Shown here: piece after piece, positions 1 to 64,000 of the stretch | Position numbering within the stretch: the stretch's first letter is position 1 | Layout of the letters: every line of letters starts with the position of its first letter | Assembly (NCBI GenBank): GCA_965203805.1 | Contig: OZ241917.1 | Location: forward strand, 480,001 to 544,000 | DNA: 64,000 nt | Source of the DNA: Candidatus Latescibacterota bacterium | GTDB lineage: Bacteria > Latescibacterota > UBA2968 > GCA-2709665 | Reading direction: 5' to 3' | The notes under the pieces: generated by a model | What the model was told of the DNA's origin: nothing | Database searches by the model: none | The model's input: the letters and a program-made list of their open reading frames with translations, nothing else | Position numbers and translations under genes: made by a program

Positions 1-1002
1 TGGTAGTACTCCCATTCAAAATCCAATAGTTCTGGTTCTCTGATTAAACGATTCGCAATTAAACGATAACCTCGATATTCCAGCACACCCTTACGATGCT
101 CCTGCTCTAAGAACCATGGCTCCGGAATAGGGACTACAATACGATGTCCCCCTTCTGCCAAAGGTTGTGTCCAGAGTCCCATGCCTATCTCATCACCTAA
201 ATCTACTGATAGTTCTATTTCATCCAACAAGGTTAATTCAGGATTACCTGTGTAGGAGTATACTGACAATTTTACTGGTCCGATTTTTAGATCATCTTGC
301 CAAATAACTTGCAAAAGAACAATTTCTTCTTGGCTGTCATTATTCAAATCAACAATTTTTACATCTAAGCTCATTCTCGGTAAGGAAACACTAGCAATTT
401 GTTCAAAGCCATTGCCGTTCCAAGAAAGAACTAATATGTCTACAGGGCCATCATTATAAGTCTCAGGCTTGGGATAATGAAACAAAAGTATCTCATCTTT
501 TGTATCACCCGTTATATTCCCCACGATACTCCACAGCCCGAAAAATTCAGTAAAGTCAGATTGAAATAACCGGTTATCAACTACTTGGAAAATCTTAATA
601 GCTGGATCTTCCAATGTAACTGGTCTACGAATCCTTGATCTAATAGCCGCAACTTCTGAAACACCGTTACCATCGAAATCACCTTGATATGTGGATACAG
701 CACCCTGTAACATCACTGTGAATAATTCCCGTTGTGACTTCGGATCATAAAAAGCAAGACGACTGGTATAATCTAATGTCTCAGTTATTTTTAACCACAT
801 CCCCTTTTGACCAAGACCTTTAAAATCCGCAATGAATACACTATTTATTACTTCATTCGGGATCAACAGAATAGGTTTTACCCACGTCTCTAAAGATCAT
901 ACCTCTTATTGGTTCCGGTGATTTGCGCGAAGCAACAAAGGTTTGTTCCTGAGCAAATATCACCACAGGCCAGAGAACAAATAACGCTACCCAAGTTTTC
1001 AT
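1..1002 (-). pseudogene. Secreted FG-GAP/VCBS-repeat protein, frameshifted near 892-894, 3' end runs off the window
   Basis: Manual translation. SD AAAGGAG, then ATG at 1002 gives a signal-peptide-like MKTWVALFVLWPVVIFA that stops after 49 aa. An adjacent frame is open from ~895 to base 1 and contains GDFDGNGVSEVAA, GNITGDTKDEILL and VDLNNDSQEEIVLL. Removing one base from the TTT run (minus strand) joins the frames. AT-rich relative to the rest of the window. Confidence 0.7.
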
Positions 1003-1017
1003 TTCGGTCTCCTTTGT

Positions 1018-1749
1018 TTAAGGATCATACTCGACATGAGTGTGGTAATTATTACCTGACCCACCACACTTAACGTAGTATCTGCTATCACTGATAAACA
1101 TCTTTTTTACACGATTACACATTTCTTCGCGTTTAGCAATGAAGTTCTTTACATATACTCTCTCCCTTGGATTCATATCAAGCGCATATCCGTACTGATG
1201 TAAAGTACTACTAGTATTGCTCGAATGTTGGGTTCTCGATAACCACTAGTGATGCGTGGAGAATCGTCATCATTTTTAGATTTAAGAGCCTTTAATTCAG
1301 CCCTTCTAATACGTTCTGCTTCTGACCACATATTCATTAAAAAATGAGAAGTATTACTCGTGTTATAGTCTTCAGTCGAATAATATCCTGAGTGAAGCCT
1401 AGTTCTAAATGTTGCCCGAGGAGGAGTATGCCGACTCCCCCATCGTGTACGTTTCAAGTCTATGAACTGTTGTTGCATTGCCGATATCTGATCCTGATTA
1501 AACTTGACCGAATCCGCATCACCTGTTACTGTGCCTATAACAAGATAAGAAAGTGCATTACCTGTCACAGATCTACTATTTCTTCCTGTTGTTGCAAAGG
1601 TGATACTCGGATTCTTACTTCCTTTCGGATTAAAAACGAGTTCGCCGCTACGGTTGTATCCTCGATAAGTCCATTGAACTTGACTTGCGGTGGTTGTGGC
1701 ACTAACCTGAATATGCGCGGTTCTACCCCCAGAAGAAGGAAAACCCGTT
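1018..1749 (-). pseudogene. 5'-truncated, frameshifted protein with a C-terminal peptidase M15A-like (D-Ala-D-Ala Zn peptidase) domain
   Basis: The frame of ORF 1173..1568 is open up to ~1749 and reads ...PRITSGYREP. Adding one base at the G-run 1230-1232 continues QHSSNTSSTLHQYGYALD...NNYHTHVEYDP* (stop 1018-1020), giving SGYR, HxxxxxxD and HxH motifs. Confidence 0.65.
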
Positions 1750-2494
1750 CATGGACAGGATCGGCGTGCGCGTGCTACCCGAATTTCTCAGCGTACGCGC
1801 TGCGCCGCTTACAGACGTCTATCGTAAGCACCCGCTGCTGGGCGGCTACAGGGTCGACGACGAGGGGGTTCCCGCGCGCCAGACCCGGCTGGTGAGCAAG
1901 GGTGTGCTGGAAACGCTCTTGACAACCCGAACGCCGGTCCGCGGTATTGAACGCAGCACCGGAAGCCGCCGGGGCCCCGGCGGCGGGCCGAGCAATATCC
2001 TGGTTGAGCAGGAACGGGGAATGAGCGAAGAACAGATACGGAAGGAGTTTTTCAAACTGATCAAAAGGCAGAAAAAGGAATATGGCTACGTCGTTACCCA
2101 CGTCGCCAATCCGTTGTACACGCTAAGCGAAGCACGCGATGCCTACTATTTATATGAACCGTCGGACGAAGAAATCAAGGTGGGAAACCCGATTTACGTA
2201 CACAGGGTCTACCTGAACGGTCGGAAGGAACTTGTACGCAACGCGCAATTCGCGGGAATAGGCGCCTATACGTTCAAGGACATCGTCCAGGTGTCCAGGA
2301 CGTACGCCTTCAACACCGTTCCCTTTCGCTCCATGGACGATTCCTCACCCTTTTCGGGCACACTGCGGGGCCGTCAGGTTCTCACGAGTATCGTCACCCC
2401 ACGCATGGTCCTGTTCGAAGACATAACGCTGAAGCCGCCCTCCGGCGAGATCCCCAGGGCGCCCGTTTCCCCGCATCCCTTCTTCGGCGGATGA
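1730..2494 (+). pseudogene. C-terminal fragment of a TldD/PmbA-family metalloprotease-like protein
   Basis: ENPFMDRIGVRVLP...YRVDDEGVPARQTRLVSKGVLETLLTTRTP...STG...GPSNILVE...ELVRNA resembles the TldD/PmbA C-terminal domain. The N-terminal part is replaced by the AT-rich block. Confidence 0.65.
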
Positions 2495-2537
2495 GTACAG
2501 GGCGCTCCGCGAACGGGCGCCATCTACCGGTTTCGGT

Positions 2538-3542
2538 TCATACGCCGGTGAAAGCCTTGACCTTGTCCTCCGTCCTGGAGGGCCGGGTGGGCCGTTTGGC
2601 GCGCAACTCGCCCCAAAGGGCGATCGCGATGCCCGAGAGGATGATCCCTCCGCCGATGAGTTGCGCGGGCATGGGCACCTCGCCCAGGATGATACCGGCG
2701 AAGAGGACGCCGGCCACCGGCGAGAAGGATGACGCGGTGGCGATGTCGGCCGGGCGTACGCGCTTGATGCCGGAAAACCACGCCAACTGGCCGCAGGCCA
2801 CCACGACCCCGCCGTAGAGGATCATCCAGCCCCACAGCACGGGCGAGAAGATATCGGCGAAGTGCCCGATCCCGAAGAGGTAGAGGCCGATTCCGAGGAA
2901 GAAGAACGCGCCCAGCAGGTTGCGGTAGACGCTGAAGATGCCCAGCGGGATCGTCTGAAGCTGCTTGCGGCCGATTTCGGCGCCGCATACGAGAAGCACG
3001 GTCGCCGCCGCCGCAAAGACCTCGCCGCTGCCCACCCCCCTTCCCATACGAGCCGCCGCCATGCGCTCCGGCGAGGCGTCCATCTGCAGGAAGAGCGTTG
3101 TCGCCACGCCGGTGACGGCGCACAGCGCCCCCAGCACGGCGGTCCCGCTCGATTTTTCCCGGTAAAATATCCAGGCCAGCAGCAGGCCGAGCGGGATTTC
3201 TATCGTCTCGATCAGGACGATATTGGTCACCGAGGTCCGCGAAATGGCCGTAAACATCATGGCCGGCGCAATCGCGCCCGACGTGAGGGCGAGGACGGTC
3301 TGGATCAGCCACTGGCGGCGAGACAGCCTGCGCAGGCGCGACGGGCGCCATTCCCGCTGATTCACGGCAAACAGGGTCAGCGCCGCCACCAGGTTGCCGG
3401 CGAAGAGCAGATTGCAGAAAGAGATGGGATTGCGGCCGTCAATCAGATGCGCCTGACCGATTTCGACCAGGCGCGCCACGACCGGGGCGGCCGCGGCGAA
3501 GATCAGAATCGCAATCCACAGGTAAATTCGTCCCCAGGTCAT
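2538..3542 (-). CDS. DMT/EamA family transporter
   Basis: 334 aa with ~10 hydrophobic segments in two EamA-like halves (LLAWIFYREK; FAGIILGEVP). Confidence 0.85.
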   Translation of the reverse strand: MTWGRIYLWIAILIFAAAAPVVARLVEIGQAHLIDGRNPISFCNLLFAGNLVAALTLFAVNQREWRPSRLRRLSRRQWLIQTVLALTSGAIAPAMMFTAISRTSVTNIVLIETIEIPLGLLLAWIFYREKSSGTAVLGALCAVTGVATTLFLQMDASPERMAAARMGRGVGSGEVFAAAATVLLVCGAEIGRKQLQTIPLGIFSVYRNLLGAFFFLGIGLYLFGIGHFADIFSPVLWGWMILYGGVVVACGQLAWFSGIKRVRPADIATASSFSPVAGVLFAGIILGEVPMPAQLIGGGIILSGIAIALWGELRAKRPTRPSRTEDKVKAFTGV

Positions 3543-3560
3543 CCGGCCTCTTAATTTCCT

Positions 3561-3760
3561 AAAACGGAACTAACATGGATGGACAGGATGGACAGGATGA
3601 AAACCAACAGGTGCGACAAAAGCGCGAGAAAACGAACATCAGAAACTACGAAACCCGCGAAACACACGAAAAAAACGAAATGCACGAGAAAACGAGTAAC
3701 GGCAGTGAATCGATTCACCATAGACCGCGCGTCGTCACTCCGTCCACTCTGAAACCCCAT
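3561..3760 (+). repeat. Intergenic repeat of 9-bp-period motifs (ACATGGAT-GGACAGGAT-GGACAGGAT; CACGAAAAA/CACGAGAAA), copy 1
   Basis: Shares GGAACTnACATGGAT..ACAGGAT.GACAGGAT.AAAACC, AAACTACGAAA and CCACtCTGAAACCCCA with 9947-10153. Confidence 0.8.
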
Positions 3761-3763
3761 TGT

Positions 3764-5305
3764 TTATGCGAAAACTGCCCTGCCGACGTCCTGGATGAGA
3801 CCAATGCGGGAATTGGACGGATTATAGACCCATTCGTTGTCGAAAACCTTTCTAAGTCTCTTGCTCAGGAACAGATCTCCTATCGACAAAGCGTGGAATC
3901 GACTGTGGTTCTTTTTGGCGATCAGAATTCTCTCATGCACGGGCTCCGGAACTGAGGACATTACAAAATCCGAAATCACAAGCAGGTCAGATCTGTTGTA
4001 TTCCTCGCTATCCATCATATTGAGGGCATAGTCAAGAGCAGGGCGTACGTCTGTCCCGCCATGAAAGGAACGCTGCAAAAAGCCGACCACCTTTGCAATG
4101 CCCAATTGGTCGGATAAATCCAGGGTTTCTATGCCCGTCGAGAAATTGATCAGGAGGCAGTTTCGCTTTTGTGACATTGCGCGGGTGGCGACAAACAGCG
4201 TGACGGCCTTGGCGATGGTTTCGGGCGAGCCCTGCATGGAGCCGCTGGTATCAACGCAAATGATCATCGGTCCCAACTTTTCTTCCTCTTCGATCTCAAC
4301 CATGCGTTCTTCTTCGACCATAAGGGAACTTGCCCGCGTTCCTTCCATTTCAAAACACATCAGACGGCCTTCGGCCAATTTCAGGTCAAACAATATGGCG
4401 GTCTCGTCATCAGACAGCAATGCCATATCCTGTGGAATCGCGCGCTCGACGTCCTTCCCCATGTAGACGCCGACGATTTCTTCCCTGGAATTCACGTCTG
4501 GAACGTACTGTGTGACGGTGGATACGTTTTTGACGAGTTCCTGTCTCGTCGTTCGCTCTGCTCTACGAAGGCGCCCCAGCATGTCGCACAGTTCCCTAAC
4601 GCCCGTGTCTTTCGATATATATTCAGCCCATCTTCTCAATTGTTCAATGTTTGAGAGCGACAGATTTCCCTTTGACAGATCAAATAACAGGCCGGGTTCG
4701 ATGGATAATTCGTCCAGTGCATCCGACAGTACCTGGAGATTCTTTAACCACTCCCGTAACCTGCTCAGCAATTTTTCTCTGAACTTTCGGATTGTCTCTA
4801 TTTCCCACCTGGCAAGTTGCTCATCCAACAACTTTCTCCACTGTTGTAATAACAGTCTCCTGAAAATGACGTGCTTTTCATGAACTCTCGCTTTGGTCAC
4901 TTCCTCCAGTGTTGTGGGTTCCTGTTCTTGAAGTACTTCGGTGACAAAATCCGGGAGATCCTGATACGCTTTGAGTTCCTCAATTTCCGACAACCAGTAG
5001 TCGCTGTCGATTCTTGAGCCTGTTAGTTCTCCCAACGCCTGAAAGTGTTGGAAATCTCCCTCCAGCTGAACCGTCGTCGCGGTGTTCTCACTTTCCAGTT
5101 CCTGCTCTGAACGCTGCAGCGCCCGATGGGCTTCTTTGAATGGATTATTTCGCGTCAGCCATCTCTTGATGCTGATCTGCTCAGTATTAATCTCTGACAA
5201 TAACCCTTCTTCGACGGCGGGATCTTCTGCCACGGGAAATTCCCGACAGAGACCCGTCAATGTCTCTTCTTGTATTTCGTTCTCAATTGATTTTTCGTTC
5301 ATCAT
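3764..5305 (-). CDS. viaA: VWA-domain protein, ViaA-like
   Basis: GPMIICVDTSGSMQG MIDAS motif, HGGTD, DLLVISDF. The start overlaps the stop of the AAA gene (TAATG). Confidence 0.8.
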   Translation of the reverse strand: MMNEKSIENEIQEETLTGLCREFPVAEDPAVEEGLLSEINTEQISIKRWLTRNNPFKEAHRALQRSEQELESENTATTVQLEGDFQHFQALGELTGSRIDSDYWLSEIEELKAYQDLPDFVTEVLQEQEPTTLEEVTKARVHEKHVIFRRLLLQQWRKLLDEQLARWEIETIRKFREKLLSRLREWLKNLQVLSDALDELSIEPGLLFDLSKGNLSLSNIEQLRRWAEYISKDTGVRELCDMLGRLRRAERTTRQELVKNVSTVTQYVPDVNSREEIVGVYMGKDVERAIPQDMALLSDDETAILFDLKLAEGRLMCFEMEGTRASSLMVEEERMVEIEEEEKLGPMIICVDTSGSMQGSPETIAKAVTLFVATRAMSQKRNCLLINFSTGIETLDLSDQLGIAKVVGFLQRSFHGGTDVRPALDYALNMMDSEEYNRSDLLVISDFVMSSVPEPVHERILIAKKNHSRFHALSIGDLFLSKRLRKVFDNEWVYNPSNSRIGLIQDVGRAVFA

Positions 5306-6828
5306 TATCCGATCAGCTTTTTAATTCGGTCGCAGTCCTTACGTCTCAACTTCACGTCCTGCAACTGCTTCTCTACGCTTTCCAGGGCAATACGACGGAT
5401 GTTTTCGGGAACAAATGGCGTCTCCAATTCCTTCTCAAATTGAGCTGATTTGGTTTCGATTGCCTTTCTGATGTCGTCGATCTCTGAAGCCGTTTCGTCT
5501 ACTGCATCCCTTAGTGATGCAGAGAGCCTTTCGCTGACGTCTGACTTCCTATCTCCTTTATGAAATAGAATTTTGGGTGTGAAGTCATTTACATCCACCC
5601 AATTACTACTGTAATAGGCATTGTTTCGATGTTCATCTATACTTATGCAGCAAGTTCCCTGGGAGGCAAAGTTACACCGGATCCAATCTAACTCATTTCC
5701 TTCCTTGTCTCTTGGGTGGAATTTTTCTCTACTGTTCATCTTTTTTGCCGGGATAAAGAACGTCACAGGCTTGCCTCTCGGTTTTTTTCTACACTCGAAA
5801 TATTCGTTACCGTCGCGAAGGGTCTTGGTCTCATATACGTCTATGCGATGATACAGGTACTTGTTGATTTCTCGTTCCAAATCATCCTTTTTACTATCGA
5901 TCGCCTGAAGGCTGACACCGGTTTCAAATCCGTGGTTTCTCACGGCATCCTCGACGATTTTTACGACGTCCGCATAATTGTCTTTCGTTGTCCACAAGCA
6001 GTGGCGCAGCAACAATGTATCGACCAGGTTGGTTTTGTTCCGTCCGCAGAAGAAGGCCGCAGCCTTGAGTAGAATTGCTGCCCTCTGCCAGCGGCGATCC
6101 GAAACGTATACATCGAGTTCTTCGCCTTTTTCGGCAAAAGAAAGTCGGATATCGTGTATAATGCTCAGGGTTTCATCCGAGAGCTCAACCGTTTGAATAT
6201 CGGTCGTCCACTCCTTCCATTCCTCGCGTTTTATTTTCTGGGCGCGCACTTCGACCGATGCATCTGTTGGCTCGGATTTGAGGAGCGTTTCGAAGTTTTC
6301 CTTTGCTTTCAAGGGCGGCACGTCCAACCGAACGAGAAAGCGGTCGTATAACGCGTCCAATCCCTGATCCGGCGGCGGTGTCTCGTTCGATGCCGCGATC
6401 AATGCCTTCAATGGAGCAGATACCACCTCTGTGCCGTTGCGGAATGACTTTTCGTTCATTATGGTCAGTAGCGTGTTGAGGATAGAAGGACTCGATTTCC
6501 AGATTTCATCCAGGAACGCGAAATCGGATTGGGGCAGGAAGCCCTCGGTCTTGCGAACGAAGTTGTCCTTTTTCAGTTCTGTAATCGAAACCGGACCGAA
6601 TACCTCCTCGGGAGTACTGAAACGGTGCATCAAGTATTCGAAATACCCGTCGGTTTCAAAGGCATGAGACAAACGGCGGGCGATCAGGCTCTTTGCGGTG
6701 CCGGGTGGGCCCAACAGGAAGATATTCTGACCCGATAATGCCGCCAGGAGCGAAACGGCGATGGTTTCTTCTCTTTCGAAGATGCCTTCATTCAGCATCT
6801 TGACAATTTCTGCTATTCTCTCTTTCAT
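5305..6828 (-). CDS. ravA: MoxR-family AAA+ ATPase, RavA-like
   Basis: FLLGPPGTAKSLIARR Walker A, YFEYLMHRFSTPEEVFGP, FLDEIWK Walker B, ASNE, ALYDRF, VSDRRW. Likely start MKERI at 6828 after SD AGGAAAGG; the track's upstream extension lies in repeat DNA. Confidence 0.85.
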   Translation of the reverse strand: MKERIAEIVKMLNEGIFEREETIAVSLLAALSGQNIFLLGPPGTAKSLIARRLSHAFETDGYFEYLMHRFSTPEEVFGPVSITELKKDNFVRKTEGFLPQSDFAFLDEIWKSSPSILNTLLTIMNEKSFRNGTEVVSAPLKALIAASNETPPPDQGLDALYDRFLVRLDVPPLKAKENFETLLKSEPTDASVEVRAQKIKREEWKEWTTDIQTVELSDETLSIIHDIRLSFAEKGEELDVYVSDRRWQRAAILLKAAAFFCGRNKTNLVDTLLLRHCLWTTKDNYADVVKIVEDAVRNHGFETGVSLQAIDSKKDDLEREINKYLYHRIDVYETKTLRDGNEYFECRKKPRGKPVTFFIPAKKMNSREKFHPRDKEGNELDWIRCNFASQGTCCISIDEHRNNAYYSSNWVDVNDFTPKILFHKGDRKSDVSERLSASLRDAVDETASEIDDIRKAIETKSAQFEKELETPFVPENIRRIALESVEKQLQDVKLRRKDCDRIKKLIG

Positions 6829-6943
6829 GATCAGTGATCTTCCTTTCCTTGCGGGACACAGACCGGACGTTGGATGCGCGATAATGTACCCAATGTCGTG
6901 TGACCGCGCAATCCCTTCACACCTGCTGCCAGGCACCAGAAAG

Positions 6944-7446
6944 GGCCTCCTCAGGATGACAGGTTGGGCGAGCGGCCGGCGTGTCATTCTGAGCGCACGC
7001 GGGCAGACAGGAATGTCCGCCCCACCCTTCATCAGCGGATACCTGAGCATGCCAGTACCGCATAGGGATTACAGATACATTTCGCCAATCGCCTTTGAAA
7101 GACATGTGATTCTGAGCGGAGCGAAGAATCTCCCGTTCTCTGGCTTGGACGTTCTGCGGAAGCCTTCGCCAGCCGGTCTGCGCGGACGCATCGTCACGCG
7201 CTTCCGAAGGATGGCCGTGTGGGCGCAAACGTGCCGCCTGCTAGGTGCGGGACACGTCCAAGTCACGCTGGTGTGAACACCGATGCCGCAGTAGATCCTT
7301 CGTCGGCCTGTCTGCCGATGAATCGCCGGCAGGCAGGACGGCCTCCTCAGGATGACAGGTTGGGCGACCGGTCGGCGTGTCATTCTGAGCGAAGCAGGCA
7401 GACAGGAATGTCTGCCCCACCCTTCAACAGCGGTTTTCTCAGCATG
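6944..7446. repeat. Mosaic of REP-like palindromes with ~105-bp direct repeats at 6944-7051 and 7340-7446
   Basis: Hairpins CTCAGGATGAC...GTCATTCTGAG and GGCAGACA-GGAA-TGTCTGCC, plus TTCTGAGCGGAGCGAAGAATCTCC. Homologous modules occur inverted at 60487-61042. Confidence 0.85.
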
Positions 7447-7525
7447 ACGATTTCATAGTCCGTGTGACCGACCACCAGCGTACCCCGGCAGGCGTGGGAT
7501 ATCCGACATCTGCAGGAGGAACCCA

Positions 7526-7909
7526 ATGACCCCGACACCCTCTGCCAAGCTGACGGGCATGAGCCCGCAGTTTCTCGTGGCCGATCTGGACCGGTCGATC
7601 CGCTTCTATACGGGGCAACTCGGATTCGACCTCGACTTCCGATACGAGCATTTCTACGCCGGAATCGTGCGGGACGGTCACTCGATCCACCTCAAACTCG
7701 CCGACGCGCCAGGCACCGAGAGGGAGTTCCGCCGGGAGAACGAGCATCTGGACGTCACCTTCACGGTCGAGGATATCGACGCGGCGTACAACCAGGCGCA
7801 AAGCCGTTCCGTCCCGGTAACGCAACCTCTGCGGGAGATGCCCTACGGCCGTGAATTCTACGTGTCCGACCCGGACGGGTATATTCTCGCCTTTGTCGAG
7901 ACGAAATAG
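7526..7909 (+). CDS. VOC/glyoxalase/bleomycin-resistance family protein
   Basis: PQFLVADLDRSIRFY...LGF; PYGREFYVSDPDGYILAF; SD AGGAGG. Confidence 0.9.
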   Translation: MTPTPSAKLTGMSPQFLVADLDRSIRFYTGQLGFDLDFRYEHFYAGIVRDGHSIHLKLADAPGTEREFRRENEHLDVTFTVEDIDAAYNQAQSRSVPVTQPLREMPYGREFYVSDPDGYILAFVETK

Positions 7910-7966
7910 CGCGGGCGTAGCGGGACCCAACGGCTGCTGATAGACGAATCCTCCACGAATCCGGCC

Positions 7967-8010
7967 TTGACTTTGCGGCTGAATTGCACTATACGTATAA
8001 TACACGTGTA
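7967..8010 (+). promoter_or_regulatory. Sigma70-like promoter of the TA operon with two palindromic operator candidates
   Basis: TTGACT-17-TATACG or TTGCGG-17-TATAAT. Palindromes TATACGTATA (7990-7999) and TACACGTGTA (8001-8010) overlap the -10 region. Confidence 0.6.
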
Positions 8011-8045
8011 TCTGCGTTCGTGTCGTCTGAATCGGAGAATTGCGC

Positions 8046-8276
8046 ATGCGCAGGAAGCTGACCATAACCATCGACGAAGAGGTGTACGAAGGCCTGCATC
8101 GCACGATCGGGCGGCGGCGCATCAGCCGCTTTGTTGAAACGCTTGTCCGCCCCCATGTGCTTCAACCGGACCTGGAACAGGCTTACGTCGACATGGCGTG
8201 CGATGAAAAGCGGGAAACCGAAGCGATAGAATGGGCGGAAGACACGCTGGGAGATGGTTTCGATGCATCGAGGTGA
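8046..8276 (+). CDS. Putative antitoxin (RHH/CopG-like N-terminus)
   Basis: [14 protein letters not shown] beta-helix pattern, acidic C-terminus, overlaps the toxin gene. Confidence 0.8.
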
Positions 8277-8583
8277 AGTGTGGTGGGTGAGTTTCAACCC
8301 GTCCACGGGTGGCGAAATCCGTAAGAGACGCCCCGCGATCATCGTCAGCAACGACGCATCCAACAGACATTTGAATCGCGTTCAGGTCGTGCCGCTGACT
8401 GGCAATCTCGACCGTCTCTACCCCAGTGAAGCCTATGTGACCGTACAGGACGAAAGACGGAAGGCCATGGCCGATCAGTTGGCAACGGTGAGCAAGCGCC
8501 GATTGAGTGCGCTTCACGGACGCGTCTCCGTATCGGACATGGACCGCGTGGAACGCGCGATCAGGGTGCAGTTGGGCCTGTGA
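8263..8583 (+). CDS. mazF: PemK/MazF family toxin (endoribonuclease)
   Basis: [27 protein letters not shown]...VVPLT...[11 protein letters not shown]. Confidence 0.92.
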
Positions 8584-8707
8584 TGTCCCAACCGCGGGTT
8601 TGTATTGTACGATATTTCTGTTCGCGGAAAGGGGCGGACGGCGCACTCGCTCCGGACGGTGACGCGTGCAATCGAGGGAATATTCCGAAGGAGGTAAATC
8701 AAAACCG

Positions 8708-9934
8708 ATGGCGACAATCAATTCCAACTACAACAAACTCTCTGCCGGCTATCTGTTTCCGGAAATCGCAAGGCGGACGGGCGCGTTTCTGGATGATCAC
8801 CCTGACGTCGAAGTGATGCGTCTCGGCATCGGCAACACCACCGAGCCGCTGCCTCCCAGCGTGATCGAACGCTTGCATCACACGGTGGAAAGACTGGCGG
8901 CCGTCGAGACCTATACGGGTTACGCCGATGGAAGCGAAGGAAATCTCGATCTCAGAGAGGCCATCGCGGGCCGTTACGCGGAACGCGGCGTCGCACTGGA
9001 TACGGATGAGATATTCGTCGGCGACGGAGGAAAACCCGATTCGGCGAATATTCAGTCCATTTTCGGCCTGGACAACGTGGTGGCCGTTCAGGACCCCGCC
9101 TATCCCGTCTACGTGGACAGCAACGTGATCGCCGGTCGCACAGGGACGATGGTCGACGGTCAGTACCAGGGAATCGTCTACATGCCCTGCACGGAGGCGA
9201 ACGGCTTTTTCCCCGCATTGCCCGCGGAAAAAGCGGACCTGATTTATATCTGCAGTCCCAATAACCCGATCGGTTCCGTTGCAACCCGCAGGCAGTTGCA
9301 GACGTTTGTGGATTATGCCCGCGACAATCGGGGGGTGATTATCTTCGACGCGGCCTATTGCGCGTACATTTCGGATCCTGACCTGCCCCACAGCATCTAC
9401 GAGATCGACGGCGCCGCGACCTGCGCGATCGAGATCAACAGTTTCTCCAAAGATACAGGGTTCACCGGCGTACGGCTGGGCTGGACGGTTGTCCCGCAGG
9501 ACCTGGTTGTGGAAGACGGCGGGCCGGGTGTTGTGAACGGACTCTGGCGCAGACGGCAGAATACGATGTTCAATGGCGCCTCCAATATTGTACAGGGCGG
9601 CGGATTGGCGGTGTTCACGGAGGCGGGGCGGGCCGAGTGCAGGGAGATGGTGGCCTATTATATGGCCAATGCCAGGCGCATCCGATCGGGTCTCGAGGGC
9701 CTGGGCCTTACCGTCTACGGCGGCGTCCACGCGCCGTATCTCTGGATGAAGACGCCGGGGGGCATGGGATCGTGGGACTTCTTCGACAAGCTGCTGTCCG
9801 AGGCGCACGTCGTCGGGACGCCGGGCGCGGGATTCGGGCCCAGCGGCGAAGGATTCTTCAGGCTGAGCGCGTTCGGACACCGTGAGGACATCGAGTCGGC
9901 CGTGGACAGCATCGAGAGAAATCTGAAGATATAG
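8708..9934 (+). CDS. dapL: LL-diaminopimelate aminotransferase
   Basis: [62 protein letters not shown]; SD AGGAGG. Confidence 0.95.
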
Positions 9935-9946
9935 CCTATCTCAATT

Positions 9947-10455
9947 CAAAACCGGAACTCACATGGATAAACAGGATTGACAGGATAAAACCAAAAATCC
10001 CGAAAAAACGGACATCGAAAACTACGAAATACACGAAAAAGCGCAAAAAAACCGATCAGGATTTACAGGATTAGGCAGGATTGGAAACCAGGAGCAGGGC
10101 AAATGCTCACTCTTGCAGGTAACAGCGATGAGTACGGCCACCCTGAAACCCCAACGTTACGCCAGCCAACTCGATTTTGGGCGAAACAAGGTGTTCGTCA
10201 AATTCTCCACTCATGTTTTTGAAAATCAACCAATTATACAATAGGAACACCGGTTTTCAAGCGTAATTCGGGTTTTGGTTTTGTCCGAATTTTGCTTTTT
10301 ATCCTGCCTATCCTGTGTATCCATGTTTGACGTCGTTTGCAGCCATTCGGCCAAGTTCTCCAACTGCAATTGACATGGATGGACAGGATGAAACCAAAAA
10401 GCACGAGAAAGGCACGAGAAAACGAGCAGCGCAATTCACGAGAAGACGAGTAACG
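9947..10455. repeat. Cluster of 9-bp-period repeats, direct and inverted
   Basis: ACATGGATAAACAGGATTGACAGGAT (9961), CAGGATTTACAGGATTAGGCAGGAT (10067), inverted ATCCTGCCTATCCTGTGTATCCATGT (10301-10326), ACATGGATGGACAGGATGAAACC (10373), then CACGAGAAA repeats. Confidence 0.8.
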
Positions 10456-10471
10456 GCGAGGCACAGGAAGG

Positions 10472-11434
10472 ATGAAGATGCGACTGCGGGTCTGTATTTT
10501 CGTGATGTCGATGGGGATGACAGCTACGGCGGTTTCGGAGGAGAAAAAACAGGCGCCGAAGCTGACGGTGGCGTACCGGTTTGCTTCCGCCATCGGACAG
10601 AAGGGCGGCGGGGTGGGGCACTTTCACGAAGCGTCCGCCATCGCCCTCGATACGTTCGGCAATCTGTACGTGGCCGACACCGGCAATGACCGCGTCCAGA
10701 AGTTCGATCCGGACGGAGCGTATCTGTCTGAGGTGGGCACGTTTGGCTGGGACCCGGGGCAATTCAGCCAGCCGGCGGGGGTCGCGGTAGGGAAGGCGGG
10801 GCTCGAGGTATACGTTTCGGACGGTAGAAACAACCGCATCCAGATTTTCAGCCCCCACTTCCGCCTGTTGGGTGTGGTCGGTGGACGCGACGTGGACGGG
10901 CCGATCCGGTTGGGAAACCTGGGCGGGATTGCGGTTTCGGAAGACGGCGAGCTGTACGTCTCCGACACCGACGCCGATCAGGTGGTGCAGATCAGCAACT
11001 ACAGCCCGGTCGAAAACCAGTTCGGAGGGTTCGAATACGGGGCCGACCGCATCCGGCGTCCGCTGGGACTTGCCGTCGGACAGAAGAACCAGGTCTACGT
11101 CTGCGACAGTGAGAACGACCGCATCGCCGTTTTCGACAGATACGGAAACTTCAGCAGGAGTCTCGCGGAAGGGTCGCTCTCCGAGCCGGCGGGGGTATGC
11201 GTAGGGCCGGAGGACGTGCTGTTTGTCGCGGACAAGGGACACAACCGCGTGGTAGCCCTGGACCTGAGGACCGGGGACGTGGCCGCCCTGATCGGCGGGC
11301 CCGACGCCGGCCAGGGGCCCGGCGCGTTCAAGGCGCCGAAGGACGTTGCCTTCGGTCCCGGCAGGGTTCTCTTCGTTCTGGACGGGGGCAACAATCGCAT
11401 TCAGAAGTTCGAGATGTTGATCGGCAGAAGATAG
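10472..11434 (+). CDS. Secreted NHL-repeat beta-propeller protein
   Basis: Signal-like N-terminus; repeats LYVADTGNDRVQKFD, VYVSDGRNNRIQIFS, VYVCDSENDRIAVFD, LFVLDGGNNRIQKF. Confidence 0.9.
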   Translation: MKMRLRVCIFVMSMGMTATAVSEEKKQAPKLTVAYRFASAIGQKGGGVGHFHEASAIALDTFGNLYVADTGNDRVQKFDPDGAYLSEVGTFGWDPGQFSQPAGVAVGKAGLEVYVSDGRNNRIQIFSPHFRLLGVVGGRDVDGPIRLGNLGGIAVSEDGELYVSDTDADQVVQISNYSPVENQFGGFEYGADRIRRPLGLAVGQKNQVYVCDSENDRIAVFDRYGNFSRSLAEGSLSEPAGVCVGPEDVLFVADKGHNRVVALDLRTGDVAALIGGPDAGQGPGAFKAPKDVAFGPGRVLFVLDGGNNRIQKFEMLIGRR

Positions 11435-11531
11435 CTGGCGCAGTCTCCACGTCCTGGTCGTCAGGAGTACGGGCCGAGGGTCTTGAAGGCCAGGTGCAGA
11501 ACCTGGTTTTTCTGACTCCCGACCCTTTTTT

Positions 11532-14500
11532 ATGTTCAAGCCCATGCGCATCCGTCAGATCTTCATGGTCCTCGCCGGCCTCTTCACCTCGGCCGGCGCC
11601 GCGCCTCCGCCCGGACAGCTGACCGTCTTCGACATGGAGCGGACCATTCGGACCGATGGCAGCCGGGGTCCTTTTCGCATCTCGGACCGGCCGATTCTTG
11701 CTGGCGGCGAAAGGGTCTGGGTGGGAGACAGTCTGCTCGTCAGGGACCTCGACTACGAAATGGATAGTGCAGGAGGCGTGCTGCTGCTTGTGCGGGAACG
11801 CCCTCGCGGCACCCGTGTTGTCGTGCGGTTCCGGCAATTGCCTCAGGTTCTTCCCGGGGTTTACCGGCGGCGTGAGCGAAACCCGGAACGGTCGCGAGTG
11901 CAGCCGGCACCCGTCCGGCGTCGCAGTCGCCGAGCGATCGCGAACGCGCCGGACGCGCACGGCGAGGCGACTTCACGGCTCGACGTCGGGGGGGCGAAGC
12001 GCGTTCAGGTCACCGTAGGCGGCAATCGCGATCTCGAACTCAGCCAGGCGCTTCGGGTGCATATATCCGGACAGATGGCCGACGGGGTGGAAGTGACCGC
12101 GATGCTGTCGGACCGGAACCTCCCGCTGGGACTCGAAGGCAGCACGCGCAACCTGCAGGAGCTGGATCGCGTGAGGTTTCAGGTCCGTTCCCGGAGAGTT
12201 TCGGCTTCGCTCGGCGACCTCGACGTCGAGTTCGACGGCACCACGTTCGGGCGATACCGCAGGCGGCTGCATGGCGCCCATTTCGCGTTTGCAGCGTCCG
12301 GCGCAGACATGAAACTGTTCGGGGCCGCTGCAAACGGACGCTGGGTCAGCCACCGCCTTCACCCCATCGAAGGCTACCAGGGCCCATACCGGTTGCCAGG
12401 TGACGCCGAGGCCGTCGGCGGCGGAATCGTCGCGGGATCCGAAAGGGTCTATCAGGACGGGCGTCTGCTACGCAGGGGCGAGAGCCAGGACTACGTTGTG
12501 GACTATGAAATGTCCACCATCACGTTTACCCCGGTCAGGCCCGTCACCGGTCAGAGCCGCATCACCGTAGAATACCAATTCGAGGCCCCCGGGTCCGGGC
12601 GGCGCCTGATGGGCGCTCGGGGCACGCTGGCGCTCGCCGACGATCGGCTCAAGCTGGGCGGGACGTTTATCCGCGAGGCGGACAGGGCTGGCGGCGTCCA
12701 CGGCGTGGGTATCACCGCACCAGCTTTTCAATCGTTCCGGCAGCAGCTGGCCGTGATGGATGCGGCCTATGAGCCTGCAGTGGGCGTCCGGCTGGACGGA
12801 GAACTGGCGATGAGCTCGGCGCCAGTGCACGCGGAGGCCCGCCGGCAGCGCCGTGGCCGGGCCTTCAGGCTGGGGTTGGACCTGTGGCCGGGCGCGCTGC
12901 GGTTGGGCGGATACGCGCTCGGACGGGTCCGTCTGACCGGCTCATACCGGCAGGTGGGCGCACGGTTCCAGGGGATTGAGAACATCGTGCGGGTGACGCG
13001 TGAGGGTCGGTGGGGCTGGCAGGCCGATACGCCGGAGGCTGGAGACCGGATGGGCGAGGTGGCGCTGCAATACGCCCTCAGGCCCGGCATCCGGTTCGAT
13101 GCGGGTTACGGCCGGCGCCGGGGGAACGTGACGGCGGTCCGGCGCGACGTCGGCCTCCGGGTCTCCGATGCGCGGGCCCCGCGGGTGTTCTATCGCTTCG
13201 ACGAAGTGTCCCACGGGTCGGGGCTGTTCGCCAGGCATCGGGGCCGCATCCGGGCCCCCATGCGCGGGGTCACGCCGGGATTTCGCTTTGAGTCGGAAAC
13301 CGCGACCGGGTCGTCGGTTCCTCATTCGACCCTGTACTATGCCTCGCCGGCCGATACCGCGCACCGTGGCGTCCGTATCCGGTCGGGGGCCGTGGACCTC
13401 TCAACGCGCGTGTTGGGTGCGCTCGCGTGGACGTCGGAAGTATCCGCACGGAGGATCCACCTCCTGGGGCGCACGTGGCAGGACAGCCTGCAGGCGTGGA
13501 CGACGTCCCACCGCGCCTCGATGTCCGGCAGGCGCGGTCTGTCTCTTTCAGGGGAGTACAGCAGGAGCCGGACGAAATCCCCGCTGCATCCCGCCGATGG
13601 CCGCATCACGGACCTTGGGCGGATCAGGTGGGGGTACGCGGTGTTGAACGGGACCGTTTCGCACCGGCTCTCCTATCGGATCTCCAGCACCGGCGCGCCC
13701 GACGGACAACCGGTGTACGTGGTCTTCGGTCCGGGGCGCGGAACGCATGCCTGGGAGGACGCGGATGGCGACGGGCTCCAGGACCCGGAGGAATTCGTGG
13801 AAGACGTGGACGGCGAGTACGTGCGCTATATCAGTCCGGCCGCCCAATATCGCCACGTGCGGGACGCGGCGCTTGCCGCGCGGACGGAGCTTGTGCTGAA
13901 GCGTCTTCTGCGGTCTCCCGAGGGCCGCTGGCTGCGTCTCCTCGCCGGCCTCTCGCTGGATGTCACGCTGGAGGCCGACCGGCAGGCGCCGCCGGGTCAG
14001 GCCGGCGTGGCGCCCTGGCACATGTACGGTTTCGGCGCGGGCGAGGGGATTCTCCACGGCAGGCGCGAGCTTCGGACCCGGCTCTACCTCTTTCGATATG
14101 GCCGTCCCGCCACGTTTCGGGTAACGACCCGCCGGGGCACACGCCTCGACCGGGCCTTTACGGATGGCGGACTGGAGACCACGTCGCAGGTGTCCGCGCA
14201 GGCGCGTTTCGCGCTCGGTCGCGGATCGTCGGTGGAGCTGGAGGTGCAGGGTGAGGCGCGCGACCGACCTGGCGACGGTCCGTTTTTTTACGGCATCCGG
14301 TCCCGCCGGCTGAACCTGGGCGCCTATCGGCACGCGGCAAGGGCCTGGCAGGCGCGGATGGGACTGGCGTTCGGCACGGAAAGGGAGGAAAACCGCGCGT
14401 TGCACGCCCGTTTTGTCTCGGTTCGCCCGGAGATTCGACGCGCCCTGCCAGGCAGGGGGCGGCTCCGAACATCCGGCGACTGGACCCGTGTCTTCGCCTC

Positions 14501-14687
14501 CGGAACCATGCCGTTGTTCCTGGGAATGGCAGGCGGAAACCGTAGCGGAGACAACGCCGGCTGGCGCCTGGGGGTGGACTACCGGCTGGGGCGGTACCTG
14601 ACGGCGATGATCCTGTACGACGGACGCAAGCGCCCCGGGAAGCCGGTCCTGCATCTGGGGCGCATGGAAATGCGGGCGCTTTTCTGA
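11532..14687 (+). CDS. Large uncharacterised outer-membrane protein
   Basis: 1051 aa, signal peptide, amphipathic beta-strands, C-terminal Phe (MEMRALF), GSERVY..G.LLRRGE..DYVVDY motif, DADGDG loop. Confidence 0.65.
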   Translation: MFKPMRIRQIFMVLAGLFTSAGAAPPPGQLTVFDMERTIRTDGSRGPFRISDRPILAGGERVWVGDSLLVRDLDYEMDSAGGVLLLVRERPRGTRVVVRFRQLPQVLPGVYRRRERNPERSRVQPAPVRRRSRRAIANAPDAHGEATSRLDVGGAKRVQVTVGGNRDLELSQALRVHISGQMADGVEVTAMLSDRNLPLGLEGSTRNLQELDRVRFQVRSRRVSASLGDLDVEFDGTTFGRYRRRLHGAHFAFAASGADMKLFGAAANGRWVSHRLHPIEGYQGPYRLPGDAEAVGGGIVAGSERVYQDGRLLRRGESQDYVVDYEMSTITFTPVRPVTGQSRITVEYQFEAPGSGRRLMGARGTLALADDRLKLGGTFIREADRAGGVHGVGITAPAFQSFRQQLAVMDAAYEPAVGVRLDGELAMSSAPVHAEARRQRRGRAFRLGLDLWPGALRLGGYALGRVRLTGSYRQVGARFQGIENIVRVTREGRWGWQADTPEAGDRMGEVALQYALRPGIRFDAGYGRRRGNVTAVRRDVGLRVSDARAPRVFYRFDEVSHGSGLFARHRGRIRAPMRGVTPGFRFESETATGSSVPHSTLYYASPADTAHRGVRIRSGAVDLSTRVLGALAWTSEVSARRIHLLGRTWQDSLQAWTTSHRASMSGRRGLSLSGEYSRSRTKSPLHPADGRITDLGRIRWGYAVLNGTVSHRLSYRISSTGAPDGQPVYVVFGPGRGTHAWEDADGDGLQDPEEFVEDVDGEYVRYISPAAQYRHVRDAALAARTELVLKRLLRSPEGRWLRLLAGLSLDVTLEADRQAPPGQAGVAPWHMYGFGAGEGILHGRRELRTRLYLFRYGRPATFRVTTRRGTRLDRAFTDGGLETTSQVSAQARFALGRGSSVELEVQGEARDRPGDGPFFYGIRSRRLNLGAYRHAARAWQARMGLAFGTEREENRALHARFVSVRPEIRRALPGRGRLRTSGDWTRVFASGTMPLFLGMAGGNRSGDNAGWRLGVDYRLGRYLTAMILYDGRKRPGKPVLHLGRMEMRALF

Positions 14688-14697
14688 GAGGTGGGGC

Positions 14698-16413
14698 GTG
14701 TTCGGATTCGGACGCTTTTGGCTATATAGTCACGTGATAACGCTCCTGGCGGTATTTTGTGCGGACGCGTCGGCGGCCGGTCGCGTCCTCGTACGGAACG
14801 TGCGGGTGGACGGGGCCCATCGGATGTCCGAGGATCGCGTTCGGGGCTGGCTGATTACGCGCGCCGGCCTGCCCGTGGACAGCCTGCTGATCGAGAAGGA
14901 TATGAGACGCATTCTGAACGGATACCGAGACGCCGGATACTGGCAGGTATCCGTTGCGTATCCGGAGGTGGACGCGAATCGGGGGCGTGTGCGTTTTCGC
15001 ATCGAGGAAGGGAGACCGACCCTGATCGACTCGGTCGAGATTTCCGGCAACCGGAACGCGGCGACGGACTCCCTGCTGGACGCGATGATCACCCGCGCCG
15101 GGGAGCCGTTGGTAACGGAGTCCCTGGACACGGACCTGGAGGCGCTCGTTCGCTTTTACGAGAACCGCGGGTATCCCTATTGTTCGCTGGCGCCGGAGGT
15201 GCGTGTTCTGCCGGGCAGCGACACCGCGAGGGTCCGGATTGCGGTGGACGAGGGTCAATTTGTGCGCGTGGACACGATCCGCTTCACGGGCAACCGGATC
15301 ACCCGTGTCGAGACACTTCATCGAGAGATGCGGATAACACCGGGCATGCGCTACGATCAGCGCAGGGTGGACCGGGCGCTGCGTGCGCTCCGACGTCTTC
15401 CATTTCTGCTGGACGTGGAAGACGCGGTGTTGGCGGCCGAGCCCGACGGACGTACGGCGCTGGTGGTTTCCGTCCGCGAGGCGCCGGCGGGGCGGGTCGA
15501 GGGCGTCGTGGGCATGGCGCCTGCGTCTCGGGACGGTGCGCGGGGCCCGACCGGATCCTTCGCGATCGCTTTCGCCAATCTGATGGGGAGCGGGCGGCGG
15601 GCGGACGCCTCGTGGTCGCGAAGGGGGCGCGCGGCGTCCGATCTGGATCTGCGCTACGTCGAACCGTGGGTTCTGAGGCGGCCGTTGGGCCTGGAGGCGA
15701 CGCTTCTGATGCGGCAACGGCCCGGATTCGCCGAAGACCGGCTGGGCCTCGGCGTCAACCTGTCCACGGCCGGCGGCGTCGAAGTCCGGATCGGTGTTTC
15801 CAGGGGCGGCGTCCGGCCGGATTCGAGCCGGGCGCCAGGTTTTGAGAAGGGTCGACTGTCGTCTCTGGATGGCCGGCTCGAATACGACCGCAGAGACGAT
15901 CGCTGGAATCCGATGGGGGGTTCGATGTACCGTATCGGCCTCGTCTGGAGCCGCGTGGCGCAGAGCGGCGCCGCCGGCAGCAGGTTGCGCGCGACCGCGG
16001 AACTGCATCGAATTCAGGCGCTGGGAAGGCAGACGGCGCTCGCGGCGTCTCTGTACGGCGCCGGCGTGGGGGAAAACGGGGTCGCGCTCCCTGACGGACC
16101 CTTGCGTCTGGGGGGGGCGGCGACGATTCGAGGGTATCGCGAGGAGGCGTTTCTGGTGAACCGGGCGTTGTGGACGAACCTGGAGTGGCGGCTTATACTG
16201 GGGCGCCGGTCGCGGGCGTTTCTCTTCGTGGACGCCGGCGTTCTGAGGAATGCCGCGGGGGTTGAAGAGAACGGACTGCATTTCCCGCTGGGATTCGGTC
16301 TGGGGATGCGTACCGTGTCCCGGTTGGGGACCATCGGCCTGGATTACGGACTGTCAAGAACCGACAGTCCAGGTCGCGGAAAGGTGCACGTACGTATGGT
16401 GAATGACTTTTAG
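14698..16413 (+). CDS. BamA/TamA (Omp85) family protein with POTRA domains
   Basis: POTRA-like segments (IEEG..TLIDSVEISGN; YENRGY; VDEG..VRVDTIRFTGN), lid motif LGGAATIRGYRE, C-terminal Phe. Confidence 0.85.
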   Translation: MFGFGRFWLYSHVITLLAVFCADASAAGRVLVRNVRVDGAHRMSEDRVRGWLITRAGLPVDSLLIEKDMRRILNGYRDAGYWQVSVAYPEVDANRGRVRFRIEEGRPTLIDSVEISGNRNAATDSLLDAMITRAGEPLVTESLDTDLEALVRFYENRGYPYCSLAPEVRVLPGSDTARVRIAVDEGQFVRVDTIRFTGNRITRVETLHREMRITPGMRYDQRRVDRALRALRRLPFLLDVEDAVLAAEPDGRTALVVSVREAPAGRVEGVVGMAPASRDGARGPTGSFAIAFANLMGSGRRADASWSRRGRAASDLDLRYVEPWVLRRPLGLEATLLMRQRPGFAEDRLGLGVNLSTAGGVEVRIGVSRGGVRPDSSRAPGFEKGRLSSLDGRLEYDRRDDRWNPMGGSMYRIGLVWSRVAQSGAAGSRLRATAELHRIQALGRQTALAASLYGAGVGENGVALPDGPLRLGGAATIRGYREEAFLVNRALWTNLEWRLILGRRSRAFLFVDAGVLRNAAGVEENGLHFPLGFGLGMRTVSRLGTIGLDYGLSRTDSPGRGKVHVRMVNDF

Positions 16414-16489
16414 AAAAAGAACGGATGGCAGGGGCAGGTTTCAAACCTGCGCGTCCTGTGAGCAGCCGGAGGATTTCTGCTCGACCCTT

Positions 16490-17305
16490 TCAAAAAGGGA
16501 ACAGAACGGGGATATTTTCAGGTGGGAGTGCGCCGCCGTATTCGCAGGCCTGAAACGCCTCGGCGTAACGGATGGCGCGTCCGCGATCCTCGCCGTACCG
16601 GTCTACGAGAACGGCGCGGTGGCGGTCCGCAACGGCCATGAACTGCTCGAGCCTGTGTTCGAGCCACTTTCTGCGCTGGCGCGGCGACTTCGGCACTTCG
16701 TCGAGGCGGCCGGCGTTGTACGGCAGCCACTCGTACATCTGCGAGGTGTGGCAGTGCAGCATATCCAGCTTCTTGTCGACAACGGCGTCGATGTCGATCG
16801 CCACCTCGGGTGTAAAGGGTGCGGGAAACCGGAAGTTGTCGCTCAAATAGGCAATCACGGGGTTATACGATAGCGCGGGTACGTCCGTACAGACGTTGGG
16901 TACGGTGACCATGTAGGCGGCGTCCTGAACCAGGCTGGCGGTGTACCGATGGTCAGGATGGTAATCGTTTGGCCGATGGGTGAGGACAAGGTCCGGCGTA
17001 TAGGAGCGGATCATGCGGATGACGTGCTTGCGATTCTCCAGCGTGGGTTCCAGTTCGCCGTCGTGGTTGTCCATCACGTGGTATTCGATGCCCGCCACGG
17101 CGCCGGCGGCTTCGGCTTCCGCCCGACGCCTGCGCGCCAGCGCGATGCCCCCGGTTTCGTGATGACCCGCGTCTCCGTTCGTGAGAGAAACGAAACGGAC
17201 GTCGTGGCCGAGCGCCGCGTAGTGGATGGCAAGGCCGCCGGCCTTGATATCGCAGTCGTCGGGATGCGCCCCGAAGACGATGACTCTGAGAGGTCGGTTC
17301 CGCAC
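16490..17305 (-). CDS. PIG-L/LmbE family deacetylase
   Basis: GAHPDDCD, TNGDAG, RRAEA, HRPNDYHPDHR. Start taken at GTG 17305 (track start 17344). Confidence 0.9.
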   Translation of the reverse strand: MRNRPLRVIVFGAHPDDCDIKAGGLAIHYAALGHDVRFVSLTNGDAGHHETGGIALARRRRAEAEAAGAVAGIEYHVMDNHDGELEPTLENRKHVIRMIRSYTPDLVLTHRPNDYHPDHRYTASLVQDAAYMVTVPNVCTDVPALSYNPVIAYLSDNFRFPAPFTPEVAIDIDAVVDKKLDMLHCHTSQMYEWLPYNAGRLDEVPKSPRQRRKWLEHRLEQFMAVADRHRAVLVDRYGEDRGRAIRYAEAFQACEYGGALPPENIPVLFPF

Positions 17306-17312
17306 GGTGGGC

Positions 17313-19028
17313 TCAGTTCGGATTCGGGTGGTAGACGGCCTCAATCGAAGTCCCGGACGATTCGCCGGACAGGGGCGCGAGGCAGACGCGTTCCCGGTAT
17401 CGGCGTTCCGTATCCGGTCGCGTGACGCTGCCGTCGACGAGGATCTCCTTCATCGGCGCGCCTGCGAATTCCCGTGGAATCTGGATGCGGAGATCGGGAT
17501 GAGACGAACGGCCCTGTAGGTTGAAGCTCAGTCGTGAACCGTCCCATTGCAGGTCGGTGATTCGCCACGTATCGCGTGCGCTCCAGAAGGCCGCCCATTG
17601 GTCGAAGGACCAGATCGGCAGGCCGAATTTGTTTGCCTGTCGCAGCAGTTCCCGGCCCTGGTCCTCGGAGAACCTGGCCCAGTTTCCCGGGTGGATGCAG
17701 ACGCCGTAGGGGGTGTGGAACCGGGTCGTGATATCGATGAAGATTCGCTCCAACATCACCGAGAACACGGGTGCAGACAGCTTGTAGGAGTAGTCCTGCT
17801 GGCCGAACCAGCCGTCGTCGATTACGTGGGTGTGCTGCTGGTAGACGTTGACGAGGCGGCCGTCCGGGTGGCAGAAGCGCATCGGGAGCGCCGCTCCGAA
17901 GGCCGCGTAGGGCGCGCTCTCCCTGTCTCTCATATAGGTTCCTGAAAAGTAGTTGCCGTCCATCTGAATGCCCAGTTTTTCCATGACGTCCACGAGGTCC
18001 AGGTAGCCGGCCCATGCGGTGCAGTGATTGCGCACGGTACGTGCGGGAATTCGGAACTTCTCCTGGAACATGCGGACCTGGCGCTCGAATTCGGCCACGC
18101 GCTCCTCTACCGGACGGCCATCCAGCGGGCGAAGGTTCGGGTGCGGCCCGACGTCGTGGGCGCCGGCGTATCTCGCCACGTCTTCGGGCGTTGATTTCGT
18201 ATGGTTTGGGATGATGTACAGGCTCATGCGCCCTCCGGCATCGGCGACGCCCCTGAATTCATCCTCGTTCGAAGCAACGTCGGCGTAGTCCTCGTCGCCG
18301 GAGTATAGCAGGATGCCCCGCGCGGTGCCGGGAAGGTGGGACAGAAAGGGCGCCGGAGCGGGCAGATACCGGCGGGTCAGGTCCACGAGCAGCCGGGAGA
18401 GCAGATCGGCATGAGGAATCCACCCGGCATCGTACGGGCCCACCCGCGCGGCCATGTGCGTTGGCCGGGCGCACCCGTCACCGGCGGGAATGCGCTCTGC
18501 AAGGCCGGGATCGCCCTGGCGCAGCAGGAGCACGCAACGGGGCAGGTCGAAGGCGAAGGCGACGATACGTCCGCTGCCGAGGCGGGTCTCCGAAATGCCG
18601 ACGGTTTCGCCGTCATAGCGTCCCGGGTGAGACAGGAAGGCCAGCGGTTTGGCGGTTTCCGAATGTTCCCACGCGTGAACGGACCCCACGACAGGGACGA
18701 GTTCACCGGCCAGGCCGCCGGTGGGATACCCGACGTTCCGCAGCCGCTGCGGCGGTTCTTTCGTGCCCCGCGCCTTCAGCCCGGCCGCGCGCGCAAGCGC
18801 CCTTCCCGGCAGGAAACAGACAACCGTGCCTCCCCTCCGGGCGTAATCCATGAGCCGGGCATCGTCCTGATGGGCTGGACACACGAGTACGGGAATCCCG
18901 GCGGGCCGCAGGTTGGGCAACCGGTCGCGGGTAACAGGCGCAATGAGCGGCAGCCCCCAGGTCTTGAAGATCTCGGCGATATACGTCGAGAGATTGGAAC
19001 GGCCTGTCAGGATGCCGATCTGCATCAC
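17313..19028 (-). CDS. Uncharacterised protein with a polysaccharide-deacetylase-like (CE4/GH57-type) central domain
   Basis: LYSGDED, DVGPHP, TVRNHC and PYGVCIHP motifs; co-oriented with the PIG-L and oxidoreductase genes. Confidence 0.5.
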   Translation of the reverse strand: MMQIGILTGRSNLSTYIAEIFKTWGLPLIAPVTRDRLPNLRPAGIPVLVCPAHQDDARLMDYARRGGTVVCFLPGRALARAAGLKARGTKEPPQRLRNVGYPTGGLAGELVPVVGSVHAWEHSETAKPLAFLSHPGRYDGETVGISETRLGSGRIVAFAFDLPRCVLLLRQGDPGLAERIPAGDGCARPTHMAARVGPYDAGWIPHADLLSRLLVDLTRRYLPAPAPFLSHLPGTARGILLYSGDEDYADVASNEDEFRGVADAGGRMSLYIIPNHTKSTPEDVARYAGAHDVGPHPNLRPLDGRPVEERVAEFERQVRMFQEKFRIPARTVRNHCTAWAGYLDLVDVMEKLGIQMDGNYFSGTYMRDRESAPYAAFGAALPMRFCHPDGRLVNVYQQHTHVIDDGWFGQQDYSYKLSAPVFSVMLERIFIDITTRFHTPYGVCIHPGNWARFSEDQGRELLRQANKFGLPIWSFDQWAAFWSARDTWRITDLQWDGSRLSFNLQGRSSHPDLRIQIPREFAGAPMKEILVDGSVTRPDTERRYRERVCLAPLSGESSGTSIEAVYHPNPN

Positions 19029-20197
19029 GAGGTCCCTTCGGGTATCGTGCCGGCGGGCCTGGCGTCTGCGGGACGGAAATCGGGGACGTTCATGGGTTGG
19101 GTCCCGCGGTTGATGGATTCCGCCGCCAGGATGGCTGGCGCGGCGGTCTCGATTGCCCGGTACACGTCGAATTCCAGGGCCTTCGCTTCGCGGACGGCGT
19201 CCCGGAACGCGGCGTGAACGTAGTAGTCGGCGTCGCCGTGGCCGCTTGCCCGCGCTTCGGCGGGCGCGTCGGTACGCTCAAAGCGCCAGTCGACCTCGGC
19301 CATGTCGTGCATCTGGTCGTCGGCCAACCACATGAGCGGACGCCCTTTCTGCGAACGCTTCCATTCAACGCTGCCCCTGGTACCGAGCACCTGGTACCAG
19401 TGGTGACCCCGGCTGCTGGGGATCTTCTGCGTGAATCCGGCGGCCATCCTCAGGATCGCATCATTTTCTGTCTTCATCAGCGCCACCTGGATATCGGGCT
19501 GGCCGATTTCCGGATGGGAATAGCTGGGCGGCGCCGTGCTCATGGCCGTCACTTCCACCACGCGGTCGTCCAGTACCCTGAGCATCGGGCTGAGTTCGTG
19601 GGGAAGGTAGTGGATGGGCGGCATATCGTGGCGCCAGGTCGGCCTGGCAGCGGCGTTTTCCCCCAGCTGCTCTACGGAATGGAATGTACCCGTGTCCGGG
19701 TCCTGAAAGAACTGACGGGTGCCGTAGTACCCGATATACTGGCCTTCGCAGAAGGTGACCCTGCCCAGCCGTCCGCTCGCCACCAGGTCCCGCCAGGTGT
19801 CCACGAAACCCCAGAATCTCGTTTGTTCGGCCAGCTGGTAGACCAGGCCCGTTCGCTCGACCTGCGTGACAATGCGCCAGCAGTCTTCCAGAGTATGGGC
19901 CGCCGGAACCTCGGAGTTCACGTGTTTGCCTGCTTCCAGGGCCATGGCCGCCAGTGCGCCCTGCTCCCTGCAGCGGACGCACAGGGCAATGGCGTCCACG
20001 TTATCGTCGGCGAGGATGTCATCGTAAACCGCATACGCTCTGGCCGGGTTCTCGATCGCGGCGAGCGCCCGTTCGTGCAGTGCGGCGATCGGATCGCAAA
20101 CGGCCGTAATACGGTAACCGCGGAGGCGCTGTAGCAGGCGGAGCCAGTGCAGACCCCTGTGACCGAGGCCCACGAGGCCCACGCGAATGTCGTCCAT
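19025..20197 (-). CDS. Gfo/Idh/MocA family oxidoreductase
   Basis: RVGLVGLGHRG, AVCD, ALEAGKHVNSEVP, GHGDAD; start MDDIRV after SD GGAG. Confidence 0.9.
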   Translation of the reverse strand: MDDIRVGLVGLGHRGLHWLRLLQRLRGYRITAVCDPIAALHERALAAIENPARAYAVYDDILADDNVDAIALCVRCREQGALAAMALEAGKHVNSEVPAAHTLEDCWRIVTQVERTGLVYQLAEQTRFWGFVDTWRDLVASGRLGRVTFCEGQYIGYYGTRQFFQDPDTGTFHSVEQLGENAAARPTWRHDMPPIHYLPHELSPMLRVLDDRVVEVTAMSTAPPSYSHPEIGQPDIQVALMKTENDAILRMAAGFTQKIPSSRGHHWYQVLGTRGSVEWKRSQKGRPLMWLADDQMHDMAEVDWRFERTDAPAEARASGHGDADYYVHAAFRDAVREAKALEFDVYRAIETAAPAILAAESINRGTQPMNVPDFRPADARPAGTIPEGTS

Positions 20198-20329
20198 TGG
20201 GAATCTCCGGTCGTTGTCCGGCGGACGGCGGCGATGGAATGCCGGGCCCGCATCATGCGGCCGCGGCGGGAGCCTCACGAATATAAGAATCTTCGACCGT
20301 CGCGCAAGCGCATCTATCCGCAGCCGCTC

Positions 20330-21574
20330 TCACGGCGACTCCGGTGCTTTGTCCGCGGGTCTTTCGGGACCGGGATCGGATGCGCGATGAACGTAGTACA
20401 GACAGATACCGCAGGCCACCGCCCCCAGGGCGAATACGGCGCCGATGGCGAAGGGCACCGACGTACCCCAGTCGATGAGTTTGCCTCCGCCAAGGCTGCC
20501 GGAGAGCATGCCGGCGCTCCATGCCACGTGCGCGCTGCCGACCACCCGGCCCTCTTCACCCTCCCGGGCGGTCAACTGGAGGATACCCGGCATGGTGGTG
20601 GAAAGGGACCATGCGAAGACGGATGCCACGATCCCGAAGATGTACAGCCCGGCGAGGGTGTGCGCCGTAAGCGTAAGGCCCACGGCGCTGACGGCCACGA
20701 GCGAGGACGAGATGAACACCGGCCTCCAGCGGCCGATGCGATCGACCAGCCGGCCCGTCAGCAACTGCGAGCCGCAAGCGGCGATCAGGCTGACGGCGCT
20801 GTACGTGGTGACCGACGTGTTGGTCCCGGAGATCCGGAAGATGAGCAACGGGATGAGCAGAGTCACGGCGCCCCAGTAGCTGGTGGGCAGGTACCGGATG
20901 GCCAGCAGCAGACGGACTTCGCGGCGGCGGCACAGGTCGATGAACCCGGCAAGAGAACGGGTGGCCGACCCGCCTGCATTCCGGGGACGGGGCAGGCTGG
21001 GCAACAGGACGAGCGACAAAATGACGATACCCGCGGCGGTGACACAGGCCAGCACCCCGAGGCGTTCGTATCCCAGGTTGTCGGCGATGGGTCCGGCCAG
21101 CAGGTTTCCCGCGGCGCTGCCGAGCGTGCTGCTCAGGAAATACCCGCCAGCCGCCATGCCCAGAACACGCGGCGGCACGGCGCCCAGCAGATAGCTCTGC
21201 CCGCCCGTGCTGCTGAATCCGAAGGTCATGCCCAGACCGATACAGAGTGCGGACAGGAGATACGGATCGCCGGTGAGAAAGATGGCCCCCGCCAGCAGCG
21301 GTCCGAACTGGCCCAGAATCAGCACCCGCTTGATGCCGAAGGCGTCGCACAGCATGCCGGCGGGTACGGAACAAAGGCCCCCCAGCATGAAGAAGAGGCC
21401 GCGCAATCCGGCCGAAAAGAGGGGGGACCGGGCAAGACCGGCTTCCACGTAAACGGGAAGAAGTGAGGAATAGAGAGGGCTGGAGACGAAACTGGCAAGA
21501 AAGGAAACGAGGAGCAGGGCGACGAACCGGCGGTTCAGCAACGCCTTCAGGCCTGCGGAGGATGGATCGGTCAT
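20330..21574 (-). CDS. MFS transporter
   Basis: 12 TM pattern; motif A variants GMLCDAFGIK and GRLVDRIGRW. Confidence 0.88.
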   Translation of the reverse strand: MTDPSSAGLKALLNRRFVALLLVSFLASFVSSPLYSSLLPVYVEAGLARSPLFSAGLRGLFFMLGGLCSVPAGMLCDAFGIKRVLILGQFGPLLAGAIFLTGDPYLLSALCIGLGMTFGFSSTGGQSYLLGAVPPRVLGMAAGGYFLSSTLGSAAGNLLAGPIADNLGYERLGVLACVTAAGIVILSLVLLPSLPRPRNAGGSATRSLAGFIDLCRRREVRLLLAIRYLPTSYWGAVTLLIPLLIFRISGTNTSVTTYSAVSLIAACGSQLLTGRLVDRIGRWRPVFISSSLVAVSAVGLTLTAHTLAGLYIFGIVASVFAWSLSTTMPGILQLTAREGEEGRVVGSAHVAWSAGMLSGSLGGGKLIDWGTSVPFAIGAVFALGAVACGICLYYVHRASDPGPERPADKAPESP

Positions 21575-21760
21575 TGGTGAACCGGATGTGGGCGATTCGC
21601 GTTCGAAAGCGCTGGACAACAAAATGCCGCGAAAACATATTATGGATGATCGCAGCCCGGATGTCAACCCAAAAGGGGATTCGGATACCCCGCGTTGAGG
21701 AGGACGCCGAGCAGATACATGAACGTGTAGTCGACGGGTGACGGTGGAAAGGCGTACGGC

Positions 21761-22291
21761 ATGGGGAAAGTGGAAAAAAAGGTGATTCCGGGCTGGACCG
21801 GGAGGTGCTATGAGGATTTCGCCGCGGGCGAAGTCTACCGGAGCCGGTTCGGCCGGACGGTCACGGGGGCCGACAACCAGCTGTTCACGCACCTGACCAT
21901 GAATACCAATCCGCTCCACTTCGACGAGGAGTACGCCCGGCGGACGCGGTGGGGGAAGATCCTGGTGAATAGCACGTTTACGCTTTCGCTGATCGTAGGC
22001 ATGAGCGTCCCCGACGTGAGCGAGCAGGCCATGGCGAATCTGGGATGGAGCGAGGTCCGGCTGCCCCATCCGGTATTCGTAGGAGATACGCTCTATTGCG
22101 AGACGGAGGTGCTCGCCGTGCGTGAGTCCAGGTCGTTCCAGGAAGCGGGCATTGTGACGGTTCGGACGCGGGGCGTGAATCAGGACGGCCGGGTCGTTAT
22201 CGATCTGACCCGCAGCGTAATGGTGTACAGGCGGACGCACGCGCCGTCGGGAAGCGCCTTTCCTGAAATTCGCGAGGAGACGGACGGGTGA
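21761..22291 (+). CDS. MaoC-family (R)-hydratase/dehydratase
   Basis: GRCYEDFAAG, RTVTGADNQLFTHLTMNTNPLHFD, PVFVGDTL. Confidence 0.92.
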   Translation: MGKVEKKVIPGWTGRCYEDFAAGEVYRSRFGRTVTGADNQLFTHLTMNTNPLHFDEEYARRTRWGKILVNSTFTLSLIVGMSVPDVSEQAMANLGWSEVRLPHPVFVGDTLYCETEVLAVRESRSFQEAGIVTVRTRGVNQDGRVVIDLTRSVMVYRRTHAPSGSAFPEIREETDG

Positions 22292-23136
22292 ATGCGATGC
22301 GGTCCTGGCTCTTTGTTCCGGGACACCGGCAGCGGATGATCGACAAGGCGGCCGGATTGCCCGCGGACGTTCTGATTTTAGATTTGGAGGACGGCGTTCC
22401 GGAGTCCGGGAAGGACGCCGCCCGTCGGCAGGTCGCTGTCTCGCTGGGTGCGGCTATCGGTTGCCCGGCGCGGTACGTGCGGGTCCACCCGGCCGGGTCG
22501 TCCGAATTGAACGCCGATCTGGATGCGGTGGCGCGACCCGGGCTGCAGGGGCTCGTGTTGCCCAAGGTGCGGGGGCCGGAGGACGTACTTCAACTGTGTG
22601 GGCGTCTGGACCGGTACGAGGCGTCGATGGGGATGCGGTCCGGCGGTGTCAGGATGTTGGCAACGGTCGAAAGCGCCGCGGGCCTGGTCCAGGCCCCCGC
22701 AATTGCATCGGCAACGCCCAGGCTGGTGGGGCTTATGTTCGGTGCAGAGGACTTCGCGCTGGATCTGGGCCTCTTCTCGAACGCGGGAAGGGGGCTTGTC
22801 GCCTACGCCCGATCGGCATTGGTCGTGGCCGCGGCGTACGGACGGATCCTTGCCATCGACAAAGTGTTTACCGATGTCCGCGATCCTGGCGGACTGGCCC
22901 GGGAGGCGCGGGAGGCCCGCGACCTGGGACTTGCCGGAAAAGCCGTGATCCACCCGGATCAGATCAACGCGGTGAATGAAATTTTCAGCCCCTCGGAAGA
23001 CGAGGTGACGCGTGCCTGTCGAATCGTTGCGGCATTCGAAGACCGGCCGGCCGGCGGCGCGGCATCCGTGGACGGCAGGATGGTGGACCGGCCGGTTCTG
23101 AAGCAGGCGCGAAGGATTCTGGATCGTCTGGAATAG
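22288..23136 (+). CDS. CitE/HpcH-family CoA ester lyase
   Basis: RSWLFVPG, DLEDGV, LPKV, FGAEDF, GKAVIHPDQ, DGRMVDRP. Confidence 0.92.
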   Translation: MNAMRSWLFVPGHRQRMIDKAAGLPADVLILDLEDGVPESGKDAARRQVAVSLGAAIGCPARYVRVHPAGSSELNADLDAVARPGLQGLVLPKVRGPEDVLQLCGRLDRYEASMGMRSGGVRMLATVESAAGLVQAPAIASATPRLVGLMFGAEDFALDLGLFSNAGRGLVAYARSALVVAAAYGRILAIDKVFTDVRDPGGLAREAREARDLGLAGKAVIHPDQINAVNEIFSPSEDEVTRACRIVAAFEDRPAGGAASVDGRMVDRPVLKQARRILDRLE

Positions 23137-23148
23137 CGGGAGAACCCG

Positions 23149-24354
23149 GTGGGAGAACAAATCCAGCAGCCGCCCCTGGACGGAACGAGGATTGTCTCGG
23201 TGGAGCAGTTCGGGGCCGGTCCGTGGGGCACGATGATGCTGGCGGACCTGGGAGCGGAAGTCATCAAGGTTGAGAACCCGCAGACCGGCGGCGACGTCGC
23301 ACGGTACGTGCCGCCGTACACGACCGGCGAGGACAGCCTCTATTTCCAGAGTTTCAACCGGAACAAGAAGAGCATTACGCTGAATCTGCGGCGCCCGGGA
23401 GCCACGGAGGTGCTGCATAGGCTGGTCAGGATGTCGGACGGGGTGTTCAACAACCTGCGAGGAGACCTTCCCGCCCGGCTCGGACTCGATTATCCGGCAT
23501 TGCGTGCGGTCAAGGCTTCGATCGTGTGCTGTTCCCTCTCCGCGTTCGGGCGCGGCGGGTCCCGGGCGGCGGAGCCGGGTTACGACTATCTGATGCAGGG
23601 ATATGCAGGCTGGATGAGCCTTGCGGGGGAGCCCGACGGTCCGCCGACAAAGACCGGACTCTCGCTTGTGGACCTCGCCGCGGGCGCCCTGGCGAGCCTG
23701 GGCATGGCAAGTGCGATCTTCCGTGCGAGGCAATCGGGACTTGGGTGCGACGTGGACGTGAATCTGTTCGACACGGCGCTGGCGCATCTGGGGTACGTGG
23801 CGGCGTGGTACCTGACGAAGGGGTATCAGGTGCATCGGATGCCCGATTCGTCGCACCCGTCGCAGATCCCGTCGCAGGTGGTGCCGACCCGCGACGGATG
23901 GCTCGTGATCATGTGTGCAAAAGAGAAGTTCTTTCGAAATCTGGTACACGTGCTGGGAGCGCCGGAACTGGCTGAGGACAGCCGATTTTCATCGTTCGCG
24001 GATCGCCTGGAAAACAGGGAGGTTCTGGTTCCGATCCTGAAGGACCGATTCCGCACGAAAACAACCGACGACTGGCTGGCGCTGCTCAGAGGCAAAGTAC
24101 CCTGCGCTCCCGTGAATTCGGTTGCTGAGGCCTTTGCCGACCCGCACGTCGCCGAGAACGACATGATCCTGGACTTGCCGCATCCGCAATTCGGCGCCGC
24201 CCGGGTGGTAGCGAGTCCCGTCAAGGTCGGCGGCGCGTCGGTCCAACCCCGGCGAGGGCCCTCATTGGGAGAGCACAATGGCTTGATTCTGGGCGAGTAT
24301 CTCGGTTATTCCGACCATGAGATCGAGAAGCTCCGCAGTGACGGCGCCATTTGA
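23149..24354 (+). CDS. CaiB/BaiF (family III) CoA transferase
   Basis: AGPWGTMMLADLGAEVIKVE, NRNKKSITLNL, PGYDYLMQG, PSLGEHN. Confidence 0.93.
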   Translation: MGEQIQQPPLDGTRIVSVEQFGAGPWGTMMLADLGAEVIKVENPQTGGDVARYVPPYTTGEDSLYFQSFNRNKKSITLNLRRPGATEVLHRLVRMSDGVFNNLRGDLPARLGLDYPALRAVKASIVCCSLSAFGRGGSRAAEPGYDYLMQGYAGWMSLAGEPDGPPTKTGLSLVDLAAGALASLGMASAIFRARQSGLGCDVDVNLFDTALAHLGYVAAWYLTKGYQVHRMPDSSHPSQIPSQVVPTRDGWLVIMCAKEKFFRNLVHVLGAPELAEDSRFSSFADRLENREVLVPILKDRFRTKTTDDWLALLRGKVPCAPVNSVAEAFADPHVAENDMILDLPHPQFGAARVVASPVKVGGASVQPRRGPSLGEHNGLILGEYLGYSDHEIEKLRSDGAI

Positions 24355-24433
24355 ATGCAGGCATCGGAAAGGACAACACGGCCGAACCGCAAGCCGACCG
24401 CGGCGGGTCGGGCGCTACAATAAAGGAGGCCCA

Positions 24434-25279
24434 ATGGGCGAAACGTTAACCCTTCCGGCGCACTACTACCGGCAGCACGACGCGGACCTGGGCGCCGACA
24501 TTCCGGGGCGCGGGTACGCGGGCTGGACCACACGGATGCTGGATGTACCGCTTGAGAGGACGGCGCTGGTCAGCATGCATGCCTGGAATCCCGGGCTGGT
24601 CGACGAAATCCCGCCCGGCCCGGGTTCTCCGTACGACGGCTGGTTCCGCATGGTGGAGTATCTGCCGAGGGCGATGCGGATTTCGCAGGACGTGTTTCCG
24701 CCGCTGCTGCGGGCGGCGAGAGGAGCCGGATTGCCTGTCATTCACGTCGCATCGAGCGAGAGCTATACGGCGTCTTACGACGAATACCAGCGCATAAAGA
24801 CGTTGGCGGGAGACGCCCCGAACGTGGCCGCGGGCGCGGTTGACGATGCATTGAAGAAAACGTGGCAGGCGGAACGGGGCCGGCAGATGACCGGCGCCCA
24901 CAACCAGCCGGATATCGCGGCCGGGTTCAAGCATATCGATTTTGCGCCGCAGGCGATTCCGGAAGCCGGAGAGCCGGTGGTGATCGATTCTCACCAGCTC
25001 AACGCGGCCTGCCGGGAGCGGGAAATCTGGCACCTGATCTATATCGGGTTCGCCATCAACTGGTGTCTTCTGGCCAGTCCGGGCGGGATGATCGACATGG
25101 GGCGGATGGGGTACGTGTGCTCCACCATCCGGCAGGCGACAACGGCGGTGGAGAACGGGGAGAGTTGCACGGAGGAATGGGCCAAGGAAATCGCGCTGTG
25201 GCGGGTGGCGCTGATGTTCGGTTACGTGTTCGACGTGGATCCGGTACTCGACGCCCTCGGCCAGGTGTCGAACGAATGA
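24434..25279 (+). CDS. Isochorismatase/cysteine-hydrolase-like protein (atypical)
   Basis: RTALVSMHAWN, AARGAGLPVIH, LIYIGFAINWCLL; SD AAGGAGG. Confidence 0.6.
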   Translation: MGETLTLPAHYYRQHDADLGADIPGRGYAGWTTRMLDVPLERTALVSMHAWNPGLVDEIPPGPGSPYDGWFRMVEYLPRAMRISQDVFPPLLRAARGAGLPVIHVASSESYTASYDEYQRIKTLAGDAPNVAAGAVDDALKKTWQAERGRQMTGAHNQPDIAAGFKHIDFAPQAIPEAGEPVVIDSHQLNAACREREIWHLIYIGFAINWCLLASPGGMIDMGRMGYVCSTIRQATTAVENGESCTEEWAKEIALWRVALMFGYVFDVDPVLDALGQVSNE

Positions 25280-25314
25280 TGAACGGGTATGGTACCGACC
25301 CTGGTGGGCCGTGC

Positions 25315-25977
25315 CTACACCGCGGCGGCCAGCGCAATGCCCCCGACCGCGAGCAGCGAGACTGCCCAGATCAGGTCGAAGTTGATCCACTTCCGCCGCA
25401 GCACCGCGAGTCCCAACTTGCGATACACAACCCACGCGACGGCGCCCATGACGAGCCACATGGCGAGCGTATGGAGACCGACGGCCAGGAAGACGTTCGC
25501 CAGCGAGTCCGCATTGGAAGCTCCGTGCCCGTGGTGGGCGTTTGCCACGCCCAGAAGGGCGGGAATCACCATCAGTCCGGCGCCGTGGGCGGTCGCCATC
25601 AGGAACGACCACGCGAAGAGGTCTCCCGCGCCTACCTTCATCCCCACCCATTTCGGATGTCTGTAGTAGTTGAGCAGCTTGTAGATCCCGAATGCGATCA
25701 GGACGAGGGCCGTCGTCCACTGCAGTGCGGGCAGCGAGATCAGATGGAGGCCTGCAAGCACGAGGGCGGCGGCGAGGGCGATCGAGGCGGCGTGGCCGGC
25801 GGCGATGGGGAACAGCGACGTCCAGACGGCGCGCCCGCTGTTCTGCTGCAGACCGAGGGACAGCGCGAACAGCCAGCCCATTCCGGGATTCAGCCCGTGA
25901 AAGGCGCCAAAGCCGACCATCGCCAGCCACGGGCCCAGCCCGTCAGGAAGGGTAGCAGAAAGAGTCGGTAGAGGCAT
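25315..25977 (-). CDS. His-containing integral membrane protein accompanying SBP56
   Basis: GAFHGLNPGMGWLFA, AAGHA, RHPKWVGM, ATAHGAG, HHGHG. SD GGAAGGAGG lies inside the 3' end of the upstream gene. Confidence 0.75.
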   Translation of the reverse strand: MPLPTLSATLPDGLGPWLAMVGFGAFHGLNPGMGWLFALSLGLQQNSGRAVWTSLFPIAAGHAASIALAAALVLAGLHLISLPALQWTTALVLIAFGIYKLLNYYRHPKWVGMKVGAGDLFAWSFLMATAHGAGLMVIPALLGVANAHHGHGASNADSLANVFLAVGLHTLAMWLVMGAVAWVVYRKLGLAVLRRKWINFDLIWAVSLLAVGGIALAAAV

Positions 25978-27340
25978 CTCCTCCTTCCAGGCGGACCTGG
26001 TGGACGCGTGTTTCGCCGAACTCGACGAAGAACCCGGGGTCCAGTTCCAGGCCTCCATTGGGGTCGGCATTGGCTTTGGTCATCCAGCCTTCCATTCCTT
26101 CCGGATAGAACTGGTCGTCCCAGGCGCTGTAGAGGGAATTGGTAAAGTAAATCCTCCGTCCGTCGCGGCTGACCTCCACCATCTGAGGGCCGCCCGACGG
26201 CGAGCCGTTACGCTTCGCGTGCGGCTTTTTGTTTACGATGCCCCCAATCTCCACCTTGCCGGTCAGAACCGGCTGAAACGGGTCGGAAACGTCGTACTGA
26301 TGCAGTTCGCCCAGTCCCCAGCACGAGACGTACAGAAACCTGTCGTCCAGCGAGAGGTCGATATCGGTGACCAGGGGCGGTACGGCCTCGAATCCCTTCA
26401 GCATGGGCGGCAGATCCGCGGGATTGGCCGGCGCCGCCGGAATCGTGATGACCTTTCGCATCCGCCACTCGCCGTCTTCGCGGAACCAGGTCCAGATGGA
26501 CGCGGACAGGTCCGCCGTGCTGACCACCACCCCGGCGAATCCGTGGGTCTTCCGCGGATCGTGCGCGGGCCGGAGTTCCAGGAGCATCTGATTCTCGGGT
26601 CCGATGTCGACGGACGCGTCGAGCCGGCGCTTTCTGAGGTCCCAGAAGTGAAGCCGGTGGCCGTATTTGTTCGCGAGCAGGTCCTCGGGTACGACCCCGT
26701 TCTCGAATTGCTCCGGGGTGCCCCATTCGCTGCTCATCAGCACGTCCTCAGCCAGGTGCCACCAGAAATCATAGGCCAACTCCTGGGAGCCGCGATGGAT
26801 TTCCCATGGCCCGATCACATCGAAACTGAAGTGGTCCAGCAGGAAGATCCCGCCGGGACCGTCCGTGCCGTTCGCCGGACCCAGCGCGCTGACGTAGATG
26901 GCGTCGGGGCCGCAGTGAACGGTGTGGGGCCGGCTGTACCCGGACCTTGCCTTGAGGTCTTCGGGTTCTATAGTCTTGACAATGTGCGGTCTGGCTGGAT
27001 CCGGTCTCGTATCCACGATATATATGCGCGACGAGCGCAGGCCCGGCAGGATCAGGTAGCGTCGTTCCAGGTGGGGATGGGGCGCGTAGGGACACAGCGC
27101 CGAACTGCAGGCGTTCCAGCCGAAGTGGTGGAGTTCGTCCCCCACATTGGGCATGTGGAGGGTGTGAATCGTCCGACCGCAGGTCGGTGACTGCTCATCA
27201 AGATCGACGACGCAAAGCGCATCCGGTCGATCGTTGACGCCGGTATTGAGCGCCGTTACGTAACCGTACCGTTCGGGAGGGGCCTGCATGGCCATTCTGG
27301 CCGACGGATAGAAGGACGGGTCCGGTTTCCAGAGAGGCAT
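25943..27340 (-). CDS. Selenium-binding protein SBP56 / methanethiol-oxidase homologue
   Basis: GDELHHFGWNACSS, SSRIYIVD, PHTVHC, YDFWWH, SLDDRFLYVSCW, GGPQM, SLYSAWDDQFYP, GGDASTD. Confidence 0.92.
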   Translation of the reverse strand: MPLWKPDPSFYPSARMAMQAPPERYGYVTALNTGVNDRPDALCVVDLDEQSPTCGRTIHTLHMPNVGDELHHFGWNACSSALCPYAPHPHLERRYLILPGLRSSRIYIVDTRPDPARPHIVKTIEPEDLKARSGYSRPHTVHCGPDAIYVSALGPANGTDGPGGIFLLDHFSFDVIGPWEIHRGSQELAYDFWWHLAEDVLMSSEWGTPEQFENGVVPEDLLANKYGHRLHFWDLRKRRLDASVDIGPENQMLLELRPAHDPRKTHGFAGVVVSTADLSASIWTWFREDGEWRMRKVITIPAAPANPADLPPMLKGFEAVPPLVTDIDLSLDDRFLYVSCWGLGELHQYDVSDPFQPVLTGKVEIGGIVNKKPHAKRNGSPSGGPQMVEVSRDGRRIYFTNSLYSAWDDQFYPEGMEGWMTKANADPNGGLELDPGFFVEFGETRVHQVRLEGGDASTDSFCYPS

Positions 27341-27392
27341 TTTCAATTGGCCTTTTTTTTGGGTTATCGGGTGCCGGCCGGGTACGGCACTC

Positions 27393-29426
27393 TCAGAGCT
27401 TGAGATAGCCGACGGCCTGAGGTTCGGAGACAACGGCATCTCCACGAACGACGAGTCGGGAGCCCCCAGCCACGCGGCAGGCATCGACGGTGTCATCCGC
27501 AATGCGGACGTGGGCGAATTCGGCGTCGGTTTCGATGTCCCCAAACGTAAACGCGTTGCCCGGCGCGGCGGTAATGACCGTGTCTGTCGCGGTATCGCCC
27601 CGGATGCGGATGGCGCATCCGGACGCGTCTCCGGCCGCGTCGATTTCGGGGGGAGACGAGCCGCTGCGGTACGGGACAAGCGCGACAACGCAGAACAGCG
27701 GGTTCCAGAACCAGTCGTAGCGTAACCGGGGATGGTCGTGAAAGACATCCTCCTTCCAGCGTCCGGGCCACGGGGTCGCGATCCGGACCTCGCACCGGTT
27801 TCCGTGTCTTCCGCCCACGATCGTGAAGTGGTCCCGGCCCGGTTCGATCCGGTTTTCCGCGGCCGTGTGCAGCAGCCACGACAGGATCGGCCGGTCCGGC
27901 ATCTCGAAATCCAGACGGTCGACGACGATCAGCGCGGCGGGCGCGCCGCGCACATCCGGCAGGCAAAGCGCCCGTCGGACGAACCGCTGAGCGCAGCCGT
28001 AGCTGTCGCCCCCTTCGCCCTCCACGTAGGGGAACGGGCCGTGGAGATCCGCGCGGACGATGCCGTCGTTTCGCGCGGGGCCGCGTCGCTGCATTTCGCC
28101 CATCACCAGGGGCAGATTGTGGGCCTCGCCAAGGGCGCCCAGGCGAAGGACTTCGGTGGTGTCCGGGAGCCTCTCGAGCGCGTAACCGGAATCGCAGGCA
28201 AAGGTCTCTCCGAGGGCGTGCAGCGCAAACTGGTTGCGGTCGGCCTGCCGGTGCCCTCCCGCCGGGAACACGTCACACAGAAACGAAAGAAAGAAATCGT
28301 CAGATTGCCATCCCGACCGGACGTCCACGAGCCCGCGGTTGCGGAAGTGTTTCGCGGCCGGCAGATTCAGGCCGTCGGGGGGAACGGGCGCCACGGACGG
28401 GTCGACATACAGGAGGTACCGGTTGACCGTATCGCTCCAGAAGTTGTCCGGCGGCCGCCAGTATCCGCCGTCGCGCGGCGGTTTGTCGATGCTTTTCCAG
28501 AGCCACTGGGCGAGCCCGTTGTTCTGCTGTGCGGCCGCGAGGGACAGCCACTCGACGTGAAACTGGTCGCCGCAGTCGTTGAGCGGATTGGGCCGTCCCG
28601 TGGCCGGTATGAGTTCGTACGCCAGACCCTCCGCGATCCTCGCCCATCCGCCGTGGTCCACGAGGTCCCTGTCTCCGCAGACGGCCAGCGCCAGCGCGAA
28701 CGGTGCGAGAAACTGCAACGTGGCGCTGCCGTACGCGGGGCCCTCGTAGAAGGCGCCCTGGCCGTCGTGTCCCTTTTCGAGAAAGAGCAGGCACCGCTTC
28801 TTGCCGGCCTCGAGTGCCCGGTTGAAACGGAATTCGTCCAGTACGCCGTAATTCCGCAATACCATTCCGAGAAGGCCCAGACCGATGAGTCCGATCGCGG
28901 CCATGTTCCAGTCGGGCCGGGTCTCCTCCGGGTCCGGTGGATTCTCGAGCAGGTAGTCGATAAAGGGCAGACAATAGGCCCCGATTTCACGGTGTTCCGC
29001 GTCGGTCAGCTCGCTTTTCAGAAGGTCCATGCCGATGGCGAGCATGGTGGAACTGGCGCCGGCATCCAGACAATTGTCCCGCCACGTCCGGTACGGCCGA
29101 CCGTAGTTGGTGCCGCCGCAGTTTTCGACGATACGGTGTTTCACGATGGTCCGGAGGATGTCGCACGCGGCGGCCGTGTACTTCCTGTCCAGCAGAATTC
29201 CGCCAACGGCGAGGTTTTCAATCGACTTGGGAAGCAGGCGGCTGCCGGGCCGGGTAGACCAGAAGTCAGAGCGGCGTTCCGCATGATCAATACATCCCGG
29301 CGATTCGGGATTGATGTGGTCTTCGCAGGTCTGGCGGAGGTTTCGTTTCAACGAGCGGACGACGGGGCTCGCGTCAACGCGGCGGTTCTCCAGGATGGGC
29401 CGAAACAATGATTCCGGTATATTCAT
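27393..29426 (-). CDS. Heparinase II/III-like polysaccharide lyase
   Basis: NMAA, GAFYEGPAY, VRSGW, GGHRQADRNQFAL, DSGY, AHN motifs. Confidence 0.75.
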   Translation of the reverse strand: MNIPESLFRPILENRRVDASPVVRSLKRNLRQTCEDHINPESPGCIDHAERRSDFWSTRPGSRLLPKSIENLAVGGILLDRKYTAAACDILRTIVKHRIVENCGGTNYGRPYRTWRDNCLDAGASSTMLAIGMDLLKSELTDAEHREIGAYCLPFIDYLLENPPDPEETRPDWNMAAIGLIGLGLLGMVLRNYGVLDEFRFNRALEAGKKRCLLFLEKGHDGQGAFYEGPAYGSATLQFLAPFALALAVCGDRDLVDHGGWARIAEGLAYELIPATGRPNPLNDCGDQFHVEWLSLAAAQQNNGLAQWLWKSIDKPPRDGGYWRPPDNFWSDTVNRYLLYVDPSVAPVPPDGLNLPAAKHFRNRGLVDVRSGWQSDDFFLSFLCDVFPAGGHRQADRNQFALHALGETFACDSGYALERLPDTTEVLRLGALGEAHNLPLVMGEMQRRGPARNDGIVRADLHGPFPYVEGEGGDSYGCAQRFVRRALCLPDVRGAPAALIVVDRLDFEMPDRPILSWLLHTAAENRIEPGRDHFTIVGGRHGNRCEVRIATPWPGRWKEDVFHDHPRLRYDWFWNPLFCVVALVPYRSGSSPPEIDAAGDASGCAIRIRGDTATDTVITAAPGNAFTFGDIETDAEFAHVRIADDTVDACRVAGGSRLVVRGDAVVSEPQAVGYLKL

Positions 29427-29472
29427 AGCTGTTTCTTCCAGCGTTCGGAACGCCGTTATTCAGGCGCCGGGA

Positions 29473-30237
29473 TCAGGTCCCTTCCAGTCCGGGCGGCATG
29501 AAGATTTCCCTTCGCCTGCCGTCGCTGTACCCTTCCACGTCGCTGAGGACCACCCCCGGGCTGGCAAGCGCCGCCCTGACGATCTGGCGGTTGAAGGTAT
29601 GTACGTAGTCCGACGACAGGTATTCTTCAACGGGCATCCAGAGACACTCTTCGATTTCTTCGGGTTGAAGGACAATGTCATACGTGAGCGGCTTGAGGCG
29701 GCAGACGAAGTAAATGTCGGACTTGTCGTGGCGGTAGCCGTGCCAGTGGCGGAAACACACCATGGCTTCGAATGTCGTCCGGACACCGGTCTCTTCAAGT
29801 ATTTCACGGACGACGGCCTCGGCCAGGTGTTCGCCCGGATGCAGCGCACCCCCGGGCAGCTTGTAGTATGGCCTGCTGCTCCCGCGGTGTTTTTCGCAGA
29901 CGACCAGGACCTCGTCGTCTTTGCTGATGACCACCCCACCCGCGCCTATATAGTGTGTGGCGAAACCGGGGATGAACGCGTCCTCGACCAGTGGACGGGT
30001 CAACATGAGATAGGTCTCGCCGCTGTGGTGAAACGAGAAACCCGCCTGCACCGCGACGGGAATGAACTCCGATTTGATTATGGGAACCTCCAGCCACACA
30101 AGCTGGCGACCTCTCTTCTTCCAGATTTCCAGGGACATCGAGAGGCGATGGCTGAACGTCTCCCTGGCCGAGGGAAGGCTTTCAGGGTTGATGACAATGC
30201 CGTTGAAGGCATTGGTGGTATGTTCGAGGACTTCCAT
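29473..30237 (-). CDS. Nudix hydrolase, NUDT6/plant NUDX-like with N-terminal pre-Nudix domain
   Basis: Nudix box PGGALHPGEHLAEAVVREILEETGV; VWLEVPI, GFSFHH, FRHWHG..KSDIYFVCRL. Confidence 0.85.
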   Translation of the reverse strand: MEVLEHTTNAFNGIVINPESLPSARETFSHRLSMSLEIWKKRGRQLVWLEVPIIKSEFIPVAVQAGFSFHHSGETYLMLTRPLVEDAFIPGFATHYIGAGGVVISKDDEVLVVCEKHRGSSRPYYKLPGGALHPGEHLAEAVVREILEETGVRTTFEAMVCFRHWHGYRHDKSDIYFVCRLKPLTYDIVLQPEEIEECLWMPVEEYLSSDYVHTFNRQIVRAALASPGVVLSDVEGYSDGRRREIFMPPGLEGT

Positions 30238-30452
30238 CGTAGGGATTCCCCGGATCCTTGCCGGCGCGGTTGGTGGCGACCTGAATGTAAACAGCCCGTC
30301 GCCGGTTTACAAGTGGTTTTGATACGGAAGGGTTTTGGCTTGACAGGGTGCGGACCTCGATTGATATTGACGGGCCTTTCGGCTTGGGGAAGCGGGACTG
30401 CGTTCGCATTTTCGCGATTGGGTTTGCCGGATCAGCCTCCAGGAGGTGGTGG

Positions 30453-31652
30453 ATGAGCAGCGTCTATGAACGCCTGGGAATTCGTACCATCATCAATGCG
30501 TCCGGGCCGTCCACCCGATTGAGCGGGTCGATCCTCCCCGCACAGGTGGCGAAGGCCATGGCGGACGCTTCTCAGCACTGCGTGGATATCGCGGAACTGC
30601 AGGCCTGGGCGGGCCGGGCGATTGCCGACGTCACGGGCGCCGAGTCCGGATACGTCACGTCAGGCGCCGCGGCGGGCATCATGCTGGGCGTGGCGGCGTG
30701 CGTGACCGGGCTGGATCCGGGCAGGATGAACCGGCTGCCGGATACCGGGGGCATGAAGGACGAGGTGATCATTCCGCGAAGCCACCGGAATTTTTATGAC
30801 CACGCCATCCGGGCCGTGGGCGTGAAGCTCGTCGAGGTGGGGATTTCCGACCGTTATAGCGGCGCGGGGGTACGGGATACGGAGGCCTGGGAGATCGCCG
30901 ACGCGATTACCGACCGGACCGCCGCGGTCGCGTACGTGATGAACGCACGGGCGCGCCCGGACCTGGCGGACGTCGTGAAAGCAGCCCACGACCGGGGTGT
31001 GCCGGTCGTGGTGGACGCCGCCGGACAGCTTCCGCCGCAGTCGAACCTCCAGCGCTTCGTCGAAGCCGGGGCGGACGTGGTCTGTTTCAGCGGTGGAAAG
31101 ACCATCCGCGGGCCGCAGAGTTCGGGAATTCTATGCGGCCGGAAAGACCTGGTGTCGGCTGTCGCCCTGCAGCACCTGGACCAGGACGTTTATTACGACC
31201 TCTGGAATCCGCCGCCGTCGCTGATCGATAAGAACCGCCTGCCGGGCGCGCCCCAGCACGGACTCGGACGACCCTGCAAGGTGGGCAAGGAGGAGATCGT
31301 GGGGCTCATAACGGCGCTCAGGCTGTTCGTCGCCGAGGGCGACGAGGCGCGCCATGCCCGGTGGTCGGCTGTAATTCAGAGCCTCGCGCATGCACTCGAA
31401 ACATTGCCGAATGTACGGGTAACCGCGACGATCGATTCCGGCCGGCCGGTGCCCGGCTTGCGCCTTGAGATCGACGAAGCGGCGGCAGGCATTTCGGGCC
31501 TGGAACTTGCGCGGCGGCTTATCGAGGGCGAGCCGGGCATTCATTGCAATACGGCCGAAGTGTACGAAGGTGTATTGGGGTTCGGTCCCATGTGTCTGAA
31601 GGAAGGCGACGTCGAGGCCATCGGAAAGAGACTCGCAGAATTGCTGGCTTGA
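30453..31652 (+). CDS. SelA-like PLP-dependent enzyme (DgaE family)
   Basis: RTIINASG..TRLSGS, VTSGAAAG, VVVDAA, FSGGKTIRGPQSSG, KVGKEEIVG. Confidence 0.85.
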   Translation: MSSVYERLGIRTIINASGPSTRLSGSILPAQVAKAMADASQHCVDIAELQAWAGRAIADVTGAESGYVTSGAAAGIMLGVAACVTGLDPGRMNRLPDTGGMKDEVIIPRSHRNFYDHAIRAVGVKLVEVGISDRYSGAGVRDTEAWEIADAITDRTAAVAYVMNARARPDLADVVKAAHDRGVPVVVDAAGQLPPQSNLQRFVEAGADVVCFSGGKTIRGPQSSGILCGRKDLVSAVALQHLDQDVYYDLWNPPPSLIDKNRLPGAPQHGLGRPCKVGKEEIVGLITALRLFVAEGDEARHARWSAVIQSLAHALETLPNVRVTATIDSGRPVPGLRLEIDEAAAGISGLELARRLIEGEPGIHCNTAEVYEGVLGFGPMCLKEGDVEAIGKRLAELLA

Positions 31653-31756
31653 TCGGGGACAGGCGTGGATCGGATGCGGATTCAAACACCGCCGCGCACA
31701 CTGAACAGGCGATGGGGCACGTTGGTGGAGACAGACCAATTTCGGGAGACTCAGTG

Positions 31757-33103
31757 ATGAACGTGGATTGGGATGCAGCGGGCCGGGAGGCGGTGGGCTG
31801 GTTGTGCAGGCTGCTTGGATTTGACACCACGAATCCGCCGGGAAATGAACTGCCCCTTGTGCGGGACATTGCCGGAGCGCTGGCCGGAGAGGGGCTGAAG
31901 CCCCGCGTACTGGAATCGGCGCCGGGTCGGGGGAACCTGGTCGTGCGTCTCGAGGGCGACGGATCCGAACGCCCGCTGTTGCTGCTCTCGCATATCGACG
32001 TGGTCCCCGCGGAGCCGTCGAAATGGACGCGGAACCCTTTCGGCGGCACGGTGGACGCGGGCTATGTGTGGGGACGCGGCGCGATCGATTCCAAGCTGAC
32101 GACGGCCGTGGGACTGCAGGTGCTCCTGATGTGCAGGCGGCTGGGTCTTGCGCTGAAGCGCGACCTGGTTCTGGTGGCGGCCGCGGACGAGGAACTCGGG
32201 GGGGTGCACGGGGTACGGTGGCTTGCGGCAAACCACCCGGACGTGTTCGACGCCGAATACGGCATCAACGAGGGCGGCGGATTCGCGCTGATGATCGACG
32301 GCCGGCCGGTATATACGTGCCAGGTGGCCGAAAAGGGGAGCGCCGAGGTGAATCTGGTGGCCCGCGGACAGCCGGGGCACAGCTCCGTGCCTCACCGCGA
32401 CAATGCGGTCTTCCACCTGGCCGGGGCCCTTGAGAGAATGAGCGACGGGAAGATGCCGCATCGCGTGACGGACGGGGTCCGGGCGTTCTTCGAAGGCGCA
32501 GCGGCCGCGCAGGTCCGGGGCGAGGTCGCGGGCCTGCTTCTGGACGTGCTGGATCCCGAGCGCTGCGATACGGCGTTGTCAGCCTTGCCGGTTGACGAGC
32601 CCACCCGGCTGATGTTCGACGCCATGGTGCGCAACACGTGCGCGCCGACCATTCTCGAGGCCGGGGTGAAGCGAAACGTGATCCCCTCCGAAGCCGTCGC
32701 GCGGTTGAGCGGCAGGCCGCTGCCGGGTGTGGACGAGGCGGCATTTGACCGTGAAGTTCGCGCCCTTGCGGGCGAGGGCGTGGCATTCGAGTTGGAAAAA
32801 ACCTTCAGGCCCGGCACGGAGTTCGACCATCGCACACCCCTGCTGGACGCCATCGAGGCGTCGGTCGCCCGGTTCGACCCCGACGCAGCCGTGGTCCCCT
32901 ACATGCAGACGGGCGGCACGGACGCGCGGTTTCTTCGGGACCGCGATATCCACATCTACGGATTCATACCCATGCGGCACGAAGCGGGCGAGGCCTATTT
33001 CGAACTGTGCCACGGCCACGACGAACGGGTTTCCGTTGCGAATGTGCAGTTCGGGGTGCAGGTGCTGTTCGACGTCGTGTGCCGGTTAAACGGCATCGCA
33101 TAG
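31757..33103 (+). CDS. M20/M25/M40 metallo-hydrolase (ArgE/DapE-like)
   Basis: HIDVVP, GRGAIDSK, ADEE, NEGG, GHSS, GGTDAR, HGHDER. Confidence 0.9.
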   Translation: MNVDWDAAGREAVGWLCRLLGFDTTNPPGNELPLVRDIAGALAGEGLKPRVLESAPGRGNLVVRLEGDGSERPLLLLSHIDVVPAEPSKWTRNPFGGTVDAGYVWGRGAIDSKLTTAVGLQVLLMCRRLGLALKRDLVLVAAADEELGGVHGVRWLAANHPDVFDAEYGINEGGGFALMIDGRPVYTCQVAEKGSAEVNLVARGQPGHSSVPHRDNAVFHLAGALERMSDGKMPHRVTDGVRAFFEGAAAAQVRGEVAGLLLDVLDPERCDTALSALPVDEPTRLMFDAMVRNTCAPTILEAGVKRNVIPSEAVARLSGRPLPGVDEAAFDREVRALAGEGVAFELEKTFRPGTEFDHRTPLLDAIEASVARFDPDAAVVPYMQTGGTDARFLRDRDIHIYGFIPMRHEAGEAYFELCHGHDERVSVANVQFGVQVLFDVVCRLNGIA

Positions 33104-33127
33104 AGGGTCGTCGATTTTACGCCCGGA

Positions 33128-34024
33128 CTACCGCGCGAGTATATGCCGAAGCGCGCCCTCCAGTTGAGGGTGTTGGAAGTCATATCCCGATTCCTGGAGC
33201 CGGGCCGGCAGAACGCGGGTGCTCGAGAGCAGGAGGGCATCCGCCATTTCTCCGAAAGCCAGCCGGGCGGCGAAGGCCGGCATGGGGAAGAGCGTCGGAC
33301 GGGAGAGGACGCCCCCCAGCGCTTTGGTGAATTCCCTGTTGGTGACCGGCGCCGGCGACACCGCGTTGACGGGCCCCTCGATCGCATCCGTATCGAGCGC
33401 ATGGTCGACGATTCCCACGAGATCGCTCAGCGTGATCCAGCTCATATACTGATTCCCGCTGCCGATCACGCCGCCTGCGCCCATTTTGAACGGGAACAGC
33501 ATTTTGGCCAGCGCGCCGCCGTCGGCGCTGAGCACAATTCCGATGCGCAGGTACACCGTACGGACGCCCGCGTCCGTCGCGGGTCTCGCGGCCTGCTCCC
33601 AGTCGAGGCACGTCTCCGCCAGGAAGTCGGCGCCCGGCGCACTCTCCTCGTCGAGGATCTCATCGCCGCGGTTGCCGTAGTAACCGACGGCAGATGCGCA
33701 GATCAGTACGCCTGGGGGCGTCTGAAGCTCCGCAAGGCCTTGCGCCAGAAGCCGTGTGCCATCTTCCCGACTGCTCCGGATTCTGTCTTTCTTTGCGTCG
33801 TTCCACCGGCCCGTGGCGATGTTTTCGCCCGCCAGGTGAACGACGGCCTGGACGCCTTCAAGGTCGGCGGCGTCGAGTTCTCCCGTTTCCGGATCCCAAC
33901 GGTGCTCCGTGTCGTTTTGCGGGCTCCGGCGAACCAGCCGGACGACGCGGTGGCCGCCGGCTTCCAGGTTGGGAATGAGTGCTGAGCCAACGAGCCCGGA
34001 CGAACCCGTTACGAGTACTGTCAT
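33128..34024 (-). CDS. TIGR01777-family NAD-dependent epimerase/oxidoreductase
   Basis: VTGSSGLVG, HLAGENI..GRW, SAVGYYG, LRIGIVL, QYMSWI, P.RLQESGYDF. Confidence 0.92.
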   Translation of the reverse strand: MTVLVTGSSGLVGSALIPNLEAGGHRVVRLVRRSPQNDTEHRWDPETGELDAADLEGVQAVVHLAGENIATGRWNDAKKDRIRSSREDGTRLLAQGLAELQTPPGVLICASAVGYYGNRGDEILDEESAPGADFLAETCLDWEQAARPATDAGVRTVYLRIGIVLSADGGALAKMLFPFKMGAGGVIGSGNQYMSWITLSDLVGIVDHALDTDAIEGPVNAVSPAPVTNREFTKALGGVLSRPTLFPMPAFAARLAFGEMADALLLSSTRVLPARLQESGYDFQHPQLEGALRHILAR

Positions 34025-34048
34025 GGGATGCCTCCTGGTCTCTTACAG

Positions 34049-34462
34049 TTACAGTCGATAAAGCATAACATAGATGAACACGCCGCTGATGCACACGAAC
34101 ATCCAGACCGGCCACACCCACCGGGCGAGGCGCCGGTGGACCGCGAACCTGCCGCGCACGGCCAGCCACACAACCGCCAGGACAAACGGCGCGTTCAGAG
34201 CCGCCAGGACAACATGCGGAATCAGGATGGCGAAATAGATGCCGCGGGTCCAGTCGTGGTGCGGATAGGGCACCGAACCGACCTGGATGTGATAGACAAG
34301 GTACGACGTCAGAAACAGCCCCGAGCAGACCAGGGCGAAGAGCATCATCCGCCGGTGTTGCCGGACGTTGCCACGCCGGATCCGCAGGTAACCCAGCAGC
34401 AGAAAGCACGCGCCGACCGTATTGAATATCGCATTGAGAGTTGGCAGATCCTCTACGGCCAT
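34049..34462 (-). CDS. DUF420 family membrane protein
   Basis: LPTLNA, HRRMM, FLTSYLVYH, YFAILIPH, HRRLARWVWPVWMFV..SGV. Confidence 0.88.
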   Translation of the reverse strand: MAVEDLPTLNAIFNTVGACFLLLGYLRIRRGNVRQHRRMMLFALVCSGLFLTSYLVYHIQVGSVPYPHHDWTRGIYFAILIPHVVLAALNAPFVLAVVWLAVRGRFAVHRRLARWVWPVWMFVCISGVFIYVMLYRL

Positions 34463-34771
34463 CCGGACCACTTAATTCGGGATGCACAACGGAGTTGAGG
34501 TTCTGTTCCTATTCCAGGCAACCGGTTATCGGGACTGGGGAGGAAGTGTACTCATTTTTGCCGTTTCTGGCAACCCGGCGGATGCCCGCATCCGGAGACG
34601 CGGCGGTTACGGCCCCAATGTGCGCTGGCGGTTCGGGCGGATCGCCTTCCGGGGCCGGCGGGAAGGCATCGGGGCGAATGGAGACGCCAGGGGCGGGATC
34701 CTGGAATCGACGGGGTCTCCATGAAACGTCGCGGCGCCCGAATCCGGCGATGAGCGGATCGCCATTGCGGG

Positions 34772-34800
34772 TTGACACAGGGCCGGAATTCGTTTATTTT
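34772..34800 (+). promoter_or_regulatory. Sigma70-like promoter
   Basis: TTGACA-17 bp-TATTTT upstream of the small ORF at 34850. Confidence 0.55.
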
Positions 34801-34849
34801 CGGTTCATTCGATCAGAATTAAGCCTGTTTAAAACAGGAGGATAGCGGA

Positions 34850-35053
34850 ATGTCTGCAACGGGCGGCCTGTGGATGACACCCGGAGAAATCGAGCAGTCC
34901 CTGGGGCGCCGGAAATCCAGAGAAGTGTTTGAAGACCTGATTTACGACCGGCGCAAGCGGCGTGAGATTCTGGACCTCCTGATCGAGGCCACGGGCTGCA
35001 ACGAGTTTTCGGCGGAGGATTTCCTGAGGGAAATCGTCAAAACGCGCCAGTGA
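34850..35053 (+). CDS. Small hypothetical protein (67 aa)
   Basis: SD AGGAGG, own promoter candidate, helical charged sequence. Confidence 0.65.
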   Translation: MSATGGLWMTPGEIEQSLGRRKSREVFEDLIYDRRKRREILDLLIEATGCNEFSAEDFLREIVKTRQ

Positions 35054-35406
35054 TGCCCGTTCGATACCCGAGCCGGCCGGAAGACGCCATTTCATGAAAC
35101 GAACGGACGGCTTGCCATAGCAGTCCGTAGAAAAAGTCGCTCTGCAGGCGAGGCCGAGTCATTGTGGCCGAAGACAAGGCGCGCGACCGACGCGAATCCC
35201 TGGATTCGGGGAGGGAGCGCAACGCCGTATTTCGGCCACAAGGGCCGGACGCAGACCGGATGGTCTTTTTCAACGGGCTGATAGGCGGGAATTGAATTTT
35301 CGCCTTTTTTCTTTTTGCGTATCGAGTCCCTGGATTGTGATTTCTTGCGGTCCGTTTCAGACCGTTTTGAATGTTTCGGAAGGGAATAGCGACCGTGCCC
35401 GACGTC

Positions 35407-37050
35407 ATGGAATCCGACTATCTGGTCATTGGCAGCGGTATCGCCGGTCTGTCTTTCGCATTGCGGGCGGCGGAGTCCGCCTCCGTTGCCGTGATCACGA
35501 AGAAGGAGTCCCAGGAGTCGAACACCAATTACGCCCAGGGCGGCATTGCCGCCGTCTTCGATTCGGACGATTCCTTCGCGATCCATGCTCAGGATACGCT
35601 CGTTGCCGGGGCCGGGCTCTGCCGCAGGGACGCGGTGGAGCTCGTGGTTGGGCAGGGTCCCCGGATGGTCAGGGAACTGATGGCCTGGGGCGCCGCGTTT
35701 ACGACGAAGCAGGACGGCCGCCGCCTGTCGCTCGGACGGGAGGGAGGGCACACCAGGCACCGCATCGTCCACGCCGACGACCTGACTGGCAGGGAAATCG
35801 AGAGAGCGCTCACGGACGCGGTAGACGCCCATCCCAACATCACGCGTTTCGAACACCATATGGCGGTCGATCTGATTACGGAACACCATCTCATCGGCGC
35901 GACGACGGAACCGCGGGGGCGGATTCACTGCTGGGGCGCTTACGTCCTTGATTCGGCGGCAGGCCGGGTCAGGCGGTTTCTGGCGCGGGTCACGCTCCTG
36001 TGTTCCGGGGGCGCCGGACAGATCTACACGCACACCACCAATCCGGGCATCGCAACCGGCGACGGGATCGCCATGGCGTACAGGGCCGGCGCGCCGGTCG
36101 CGAATCTCGAATTCATGCAGTTCCACCCCACCACACTCTACCATCCTGAGGGTGACTCGTTCCTGATTTCCGAGGCGGTGCGCGGTCACGGGGGCGTGCT
36201 GGTTGACCGGAACGGTCGTTCCTTCATGGATGGATGTCACGAGATGGGCGCGCTCGCGCCGCGCGACATCGTCGCCAGAGCGATCGACAACGAATTGAAG
36301 AAAAGCGGCGCTCCCTGCGTGTATCTCGACGTCACCCACGTGCCCGCCGCCGAGATTCAGGAGCGTTTTCCCAACATCCACCGGCGGTGTTTCGCGCTCA
36401 ATATCGATATCACCCGGCATCCCATTCCGGTTGTGCCAGCGGCCCATTACATGTGTGGAGGCGTGTCGACGGACCTGTGGGGTCGTACGGAGATCGAAGG
36501 GCTCTATGCCTCCGGAGAGGTGGCGCACACGGGCCTGCATGGGGCCAATCGCCTCGCCAGCAACTCCCTTCTCGAGGCGCTGGTGTTTTCGGACCGCGCC
36601 CATCGGCACGCGTCCCGTCGCCTGGACAGAGCAACCGGCTTTCCCGATGTGCCGGACTGGCGGGAAGACGACGTGTTCAACGCCGAGGAATGGGTGCTGC
36701 TGGCGCACGACCGATTGGAGGTCCGGCGGTTGATGTGGGACTACGTCGGCATCGTGCGTTCCGATTTCAGGCTCAAACGGGCGGCGAGGCGTATCGGCGT
36801 CATTGCTGGGGAGGTGGAGGACTTTTACAAGCGGACCAAGGTAACGGAAGGTCTTCTTGAGTTGAGAAACATCACGACGGTGGCCGCGCTCGCGGTGCGT
36901 TGTGCGCTGAAGCGGCGCGAGAGCCGGGGGCTGCATTACAACGTGGACTGCCCCGCGGACGGCTCGGCGCCCCCGGAGGATACGATCCTCTCCGCCCGGG
37001 AGTCATGGCAGGCGTCCGAAATCGACTGGCAGGCGGCCATGAATATCTAA
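35407..37050 (+). CDS. nadB: L-aspartate oxidase
   Basis: IGSGIAGL, YAQGGIAAV, REGGH..RIVH, QFHPT, LAPRDIVARAI, TGLHGANRLASNSLLE, RESRGLH. Confidence 0.97.
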   Translation: MESDYLVIGSGIAGLSFALRAAESASVAVITKKESQESNTNYAQGGIAAVFDSDDSFAIHAQDTLVAGAGLCRRDAVELVVGQGPRMVRELMAWGAAFTTKQDGRRLSLGREGGHTRHRIVHADDLTGREIERALTDAVDAHPNITRFEHHMAVDLITEHHLIGATTEPRGRIHCWGAYVLDSAAGRVRRFLARVTLLCSGGAGQIYTHTTNPGIATGDGIAMAYRAGAPVANLEFMQFHPTTLYHPEGDSFLISEAVRGHGGVLVDRNGRSFMDGCHEMGALAPRDIVARAIDNELKKSGAPCVYLDVTHVPAAEIQERFPNIHRRCFALNIDITRHPIPVVPAAHYMCGGVSTDLWGRTEIEGLYASGEVAHTGLHGANRLASNSLLEALVFSDRAHRHASRRLDRATGFPDVPDWREDDVFNAEEWVLLAHDRLEVRRLMWDYVGIVRSDFRLKRAARRIGVIAGEVEDFYKRTKVTEGLLELRNITTVAALAVRCALKRRESRGLHYNVDCPADGSAPPEDTILSARESWQASEIDWQAAMNI

Positions 37051-37071
37051 GGCCGCCCTCAGGGAGTGTGT

Positions 37072-38871
37072 ATGCAACACGGCATCGCCGTTCTGGATTT
37101 CGGCGGGCAATACGCCCATCTGATCGCCAATCGCATCCGCCGGCTTCAGGTCTATTCGGAAGTCTTCCGACCCGACGTGGACGTTTCCGCGGTCGACGGG
37201 TTCACGGGCCTGATCCTGTCGGGGGGCCCCGCAAGCGTATACGACCCGGATCAGCCGGCGTTCAATTCCGCGCACCTGAATTCCGGGCTGCCCGTCCTCG
37301 GGCTCTGTTACGGCCACCAGCTGGTCTGTCAGGAACTGGGCGGCGAGGTTGCCCGCGGAAAGATCCGCGAGTACGGTTCCGCGGAACTGCACATTCGGTC
37401 AAGCACCGGCCTGTTCGCGGGCATGGAGCCGTCCCAGGTAGTGTGGATGAGCCACGGAGATGCGGCCAGCCGTCTGCCCGAGGGATTCGAGGTGCTGGGT
37501 TCCACGGACGACTGCGCAACGGCCGCTGTCGGCGATGTTCGGCGCAACTTGTTCGGACTGCAGTTTCACCCTGAGGTTGCGCACACGGACCGGGGGATGG
37601 ATATCCTGAACAATTTCCTGGATATCTGCGCCGCGCCGCGGACCTGGACCATGGCAGGCTACGCGGAAACGGCGATGGAAGAGATTCGGGAGCAGGTGGG
37701 GCGAAAACGCGTGTTTCTGCTGGTTTCGGGCGGTGTGGACTCGAGTGTGGCATTCGCGTTGTTCAACCGGGCGCTCGGTCCGAAGCGGGTGCTGGGCCTG
37801 CATATCAACAACGGGTTCATGAGGAAAGAAGAGTCCGCCCGCGTGGCCTCCGCGCTGCGGGATGAGGGATTCGAGAACCTGATTGTGGAGGACGCTACGG
37901 AGGATTTTCTGCTCAGTGTGGAGGGGATCGTGGAGCCGGAACAGAAACGCCAGGCCGTTGGCCGGGCCTTCCTCGACGTCAAGGACCGCGTGCTCGACCG
38001 GATGAACCTGGATCCGGATGGCTGGCTGCTGGGGCAGGGAACGCTCTATCCGGATACGATCGAGTCAGGGGGTACGGAACATTCAGCGGTGATTAAAACG
38101 CACCACAACCGGGTGGACGTGGTGGAGGAACTGATCGCCCGCGGACTGGTCATCGAGCCGCTGGCGCATCTGTACAAAGACGAGGTACGCGAACTCGGGG
38201 TCGCCCTGGGCCTTCCGCCGCACCTGGTCTGGCGCCAGCCGTTTCCCGGTCCCGGACTGTCTGTGCGCTGCCTCTGCTCCACGGGCGACAGCGCCGGAGC
38301 GCCGAACGCCGGCATCGAGGAAGCCGCCCGCGAACTCGCGGTCCGCGCCGGGTTCGGGCTTCGCGTCCTCCCGCTCCGGAGCGTGGGCGTCCAGGGAGAT
38401 TTCCGTACCTATGCGCACCCGGCGGTCGTCTGGGGAGAAGCGGATTGGGGGACATTGGAGGAGGTATCCACCCGCATCACGAATTCCATCCAGGAGATCA
38501 ACCGGGTGGTCTATCTGCTTGCGCCATCGTCGCTTCCCGAACTGAAGCTGAAACGGGCTTTCCTGACGAAGACCCGCCTGGATCTGCTCAGAAGCGTGGA
38601 TGCGCTCGCGATGGGCGCGCTCGAGCGCGAAGGCCTGTCGAAAACGGTGTCGCAGATGCCCACCGTCCTGCTGCCGTTGACGTCCGACGGCATCGCGGAA
38701 ACCGTGGTCTTGAGACCCGTGGAGACGCCTGATTTTATGACGGCGCGATTCTGCGCGCTGCCGTTCGATTTTGCCCGGAAACTCGCGTGCGAGATTCTGT
38801 CTGAAGAGGGTATCGAGGCGGTATTCTACGATGTGACGCACAAACCCCCGGGTACGGTCGAGTGGGAGTAG
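37072..38871 (+). CDS. guaA: GMP synthase (glutamine-hydrolysing), long form
   Basis: LDFGGQY, GLCYGHQ, QFHPEV, SGGVDS, QGTLYPDTIES, IKTHHN, PFPGPGL, KPPGTVEWE. Confidence 0.96.
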   Translation: MQHGIAVLDFGGQYAHLIANRIRRLQVYSEVFRPDVDVSAVDGFTGLILSGGPASVYDPDQPAFNSAHLNSGLPVLGLCYGHQLVCQELGGEVARGKIREYGSAELHIRSSTGLFAGMEPSQVVWMSHGDAASRLPEGFEVLGSTDDCATAAVGDVRRNLFGLQFHPEVAHTDRGMDILNNFLDICAAPRTWTMAGYAETAMEEIREQVGRKRVFLLVSGGVDSSVAFALFNRALGPKRVLGLHINNGFMRKEESARVASALRDEGFENLIVEDATEDFLLSVEGIVEPEQKRQAVGRAFLDVKDRVLDRMNLDPDGWLLGQGTLYPDTIESGGTEHSAVIKTHHNRVDVVEELIARGLVIEPLAHLYKDEVRELGVALGLPPHLVWRQPFPGPGLSVRCLCSTGDSAGAPNAGIEEAARELAVRAGFGLRVLPLRSVGVQGDFRTYAHPAVVWGEADWGTLEEVSTRITNSIQEINRVVYLLAPSSLPELKLKRAFLTKTRLDLLRSVDALAMGALEREGLSKTVSQMPTVLLPLTSDGIAETVVLRPVETPDFMTARFCALPFDFARKLACEILSEEGIEAVFYDVTHKPPGTVEWE

Positions 38872-38974
38872 AAACGGAGTCCCTCGGCGACGGTTCCCGG
38901 CCGATGAATCCATCTGACGCCGCGTCCAGGTCTGTCGCCTGGCGGAAGTTCAACCTGATCTGGAGGAGAAAACC

Positions 38975-39412
38975 ATGCACGAGGTGAATTATCTCGCCGT
39001 TGTGATTGCCGGTATTGTCCCGATGGTTGTCGGCGCCGTCTGGTACGGACCCTTGTTCGGGAAGCGCTGGCTCGGATACATGCAGACCACCGAAGAGGAG
39101 ATACGCAAGGACTTCAACCCCCTGAAGACCTACGGCGCGAGTTTTGTGCTCGCGTTGCTTACCGCGTTCATTCTGGCGCAACTGATCGCCGGAATGGGTG
39201 GCACGCAGAACGTCTCTACGATACAGGGAAGCGGGGGCGACGCGATGGCCGGGCTGCACCTGGGGTTGATGGCGCTGATCGCCTTCGTGCTGCCGGTCGC
39301 CTACCAGTCGGTGGCCTTCGAGGGGCGGAAGGCGGGTCTGTTCTGGCTCAGCCTGGGGTACAACGGGGTGGCGCTGATAGGACAGGGCCTGGTGATTGCG
39401 CTCTGGCGTTGA
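38975..39412 (+). CDS. DUF1761 family membrane protein
   Basis: VNYLAVVIAG..GAVWYGPLFGKRW, four TM helices, FEGRK. Confidence 0.85.
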   Translation: MHEVNYLAVVIAGIVPMVVGAVWYGPLFGKRWLGYMQTTEEEIRKDFNPLKTYGASFVLALLTAFILAQLIAGMGGTQNVSTIQGSGGDAMAGLHLGLMALIAFVLPVAYQSVAFEGRKAGLFWLSLGYNGVALIGQGLVIALWR

Positions 39413-39456
39413 CGCGCCCGGCGTGAGCGCGCCATTCCGGACGTCCCACCAAACGG

Positions 39457-40146
39457 TCAGTCGGAGGCGACGGCCGTTTTTTCGTCCAGTGCCAGGCCGT
39501 CCAGTGTATAGCGATCGACGGGGACGGACTGCTGTACAAGCCGGTGGCGGGCGGCGAAAGCGGCCTTGACCCGTGAACCGAGCAGGACACAGATGACGAA
39601 GACGGCCCCGCCGGCGAGCGTGAGATGGGTGAGATTCAGAAGGTTGCCGATCAGGACGAAGAGCAGGTACCGGGGAAATCGACCGAGGAACACGGCGACC
39701 ACGTATCGATGGAGCGGATAGCCGCTGGCGGGACTGAGGATCCGGAAAATGTAGAATGGGATGAACGGCACCAGCGCCGCGAACCAGATCGCAAAGAAGG
39801 GCGCTTTCATGAAATAATACACCGCGCCCTTGTAGACGTCGCTCTCGCGCGTCCGCCGGATCCTGGCGTTGCGATAGGCGAAGGTAACGGCCCGGTAGTC
39901 CACGAAGCAGGCAATCATCGTACCGGCGACGGCGGCAAGAGCAGCCGTCGCGGGATGATAAGACCGGCCGAAATAAACCAGCGCGGGTTCGTGGGGGAAC
40001 GGAATGAACGAGTTGGAGGGAATGCTGTAGAAGAAAAGAAGCGAAAGGTCGCGATAGTCCGGCAACAGGAGCCCCGCAACGCCCGCTGCTGAAAACACAC
40101 CGACCGCCGCGCAGAGAAACCGTTTCCAGCCTTTGCGCATCTCCAT
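39457..40146 (-). CDS. DedA/VTT (SNARE-associated) family membrane protein
   Basis: FIPFPHEP, AGTMIA..DY, PFIPF, VFLGRFPRY. Confidence 0.65.
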   Translation of the reverse strand: MEMRKGWKRFLCAAVGVFSAAGVAGLLLPDYRDLSLLFFYSIPSNSFIPFPHEPALVYFGRSYHPATAALAAVAGTMIACFVDYRAVTFAYRNARIRRTRESDVYKGAVYYFMKAPFFAIWFAALVPFIPFYIFRILSPASGYPLHRYVVAVFLGRFPRYLLFVLIGNLLNLTHLTLAGGAVFVICVLLGSRVKAAFAARHRLVQQSVPVDRYTLDGLALDEKTAVASD

Positions 40147-40290
40147 AAACGGCAAACCCTTGTTTCGGTGGGAGGTTATTTCGCGAAAATATAAGCGAAA
40201 CTTTTAATTTTGTCAACTCATTTTCAGTTGACGTTCTGGATTTCGCCCGCATGCAGTTTTTGCAGTGGTTCCCTGCGGCGAATAGATTGG

Positions 40291-41643
40291 CTAAAACGTG
40301 CTCTCCGACGTTGTTCCCGGACACCAGCGGGCGGTGGCCAACGCCGGGATGAGGGTGTTCAACGCCGCGGGAGTGCCGATTCGTCTGAGCGCTTCGGCCG
40401 CGTTGCCCCGTGCGTAACGGTTGCCGTCGGCCAGCCCGTCACGCAGTTCGGGAACGGCGGATTCGGCCGCCGGTCCCAGTTTTGCCAGGGCGAGTGCGGC
40501 CGTGCGGCGCACGTCCCCGTCGGTATCCTTCATCTGTTTCTTCAATCCTGAAACCGCCGCCGGTTCCGCGCGGCAAATGTTCCCGAGAGCTTCCGCGGAC
40601 CAACGGCGGATCTCGGCGTCCTCGTGCCTGAGCGTTTCGACCAGACTCGGGACGGCCGCCTCGGCGCCCCTGCCGATGTCCGCCAGGAGTTCAACCGCCA
40701 TGGCCGTGTCGCGGCCAAGCCCGTCGATGATGCTCGGCACCGCGGACGCGCCGATGGCACTGAGGGCATAGGCGGCGTTGCGCCGAACGGATTCGGACCC
40801 GCGGACCAGACGTTCCATGAGGGTGGGAACAGCAGTTTCTCCCGTCGCGGCGAGGCGATAGGCGGCATTCAGCGCGGTGTCTTCGTCGGTGTGTTCCAGG
40901 TCCCGCGCGAGATGGTCGACCGGCGTGTTGCCGCCGTTTGCGGACGAACGTCCCTGATGCCACTGCCACAGGTGATACCAGAGCGGCGTTCGTATCTCCG
41001 CGTTGTCCCAGGCTGCCGGCGCCGGTTGTCCGGACGGGGTATGCAACCAGCTTGCCTCATGGGGTTCATGCATCCGCGCGAACAGGAACTTCATCATATA
41101 GCGTGGCCTGTCGCTGGCATTGGGCATGGCGCGGTGCCACAGGTCGTAGTGTACGATCGAAACGTCGCCGGCGTCGCCGCACAGCGGCAGCTCTTCACGC
41201 TTCTCTGCACAATAGGTATTGTTGAAGTGACTTCCCGGCACGACGCCGGTCGGCCCGAGGAGCACCGGCGTGGGCTGGGGATAATAGAACGCCATGGCCC
41301 ATCGCGTGTGGTGATGGCGCCGGTTCCACCCGTCCATATGCATACGCTGTCCGGTGCTGCCCGGCGGGTTGCAATGGCAGTGGCGGTGTGGATGCATGTA
41401 ATAGTCAGCGCCAAGCAGTCCGGTGAGTGCGCCGGCCACGTTCGGATCGTCGAAGACCTGCCTGATCTCCGGCAGCCTGGGCAGAAGGTTGTTCCCGGGA
41501 TTGCCCTCTTTCTCGAAGATGGCATCGGTACGTTCGTAGACGTCCTGATGGAATTCCGGCGGAAGCGTCGTCTTGACGGTAATGAACCCGTTGACGACGT
41601 AGAACCGCATCTGTTCGTCCGTAAGGAGCTTGACGTCAGACAT
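40291..41643 (-). CDS. Phytanoyl-CoA dioxygenase (PhyH) domain fused to HEAT/PBS-lyase repeats
   Basis: HMDG, GPTGVVPGSH, AGDVSIVHYDLWHRAMPN, RYMMKF; C-terminal VRRNAAYAL, IRRWSAEAL, VRRTAALAL, ARGNAAEAL. Confidence 0.88.
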   Translation of the reverse strand: MSDVKLLTDEQMRFYVVNGFITVKTTLPPEFHQDVYERTDAIFEKEGNPGNNLLPRLPEIRQVFDDPNVAGALTGLLGADYYMHPHRHCHCNPPGSTGQRMHMDGWNRRHHHTRWAMAFYYPQPTPVLLGPTGVVPGSHFNNTYCAEKREELPLCGDAGDVSIVHYDLWHRAMPNASDRPRYMMKFLFARMHEPHEASWLHTPSGQPAPAAWDNAEIRTPLWYHLWQWHQGRSSANGGNTPVDHLARDLEHTDEDTALNAAYRLAATGETAVPTLMERLVRGSESVRRNAAYALSAIGASAVPSIIDGLGRDTAMAVELLADIGRGAEAAVPSLVETLRHEDAEIRRWSAEALGNICRAEPAAVSGLKKQMKDTDGDVRRTAALALAKLGPAAESAVPELRDGLADGNRYARGNAAEALRRIGTPAALNTLIPALATARWCPGTTSESTF

Positions 41644-41657
41644 GGGAGGATCTCCGA

Positions 41658-42845
<1,188 letters not shown>

Positions 42846-42911
42846 CTTGTGTGTCCCTTTCGGGGAATCCGGGATTGCGGGCGGCCTGGGCCGTTCCCCG
42901 CAGGAATAAAG

Positions 42912-42942
42912 AAACAGGGGGCGTTGATCAGTCCCCCTGTTT
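42912..42942 (-). terminator. Intrinsic terminator downstream of glnA
   Basis: AAACAGGGGG...CCCCCTGTTT hairpin with T-rich tail on the minus strand. Confidence 0.75.
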
Positions 42943-42973
42943 GCGTACTGCGTTCCTTCTATAGTGTATGGGT

Positions 42974-44392
42974 TTACGCGTCGAAATAAAGCGCGAATTC
43001 GTACGGGTGCGGCCTCAATCGCATTTCGTCGATTTCGTTCTTGCGCTTGTATTCGATCCAGTGGTCGACCACGTCCTGGGTGAAGACGTTGCCCTTGAGG
43101 AGGAATTCGTGATCGGCCTCAAGCGCGTTGATGGCTTCCTCCAGCGATCCGGGGGTCTGAGGGACCTTGGCCAGTTCTTCCGGCTCCAGTTCGTAGAGGT
43201 CCTTGTCCAGCGGTTCGCCCGGGTCGATCTGGTTCTCGATCCCGTCCAGACCGGCCATGAGCATCGCCGCAAAGGCCAGGTACGGGTTGCATGACGGGTC
43301 GGGACAACGGAACTCGATCCGCTTGGCCTTGGGGCTGGGCGAATACATCGGGATCCGGATGCATGCGCTGCGGTTGCGCTGGGAATAGGCCAGGTTCACC
43401 GGTGCTTCGTACCCGGGCACCAGGCGTTTGTAGGAGTTGGTCGTGGGCGCGACAAAGGCCAACAGCGCGTGCGCGTGCTTCAGGATCCCTCCTGCGTAGT
43501 GAAGCGCTAAATCGCTCAGACCGGCGTACTCGGAACCCGCGAAGAGGGGTTCGCCATCTTTCCACAGGCTCTGGTGCACGTGCATCCCCGTGCCGTTGTC
43601 TTCGAAGAGAGGCTTGGGCATGAACGTTGCGGTTCTGCCGTGTTTCCTGGCGGTGTTCTTTACGATATACTTGTAGAGAATCAGCTTATCGGCGCACGAA
43701 AGCATCGGCGCGAACCTGAAGTCGATTTCTCCCTGTCCGCCGGTCGCCACCTCGTGATGGTGGGCCTCCACTTCGATGCCGCAGTCCAGCATATGCAGGA
43801 CCATCTCACTCCGGATGTCCTGGAGGCTGTCGGTGGGCGGCACCGGGAAATAGCCCTCCTTGTAACGGGGTTTGTAGCCCAGGTTCGGCTGCTCGTCGCG
43901 GCCGGTGTTCCACCGGCCTTCAATCGAATCGACATAATAATAACCCGAACTATTCGTCTGGTCGAAGCGGATATCGTCGAAAACGAAGAATTCCGCCTCC
44001 GGGCCGAACGTGGCTTCGTCGGCGATCCCGGAGGACTTGAGGTAGTTCTCTGCCTTTCGCGCGACGGTTCTCGGGTCCCGGGTATAAAGGTCTCTCGTGA
44101 TCGGGTCTTCGATTTCGCAGAACAACACGAGCGTTGGAATCTCGAGGAACGGATCGACAAAGGCGGTATCCGCATCGGGCATCACGAGCAGGTCGCTTTC
44201 ATCGATGGATTGCCAGCCCCGCATGCTGGACCCGTCGAAGCCGAGGCCGTCTTCGAACGTGTCTGCGTCGACTTCGTCGGCGGGCACGGAAAAGTGCTGC
44301 CACAGCCCCGGATAGTCCGTAAACCGGAAGTCCACGATTTTGACGTTGTTTTCCCTGATCATGGCAAGGACGTCTTGAGGATTTTTGCCCAT
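42974..44392 (-). CDS. glnA: Glutamine synthetase type I
   Basis: [73 protein letters not shown]. Confidence 0.97.
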
Positions 44393-44631
44393 TTTGCGGC
44401 TCCTTTCGCTTGTGGGAAGGTGTACGTTTTCGTAATATGAGACGTGATGCATCCGGAATGGCGCAAATATACGGGCCATATGTTTCGGATAGATTGCTAA
44501 TATGTTAAATATATATTAATAGCACTTCCTTTATTGGATCCCGCAACGCTGCGGACGGCGTCGTGTCGCCGGCGTTCCTTCACCCGCGCGAGGGCGGTGG
44601 TTGCCGTCGTACCGGTTCTGCGGCAAAGGGC

Positions 44632-44660
44632 TTGACAATGCAATTGCATTCGTTTATCAT
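44632..44660 (+). promoter_or_regulatory. Sigma70-like promoter of the hrcA operon with a perfect palindrome in the spacer
   Basis: TTGACA-17-TATCAT; AATGCAATTGCATT at 44637-44650. Confidence 0.6.
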
Positions 44661-44877
44661 TTCTGGGAATATCCGGACTGCCGGGTTTCGAAACCCGAAA
44701 CTGCCCCCGCCATCCGGGTGGCGTTGTCGCACGGCATGCAATGAACGCCGCCCTTCAAGTTATTCTCTCTCCCTCGGAAGAAGCCGTCTGAAGACGCGGG
44801 CTGATCATTCGTCACTCAGCGGGCATCTCCTCCGGCCCCGCGATCATTAGCCAAGGCCAGGAGAAGGGGTGGGTCGT

Positions 44878-45909
44878 ATGTTACAGTTACAACAGCGGGA
44901 AGCAGCCATTCTGAATATCCTCATCAGTACCCACGTCAATACCGGCGAGCCCGTCGGGTCGCGCGCTATCGCCAGGTCGGGGTTGGGTCTCAGTCCCGCC
45001 ACGGTGCGCAATTCGATGGCCGATCTGGAGGAGAAGGGCCTGCTGACCCACCCGCACACGTCGGCCGGTCGCGTGCCTACCGATAAGGGCTATCGATATT
45101 ACGTTGACAGGGTGATGCCCAGGCAGACGCTGGAGGAGGAGGAACGCGAGCAGATCCGCGAGCGGGTGCGGGCATACGTTCGGGAGGGCGACGTCGAGGT
45201 TCTGCTCGAGCAGATGTCAAGAGTGATCGCCGAACTCTCGATGAATCTCGGAATGGTGCTCTCGCCCAGGTTCGAGCAGGGGGTGTTCGACCGGTTGGAA
45301 ATGGTCCATCTGTCGGAGGGCAGACTGCTGCTGGTGCTTGCAATCAGATCGGGCCTTGTGAAGACGATGGTTATGGAGGTGGACTCGGCGATCACGCCCG
45401 GCGAACTCGACGAGACGTCACGAGCGGTGAACGAACGCCTTTCCGGACTCAGCGTGGCGGACATCAGGGATTCGGTCGCCGAGCGGCTCCGGGAGGTCTC
45501 CACCGGGTCGCCAAGACTGCTGCGTGTGCTGTGCGACAGCGCGTCCAACCTTTTCCGGTTCCAGAGCGGCACGGATCTGCATTTCGGCGGGGCCGGCAAC
45601 TTTATCATGCAGCCGGAATTCAATCGAATGCAAAACGATCTGGCGGCCCTCATGGAATTGCTGGAAGCCCGGGAACCGATGATTACCATCCTGGACGAAC
45701 GGACCGAACAGGACGGGATCTCCGTCACGATCGGCACGGAAAACGGGCCGCCGCAACTCCGGGGCTGCAGCGTGCTGACGTCGCGATACCGGGTTGGCGC
45801 CATTTCGGGGGTGATCGGGTTGATCGGCCCTACCCGGATTCCGTACGCAAGGCTGATACCGTTAACCCGTTATATGGCGGCGCTGGCCGAGGAAATGCTG
45901 GACCATTAG
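44878..45909 (+). CDS. hrcA: Heat-inducible transcription repressor HrcA
   Basis: TGEPVGSR, SPATVRNSMADLEEKG, PHTSAGRVPTDKGYRYYVD, IGPTRIPY. Confidence 0.96.
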   Translation: MLQLQQREAAILNILISTHVNTGEPVGSRAIARSGLGLSPATVRNSMADLEEKGLLTHPHTSAGRVPTDKGYRYYVDRVMPRQTLEEEEREQIRERVRAYVREGDVEVLLEQMSRVIAELSMNLGMVLSPRFEQGVFDRLEMVHLSEGRLLLVLAIRSGLVKTMVMEVDSAITPGELDETSRAVNERLSGLSVADIRDSVAERLREVSTGSPRLLRVLCDSASNLFRFQSGTDLHFGGAGNFIMQPEFNRMQNDLAALMELLEAREPMITILDERTEQDGISVTIGTENGPPQLRGCSVLTSRYRVGAISGVIGLIGPTRIPYARLIPLTRYMAALAEEMLDH

Positions 45910-45930
45910 CAGGAGGATACCCGCGCGAAT

Positions 45931-46548
45931 ATGGCAGAATCCGACGAAGTCAACGGCAAGGAAAGCTGCGAGGAAACCACCGAAGCGGAAGTGCGCGAGG
46001 ACGGGGAAGCGTCCGGGGAAGAAGACGCGCCGGACCCGCTCGAGGAAGCGCTCCGGGAGTCTGAAGAGTACCGGGATCGGTGGATGCGCCTGGCGGCGGA
46101 ATTCGACAATTACAAGAAGCGGAGGTCACGGGAATTCGATGCCCTGGTCCAGTCGGCCAGCGAAAACCTCATTCGGGAGTTGCTGCCGGTCCTCGACTCG
46201 GTTGCGCGAGCGCTGGAACACCGCGCCGACGGCGAGGAAGAATCCGACGGTTTCAGACAGGGCGTCACGATGATAATGGAGCAGTTTCCCAAGGTCCTCG
46301 AGCGTCGTGGCCTTTCCGAGATCGACGCCCTGGGCCGGCCCTTCGACCCCAACTATCACGAAGCGCTGATGCAGATGTCTTCAGACGAACACGCGGAGGG
46401 TCTGGTGATGGGCGTGGTGGATCGGGGGTACCGCTTGGGCGACAAGGTGATCCGGCCCGCAAAGGTCGTCGTGAGCGGCGGGAGTGCGGCGGAGGAACCT
46501 GAAAGCAAAGAAGACGGCGGGAAAGCGCCTGAAGCGCGGGAATCCTGA
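45931..46548 (+). CDS. grpE: Nucleotide exchange factor GrpE
   Basis: [43 protein letters not shown]. Confidence 0.96.
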
Positions 46549-46561
46549 GCAGGAACGAAAT

Positions 46562-47719
46562 ATGTCAAAACGCGACTATTATGAGGTTCTCGGGCTGCAA
46601 CGGGAAGCATCCGAGAACGAGATTAAGAAGGCCTATCGCAAACAGGCGATGAAATATCATCCGGATCGGAACGCGGGCGATGAGGAGGCCGCGGCCAGAT
46701 TCAAGGAGGCCGCCGAGGCGTACGAGGTCCTGAGCGATACCCAGAAACGCCGGGTGTACGACCAGTATGGGCATGCGGGCCTGGGCGGCCCGTTCCAGGG
46801 CGGTGGATTTCAATGGTCCGACTTCACGCATGCTACCGATTTCGAAGATATTTTCTCCAACCTCGATGACGTGTTCGGCGGCGGGATTCTGGGCGACCTG
46901 TTCGGTCGTCGCGGCGGCCGGCGGGGCCCTCAGCGCGGGGAAGACCTCCGCATTCCGCTCCGGCTGACCCTCGAGGAGATCGCGTCCGGCGTCCAGAAGA
47001 AGATCCGGTTCGCCCGGATGGACCGGTGCGACACATGCGGTGGAACCGGGGCACGGACCGGGTCGGCCGCCAGGACCTGCAGCGTCTGCAACGGCATGGG
47101 GCAGGTGCGACAGGCCACGCGATCGCTTTTCGGGCAGTTCGTGAACGTCACCACGTGCCCACAGTGCAACGGAGAGGGCAAGGTGATCGGCGACCGCTGT
47201 TTCGACTGTGGGGGCGACGGCAGGGCGAAGAAGACCGTCAGTCTGTCCGTGAACATACCGGCGGGCGTCACCGACGGTAACTACATCCCGTTGCGGGGGC
47301 AGGGCAGCGTCGGCCCACGGGACGGCGAAGCCGGCGATTGCATGGTGCTGATCGAAGAGGAAGAGCACGAGTATTTCGAACGGCATGGCAACGACATTCT
47401 CTATGAGTTGCCCATCAGTTTCAGCCAGGCGGCGCTGGGCGCCGAGGTCACTGTACCCACGTTGAGCAGCAGGGCGGAAATGAAGATTCCCCCCGGGACG
47501 CAGTCCGGTCAGGTTTTTCGCCTGAAGGGCAAGGGCATCCCCGAGTTGAACGGATACAGGACCGGAGACCAGCTCGTGCGCGTGATGGTCTGGACCCCTG
47601 CCCGTCTCAATGAGGAAGAGAAGGCGCTGTTCCGGCAGCTCGCCGAGCTCGAGAATATCCAGCCGCCGGAGGGCGGCAAGGGTATATTCGAACGCATGAA
47701 GGAGGCGTTCGGCGCTTAA
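46562..47719 (+). CDS. dnaJ: Chaperone DnaJ
   Basis: [14 protein letters not shown] region, four CxxCxGxG repeats. Confidence 0.97.
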
Positions 47720-47782
47720 GCGGGCGCCGGACACGCAGCCGGGGGAAGTCGGACCGGCCGTCATCGGATCGTCGATTCAAAT

Positions 47783-49219
47783 TCAGGTCAGCCCTGGAAA
47801 CAGGGGCTGGCCCTTTTTGATCTCAACCTTCGAGAAACCGGCTTCAATTCGTTCAGCCGTATCCGGAAGAAAGGGTCTGAGGACCCACGAAGTGGCGCGG
47901 ACCGAACCGACCCAGGCCGAGAGGTGTTGTTCGAGCTTCCCGGCCCTTTGCCCTTTCAGAAGTTCCCATGGGCGTACCGCGTCGATTTCACGGTTCATGT
48001 CGTCCACACGCCGCCAGACCGCCTTGAGGGCCCCGGCGAAGTCGAAACGGTCCAGCGCTTCGTTAACCTGGTGTGGAACCCGGAAGTCGGGTATCTCCGC
48101 CTGACCGTAACCGCACCGTTCGCAGAGAGATTCGAGTCGGCGCACGAGGTTGCCCAGGCCGTTCGCCAGGTCGGAGTTGTAGACCTCCCGGAGCCGCGCT
48201 TCGGAAACGTCGCCGTCCTCACCGGAACGAACGGCGCGGAGCAGGTAATATCGTACGGCGTCAGGTCCGTATCGCCGGATCAGCGGGAATGGATCCACGG
48301 CGTTGTCCAGCGACTTGCCGATCTTCCGGCCTTCCACGGTCAGATGGCCGTGGACGAAGATGGCCCGGGGCAGCGGCAGGCCGGCTGAGAGCAGCATGGC
48401 GGGCCAGTAGACGGCGTGGAATTTGAGGATGTCCTTGCCGATGACGTGGACCTTGTCAGGGCAGTCACGCCAATAGCGCTTGAATTCTCCACTGTCCCGG
48501 CCGTAGCCGAGTCCCGTGAGGTAGTTGGTCAGAGCGTCGAACCAGACGTATACGACCTGGGCCGGGTCGCCGGGCACGGGCACGCCCCATCCGCCGGACC
48601 GACTCCGATTGCGGGAGATGCTGAAGTCCCTCAGACCCTGCCTGATGAATCCCAGCGCTTCGTTTCGCCGTGTCTCCGGGAGAATGCGGAGCTTTCCGGA
48701 CGCGATCAGACCCTCCAGTTCTGCCTGATAGGCGGATAAGCGAAAGAAGTGGTTCGTTTCTTCGACGGATTCGGGTTCGACACCGTGTAGAGGGCATCGA
48801 CCGTCCGAAAGGTCCCGCTCCAACAGGAAGTCCTCGCAGCCCACGCAATAGAGCCCTCGGTACTGATTGCGGAAGATGTCCTCCTGCCGGCAGGCCGACC
48901 AGAATCGGGAGGCGCCGGTAATGTGGGTGTCCGTCGAGGAGCGGATGAAGCGGTCGTACGAGATGTCGAGGGCTTCGGCGAGGTTCTTGAAGACAGCGGC
49001 ATTCCGTTCGCACAGTTGACGCGGCGTCAGGCCTTCCCTTGCGGCGGCCTGCACGTTCTTGAACGCATTTTCGTCGGTTCCGGTCAGGAAGAACGTGTCG
49101 TGGCCCAGAAGCCGGCGCCACCTGGCGATCGCGTCGGCCTGTACCAGCTCCAGTGCGAAGCCCAGGTGGGGGCGGGCGTTGACGTAAGGGATGGAAGTCG
49201 ACACATAGAAAGTCTTCAT
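47783..49219 (-). CDS. metG: Methionine--tRNA ligase, short form with divergent signature motifs
   Basis: PYVNARPHLGF (HIGH site), FLTGTDE, YCVGCE..C..H knuckle, YVWFDALTNY, IGKDILKFHAVYWPAML, KIGKS (KMSKS site), LANGLGNLV.R, PWEL. Confidence 0.9.
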   Translation of the reverse strand: MKTFYVSTSIPYVNARPHLGFALELVQADAIARWRRLLGHDTFFLTGTDENAFKNVQAAAREGLTPRQLCERNAAVFKNLAEALDISYDRFIRSSTDTHITGASRFWSACRQEDIFRNQYRGLYCVGCEDFLLERDLSDGRCPLHGVEPESVEETNHFFRLSAYQAELEGLIASGKLRILPETRRNEALGFIRQGLRDFSISRNRSRSGGWGVPVPGDPAQVVYVWFDALTNYLTGLGYGRDSGEFKRYWRDCPDKVHVIGKDILKFHAVYWPAMLLSAGLPLPRAIFVHGHLTVEGRKIGKSLDNAVDPFPLIRRYGPDAVRYYLLRAVRSGEDGDVSEARLREVYNSDLANGLGNLVRRLESLCERCGYGQAEIPDFRVPHQVNEALDRFDFAGALKAVWRRVDDMNREIDAVRPWELLKGQRAGKLEQHLSAWVGSVRATSWVLRPFLPDTAERIEAGFSKVEIKKGQPLFPGLT

Positions 49220-49298
49220 GGCATGTCCTTTCCAATTGGGTTCCGGCTATTGAAGATGCGATGGGATTCCGCAAAGAAAGTGACATGCACATGAAAGA
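49213..49298 (-). promoter_or_regulatory. Putative SD/start-codon-sequestering helix (translational attenuator) of metG
   Basis: On the mRNA, UUCAUG-U-GCAUGUC-A-CUUUC (49295-49276) is complementary to GAAAG-GACAUGC-CAUGAA (49232-49215), which contains the SD and AUG. Confidence 0.55.
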
Positions 49299-49354
49299 GA
49301 CGCCGCCCGCACTGTGAGATATATGGCTGAACACGCTGTCTTCCTCAACAAATG

Positions 49355-49386
49355 AAACCCACCGCCGATTCATCGGCGGTGGGTTT
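49355..49386 (-). terminator. Attenuator terminator in the metG leader
   Basis: Perfect inverted repeat AAACCCACCGCCGAT-n2-ATCGGCGGTGGGTTT followed by CATTTGTT on the minus strand. Confidence 0.85.
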
Positions 49387-49414
49387 GTCGGTTCGAATCT
49401 ACGTGTGATTCAGA

Positions 49415-49573
49415 TCAGATCAGGGGATGTTTCGCCGCCGAAGTTCCGCTGGTACAGGTGGCCGGCATGTACATCGAAAGTTCGACGGCGTCCGCCTGCG
49501 TCGCGTCGTTCGGTACGGCTGAGGATCGCCGGGATATTCGCGATCCGTCATTTGAGCATTGAACAGACTTCAT
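49415..49573 (-). CDS. Putative 52-aa Met-sensing leader peptide of metG
   Basis: SD CAGGAG, 6 nt, ATG. Reads MKSVQCSNDGSRISRRSSAVPNDATQADAVELSMYMPATCTSGTSAAKHPLI* and ends 28 nt before the terminator. Below the ORF-track size cut-off. Confidence 0.7.
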   Translation of the reverse strand: MKSVQCSNDGSRISRRSSAVPNDATQADAVELSMYMPATCTSGTSAAKHPLI

Positions 49574-49600
49574 TTCAGTCTCCTGTATTCAGTACGAGAG

Positions 49601-49629
49601 AATATAGAATGCGGGCCACGAATTGTCAA
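49601..49629 (-). promoter_or_regulatory. Sigma70-like promoter of leader-metG
   Basis: TTGACA-17 bp-TATATT on the minus strand. Confidence 0.7.
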
Positions 49630-49642
49630 GCTATCCGGTTTG

Positions 49643-49682
49643 ACGCCTGCCTGCCGGCAGGCAGGGCCTCCTCAGGTTGACC
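49643..49682. repeat. Short copy of the REP-like module
   Basis: CCTGCCTGCCGGCAGGCAGG palindrome + GCCTCCTCAGGTTGAC; compare 7307-7356. Confidence 0.65.
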
Positions 49683-49847
49683 GTCAGGTCCCCGGATTTT
49701 ATCTTACCCTTGTCCTTTTCGCGGTATGGGCTTACATTGACGCAGACGGGAAGACCGGCGGCTGGCACACCGGTTGTCCGATTTCGCGCCTCTACCGGGC
49801 GTAAATTCACTCGTGTGAACACATTGTTAAGGAATAAGGGTTCGGCT

Positions 49848-50897
49848 GTGCTATACTGGCTGGGAGAACGATTTGCCGATGTCTACGGGCCTCTACGGCT
49901 CTTGACGTCCTACCTGTTTCTGGCAGTGCTCGGCACGGCGCTGGCGGGACTGTTTACATGGCGGCTGCTTCCCGGATTGTGGATGCGGCTGCCCAAAGAC
50001 AGGGGCCGCGCGTACGCAGTCGAGAACGAGCAGAGCCACGGAAAGCCCGTTGGCGCGGGCGTGATCTTCATCCCCATCTATCTGGTCGTGTGTTTCCTGA
50101 TTCTGCCGCCGGGTTCCCAGTACTGGCAGATTCTGGGCTGTCTGTTTCTCGCCATGCTGGCCGGGTTTCTTGACGATCGAAGTCCGGGAGGGTGGGGCGA
50201 GTACCGCGTGGGAGCCATCGACCTGGGCATTTCCCTGCTTGGCGCAATGGTCATCTGCCAGTTGGAATCCGTCGAGCTCTGGCTGCCGCTGATGAAGACG
50301 CCGGTTCTGGTTCATCCGTGGATATTCGTGCCCGGGGCCGCGTTATTGATCTGGGTTTCAATCAATGCCACCAACTGTACGGATGGCGTGGACGGGCTGT
50401 CGGGCAGCCTGAGTGTCCTCGCCTTCATCTATCTGGGCGTCATTCTATACGGGATTGTGGGGCACACGGATATTGCCAGGTATCTTCTTGTGCCGCACTA
50501 TCCCGACGGCGCGGTATGGGCCCTGTTCTCATTTGCCATGGCCGGGTGCCTGGCCGGTTATCTGTGGTACAACGCCTATCCCAGCGCCGTGCTGATGGGT
50601 GACGCGGGGTCCCGGCCGATGGGCTTCCTGCTCGGAATACTCGTTCTGGCGTGCGGCAATCCGTTTCTGATCGTCGTCGTTGCCAGCGTGGTCCTGGTGA
50701 ACGGGGCCACGGGACTGTTGAAAGTGGCGCTGCTGCGGTTTCTGAAGATCGGGATTTTCCAGACGGTTCGATATCCTCTGCACGATCATTTCCGGCACAA
50801 GAACGGCTGGTCGAATACGCACGTGCTCGTCCGGTTTATTCTGCTCCAGGCGTTTGTAACGCCGATTCTGCTGGTTCTGCTGGTTAAGATACGATAG
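49848..50897 (+). CDS. mraY: Phospho-N-acetylmuramoyl-pentapeptide transferase (MraY) homologue
   Basis: MLYWL start (GTG), GFLDD, NCTDGVDGL, LWYNAYP..VLMGDAGS, PLHDHF. Confidence 0.8.
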   Translation: MLYWLGERFADVYGPLRLLTSYLFLAVLGTALAGLFTWRLLPGLWMRLPKDRGRAYAVENEQSHGKPVGAGVIFIPIYLVVCFLILPPGSQYWQILGCLFLAMLAGFLDDRSPGGWGEYRVGAIDLGISLLGAMVICQLESVELWLPLMKTPVLVHPWIFVPGAALLIWVSINATNCTDGVDGLSGSLSVLAFIYLGVILYGIVGHTDIARYLLVPHYPDGAVWALFSFAMAGCLAGYLWYNAYPSAVLMGDAGSRPMGFLLGILVLACGNPFLIVVVASVVLVNGATGLLKVALLRFLKIGIFQTVRYPLHDHFRHKNGWSNTHVLVRFILLQAFVTPILLVLLVKIR

Positions 50898-50915
50898 TGA
50901 TCGGTCACCAAAAAG

Positions 50916-51189
50916 TGTAGGTGTCAGGCATCTAAGAGTCGGGGAGACGTTAGACGTAAGAGGGGAGAGGAAATGAGTGCCCTATGGTTTTTCTGGTCGT
51001 TACGGTAGCGGTAAATTAGCAGGCACGGTTTATGTGACAAACACTGCTGTAAATGCCTTCATCTACCGTCTACCCTCTTACGTCTCACCGGTTTTATTGC
51101 CCCGTCCAGTTTCATTTTGTGCTGGAGGCATAAAGGAAAAACCAAACGGGCAAGGACGTTATCTACCGTCTACCGTCTCACGTCTAACC
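50916..51189. repeat. Heptamer-period repeats in inverted arrangement
   Basis: GAGACGT-TAGACGT-AAGAGGG (50944-) against TACCGTC-TACCCTC-TTACGTC-TCACC (51065-) and TACCGTC-TACCGTC-TCACGTC-TAACC (51164-). Confidence 0.7.
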
Positions 51190-51234
51190 ACTTTTATCTC
51201 CCGTCCCCGCCATTTGGCGAACCGCGAGGAGTAT

Positions 51235-52605
51235 ATGAACGCAAAAGAGACGCTGAAGCGAAAAATCTGTGAGGCCATCGACCGCCGTCGCGGGCAGATC
51301 GTGCGGATCGGGGACCACATCATGGCCCACCCCGAGACGGGATTCAAGGAAGTCGAAACGTCCAGGCTGGCCGCAAACACGATGGAGGAGTTCGGCATTT
51401 CGCCCGAAACCGGACTGGGGATCACGGGCGTAAAGGGGATCCTGCGCGGAGCGAAGCCGGGACCGACCGTTGCCCTGATTGGAGAACTGGATTCGCTCGT
51501 GGTACCGGACCATCCCATGGCGAATCCCGAGACCGGCGCCGCACACGCCTGCGGGCACAACGCGCAGATGGCCGGCCTCCTCGGTGCGATGATGGGGATC
51601 GTCGATGCCGGCGCGGCCGGACATCTGGCCGGAAACATCGTGTTCTTCGCGGTGCCCGCGGAAGAGTACATCGAAGTCGAGTACCGGATGGGGTTGGTCA
51701 GGGAAGGGAAGCTGGAGTTTCTCGGAGGGAAACCCGAACTCGTCCGGCTCGGTCAGTTCGACGACGTGGACATCGCGGCCATGATCCACACCCACAGCGA
51801 CCTCAACATGAAAAAAGCGGCGATTTCCGAATCGTGCAACGGCTGTCTGGTGAAAATGGTCCACTTCATCGGCCGGGCCGCGCACGCCGGAGGGGCGCCC
51901 CACCGGGGAGTCAACGCGTTGAACGCCGCGCAGATCGCGTTGGCGGCGATTCATGCACAGCGGGAGACGTTCCGGGATAACGACTCGATCCGGGTGCACC
52001 CGATCATCACAAAGGGCGGAGATATCGTGAACGTGGTGCCTGCGGAGGTCAGGATGGAGACCTACGTACGCGGTAAGACGAACGAAGCAATGCTGGACGC
52101 CAACGAAAAGGTCGACCGGGCGATCCGCGCCGGCGCGATGGCGGTAGGCGCGCGAGTGGAGATCGAGACGCTTCCGGGGTATCTGCCCCTTCGGAACGAT
52201 CCGGCGTTGAGCGCGATTTTCGAAGCGAATTCAAAAGCGCTGTTCGGCGCGGAGGAAGTACGCGAGGTTTCACATCGAACGGGATCCACGGATATGGGAG
52301 ATCTTTCCCACATCATGCCGGCGATCCATCCGTACATGTCCGGAGCCGACGGCGTGGGCCACAGCGCGGACTGGCATATATCGGACAAGGAGATGGGGTA
52401 TCTGGCGCCCGCAAAATCGCTGGCGCTGCTGGCCGTGGACCTGCTGCACGGCGACGGCGAGGAGGCGACGGGCCTGCTACGGGACTTCGAGCCGGCGATG
52501 ACGAAAGACGAATACCTGACGTTCCAGCGGGCGCTGTTCAAGACGGAGGTTTTCGACGGGGCGGGCGGCGGGAAACCGGAGAGTCAGAATGTCGTATCCG
52601 AATGA
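51235..52605 (+). CDS. M20 family amidohydrolase (AbgB/PM20D2-like)
   Basis: HPETGFKE, GELD, AHACGHNAQ, PAEE, AHAGGAPHRGVNAL, GSTDMGD. Confidence 0.9.
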   Translation: MNAKETLKRKICEAIDRRRGQIVRIGDHIMAHPETGFKEVETSRLAANTMEEFGISPETGLGITGVKGILRGAKPGPTVALIGELDSLVVPDHPMANPETGAAHACGHNAQMAGLLGAMMGIVDAGAAGHLAGNIVFFAVPAEEYIEVEYRMGLVREGKLEFLGGKPELVRLGQFDDVDIAAMIHTHSDLNMKKAAISESCNGCLVKMVHFIGRAAHAGGAPHRGVNALNAAQIALAAIHAQRETFRDNDSIRVHPIITKGGDIVNVVPAEVRMETYVRGKTNEAMLDANEKVDRAIRAGAMAVGARVEIETLPGYLPLRNDPALSAIFEANSKALFGAEEVREVSHRTGSTDMGDLSHIMPAIHPYMSGADGVGHSADWHISDKEMGYLAPAKSLALLAVDLLHGDGEEATGLLRDFEPAMTKDEYLTFQRALFKTEVFDGAGGGKPESQNVVSE

Positions 52606-54217
52606 CGGAAACACAGGCTGGAATGCGGTGAGCGGGACGGGTGCGGTGGCCGCGGGGGGCGCCGGCGCCGTAGCGGCGGGTATCGAAATCCTCGAACGGG
52701 GCGGGAACGCGGCCGACGCGGCGGCAGGCACGATTCTCGCGCTGAACGTGACCGACCACGGCGCCTGTTCCATCGGCGGCGAGGTGCCGGTGATCGTCTA
52801 CGACGCCGTCGAGCGTGAGGTCAAAACGCTGTCCGGTCAGGGCCGGGCGCCGCTTTCCACCGAAGCGATCGACTGGTACATGAAGAACGGCATTCCCGAC
52901 AAAGACATGAAGATGGCGCCGGTCCCCTCGGTCGTGGACCTGTGCACGACGCTGCTCCGGCAATACGGCACCCTCACGTTCGAGGCGATTGTTGCGCCCA
53001 CGCTGTCCATCCTGGACGCCGGCGAGGAACCCTGGCACCCCAGGCTTGCCGTGACGCTGCGCAGACTGGTCGAGGCGGAGCAGGGGGCGCGCGGAAGCCG
53101 GGAGGAGAAGGTGGCCGCCGCCAGCGACCGCTTCTACGGCCGGAACGGGGCCGTGCAGGACGTCGCCGATGATCTGGAAGCGGACTACGTGAAAAAGGGC
53201 GGTTTCCTGCGCAAGGCCGACCTAGCCGCTCACCGGACGCTGATCGAAGACCCGGTTGCCGTCAGCTACCGGGGGTACGAGGTGTACAAATGCGGACCGT
53301 GGACGCAGGGACCCTATCTTTGCCAGGCATTGCGTCTGCTGGAGGGATTCGACCTGAAATCCATGGGCTATCTGTCAGCGGATTACGTACACGTGGCAGT
53401 TGAAGCGCTGAAGCTGGCGATGGCCGACAGGGACGCGTATTACGCCGATCCTGACTTCGCCGCCGTTCCAATGGCCGAACTGCTGTCGGACGCCTATACC
53501 GAGGTCCGGCGGCCGCTGATCGATATGGACAGAGCGTCCCTTGACGCCCGCCCTGGCGATCCGTACGCGTTGAACCCGATTCGGGGCGCGGGCGTGTTCG
53601 AACCGGGTGTCGGCGGGACGACGACCTGCGTGGTTGCGGACCGATGGGGAAACGTCGTTTCCGCCACGCCAAGCGCAAACGTCTACCGGGGCGAAAACCC
53701 GCTGGGTGGTCGTACCGGCGTGTCGTACGGCAACCGCCTGAGAAGCCTGAATACCACGCCGGGCCATCCCAACTGCATCCAGCCGGGAAAGCGACCGCGC
53801 ATCACGCTGACCCCGACGCTCGTGTTGAAGGACGACAGGCCGATTCTTGCCATCAGCGTCGCGGGCGGCGACCTGCAGGACCAGGCGACGCTCAACCTGC
53901 TCCTGGACTTCATCGAATTCGACATGCTGCCCGAAACCGCCGTGCGGGCGCCGCGCTTCGCCACCGCGCATCACGAGGACTCGTTCGATCCGAATCCCGA
54001 CCGGCCGGCCACGTTCAAAAAGGTGGGTTCGCTGTCGATCAGCGACCGGGTGAGCCCCGACGTCCGTGACGAACTCGCCCGCCGCGGACATCGCGTCGAA
54101 CCGTCGGGCGGTCCGATCGCGACGCCCGTCATGCTGTTCGTGGACCCCGCGAGCGGGCGTTTCCACGCCGCCGGCGACCCCGCCGCCGGGCGGCATGCGG
54201 CAGGGCTGGGAGGATAG
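52589..54217 (+). CDS. ggt: Gamma-glutamyltransferase family protein
   Basis: ILERGGNAADAA, SIGGE, WTQGP, KLAMADRD..YADP, cleavage-site GTTT..VADRWGN, PGKRPRITLTP, GGDLQDQ. Confidence 0.88.
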   Translation: MSYPNDGNTGWNAVSGTGAVAAGGAGAVAAGIEILERGGNAADAAAGTILALNVTDHGACSIGGEVPVIVYDAVEREVKTLSGQGRAPLSTEAIDWYMKNGIPDKDMKMAPVPSVVDLCTTLLRQYGTLTFEAIVAPTLSILDAGEEPWHPRLAVTLRRLVEAEQGARGSREEKVAAASDRFYGRNGAVQDVADDLEADYVKKGGFLRKADLAAHRTLIEDPVAVSYRGYEVYKCGPWTQGPYLCQALRLLEGFDLKSMGYLSADYVHVAVEALKLAMADRDAYYADPDFAAVPMAELLSDAYTEVRRPLIDMDRASLDARPGDPYALNPIRGAGVFEPGVGGTTTCVVADRWGNVVSATPSANVYRGENPLGGRTGVSYGNRLRSLNTTPGHPNCIQPGKRPRITLTPTLVLKDDRPILAISVAGGDLQDQATLNLLLDFIEFDMLPETAVRAPRFATAHHEDSFDPNPDRPATFKKVGSLSISDRVSPDVRDELARRGHRVEPSGGPIATPVMLFVDPASGRFHAAGDPAAGRHAAGLGG

Positions 54218-54307
54218 TTGGAGCAACAACCCTTCTGTGCGTGTGCGGCTTGCCGAGGCAGTTTCTTGCGGCCAATCCGCGCTTTCGGACCCCGCTTCGT
54301 CATACGG

Positions 54308-54343
54308 GCCTTGCTGAGAAGTTGCCAGCAGGGCTTTTTTTTT
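54308..54343 (+). terminator. Intrinsic terminator after ggt
   Basis: GCCTTGCTG...CAGCAGGGC + T9. Confidence 0.7.
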
Positions 54344-54362
54344 GTCGTTTGGCAACACCGGA

Positions 54363-56798
54363 TCATTGCTCCTCTTCGCGTTGCGTCGGGCTGACGTATT
54401 CCGTCGTCGCAGCTGGTTTACCGTCCGGTTTTCCGATGCGGTAGCCGACCCCGTGTTCCGTGAAAATGTACCGTGGATCGTCGGCTTCGTCCCCCAGTTT
54501 GCGGCGCAGTCTCTTGACGAGCGAGCGGACGTGCCGCAAATCACGCCCGCCGCGCGTGCCCCAGATGCGGCGCAACAGCGCCTCGTGCGTCACCACTCGG
54601 CCGGAGCTGACGGTGAGTTCCTGCAGCATCCTGTACTCGTTCGCGGTCAATTGTACGCCCCGACCGCCTACCGTCACGCGCCGTTCCTGGTAGTCCAGCG
54701 TCAGTTCCTTATACACGTAGGGCACGTCGGGTTCCGACCGGACCGGTCCGGCTTCCTTACGTAGAGCGGCGTTGATTCTTGCAACGAGTTCCGTCGGGGA
54801 AAAGGGCTTGACGATATAGTCGGACGCGCCCAATTCGAATGCCCGTGCGATGTTGTCTTTCCGACCGTATCCGGACAGGACGATCACAGGCACCCTGTCG
54901 ACTTTAACCACCTCCTCCATCAGTTCAAAGCCGTCGGCGCCGGGCAGGACCAGGTCCAGCAGCACCAGGCAGGGACTGTGCGATCCGATGAGTTCCGCGA
55001 CTTCGTCGGGGTCGGCCGTAACAACGGGCGTATAGCCCGCTTTCGTTAGGATCTCGCGAACGGATTTGAGCGTCTGCGGGTCGTCGTCCACCGCCAGTAT
55101 TCTCCCTCCCTTTTCGTCAATATCGGGCGAATGCTCAGGTTTGTTCGCGTCCTTGCGGGCCGCCGCTGCCGGTACTTCTTCCGCCACCGGAACGGTGAAC
55201 GTGACCCTCGTACCCCGGCCGGGCCCGTCGCTTTCGGCCCATATCCGTCCGCCGTGGGCTTCTACGATGCCCTTGCAGATTGCCAGGCCCAGCCCCGTAT
55301 CATGGGTCCTGCGTTCGCCGTCGATCCGCGAAAACTTCCTGAACAGATGCGGCAGAAGATCCGCTGTCACGCCCGAGCCTTCATCGGTAACGGAAATCAC
55401 AACGTGGAAGTCTTCGCGAACCGCGGTGAGGCGGATGGCAGAGGACGCGTCGGAGTATCGCGCGGCGTTCGTCAGGAGGTTGTTCAAAACCTGGACGATC
55501 CGGCGCCTGTCGGCCAAGACCCAGGGCAATTCCGGCGGAATGTCGATCTCGATATTATTACCGCCCCCGCCGCTTAGAAACGTGCTCCTTGCCTGGTCGA
55601 CGATGGCAGCCGGATCCGTCGGGTCGGGCGTGACCGAGAGCGTGCCGGTTTCGATCTGCGCCACGTCCAGCAGGTCGCTGATCATGTCCCGCATGCGATC
55701 CGCCTGGTGGTCGATGATACGGTAGAACTGCCGCGCTTCGGCGGGGTCGAGGACCGACGAATCGCCCAGCAAGGTCGTGGTAGAGCCCTTAATGGACGTC
55801 AGCGGTACCCGGAGTTCGTGGCTGACCATACCCAGGAACTCGGCGCGAAGGCGCTCAAGGTCCTCCAGGGGCGTCATGTCCTGCACCGTCACGACAACGG
55901 ACTCGATTTCGCCATCCTCGGAACGAATGGGCGTGGCATTGACCAGCGCGGTGACGGACCGACCGTCGGGTGTACGGAGGACGATCTCTTCCGCGCGGAC
56001 CGTCTCCCCTGTGCGCAGCAACCGCGCCAGGGGGTACTCTTTAAGAGAGACTTCCCGGCCGTCGGCGCGCTGGATGGTCAGCACCTCCAGAAGTTGCTCC
56101 TCCGGTCGGGCCGGCGTGCGCAGGCCTCCCACAATCCTTCTCGCCTCGCGGTTGAACGTCAGCGGCGCACCGGTCCTGGCGTCGAAGACCACGACCCCTA
56201 CGGGTGAGGTGTCGATCAGGGTCTCCAGGTCGAGCCTTGCCTTCTGCTCGTCCCGGTGCCGGCGTGCGTTGGCAATGACCAGCGCCGCCTGAGCGGCGAA
56301 CGTCAACAGGGTCTCTTCGTCTTCGGCCGTGAAGACCTCTCCTCCTTCCTTTTCGCAGAGATAGAAAGTCCCGACGCTCTGGCGGCGGTAGCGGATCGGT
56401 GCTGCCAAAAGCGCCGGGGCGGGGCTCAGAGGTACCTGGGGGCGGAACTCAGGCAGGCCCTTGGACCTGGTGTGGCTGTGGAGGTCCCGCAGCCGAAGCG
56501 GCTCCGTTATTTTGGAGAAGTAGTCGAAGAGCCTGTTCCTCTCGGGCCGGAACCACAACCGCCTGGACTGATAAGGCGTAAACCCTGAGGTGATGCAGAC
56601 CTGCACCTGTCCCGCATCGTCCAGCAGCGCCATCATGCCGTACCTCGCATCGGTCAGCGATCTCGCATTGTCCACGGCTTCCTGCAGTACGGCGTCGAAT
56701 TCGAGACTCTCGTTGATGCGAAGGCTGGCCTCGCTCAGTTTTTTCAGGCGGTCCCTCAGGGCAGCCGCTTCCGGATTGCGCTCGTCGGATTTCTTCAC
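54363..56798 (-). CDS. Cytoplasmic hybrid sensor kinase: GAF-PAS-HisKA-HATPase-REC-winged helix
   Basis: FTAEDEETL (GAF), FLGMVSHELRVPLTSIKG (H-box), NLLTNAARYS, GLGLAIC, ILAVDDD/LLDL/KPFS (REC), LTANEYRML...RYIFTEHGVGY (OmpR-type output). Confidence 0.9.
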   Translation of the reverse strand: MKKSDERNPEAAALRDRLKKLSEASLRINESLEFDAVLQEAVDNARSLTDARYGMMALLDDAGQVQVCITSGFTPYQSRRLWFRPERNRLFDYFSKITEPLRLRDLHSHTRSKGLPEFRPQVPLSPAPALLAAPIRYRRQSVGTFYLCEKEGGEVFTAEDEETLLTFAAQAALVIANARRHRDEQKARLDLETLIDTSPVGVVVFDARTGAPLTFNREARRIVGGLRTPARPEEQLLEVLTIQRADGREVSLKEYPLARLLRTGETVRAEEIVLRTPDGRSVTALVNATPIRSEDGEIESVVVTVQDMTPLEDLERLRAEFLGMVSHELRVPLTSIKGSTTTLLGDSSVLDPAEARQFYRIIDHQADRMRDMISDLLDVAQIETGTLSVTPDPTDPAAIVDQARSTFLSGGGGNNIEIDIPPELPWVLADRRRIVQVLNNLLTNAARYSDASSAIRLTAVREDFHVVISVTDEGSGVTADLLPHLFRKFSRIDGERRTHDTGLGLAICKGIVEAHGGRIWAESDGPGRGTRVTFTVPVAEEVPAAAARKDANKPEHSPDIDEKGGRILAVDDDPQTLKSVREILTKAGYTPVVTADPDEVAELIGSHSPCLVLLDLVLPGADGFELMEEVVKVDRVPVIVLSGYGRKDNIARAFELGASDYIVKPFSPTELVARINAALRKEAGPVRSEPDVPYVYKELTLDYQERRVTVGGRGVQLTANEYRMLQELTVSSGRVVTHEALLRRIWGTRGGRDLRHVRSLVKRLRRKLGDEADDPRYIFTEHGVGYRIGKPDGKPAATTEYVSPTQREEEQ

Positions 56799-57015
56799 GT
56801 TCAGACCTCACTGATTTCGAGCTACGTCTTCGGCCGGGGATTGTCCGGCCCGAGCCGGTGCCTCGGGTACGGCCCCATCAAATCTGTCGAATTGTGGAAA
56901 TATCACGATAATAGCATAAAAAAACGACCCAATCTCACAGATTTGTTATAATTTTTTCGTTATATTATATGCAACATAAGACAGAATTTTTAATAATCCA
57001 ACGGATTCTTTTGCT

Positions 57016-57751
57016 GGCAGCCCAGACGCAACTGTCCAAGTCCACGGTTCAGCGCGTGTGGAAAGCGTTTGGTCTACAGCCGCACCGACAAAAACACTTC
57101 AAGCTGTCCAATGATCCGTTCTTTGTCGAGAAGGTACGTGACATTGTCGGCCTGTATCTGAACCCTCCCGACAACGCGATGGTATTATGCGTTGACGAAA
57201 AGAGTCAGATCCAGGCATTGGAACGAACGCAGCCGATATTGCCTTTGGGGTTGGGCTATGTGGAAGGGGTCACCCACAATTATATCCGGCACGGCACCAC
57301 GACCTTGTTCGCCGCGCTGGAGGTCGCTTCCGGCAAGGTGCTGGCCCAATGCAAACCCCGACATCGACACCAGGAATTTTTACAATTCCTCAAATATATC
57401 GACCAAAACGTCCCGAAGGACCTTGACATTCATCTCGTCGTCGACAACTACGCCACGCACAAGCACGAAAAAATCAAACGCTGGATCGCAGCCAGGCCCC
57501 GATACCACGTTCACTATACACCGACCTATGCGTCCTGGCTCAACCAGGTCGAGATCTGGTTCGGCATCATTACCCAGAAAGCCATCCGACGCGGGACCTT
57601 CAAAAAGGTGAAAGACCTCATCGCCAACATTCAGGATTTCACCAACCATTACAACACCAACTCACGACCGTTCGTCTGGACCGCCACCGCAGAATCGATC
57701 CTTGACAAGATTACTAGACTTTTTGAACTAATTCATGGGACAAGACACTAG
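57016..57751 (+). mobile_element. IS630-family element, 5'-truncated
   Basis: FKLSNDPFFVEKVRDIVGLYLNPP, VDEKSQIQALERTQP, YIRHGTTTLFAAL, VVDNYATHK, TPTYASWLNQVE. Ends GGGACAAGACACTAG, an IS630-like right end with TA. The N-terminal HTH region and left end are absent. Confidence 0.88.
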
Positions 57752-57761
57752 GAGACACTCG

Positions 57762-57995
57762 ATGTACTGGGAAGATATGAAACAACAGTTTCGCCAGAGC
57801 GGCAGCACATTTGATAAGGATGTAGAGGCAATCAAACTTATGTCTTTAGACAATGAGCCTGAGATCGTTGTTCTCGTGCTACACTATCCCAGTGAACGCA
57901 ACAGCAAGCCCTGGGCATTTCGGCTAAAGCGAGAAGACTTATCAAAGCTGGTGCATCAATTATTGATGAAGATTGGAGAGGGGGACAGATCGTGA
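57762..57995 (+). CDS. Small AT-rich hypothetical protein
   Basis: SD AGGAG at the IS end, 77-aa ORF; GTGA overlap with a further 51-codon ORF at 57992-58147. Confidence 0.45.
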   Translation: MYWEDMKQQFRQSGSTFDKDVEAIKLMSLDNEPEIVVLVLHYPSERNSKPWAFRLKREDLSKLVHQLLMKIGEGDRS

Positions 57996-58643
57996 AACAG
58001 GAATTAGAACTAATTGACAACAACCTCTGGAATATTCCACCGTCCCAGGGGTTTTATTCGCATTTTCAGGAATATTTATTTTTCTTATATAGGGACTTGA
58101 ACCTACTTATAGCATCCTGTATCTTCATGGTAAGCCGAGCGGCCTGATTTCATCCGAATTGGGAGACCTCTCCAATTTGAAATACCAGGAAATCTATAAT
58201 CATGAAACCCTGACGGGTAGCGCTCGCCTCCAGCCTTACGAAACTCACGGAAATGGCGCGTTGCTATTCTGAAGCGCTGACCTGTACTCGCCCACGGATA
58301 CGGGATTTCAGAGGTGGCTGCAGGACATTGATAATGTTCGTCGCGCGAGCCATAATGAACCCACGAACAGCTCGGGACGGCATATTGAGCGCAGGGGACC
58401 GCTTACCCCGTGTGGCATGACGTGCGGTAAGGCTTTTCTCTAAGAATCGTTGGTTTGCCGACGGACAGGCGCGGAATGGCACAATCAGGCCAGACAGAAG
58501 TGAAGGCCGTTTGGGGAGAGAGATACCGGAGCGGCTTTGCGGCCGATGACCATGCCCGGTTATTTTGCCTGGCCAGGTCCGGCGACTACTGCGCGCTCAA
58601 GCGAAAGCGGCGGGACTGCATGCCGCAGTGCGCCAACGAAAAT

Positions 58644-58670
58644 GCCCTGCTGATCGGTTTTCAGCAGGGC
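58644..58670 (-). terminator. Hairpin downstream of tRNA-Glu
   Basis: GCCCTGCTGA...TCAGCAGGGC inverted repeat 21 nt past the CCA end. Confidence 0.65.
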
Positions 58671-58691
58671 TGTTTTTATTGGCTTTTTTTA

Positions 58692-58767
58692 TGGTGACCC
58701 CGAGGGGAGTCGAACCCCCGTTTCCAGGGTGAGAACCTGGTGTCCTAGGCCACTGAACGACGGGGTC
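58692..58767 (-). tRNA. tRNA-Glu (anticodon CTC)
   Basis: GACCCCG acceptor stem pairing CGGGGTC, anticodon arm CCAGG-TTCTCAC-CCTGG, T-loop GGTTCGACTCC, encoded CCA; 76 nt. Confidence 0.97.
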
Positions 58768-58869
58768 ACCCTGTCAAAGCGGTCGAAATCTAACCAGAAC
58801 AGCCGGTTATGTCAAGGAAATTGAGGGTTAAGCAAGCGCTACGGACACTTGTGTTCCGCCATCGCACAC

Positions 58870-59241
58870 TCAGTCTCTCGGCGGCACGGCGCACAGGAAG
58901 CCGAACGGTTCGTCGCCGGTATTTTTGAATTGATGTTGTTCGTTCGGGGGAATGTAGACGATATCTCCCGGGCCGATTTTGTAGACTTCCCTGCCCATCA
59001 TCAGCCGGGCGGCGCCTCTGAGCACGTAGACGCCGTGGTCGTGTTGGTGGCGGTCGAAGGAGGACTGGCCGCCGGGCGCGATTTCGTAGTACCGCAGGCA
59101 AAAGTTGACGGCGCCGTCGCGTTCGCCGATCACGACCTGCCTGCTGCCGCCCACGGCGCCATCGGTGTTGTATGCCTCGACCGCGACGCCTTCCCACGAG
59201 TACTTGCCGTTTTCACCCGTAAATCGGTGCAGTACGCCCAT
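58870..59241 (-). CDS. Cupin domain protein
   Basis: DRHQHDHGVYVLRG...GPGDIVYIPPNEQHQFKN..GFLC. Confidence 0.9.
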   Translation of the reverse strand: MGVLHRFTGENGKYSWEGVAVEAYNTDGAVGGSRQVVIGERDGAVNFCLRYYEIAPGGQSSFDRHQHDHGVYVLRGAARLMMGREVYKIGPGDIVYIPPNEQHQFKNTGDEPFGFLCAVPPRD

Positions 59242-59272
59242 ATTAATCCTCTGTAATCGTCCGCGCCGTCGT

Positions 59273-60433
59273 CTATTGCCCATTGTTGAGGGCAAATTTG
59301 ACGAAGTCGCCGAAATTGGTCGTGTCGAAGGTTCTGAAGGAGGTGAGCATGGACGGCGTCCACTCGTCGTGCCAGATCCACGCCGTCCATCCGATGCCGC
59401 GGGTCTGGCAGAAGTCGATCAGGGGCTGGCCGTAGTCTTCTCTGGTTCTTACCGGATCTTCCGAGTGCCCGTACCCCCATTCGCCCAGGAAGACCGCTTC
59501 GGTTTTGTCCAGATCCGAAAGAACGCTTTTCCAGGCTTCGCCCTTCCAGGGATAGGGATGGGTTTCATACACCACGTTGGGCCGATCGACCGGGTTGTCG
59601 AGCGCGCCGCTCAGGTCGTACCCCCAGTCGACGCCGGAAACCAGAACGAGCGCCCGGGGATCCACGCCGTGGATGACGTCGACCAGAGACTCGGCCACGG
59701 GCCGCCAGTCGTCCCAGGCGATAAACGCGGGTTCGTTGAACGTGCCGTAGATGACGTGGGGCTGATCGCTGTATCTTCGCACGATCCTGTCGAGCGCTTC
59801 TTTTGCCAGTGAAAGATCGGGGTTGTACGGATTGCCGCGCCACGGGTGCAGGTACCCCCACTCGGGACGTTCCGTCTGGCCGGTCAGCGGATTCCCGTGC
59901 GCGTGCCAGCCGATAAAGATGTAGACGCCGCGCTTTTGGCCCCACGCGACGATCGGATCCACGAATGCGGGCAGGTAGTCCCGATGCCGGTCCCAGAGGT
60001 CCGGGTGAATGGGGACCCGGACGATATCCACGTTCCAGTCGTCGGCCAGAACGTCCAGCGCGTCCTGTCCACGGCGGGTGGCGGCGTGCAGAAAGTACGG
60101 ATCGATCACGGCCACGCCCCGAAGGACGACGTCCACGCGCCGACCGAAGGCGTCAGCGAAGGCCAGAAAGTCGGCGAAATCGACGCTCCCGCTGTTGTCC
60201 AGGTCGAATTCGACCGCTGGCGAACCGAAGGCGTCCGCGAACAGCAGAAAGTCGGGGAGGTCCACCAGCCCGCCGCCGTCGAAGTCCGCGGCGGCGGCAT
60301 TCGCGCTGACGATTCTGTGCCCCTCAACCCGCAGTCTCGAAAGGTTGTCGACGGCATCGGCCGGTGCAGGCGAGACAGACAGGGTGAGGATGAGGATTGC
60401 TGAAACCAGGCTTCTGGACTTCCATACCTTCAT
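59273..60433 (-). CDS. Secreted glycoside hydrolase family 5 with an inserted EF-hand/dockerin-like module
   Basis: Signal peptide; LRVEG..LRGV, WNVDIVRVPIHP, FNEP (acid/base), YETHPY, FLGEWG (nucleophile), GWTAW; paired DFDGGGLVDLPDFLLF and DLDNSGSVDFADFLAF. Confidence 0.88.
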   Translation of the reverse strand: MKVWKSRSLVSAILILTLSVSPAPADAVDNLSRLRVEGHRIVSANAAAADFDGGGLVDLPDFLLFADAFGSPAVEFDLDNSGSVDFADFLAFADAFGRRVDVVLRGVAVIDPYFLHAATRRGQDALDVLADDWNVDIVRVPIHPDLWDRHRDYLPAFVDPIVAWGQKRGVYIFIGWHAHGNPLTGQTERPEWGYLHPWRGNPYNPDLSLAKEALDRIVRRYSDQPHVIYGTFNEPAFIAWDDWRPVAESLVDVIHGVDPRALVLVSGVDWGYDLSGALDNPVDRPNVVYETHPYPWKGEAWKSVLSDLDKTEAVFLGEWGYGHSEDPVRTREDYGQPLIDFCQTRGIGWTAWIWHDEWTPSMLTSFRTFDTTNFGDFVKFALNNGQ

Positions 60434-60486
60434 GGACATTCCTGGATCGATTGCGCAATGCGTCTTTTTCGTTTCCGCCGTATAGC

Positions 60487-61042
60487 CATGCTCAGGAAAC
60501 GGATGTGAGGGTGGGGCAGACATTCCTGTCTGCCTGCGTGCGCTAAACATGCCATCCCGAGGAGGCCCGCAAACCGGTGATGTGTCCGCGCACGGGTTCT
60601 TCCGCGAAGGGCATCCGCCCCGCGTCCAGTCGAGAAGACGGGAGATTCTTCGCTGCGCTCAGAATGACATGCTATGCGCTGGCCTTCAGCGAAATGTGTC
60701 GATCACGCCTGCGCCAATACTGTCATCATGAGGAAGCCGACAGAGAGGCGATGGGTCCGCGCACAAGTTCGTCTGCGAAGTGCATCTGCCCCACATCCAA
60801 TCGAGTAGACGGTAGATTCTTCGACGACGCTCAGAATGACAGTTGGGTTGAATACTATTCGGGAAATGCATCCGATACACAAACGCCTGACATGTCATCC
60901 AGAGGAGGCGCCCCGCCTGCCAGCGATTTATCGGCAGGCAGGCCGACGAAGGATCTACTGCGGCATCGAATTCTCCCTGCGCGATTTGCACGTGACGACA
61001 CCAGAGAGGCGGCACGTCCGCATGCGTGCTCGGAATGACAGG
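60487..61042. repeat. Second REP-like mosaic, homologous and inverted relative to 6944-7446
   Basis: GTGGGGCAGACATTCCTGTCTGCC; two tandem units ending AGATTCTTCGn5GCTCAGAATGAC (~60550-60668, ~60721-60840); GGCAGGCCGACGAAGGATCTACTGCGGCATCG. Confidence 0.85.
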
Positions 61043-61123
61043 CTGCCCTGCATCAGGCCGGTGCAACCTATCCGCGAAAGATATGAAGAATCCCTTTGTG
61101 TAGCAAGGCCGAAGGGAATCTCA

Positions 61124-61169
61124 ACGATGTTTGGCGCATCTTGACATCGCGAGATGAACATCGTATTTT
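61124..61169 (+). promoter_or_regulatory. Sigma70-like promoter with overlapping inverted repeat
   Basis: TTGACA(61141)-17-TATTTT; ACGATGTT...AACATCGT and CATCT...AGATG bracket the -35. Confidence 0.55.
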
Positions 61170-61229
61170 GAAAAATTAGCCACTTCGAACAGGGATAGGG
61201 GAAGTGTTATTGCCGAACTCACCTCACGC

Positions 61230-61445
61230 ATGGTTTCTCAGTCGCGCGTGATTGCCAGAGGTGAACGGATCCGCGACCTTGATCGATTGGTACGCACTTT
61301 TGGTGGCCGAAGATCCAGATGGACGAAAAAGAGCAGCCCGCGTTTCGAGATTCACGGTTTCCATTACGAATATCACTGGTACGAACATCCGGATGCGGGC
61401 CGTGTCGAACTGAAACGGAAGAGAGTCGCCGCCAATGACGGTTAG
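61230..61445 (+). CDS. Small basic hypothetical protein with HWYE motif
   Basis: IARGERIRDLDRLVRTFGG..RWTKK...YHWYEH..GRVELKRK; overlaps the next gene by 11 bp. Confidence 0.7.
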   Translation: MVSQSRVIARGERIRDLDRLVRTFGGRRSRWTKKSSPRFEIHGFHYEYHWYEHPDAGRVELKRKRVAANDG

Positions 61446-61767
61446 ATTTCGAAGCCAACGCGCAGACTACCCCGATCTGACTCCCGGGCAGGAATATGGG
61501 GTTATCGGAATCGAAGCGGATGATTTGCGTGTCTTAAGCGATCAAGGTCGACCGTACCTGTATCCCGCGGACGCATTCGAGATTGTGAATTCTCGTGAGC
61601 CAGGAGATTGGATTACGGTTTACGGAGAAGACGGTGAGCGGTACGCATACCCGCCACCGCTGAATGGCAATGGATTCTTTGAAGACTTCTTCGACGAAGA
61701 CGAGGAGGCCGTTGCCGTCTTTTGGCGAACTGTTAATCAGCGTTTGGCTGACACGATGGCGGTTTAA
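61435..61767 (+). CDS. Small acidic hypothetical protein (putative antitoxin/immunity partner)
   Basis: YPDLTPGQEYGVIGIE..LRVLSDQGRPYLYPADAF, GFFEDFFD; strongly acidic. Confidence 0.75.
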   Translation: MTVRFRSQRADYPDLTPGQEYGVIGIEADDLRVLSDQGRPYLYPADAFEIVNSREPGDWITVYGEDGERYAYPPPLNGNGFFEDFFDEDEEAVAVFWRTVNQRLADTMAV

Positions 61768-61788
61768 TGGGAATTGTGTTGCACATTT

Positions 61789-61819
61789 GCCCTGCTCTGA
61801 TCGGCAGGGCTTTTTTTTT
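61789..61819 (+). terminator. Intrinsic terminator
   Basis: GCCCTGC...GCAGGGC + T9. Confidence 0.8.
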
Positions 61820-62126
61820 CTGCAAGCTATCGAAACCGGTACCGATGGTCCTACAGGCAGTGACCCGTAATGGGTCCCACCTGCCCCACAATCGGAACCG
61901 TGAACGCCGAGCGTGCGGACCCATTATTTGTCCCGGCTCTCCAGTCTTGTACGATACCCCGCCAGTGTCTGATGCCGCTGCAATCCAGTGTTCGATACGG
62001 CGCATGGTTTCAGGATTTACCTTGTAAGCCCGTCGGATTGGAGTTATATTTGAAGCTTTTGGGCGGATTTCCAGGAGGTCCGAATCGAAGCGCCCGACGG
62101 ACGTTCATTTGATCGGAGAAATCCCG

Positions 62127-63113
62127 ATGTTGAAATATATCGCGTGGCGAATCCTGATGATGATTCCCACGCTCTTCGCCATTTCCATCGTGTCGTTCCT
62201 GATCATCCAGCTTCCGCCTGGGGACTTTCTCACCTCGTACCTGGCGCAGCTCACGTCAATGGGCGAGACGGTGAGCGAAGAGGTCATCGAGGCGCTGAGG
62301 GCGCGGTACGGACTGGGCAGTCCGGTCTACGTCCAGTACTGGACCTGGATGACCGGGATCATCACCCAGGGCGATTTCGGAATGTCCCTTCTGTGGGGCC
62401 GGCCCGTGAGCGAACTGCTCTGGGAGCGGGTCAGCCTGACGGTGATGGTGAGCGCGAGTTCGGTGCTCTTCATCTGGGTGGTCGCGATTCCCATCGGCAT
62501 CTATTCCGCGGTGCGGCAATATTCAATCGGCGATTACATCTTCACGTTTCTGGGCTTCCTGGGGTTGGCCACGCCGCCGTTCATGCTGGCGCTGATCGCG
62601 CTGTGGATCGTCTTCGTGTCCACGGGAAGCGTGCTGGTGGGGCTCTTTTCGCCGGAGTTCATCGACGCGCCGTGGTCGATCGCCAAGGCATTGGACCTGC
62701 TTGCCCATCTGTGGATTCCAATGGTCATCCTGGGTACCGCGGGGACCGCCGGGACGATCCGAGTGATCCGCGCCCAGATGCTGGATGAACTGCACAAGCC
62801 CTATGTGGTGACCGCCAGGGCGAAAGGCGTTTCGGAACTGAAGCTGCTCTTCAAGTATCCCGTGCGGATCGCCCTGAATCCCTTCTTCAGTACCCTGGGA
62901 TGGCTGCTGCCACGGCTGATCGCCGGTGAGATCCTGGTGTCCATCGTGTTGAATCTGCCCACCACGGGGCCGCTGCTCCTGGGAGCCCTGACCAATCAGG
63001 ATATGTACCTGGCCGGGAGCTTTATGCTGATCCTGAGCACGTTAACCGTGATCGGGACGCTGATTTCGGACATTCTGCTCGCGTGGGTGGATCCGAGAAT
63101 CCGGTACTCATAG
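62127..63113 (+). CDS. Peptide/oligosaccharide ABC transporter permease (DppB/OppB family)
   Basis: LPPGD, GDFGMS, EAA-like YVVTARAKGVSE, DILLAWVDPRIR. Confidence 0.92.
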   Translation: MLKYIAWRILMMIPTLFAISIVSFLIIQLPPGDFLTSYLAQLTSMGETVSEEVIEALRARYGLGSPVYVQYWTWMTGIITQGDFGMSLLWGRPVSELLWERVSLTVMVSASSVLFIWVVAIPIGIYSAVRQYSIGDYIFTFLGFLGLATPPFMLALIALWIVFVSTGSVLVGLFSPEFIDAPWSIAKALDLLAHLWIPMVILGTAGTAGTIRVIRAQMLDELHKPYVVTARAKGVSELKLLFKYPVRIALNPFFSTLGWLLPRLIAGEILVSIVLNLPTTGPLLLGALTNQDMYLAGSFMLILSTLTVIGTLISDILLAWVDPRIRYS

Positions 63114-63123
63114 AACATCGGCT

Positions 63124-64000
63124 GTGCCGGAGAATGGACAGGAGACGCACAAGATCGCTACGGAACCGCAAGACAAGAGACATTCAGAGCGTCGGCCGCA
63201 GACAGGCGGGACGTTGAAGGGTGTCGTCGGAAAGCTGCAGGAAGTCGGAATCCCCGGGTTCCGCCGGAGCCGCAAAGCCCGGCAGGCCGGCGAGGAAACC
63301 GGGGCGCAGGTGCTGGTGGCCTCCCAGTGGCGGCTGATGTGGTGGAAGTTCCGCAAACACCAGCTGGCGAAGTTCGCGGGTGCGGTCCTGATTCTTTTCT
63401 ATCTGGTGGCGGGTTTCTGTGAATTCGTGGCGCCGCACGATCCGCACCGCCTGAACACAGAGTATATTCACGCGCCTCCTCAGAAGGTTCGATTCTTCGA
63501 CGTCGAGGGGGCGTTTCATGTCAGGCCTTTCGTGTACCGGCACGTGCAGCAGCGGGACCGGGTCACCCTCCGCCTTACCTATCACGAGGACCGATCCAGG
63601 CGCTTCCCGATTCGATTCCTTGTCGCGGGAGACCCGTATGCCCTGTGGGGGTGGCTCCCCATGCGACGCCATCTGATCGGTCTCGAAGATGGAGAACGCC
63701 TGTTCCTGCTGGGCGCCGACCGCATGGGCCGGGACCTGCTGTCCCGCATCGCGTACGGGGCGCGGGTCTCGCTCTCCATCGGATTGATCGGCATTGCCAT
63801 CAGTTTCGTTCTGGGCCTGATCATGGGTGGGATTTCCGGGTACTTCGGAGGGAGAATCGACGACGTCATCCAGCGGCTGATCGAGTTCATTATGGGTATT
63901 CCGGGTCTGCCCCTCTGGATGACGCTCAGCGCCGCGCTGCCCCCGGACTGGCCGATCATCCGGGTCTATTTCGGCATTACGATCATTCTGGCATTCGTGG
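63124..64000 (+). CDS. ABC transporter permease (DppC/OppC family), runs off the window
   Basis: Manual translation: SQWRLMWWKFRKHQLA...FLLGADRMGRDLLSRIAYGARVSLSIG...GGISGYFGG..DDVIQR. Start uncertain. Confidence 0.88.
   Translation, partial: MPENGQETHKIATEPQDKRHSERRPQTGGTLKGVVGKLQEVGIPGFRRSRKARQAGEETGAQVLVASQWRLMWWKFRKHQLAKFAGAVLILFYLVAGFCEFVAPHDPHRLNTEYIHAPPQKVRFFDVEGAFHVRPFVYRHVQQRDRVTLRLTYHEDRSRRFPIRFLVAGDPYALWGWLPMRRHLIGLEDGERLFLLGADRMGRDLLSRIAYGARVSLSIGLIGIAISFVLGLIMGGISGYFGGRIDDVIQRLIEFIMGIPGLPLWMTLSAALPPDWPIIRVYFGITIILAFV

Follow-up and report, generated by a model that had tools for sequence, protein, structure and literature searches.

We report a conserved leader upstream of a second, short methionyl-tRNA synthetase (MetRS) gene in the metagenome-assembled genome of an uncultured Candidatus Latescibacterota bacterium. 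We interpret this leader, with a probability of roughly 0.77, as a ribosome-mediated leader-peptide transcription attenuator that reads methionine codons and controls the auxiliary metG gene behind it. The most likely function of such an arrangement is that the spare MetRS is switched on when charged methionine tRNA is short. The leader lies at 49355..49629, on the minus strand of the window, i.e., of the whole 64,000-nucleotide stretch of DNA that was analysed.

Organization of the metG Leader Region

The leader occupies a divergent intergenic space between metG, which starts at 49219 on the minus strand, and an MraY-like gene, which starts at 49677 on the other strand. The promoter, Shine-Dalgarno (SD) site, 52-aa ORF, segments 1 and 2 and terminator named in the original prediction were all found on the minus strand at the coordinates that it had given for them. 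Transcription would begin from a sigma-70-type promoter, TTGACA-17-TATATT (49601..49629), with 11 of 12 consensus matches. The SD site CAGGAG (49580..49585) is placed seven bases 5' of the ATG at 49573, which opens a leader ORF of 52 codons plus TGA (MKSVQ...SMYMP...HPLI; 49415..49573, with the TGA at 49417-49415). As had been stated, the only internal Met codons of this ORF are codons 34 (49474-49472) and 36 (49468-49466), which form the putative regulatory motif ATG-TAC-ATG at 49466..49474. Codon 37 (49465-49463) is CCG in this genome.

Four segments that can form alternative helices lie downstream of the promoter. Segment 1 (CGCCGTCGAA, also CGCCGUCGAA; 49481..49490, minus strand) is the 5' strand of a putative anti-antiterminator and pairs with segment 2 in predicted folds. 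Segment 2 (TTCGGCGGCG, also UUCGGCGGCG; 49433..49442, minus strand) coincides with codons 45-47 of the leader ORF and can have either segment 1 or segment 3 as its partner. Segment 3 (49369..49386, minus strand) comprises the terminator 5' arm (49386-49373) and the loop (49372-49369); in the predicted antiterminator, CCGCCGA at 49379-49373 pairs with UCGGCGG at 49441-49435 on the same strand, giving 8 predicted pairs in this genome. Segment 4 (49345..49368, minus strand) comprises the terminator 3' arm (49368-49355) and an interrupted T-tract (49354-49345). The terminator stem (49386-49355, minus strand) has 14 bp, 9 of them G-C pairs, with a 4-nt loop and the tail CATTTGTTGA. Between segment 2 and the terminator stem, the stop codon of the leader ORF is at a distance of 16 nt from the former and 31 nt from the latter.

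Shuffles led us to expect 0.7 promoter-like and 1.3 terminator-like sites, and the scans yielded 2 and 1, respectively; such scans of a single sequence are by themselves weak evidence. The 257-nt leader was predicted to fold with -93.6 kcal/mol (z = -3.98), and none of 200 shuffles was equally stable. The arrangement goes beyond chance because the whole of it is conserved in 13 related genomes, as described below.

The Downstream Gene Encodes a Second, Short MetRS

The gene downstream of the leader (47783..49219, minus strand) encodes a protein of 478 aa and is the second MetRS copy of the genome. This protein matched the NCBIfam metG domain model TIGR00398 with 410.8 bits (cut-off 336.35). 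The class I (M) catalytic domain is present and the C-terminal tRNA_bind domain is absent, and the closest solved structures are 2csx, 4dlp and 1a8h, which are bacterial MetRS enzymes of ~500 aa. Its class I signature reads H-L-G-F, not H-x-G-H, and its second signature KIGKS. A tie between HxGF and the presence of a leader was considered and rejected, given that 22 of 50 relatives have HxGF, 11 of them with a leader and 11 without.

The other MetRS gene of the same genome (G000:C1:317500-318903) encodes the long type, a protein of 634 aa with tRNA_bind and Anticodon_3 domains that is 41% identical to the short one; neither a promoter-like site nor a same-strand terminator-like site was found in the 164 nt upstream of it. 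The metG that the original prediction named as the regulated gene is the short second copy rather than the housekeeping one. With E up to 1e-60 as the limit, a MetRS was matched in 107 of 121 genomes of the phylum (120 and this one), mostly of the long type alone and with about 40-46% identity. In this sample the short MetRS is an extra copy, present in this genus and a few other genomes. In one genus member, G011, the short metG (L004/L113; G011:C5:1245474-1246908) consists of two adjoining pieces in different frames, covering residues 1-137 and 137-478, which may be a sign of a frameshift or of a pseudogene; its leader is intact and is followed by a longer spacer.

Conservation of the Leader Within the Genus

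In BLASTN searches of 40 relatives, the leader was found in 13 of the 14 other genomes of this Latescibacterota genus, and in none of 7 genomes from other genera of the family or 19 genomes of the sister family. A covariance model was built from 14 sequences, i.e., those of this genome and the 13 genus relatives. According to the model, each of these 14 leader-bearing genomes contains a single full-length copy; elsewhere among 141 genomes of the phylum there was no strong match and just four weak ones of 26-29 bits. The sole genus member without the leader, G001, is also without the short metG and has the long MetRS only.

The 14 sequences aligned without indels from the promoter through the T-tract. 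The -35 hexamer TTGACA and the start codon were invariant, TAT[A/C]TT was aligned in 14/14, and a purine run of the GGAG/GGGA type, the letters of which vary, preceded the conserved ATG in every sequence. With an SD site and ATG in 14/14 and an open frame behind them in 13/14, the leader contains a short ORF with its own ribosome-binding site before metG. The ORF measured 52 codons in 13 sequences and 50 in that of G005, which has a late indel. A lack of conserved Met codons in orthologous leaders had been named beforehand as grounds for refuting the proposal, and the element passed this test: Met34 and Met36 were present in 14/14 sequences and Met37 in 13/14, the exception being this genome with its CCG. 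The Met block of the relatives thus reads M-x-M-M, and contigs of related strains from runs X5 and X6 carry the complement of ATG at 49463-49465, i.e., an ATG at codon 37.

Frame 0 was open across the leader in 13/14 sequences, frame +1 in 0/14 and frame +2 in 7/14. Since indels are missing from the remainder of the leader as well, their absence from the ORF is not by itself proof of coding. Mean entropy by codon position was 0.74/0.65/0.73, and since there is no third-position excess of variation, the leader peptide does not appear to be selected as a protein would be. This conservation pattern fits a translated leader with a presumably unimportant peptide, and not a functional protein. Outside the start, the conserved elements of the leader ORF were the Met block, the GCG GCG of segment 2 and His49-Pro50. 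The two GCG codons (Ala46-Ala47) were invariant in 14/14 sequences with their third positions included, a wobble invariance that points to constraint at the RNA level. Conservation was poor 5' of the Met block, where mean entropy was 0.75-0.94.

These patterns bear on whether the leader might instead be a riboswitch that binds a ligand or a tRNA (T-box-like, SAM or methionine), with the ORF being incidental. Such a reading could draw on the structured nature of the leader (z = -3.98) and on the T-box control of metG in Firmicutes. However, the start codon, the open frame and the in-frame Met codons are all conserved, whereas the region 5' of the Met block is conserved poorly. Further, no Rfam family reached its gathering score in the window, except for tRNA elsewhere in it, or at 20 orthologous loci of other phyla, and at E up to 10 the leader itself matched only hairpin families at chance level (STnc240, mir-4041). 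We consequently hold a riboswitch to be highly improbable.

The Terminator-to-metG Junction

In most relatives, metG with its ribosome-binding site directly follows the T-tract. Reading the alignment by eye, we found the metG ATG roughly 20-30 nt past the terminator stem in most of them, a distance so short that transcription of metG must pass through the terminator. In this genome, by contrast with its relatives, the terminator and metG are separated by ~119 extra bases (49239..49357, minus strand), which bring the gap to ~130 nt. This spacer is specific to the genome: the contig of a related strain from run X5 skips the stretch and has 10 other letters instead, and in G012, which is 90% identical, the spacer is absent and the ribosome-binding site of metG comes right after the T-tract. 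By BLASTN the spacer was unique in the genome, and no promoter-like site was detected in it by scanning. The T-tract of this genome is moreover interrupted (TTTCATTTGTT). With only two Met codons, an interrupted T-tract and the ~119-nt insertion, this genome's copy of the switch seems to be a derived, possibly weakened form.

The junction is also informative as to whether the leader is an independent small gene, for a 52-aa protein or a small RNA, that merely lies beside metG, the latter being expressed by leaky read-through or from a separate promoter. Promoter, ORF and terminator do make a complete unit, and the gap of about 130 nt between the terminator and metG in this genome would accommodate such a view. 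In the relatives, however, the T-tract and the metG ribosome-binding site are too close for a promoter to fit between them, and this genome's spacer has no promoter-like site. The codon-position pattern, in addition, is one without selection on the peptide, a search of NCBIfam at E up to 0.01 gave no family for the 52-aa ORF, and the leader and the short metG co-occur, with G001 having neither. An independent gene is thus quite improbable, and we retain the attenuator as the preferred reading.

Predicted Alternative RNA Structures

Global minimum-energy folds of the whole leader (230-250 nt), with the ribosome masked or not, were dominated by long-range pairs and proved uninformative, and local folds were used instead. 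The stall fold was computed on just the RNA 3' of a ribosome positioned on the Met block, as far as the terminator loop. The original prediction held that segment 2 would pair with the terminator 5' arm upon stalling, and this antiterminator was indeed predicted in the stall folds of all 14 sequences, with 8-10 pairs and -14.3 to -19.5 kcal/mol. In most of these folds, segment 2 also paired with the conserved CGGA loop.

A loss of the helices in orthologous leaders, likewise named beforehand as grounds for refutation, was not seen. In the alignment, 100% of cells were paired for the terminator (13 pairs, of which 10 never vary and one shows a compensatory change from A:U to C:G), and 96.8% for the antiterminator, i.e., the 2:3 helix (9 pairs, of which 5 never vary and one shows a compensatory change from C:G to U:A, in this genome). 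For the 1:2 helix between segments 1 and 2, in a related register, 88.8% of cells were paired and one pair was changed on both sides. A hairpin involving the Met codons, GAUGUCC/GGACAUC, was paired in 84.5% of cells, with no compensatory changes. Control partners that had been slid by 1-3 columns gave 21-67% paired cells. The terminator and a helix between the Met codons and segment 2 were both present in the RNAalifold consensus, to which covariation contributed only -0.18 kcal/mol. Given such closely related sequences, covariation is thin, and the structural case therefore rests mainly on conservation.

The cost of freeing segment 2 before segment 3 is made was predicted to be 13.5 kcal/mol in this genome, 10.6 kcal/mol in G012, 10.0 kcal/mol in G008 and 2.6-7.4 kcal/mol in the other 11 sequences. 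The 1:2 helix that had been proposed is hence strong in this genome and two relatives but weak in the remaining 11 sequences, and the modelled anti-antiterminator is not robust, being uneven across species. In the local minimum-energy fold without a ribosome, the antiterminator was retained in 9/14 sequences. In most species, then, termination probably needs a ribosome that translates through segment 2. Since untranslated RNA is predicted to favour the antiterminator in these 9 sequences, the absence of translation may mean read-through; an untranslated leader may thus behave in the opposite manner to trp superattenuation.

Proposed Mechanism

From the arrangement described above we infer that the ORF is translated and that ribosome stalling, its kinetics and a response to methionine underlie the switch. 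The conserved promoter would fire and a ribosome would translate the 52-codon leader. When Met-tRNA(Met) is ample, the ribosome would pass codons 34-37 and continue through segment 2 (codons 45-47). Segment 2 would then be covered while the 3' arm is made and would not pair with the 5' arm, such that the terminator would form and metG would be off. When charged tRNA(Met) is scarce, the ribosome would stall at the Met codons, leaving ~10 nt between its 3' edge and segment 2, and in this position would also break the hairpin that holds segment 2. Once freed, segment 2 would pair with the terminator 5' arm and loop, no terminator would form and RNA polymerase would enter metG.

Met-Run uORFs Beyond the Genus

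Orthologous short metG loci outside the genus were searched for Met-run uORFs, defined as short ORFs in which a stretch of four codons contains at least 2 Met codons, over the 300 nt preceding the gene; loci with at least 300 nt of upstream sequence were included. A Met-run uORF was detected at 31 of these 68 cross-phylum loci, which are phylogenetically non-independent, as compared with 4/68 on the reverse complement and 4/118 in each of two sets of control windows. The matches came from Actinomycetota, Gammaproteobacteria, Chloroflexota, Planctomycetota, Acidobacteriota and Dormibacterota, and several were accompanied by strong terminators.

Within the phylum, two loci from other Latescibacterota families, L112 (G016) and L114 (G127), carry unrelated Met-run uORFs (M-G-M-P-M-S-M and M-A-M-P-R-M, respectively) with strong terminators. 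A third short-metG locus, L115 (G122), is a weaker case; its uORF has a His-rich run, HHYHFHCH, and a terminal M-S-R-M, and a terminator is present. Loci L110 (G015) and L111 (G114) have a different uORF in common, without a Met run or terminator, which may reflect another mode of control. The short MetRS proteins of these two loci are 73-76% identical to that of the window, and their common ORF (…GGIG[A/D]MR…) runs into the metG start region.

We also assessed, with mixed results, how well downstream segments of the distant leaders complement the terminator arm. Five leaders did better than most shuffles: the numbers of equally good shuffles out of 300 were 3 for L112, 18 for L056, 20 for L114, 22 for L065 and 30 for L070, while three distant leaders had complementarity that did not beat most shuffles (76 for L034, 164 for L090 and 249 for L052, of 300); two loci had no Met run within the range of this test. 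Counted by eye, about 6-16 codons follow the Met run in the distant uORFs. All 10 of the leader-bearing genomes of other phyla that were examined have two MetRS genes. Among five genomes without such a uORF, three have two MetRS genes and two have one.

The findings outside the genus help to weigh a further possibility, namely that the leader is a general translation-stress sensor that is not methionine-specific, with any slowing of ribosomes on the long uORF, due to antibiotics or general starvation, freeing segment 2 and inducing metG. Leaders of the erm/cat type provide a model for this. The leader ORF, at 52 codons with merely 2-3 Met codons, is long, and termination seems to need a ribosome at segment 2, so that any upstream stall would act alike. 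Against this, the Met codons and Ala46-Ala47 (GCG GCG) are the only internal sense codons that are letter-invariant in the 14 sequences, and the invariance of the Ala pair is explained by base pairing. Moreover, the regulated gene is the cognate synthetase, and the unrelated leaders of other phyla have Met runs, and little else, in common with this one. We thus view a general stress sensor as unlikely and favour an attenuator that reads methionine codons.

Comparison With Known Attenuators

Leader-peptide attenuation is textbook knowledge for Trp, His, Leu, Thr, Phe and Ile/Val. The leader trpL has two regulatory Trp codons, and the E. coli pheM leader of pheST is a leader-peptide attenuator of a synthetase gene. 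In Firmicutes, metS/metG are controlled by a T-box that binds uncharged tRNA directly, for which translation is not needed. Synthetase attenuators were reportedly dealt with in a 2010 Russian comparative survey.

As in the trp/his/leu/thr/phe attenuators, a 1:2/2:3/3:4 layout fits this genome, and there are two or three regulatory codons. Unlike in the classical attenuators, the stop codon is situated 16 nt 3' of segment 2 here and not between segments 1 and 2. The trp-like layout put forward in the original prediction thus fits the sequence of this genome, with the correction that the long leader, with its stop 3' of segment 2, is unlike trpL. The Rfam leader families (Trp_leader, His_leader and related ones) did not match this leader. 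As with the Firmicutes metS/metG T-box, the synthetase would be induced at uncharged tRNA(Met) via a terminator/antiterminator switch; unlike the T-box, however, a translated leader is proposed here, and a T-box match was not found.

In Streptomyces, attenuators have been predicted for trpS and leuS by a study that reports no RNA element for methionine genes (PMC1262725). Leader peptides of alaS, thrS, trpS and leuS are described in S. lividans (PMC8079986). Our leader resembles pheM/pheST and these Streptomyces and S. lividans synthetase leaders in having cognate codons, a terminator and a synthetase gene, with the product made by the synthetase being sensed, according to the proposed logic, via ribosome speed. 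It differs from them in its amino acid, methionine, in the placement of segment 2 within the ORF and in its target, a second, truncated synthetase copy. Its length also differs, at 52 codons as compared with 12-22 in Streptomyces examples from that report (PMC8079986).

The same source proposes a methionine-dependent leader, 'metL' (C-M-C-R-R-M-C), before metNIQ in S. lividans TK24 (PMC8079986). It is a one-species RNA-seq annotation without comparative or functional test, and a typical Rho-independent terminator is missing according to the authors (PMC8079986). Both leaders have Met codons with spacing, those of 'metL' being spaced by one to three codons; 'metL', however, controls a transporter, metNIQ, whereas the leader described here precedes a MetRS gene (PMC8079986).

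According to the original prediction, few or no Met-leader attenuators have been characterised on a MetRS gene, and we found no description of one in full-text searches with limited coverage of subscription journals, 'metL' being the nearest item. What is new with respect to known attenuators is the methionine specificity, the unusually long leader, the ORF running through segment 2 and the spare MetRS as target. Methionine is a special case, as initiator and elongator tRNA are charged by one and the same synthetase; translation of a Met leader therefore itself depends on the signal that the leader reads.

With respect to biological function, the spare inducible MetRS might serve as a backup under starvation or in resistance to inhibitors. 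Genomes with two MetRS genes and the Met-run uORFs in several phyla point to a widespread regulatory class that is unannotated, for which a Met-run uORF before metG offers annotators a simple signature. We tentatively consider a broader scenario, which we think possible though doubtful. The short MetRS would be an inducible backup, possibly insensitive to inhibitors or suited to stress, that has spread between phyla, with a Met-codon leader acquired or kept in each lineage. The leader would report total MetRS activity. Scarcity of either charged initiator or charged elongator tRNA would induce the gene, because segment 2 is inside the ORF and the antiterminator is predicted to prevail in the untranslated RNA of most species. 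If true, such a 'default-on, translation-silenced' design would differ from the trp paradigm.

Transcript Data and Paralogue Scans

Metatranscriptome run X1, the only RNA run found, which contained 12% of the sampled words, provided contigs over 47821-48246, 48416-48449, 49510-49645 and 49641-49685, with 90-99% identity. Contigs give no information on strand, transcript ends or level, and these support nothing either way. The contig over 49510-49645 (97% identical) covers the 5' part of the leader and extends 16 nt past the -35 box on its upstream side; carried-over DNA, an antisense transcript or transcription running in from upstream could account for it.

By BLASTN, the leader matched itself alone in this genome, i.e., no paralogues were found. 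A genome scan for short frames with at least 3 Met codons in a 5-codon run followed by a terminator returned none, while a scan for MM or MxM with a terminator returned 12 frames, this leader among them. Two of the MM/MxM frames, at G000:C1 ~3895331 (+) and ~1978917 (-), have strong terminators and are followed by ORFs of 406 and 529 aa, respectively, both of which look like membrane proteins.
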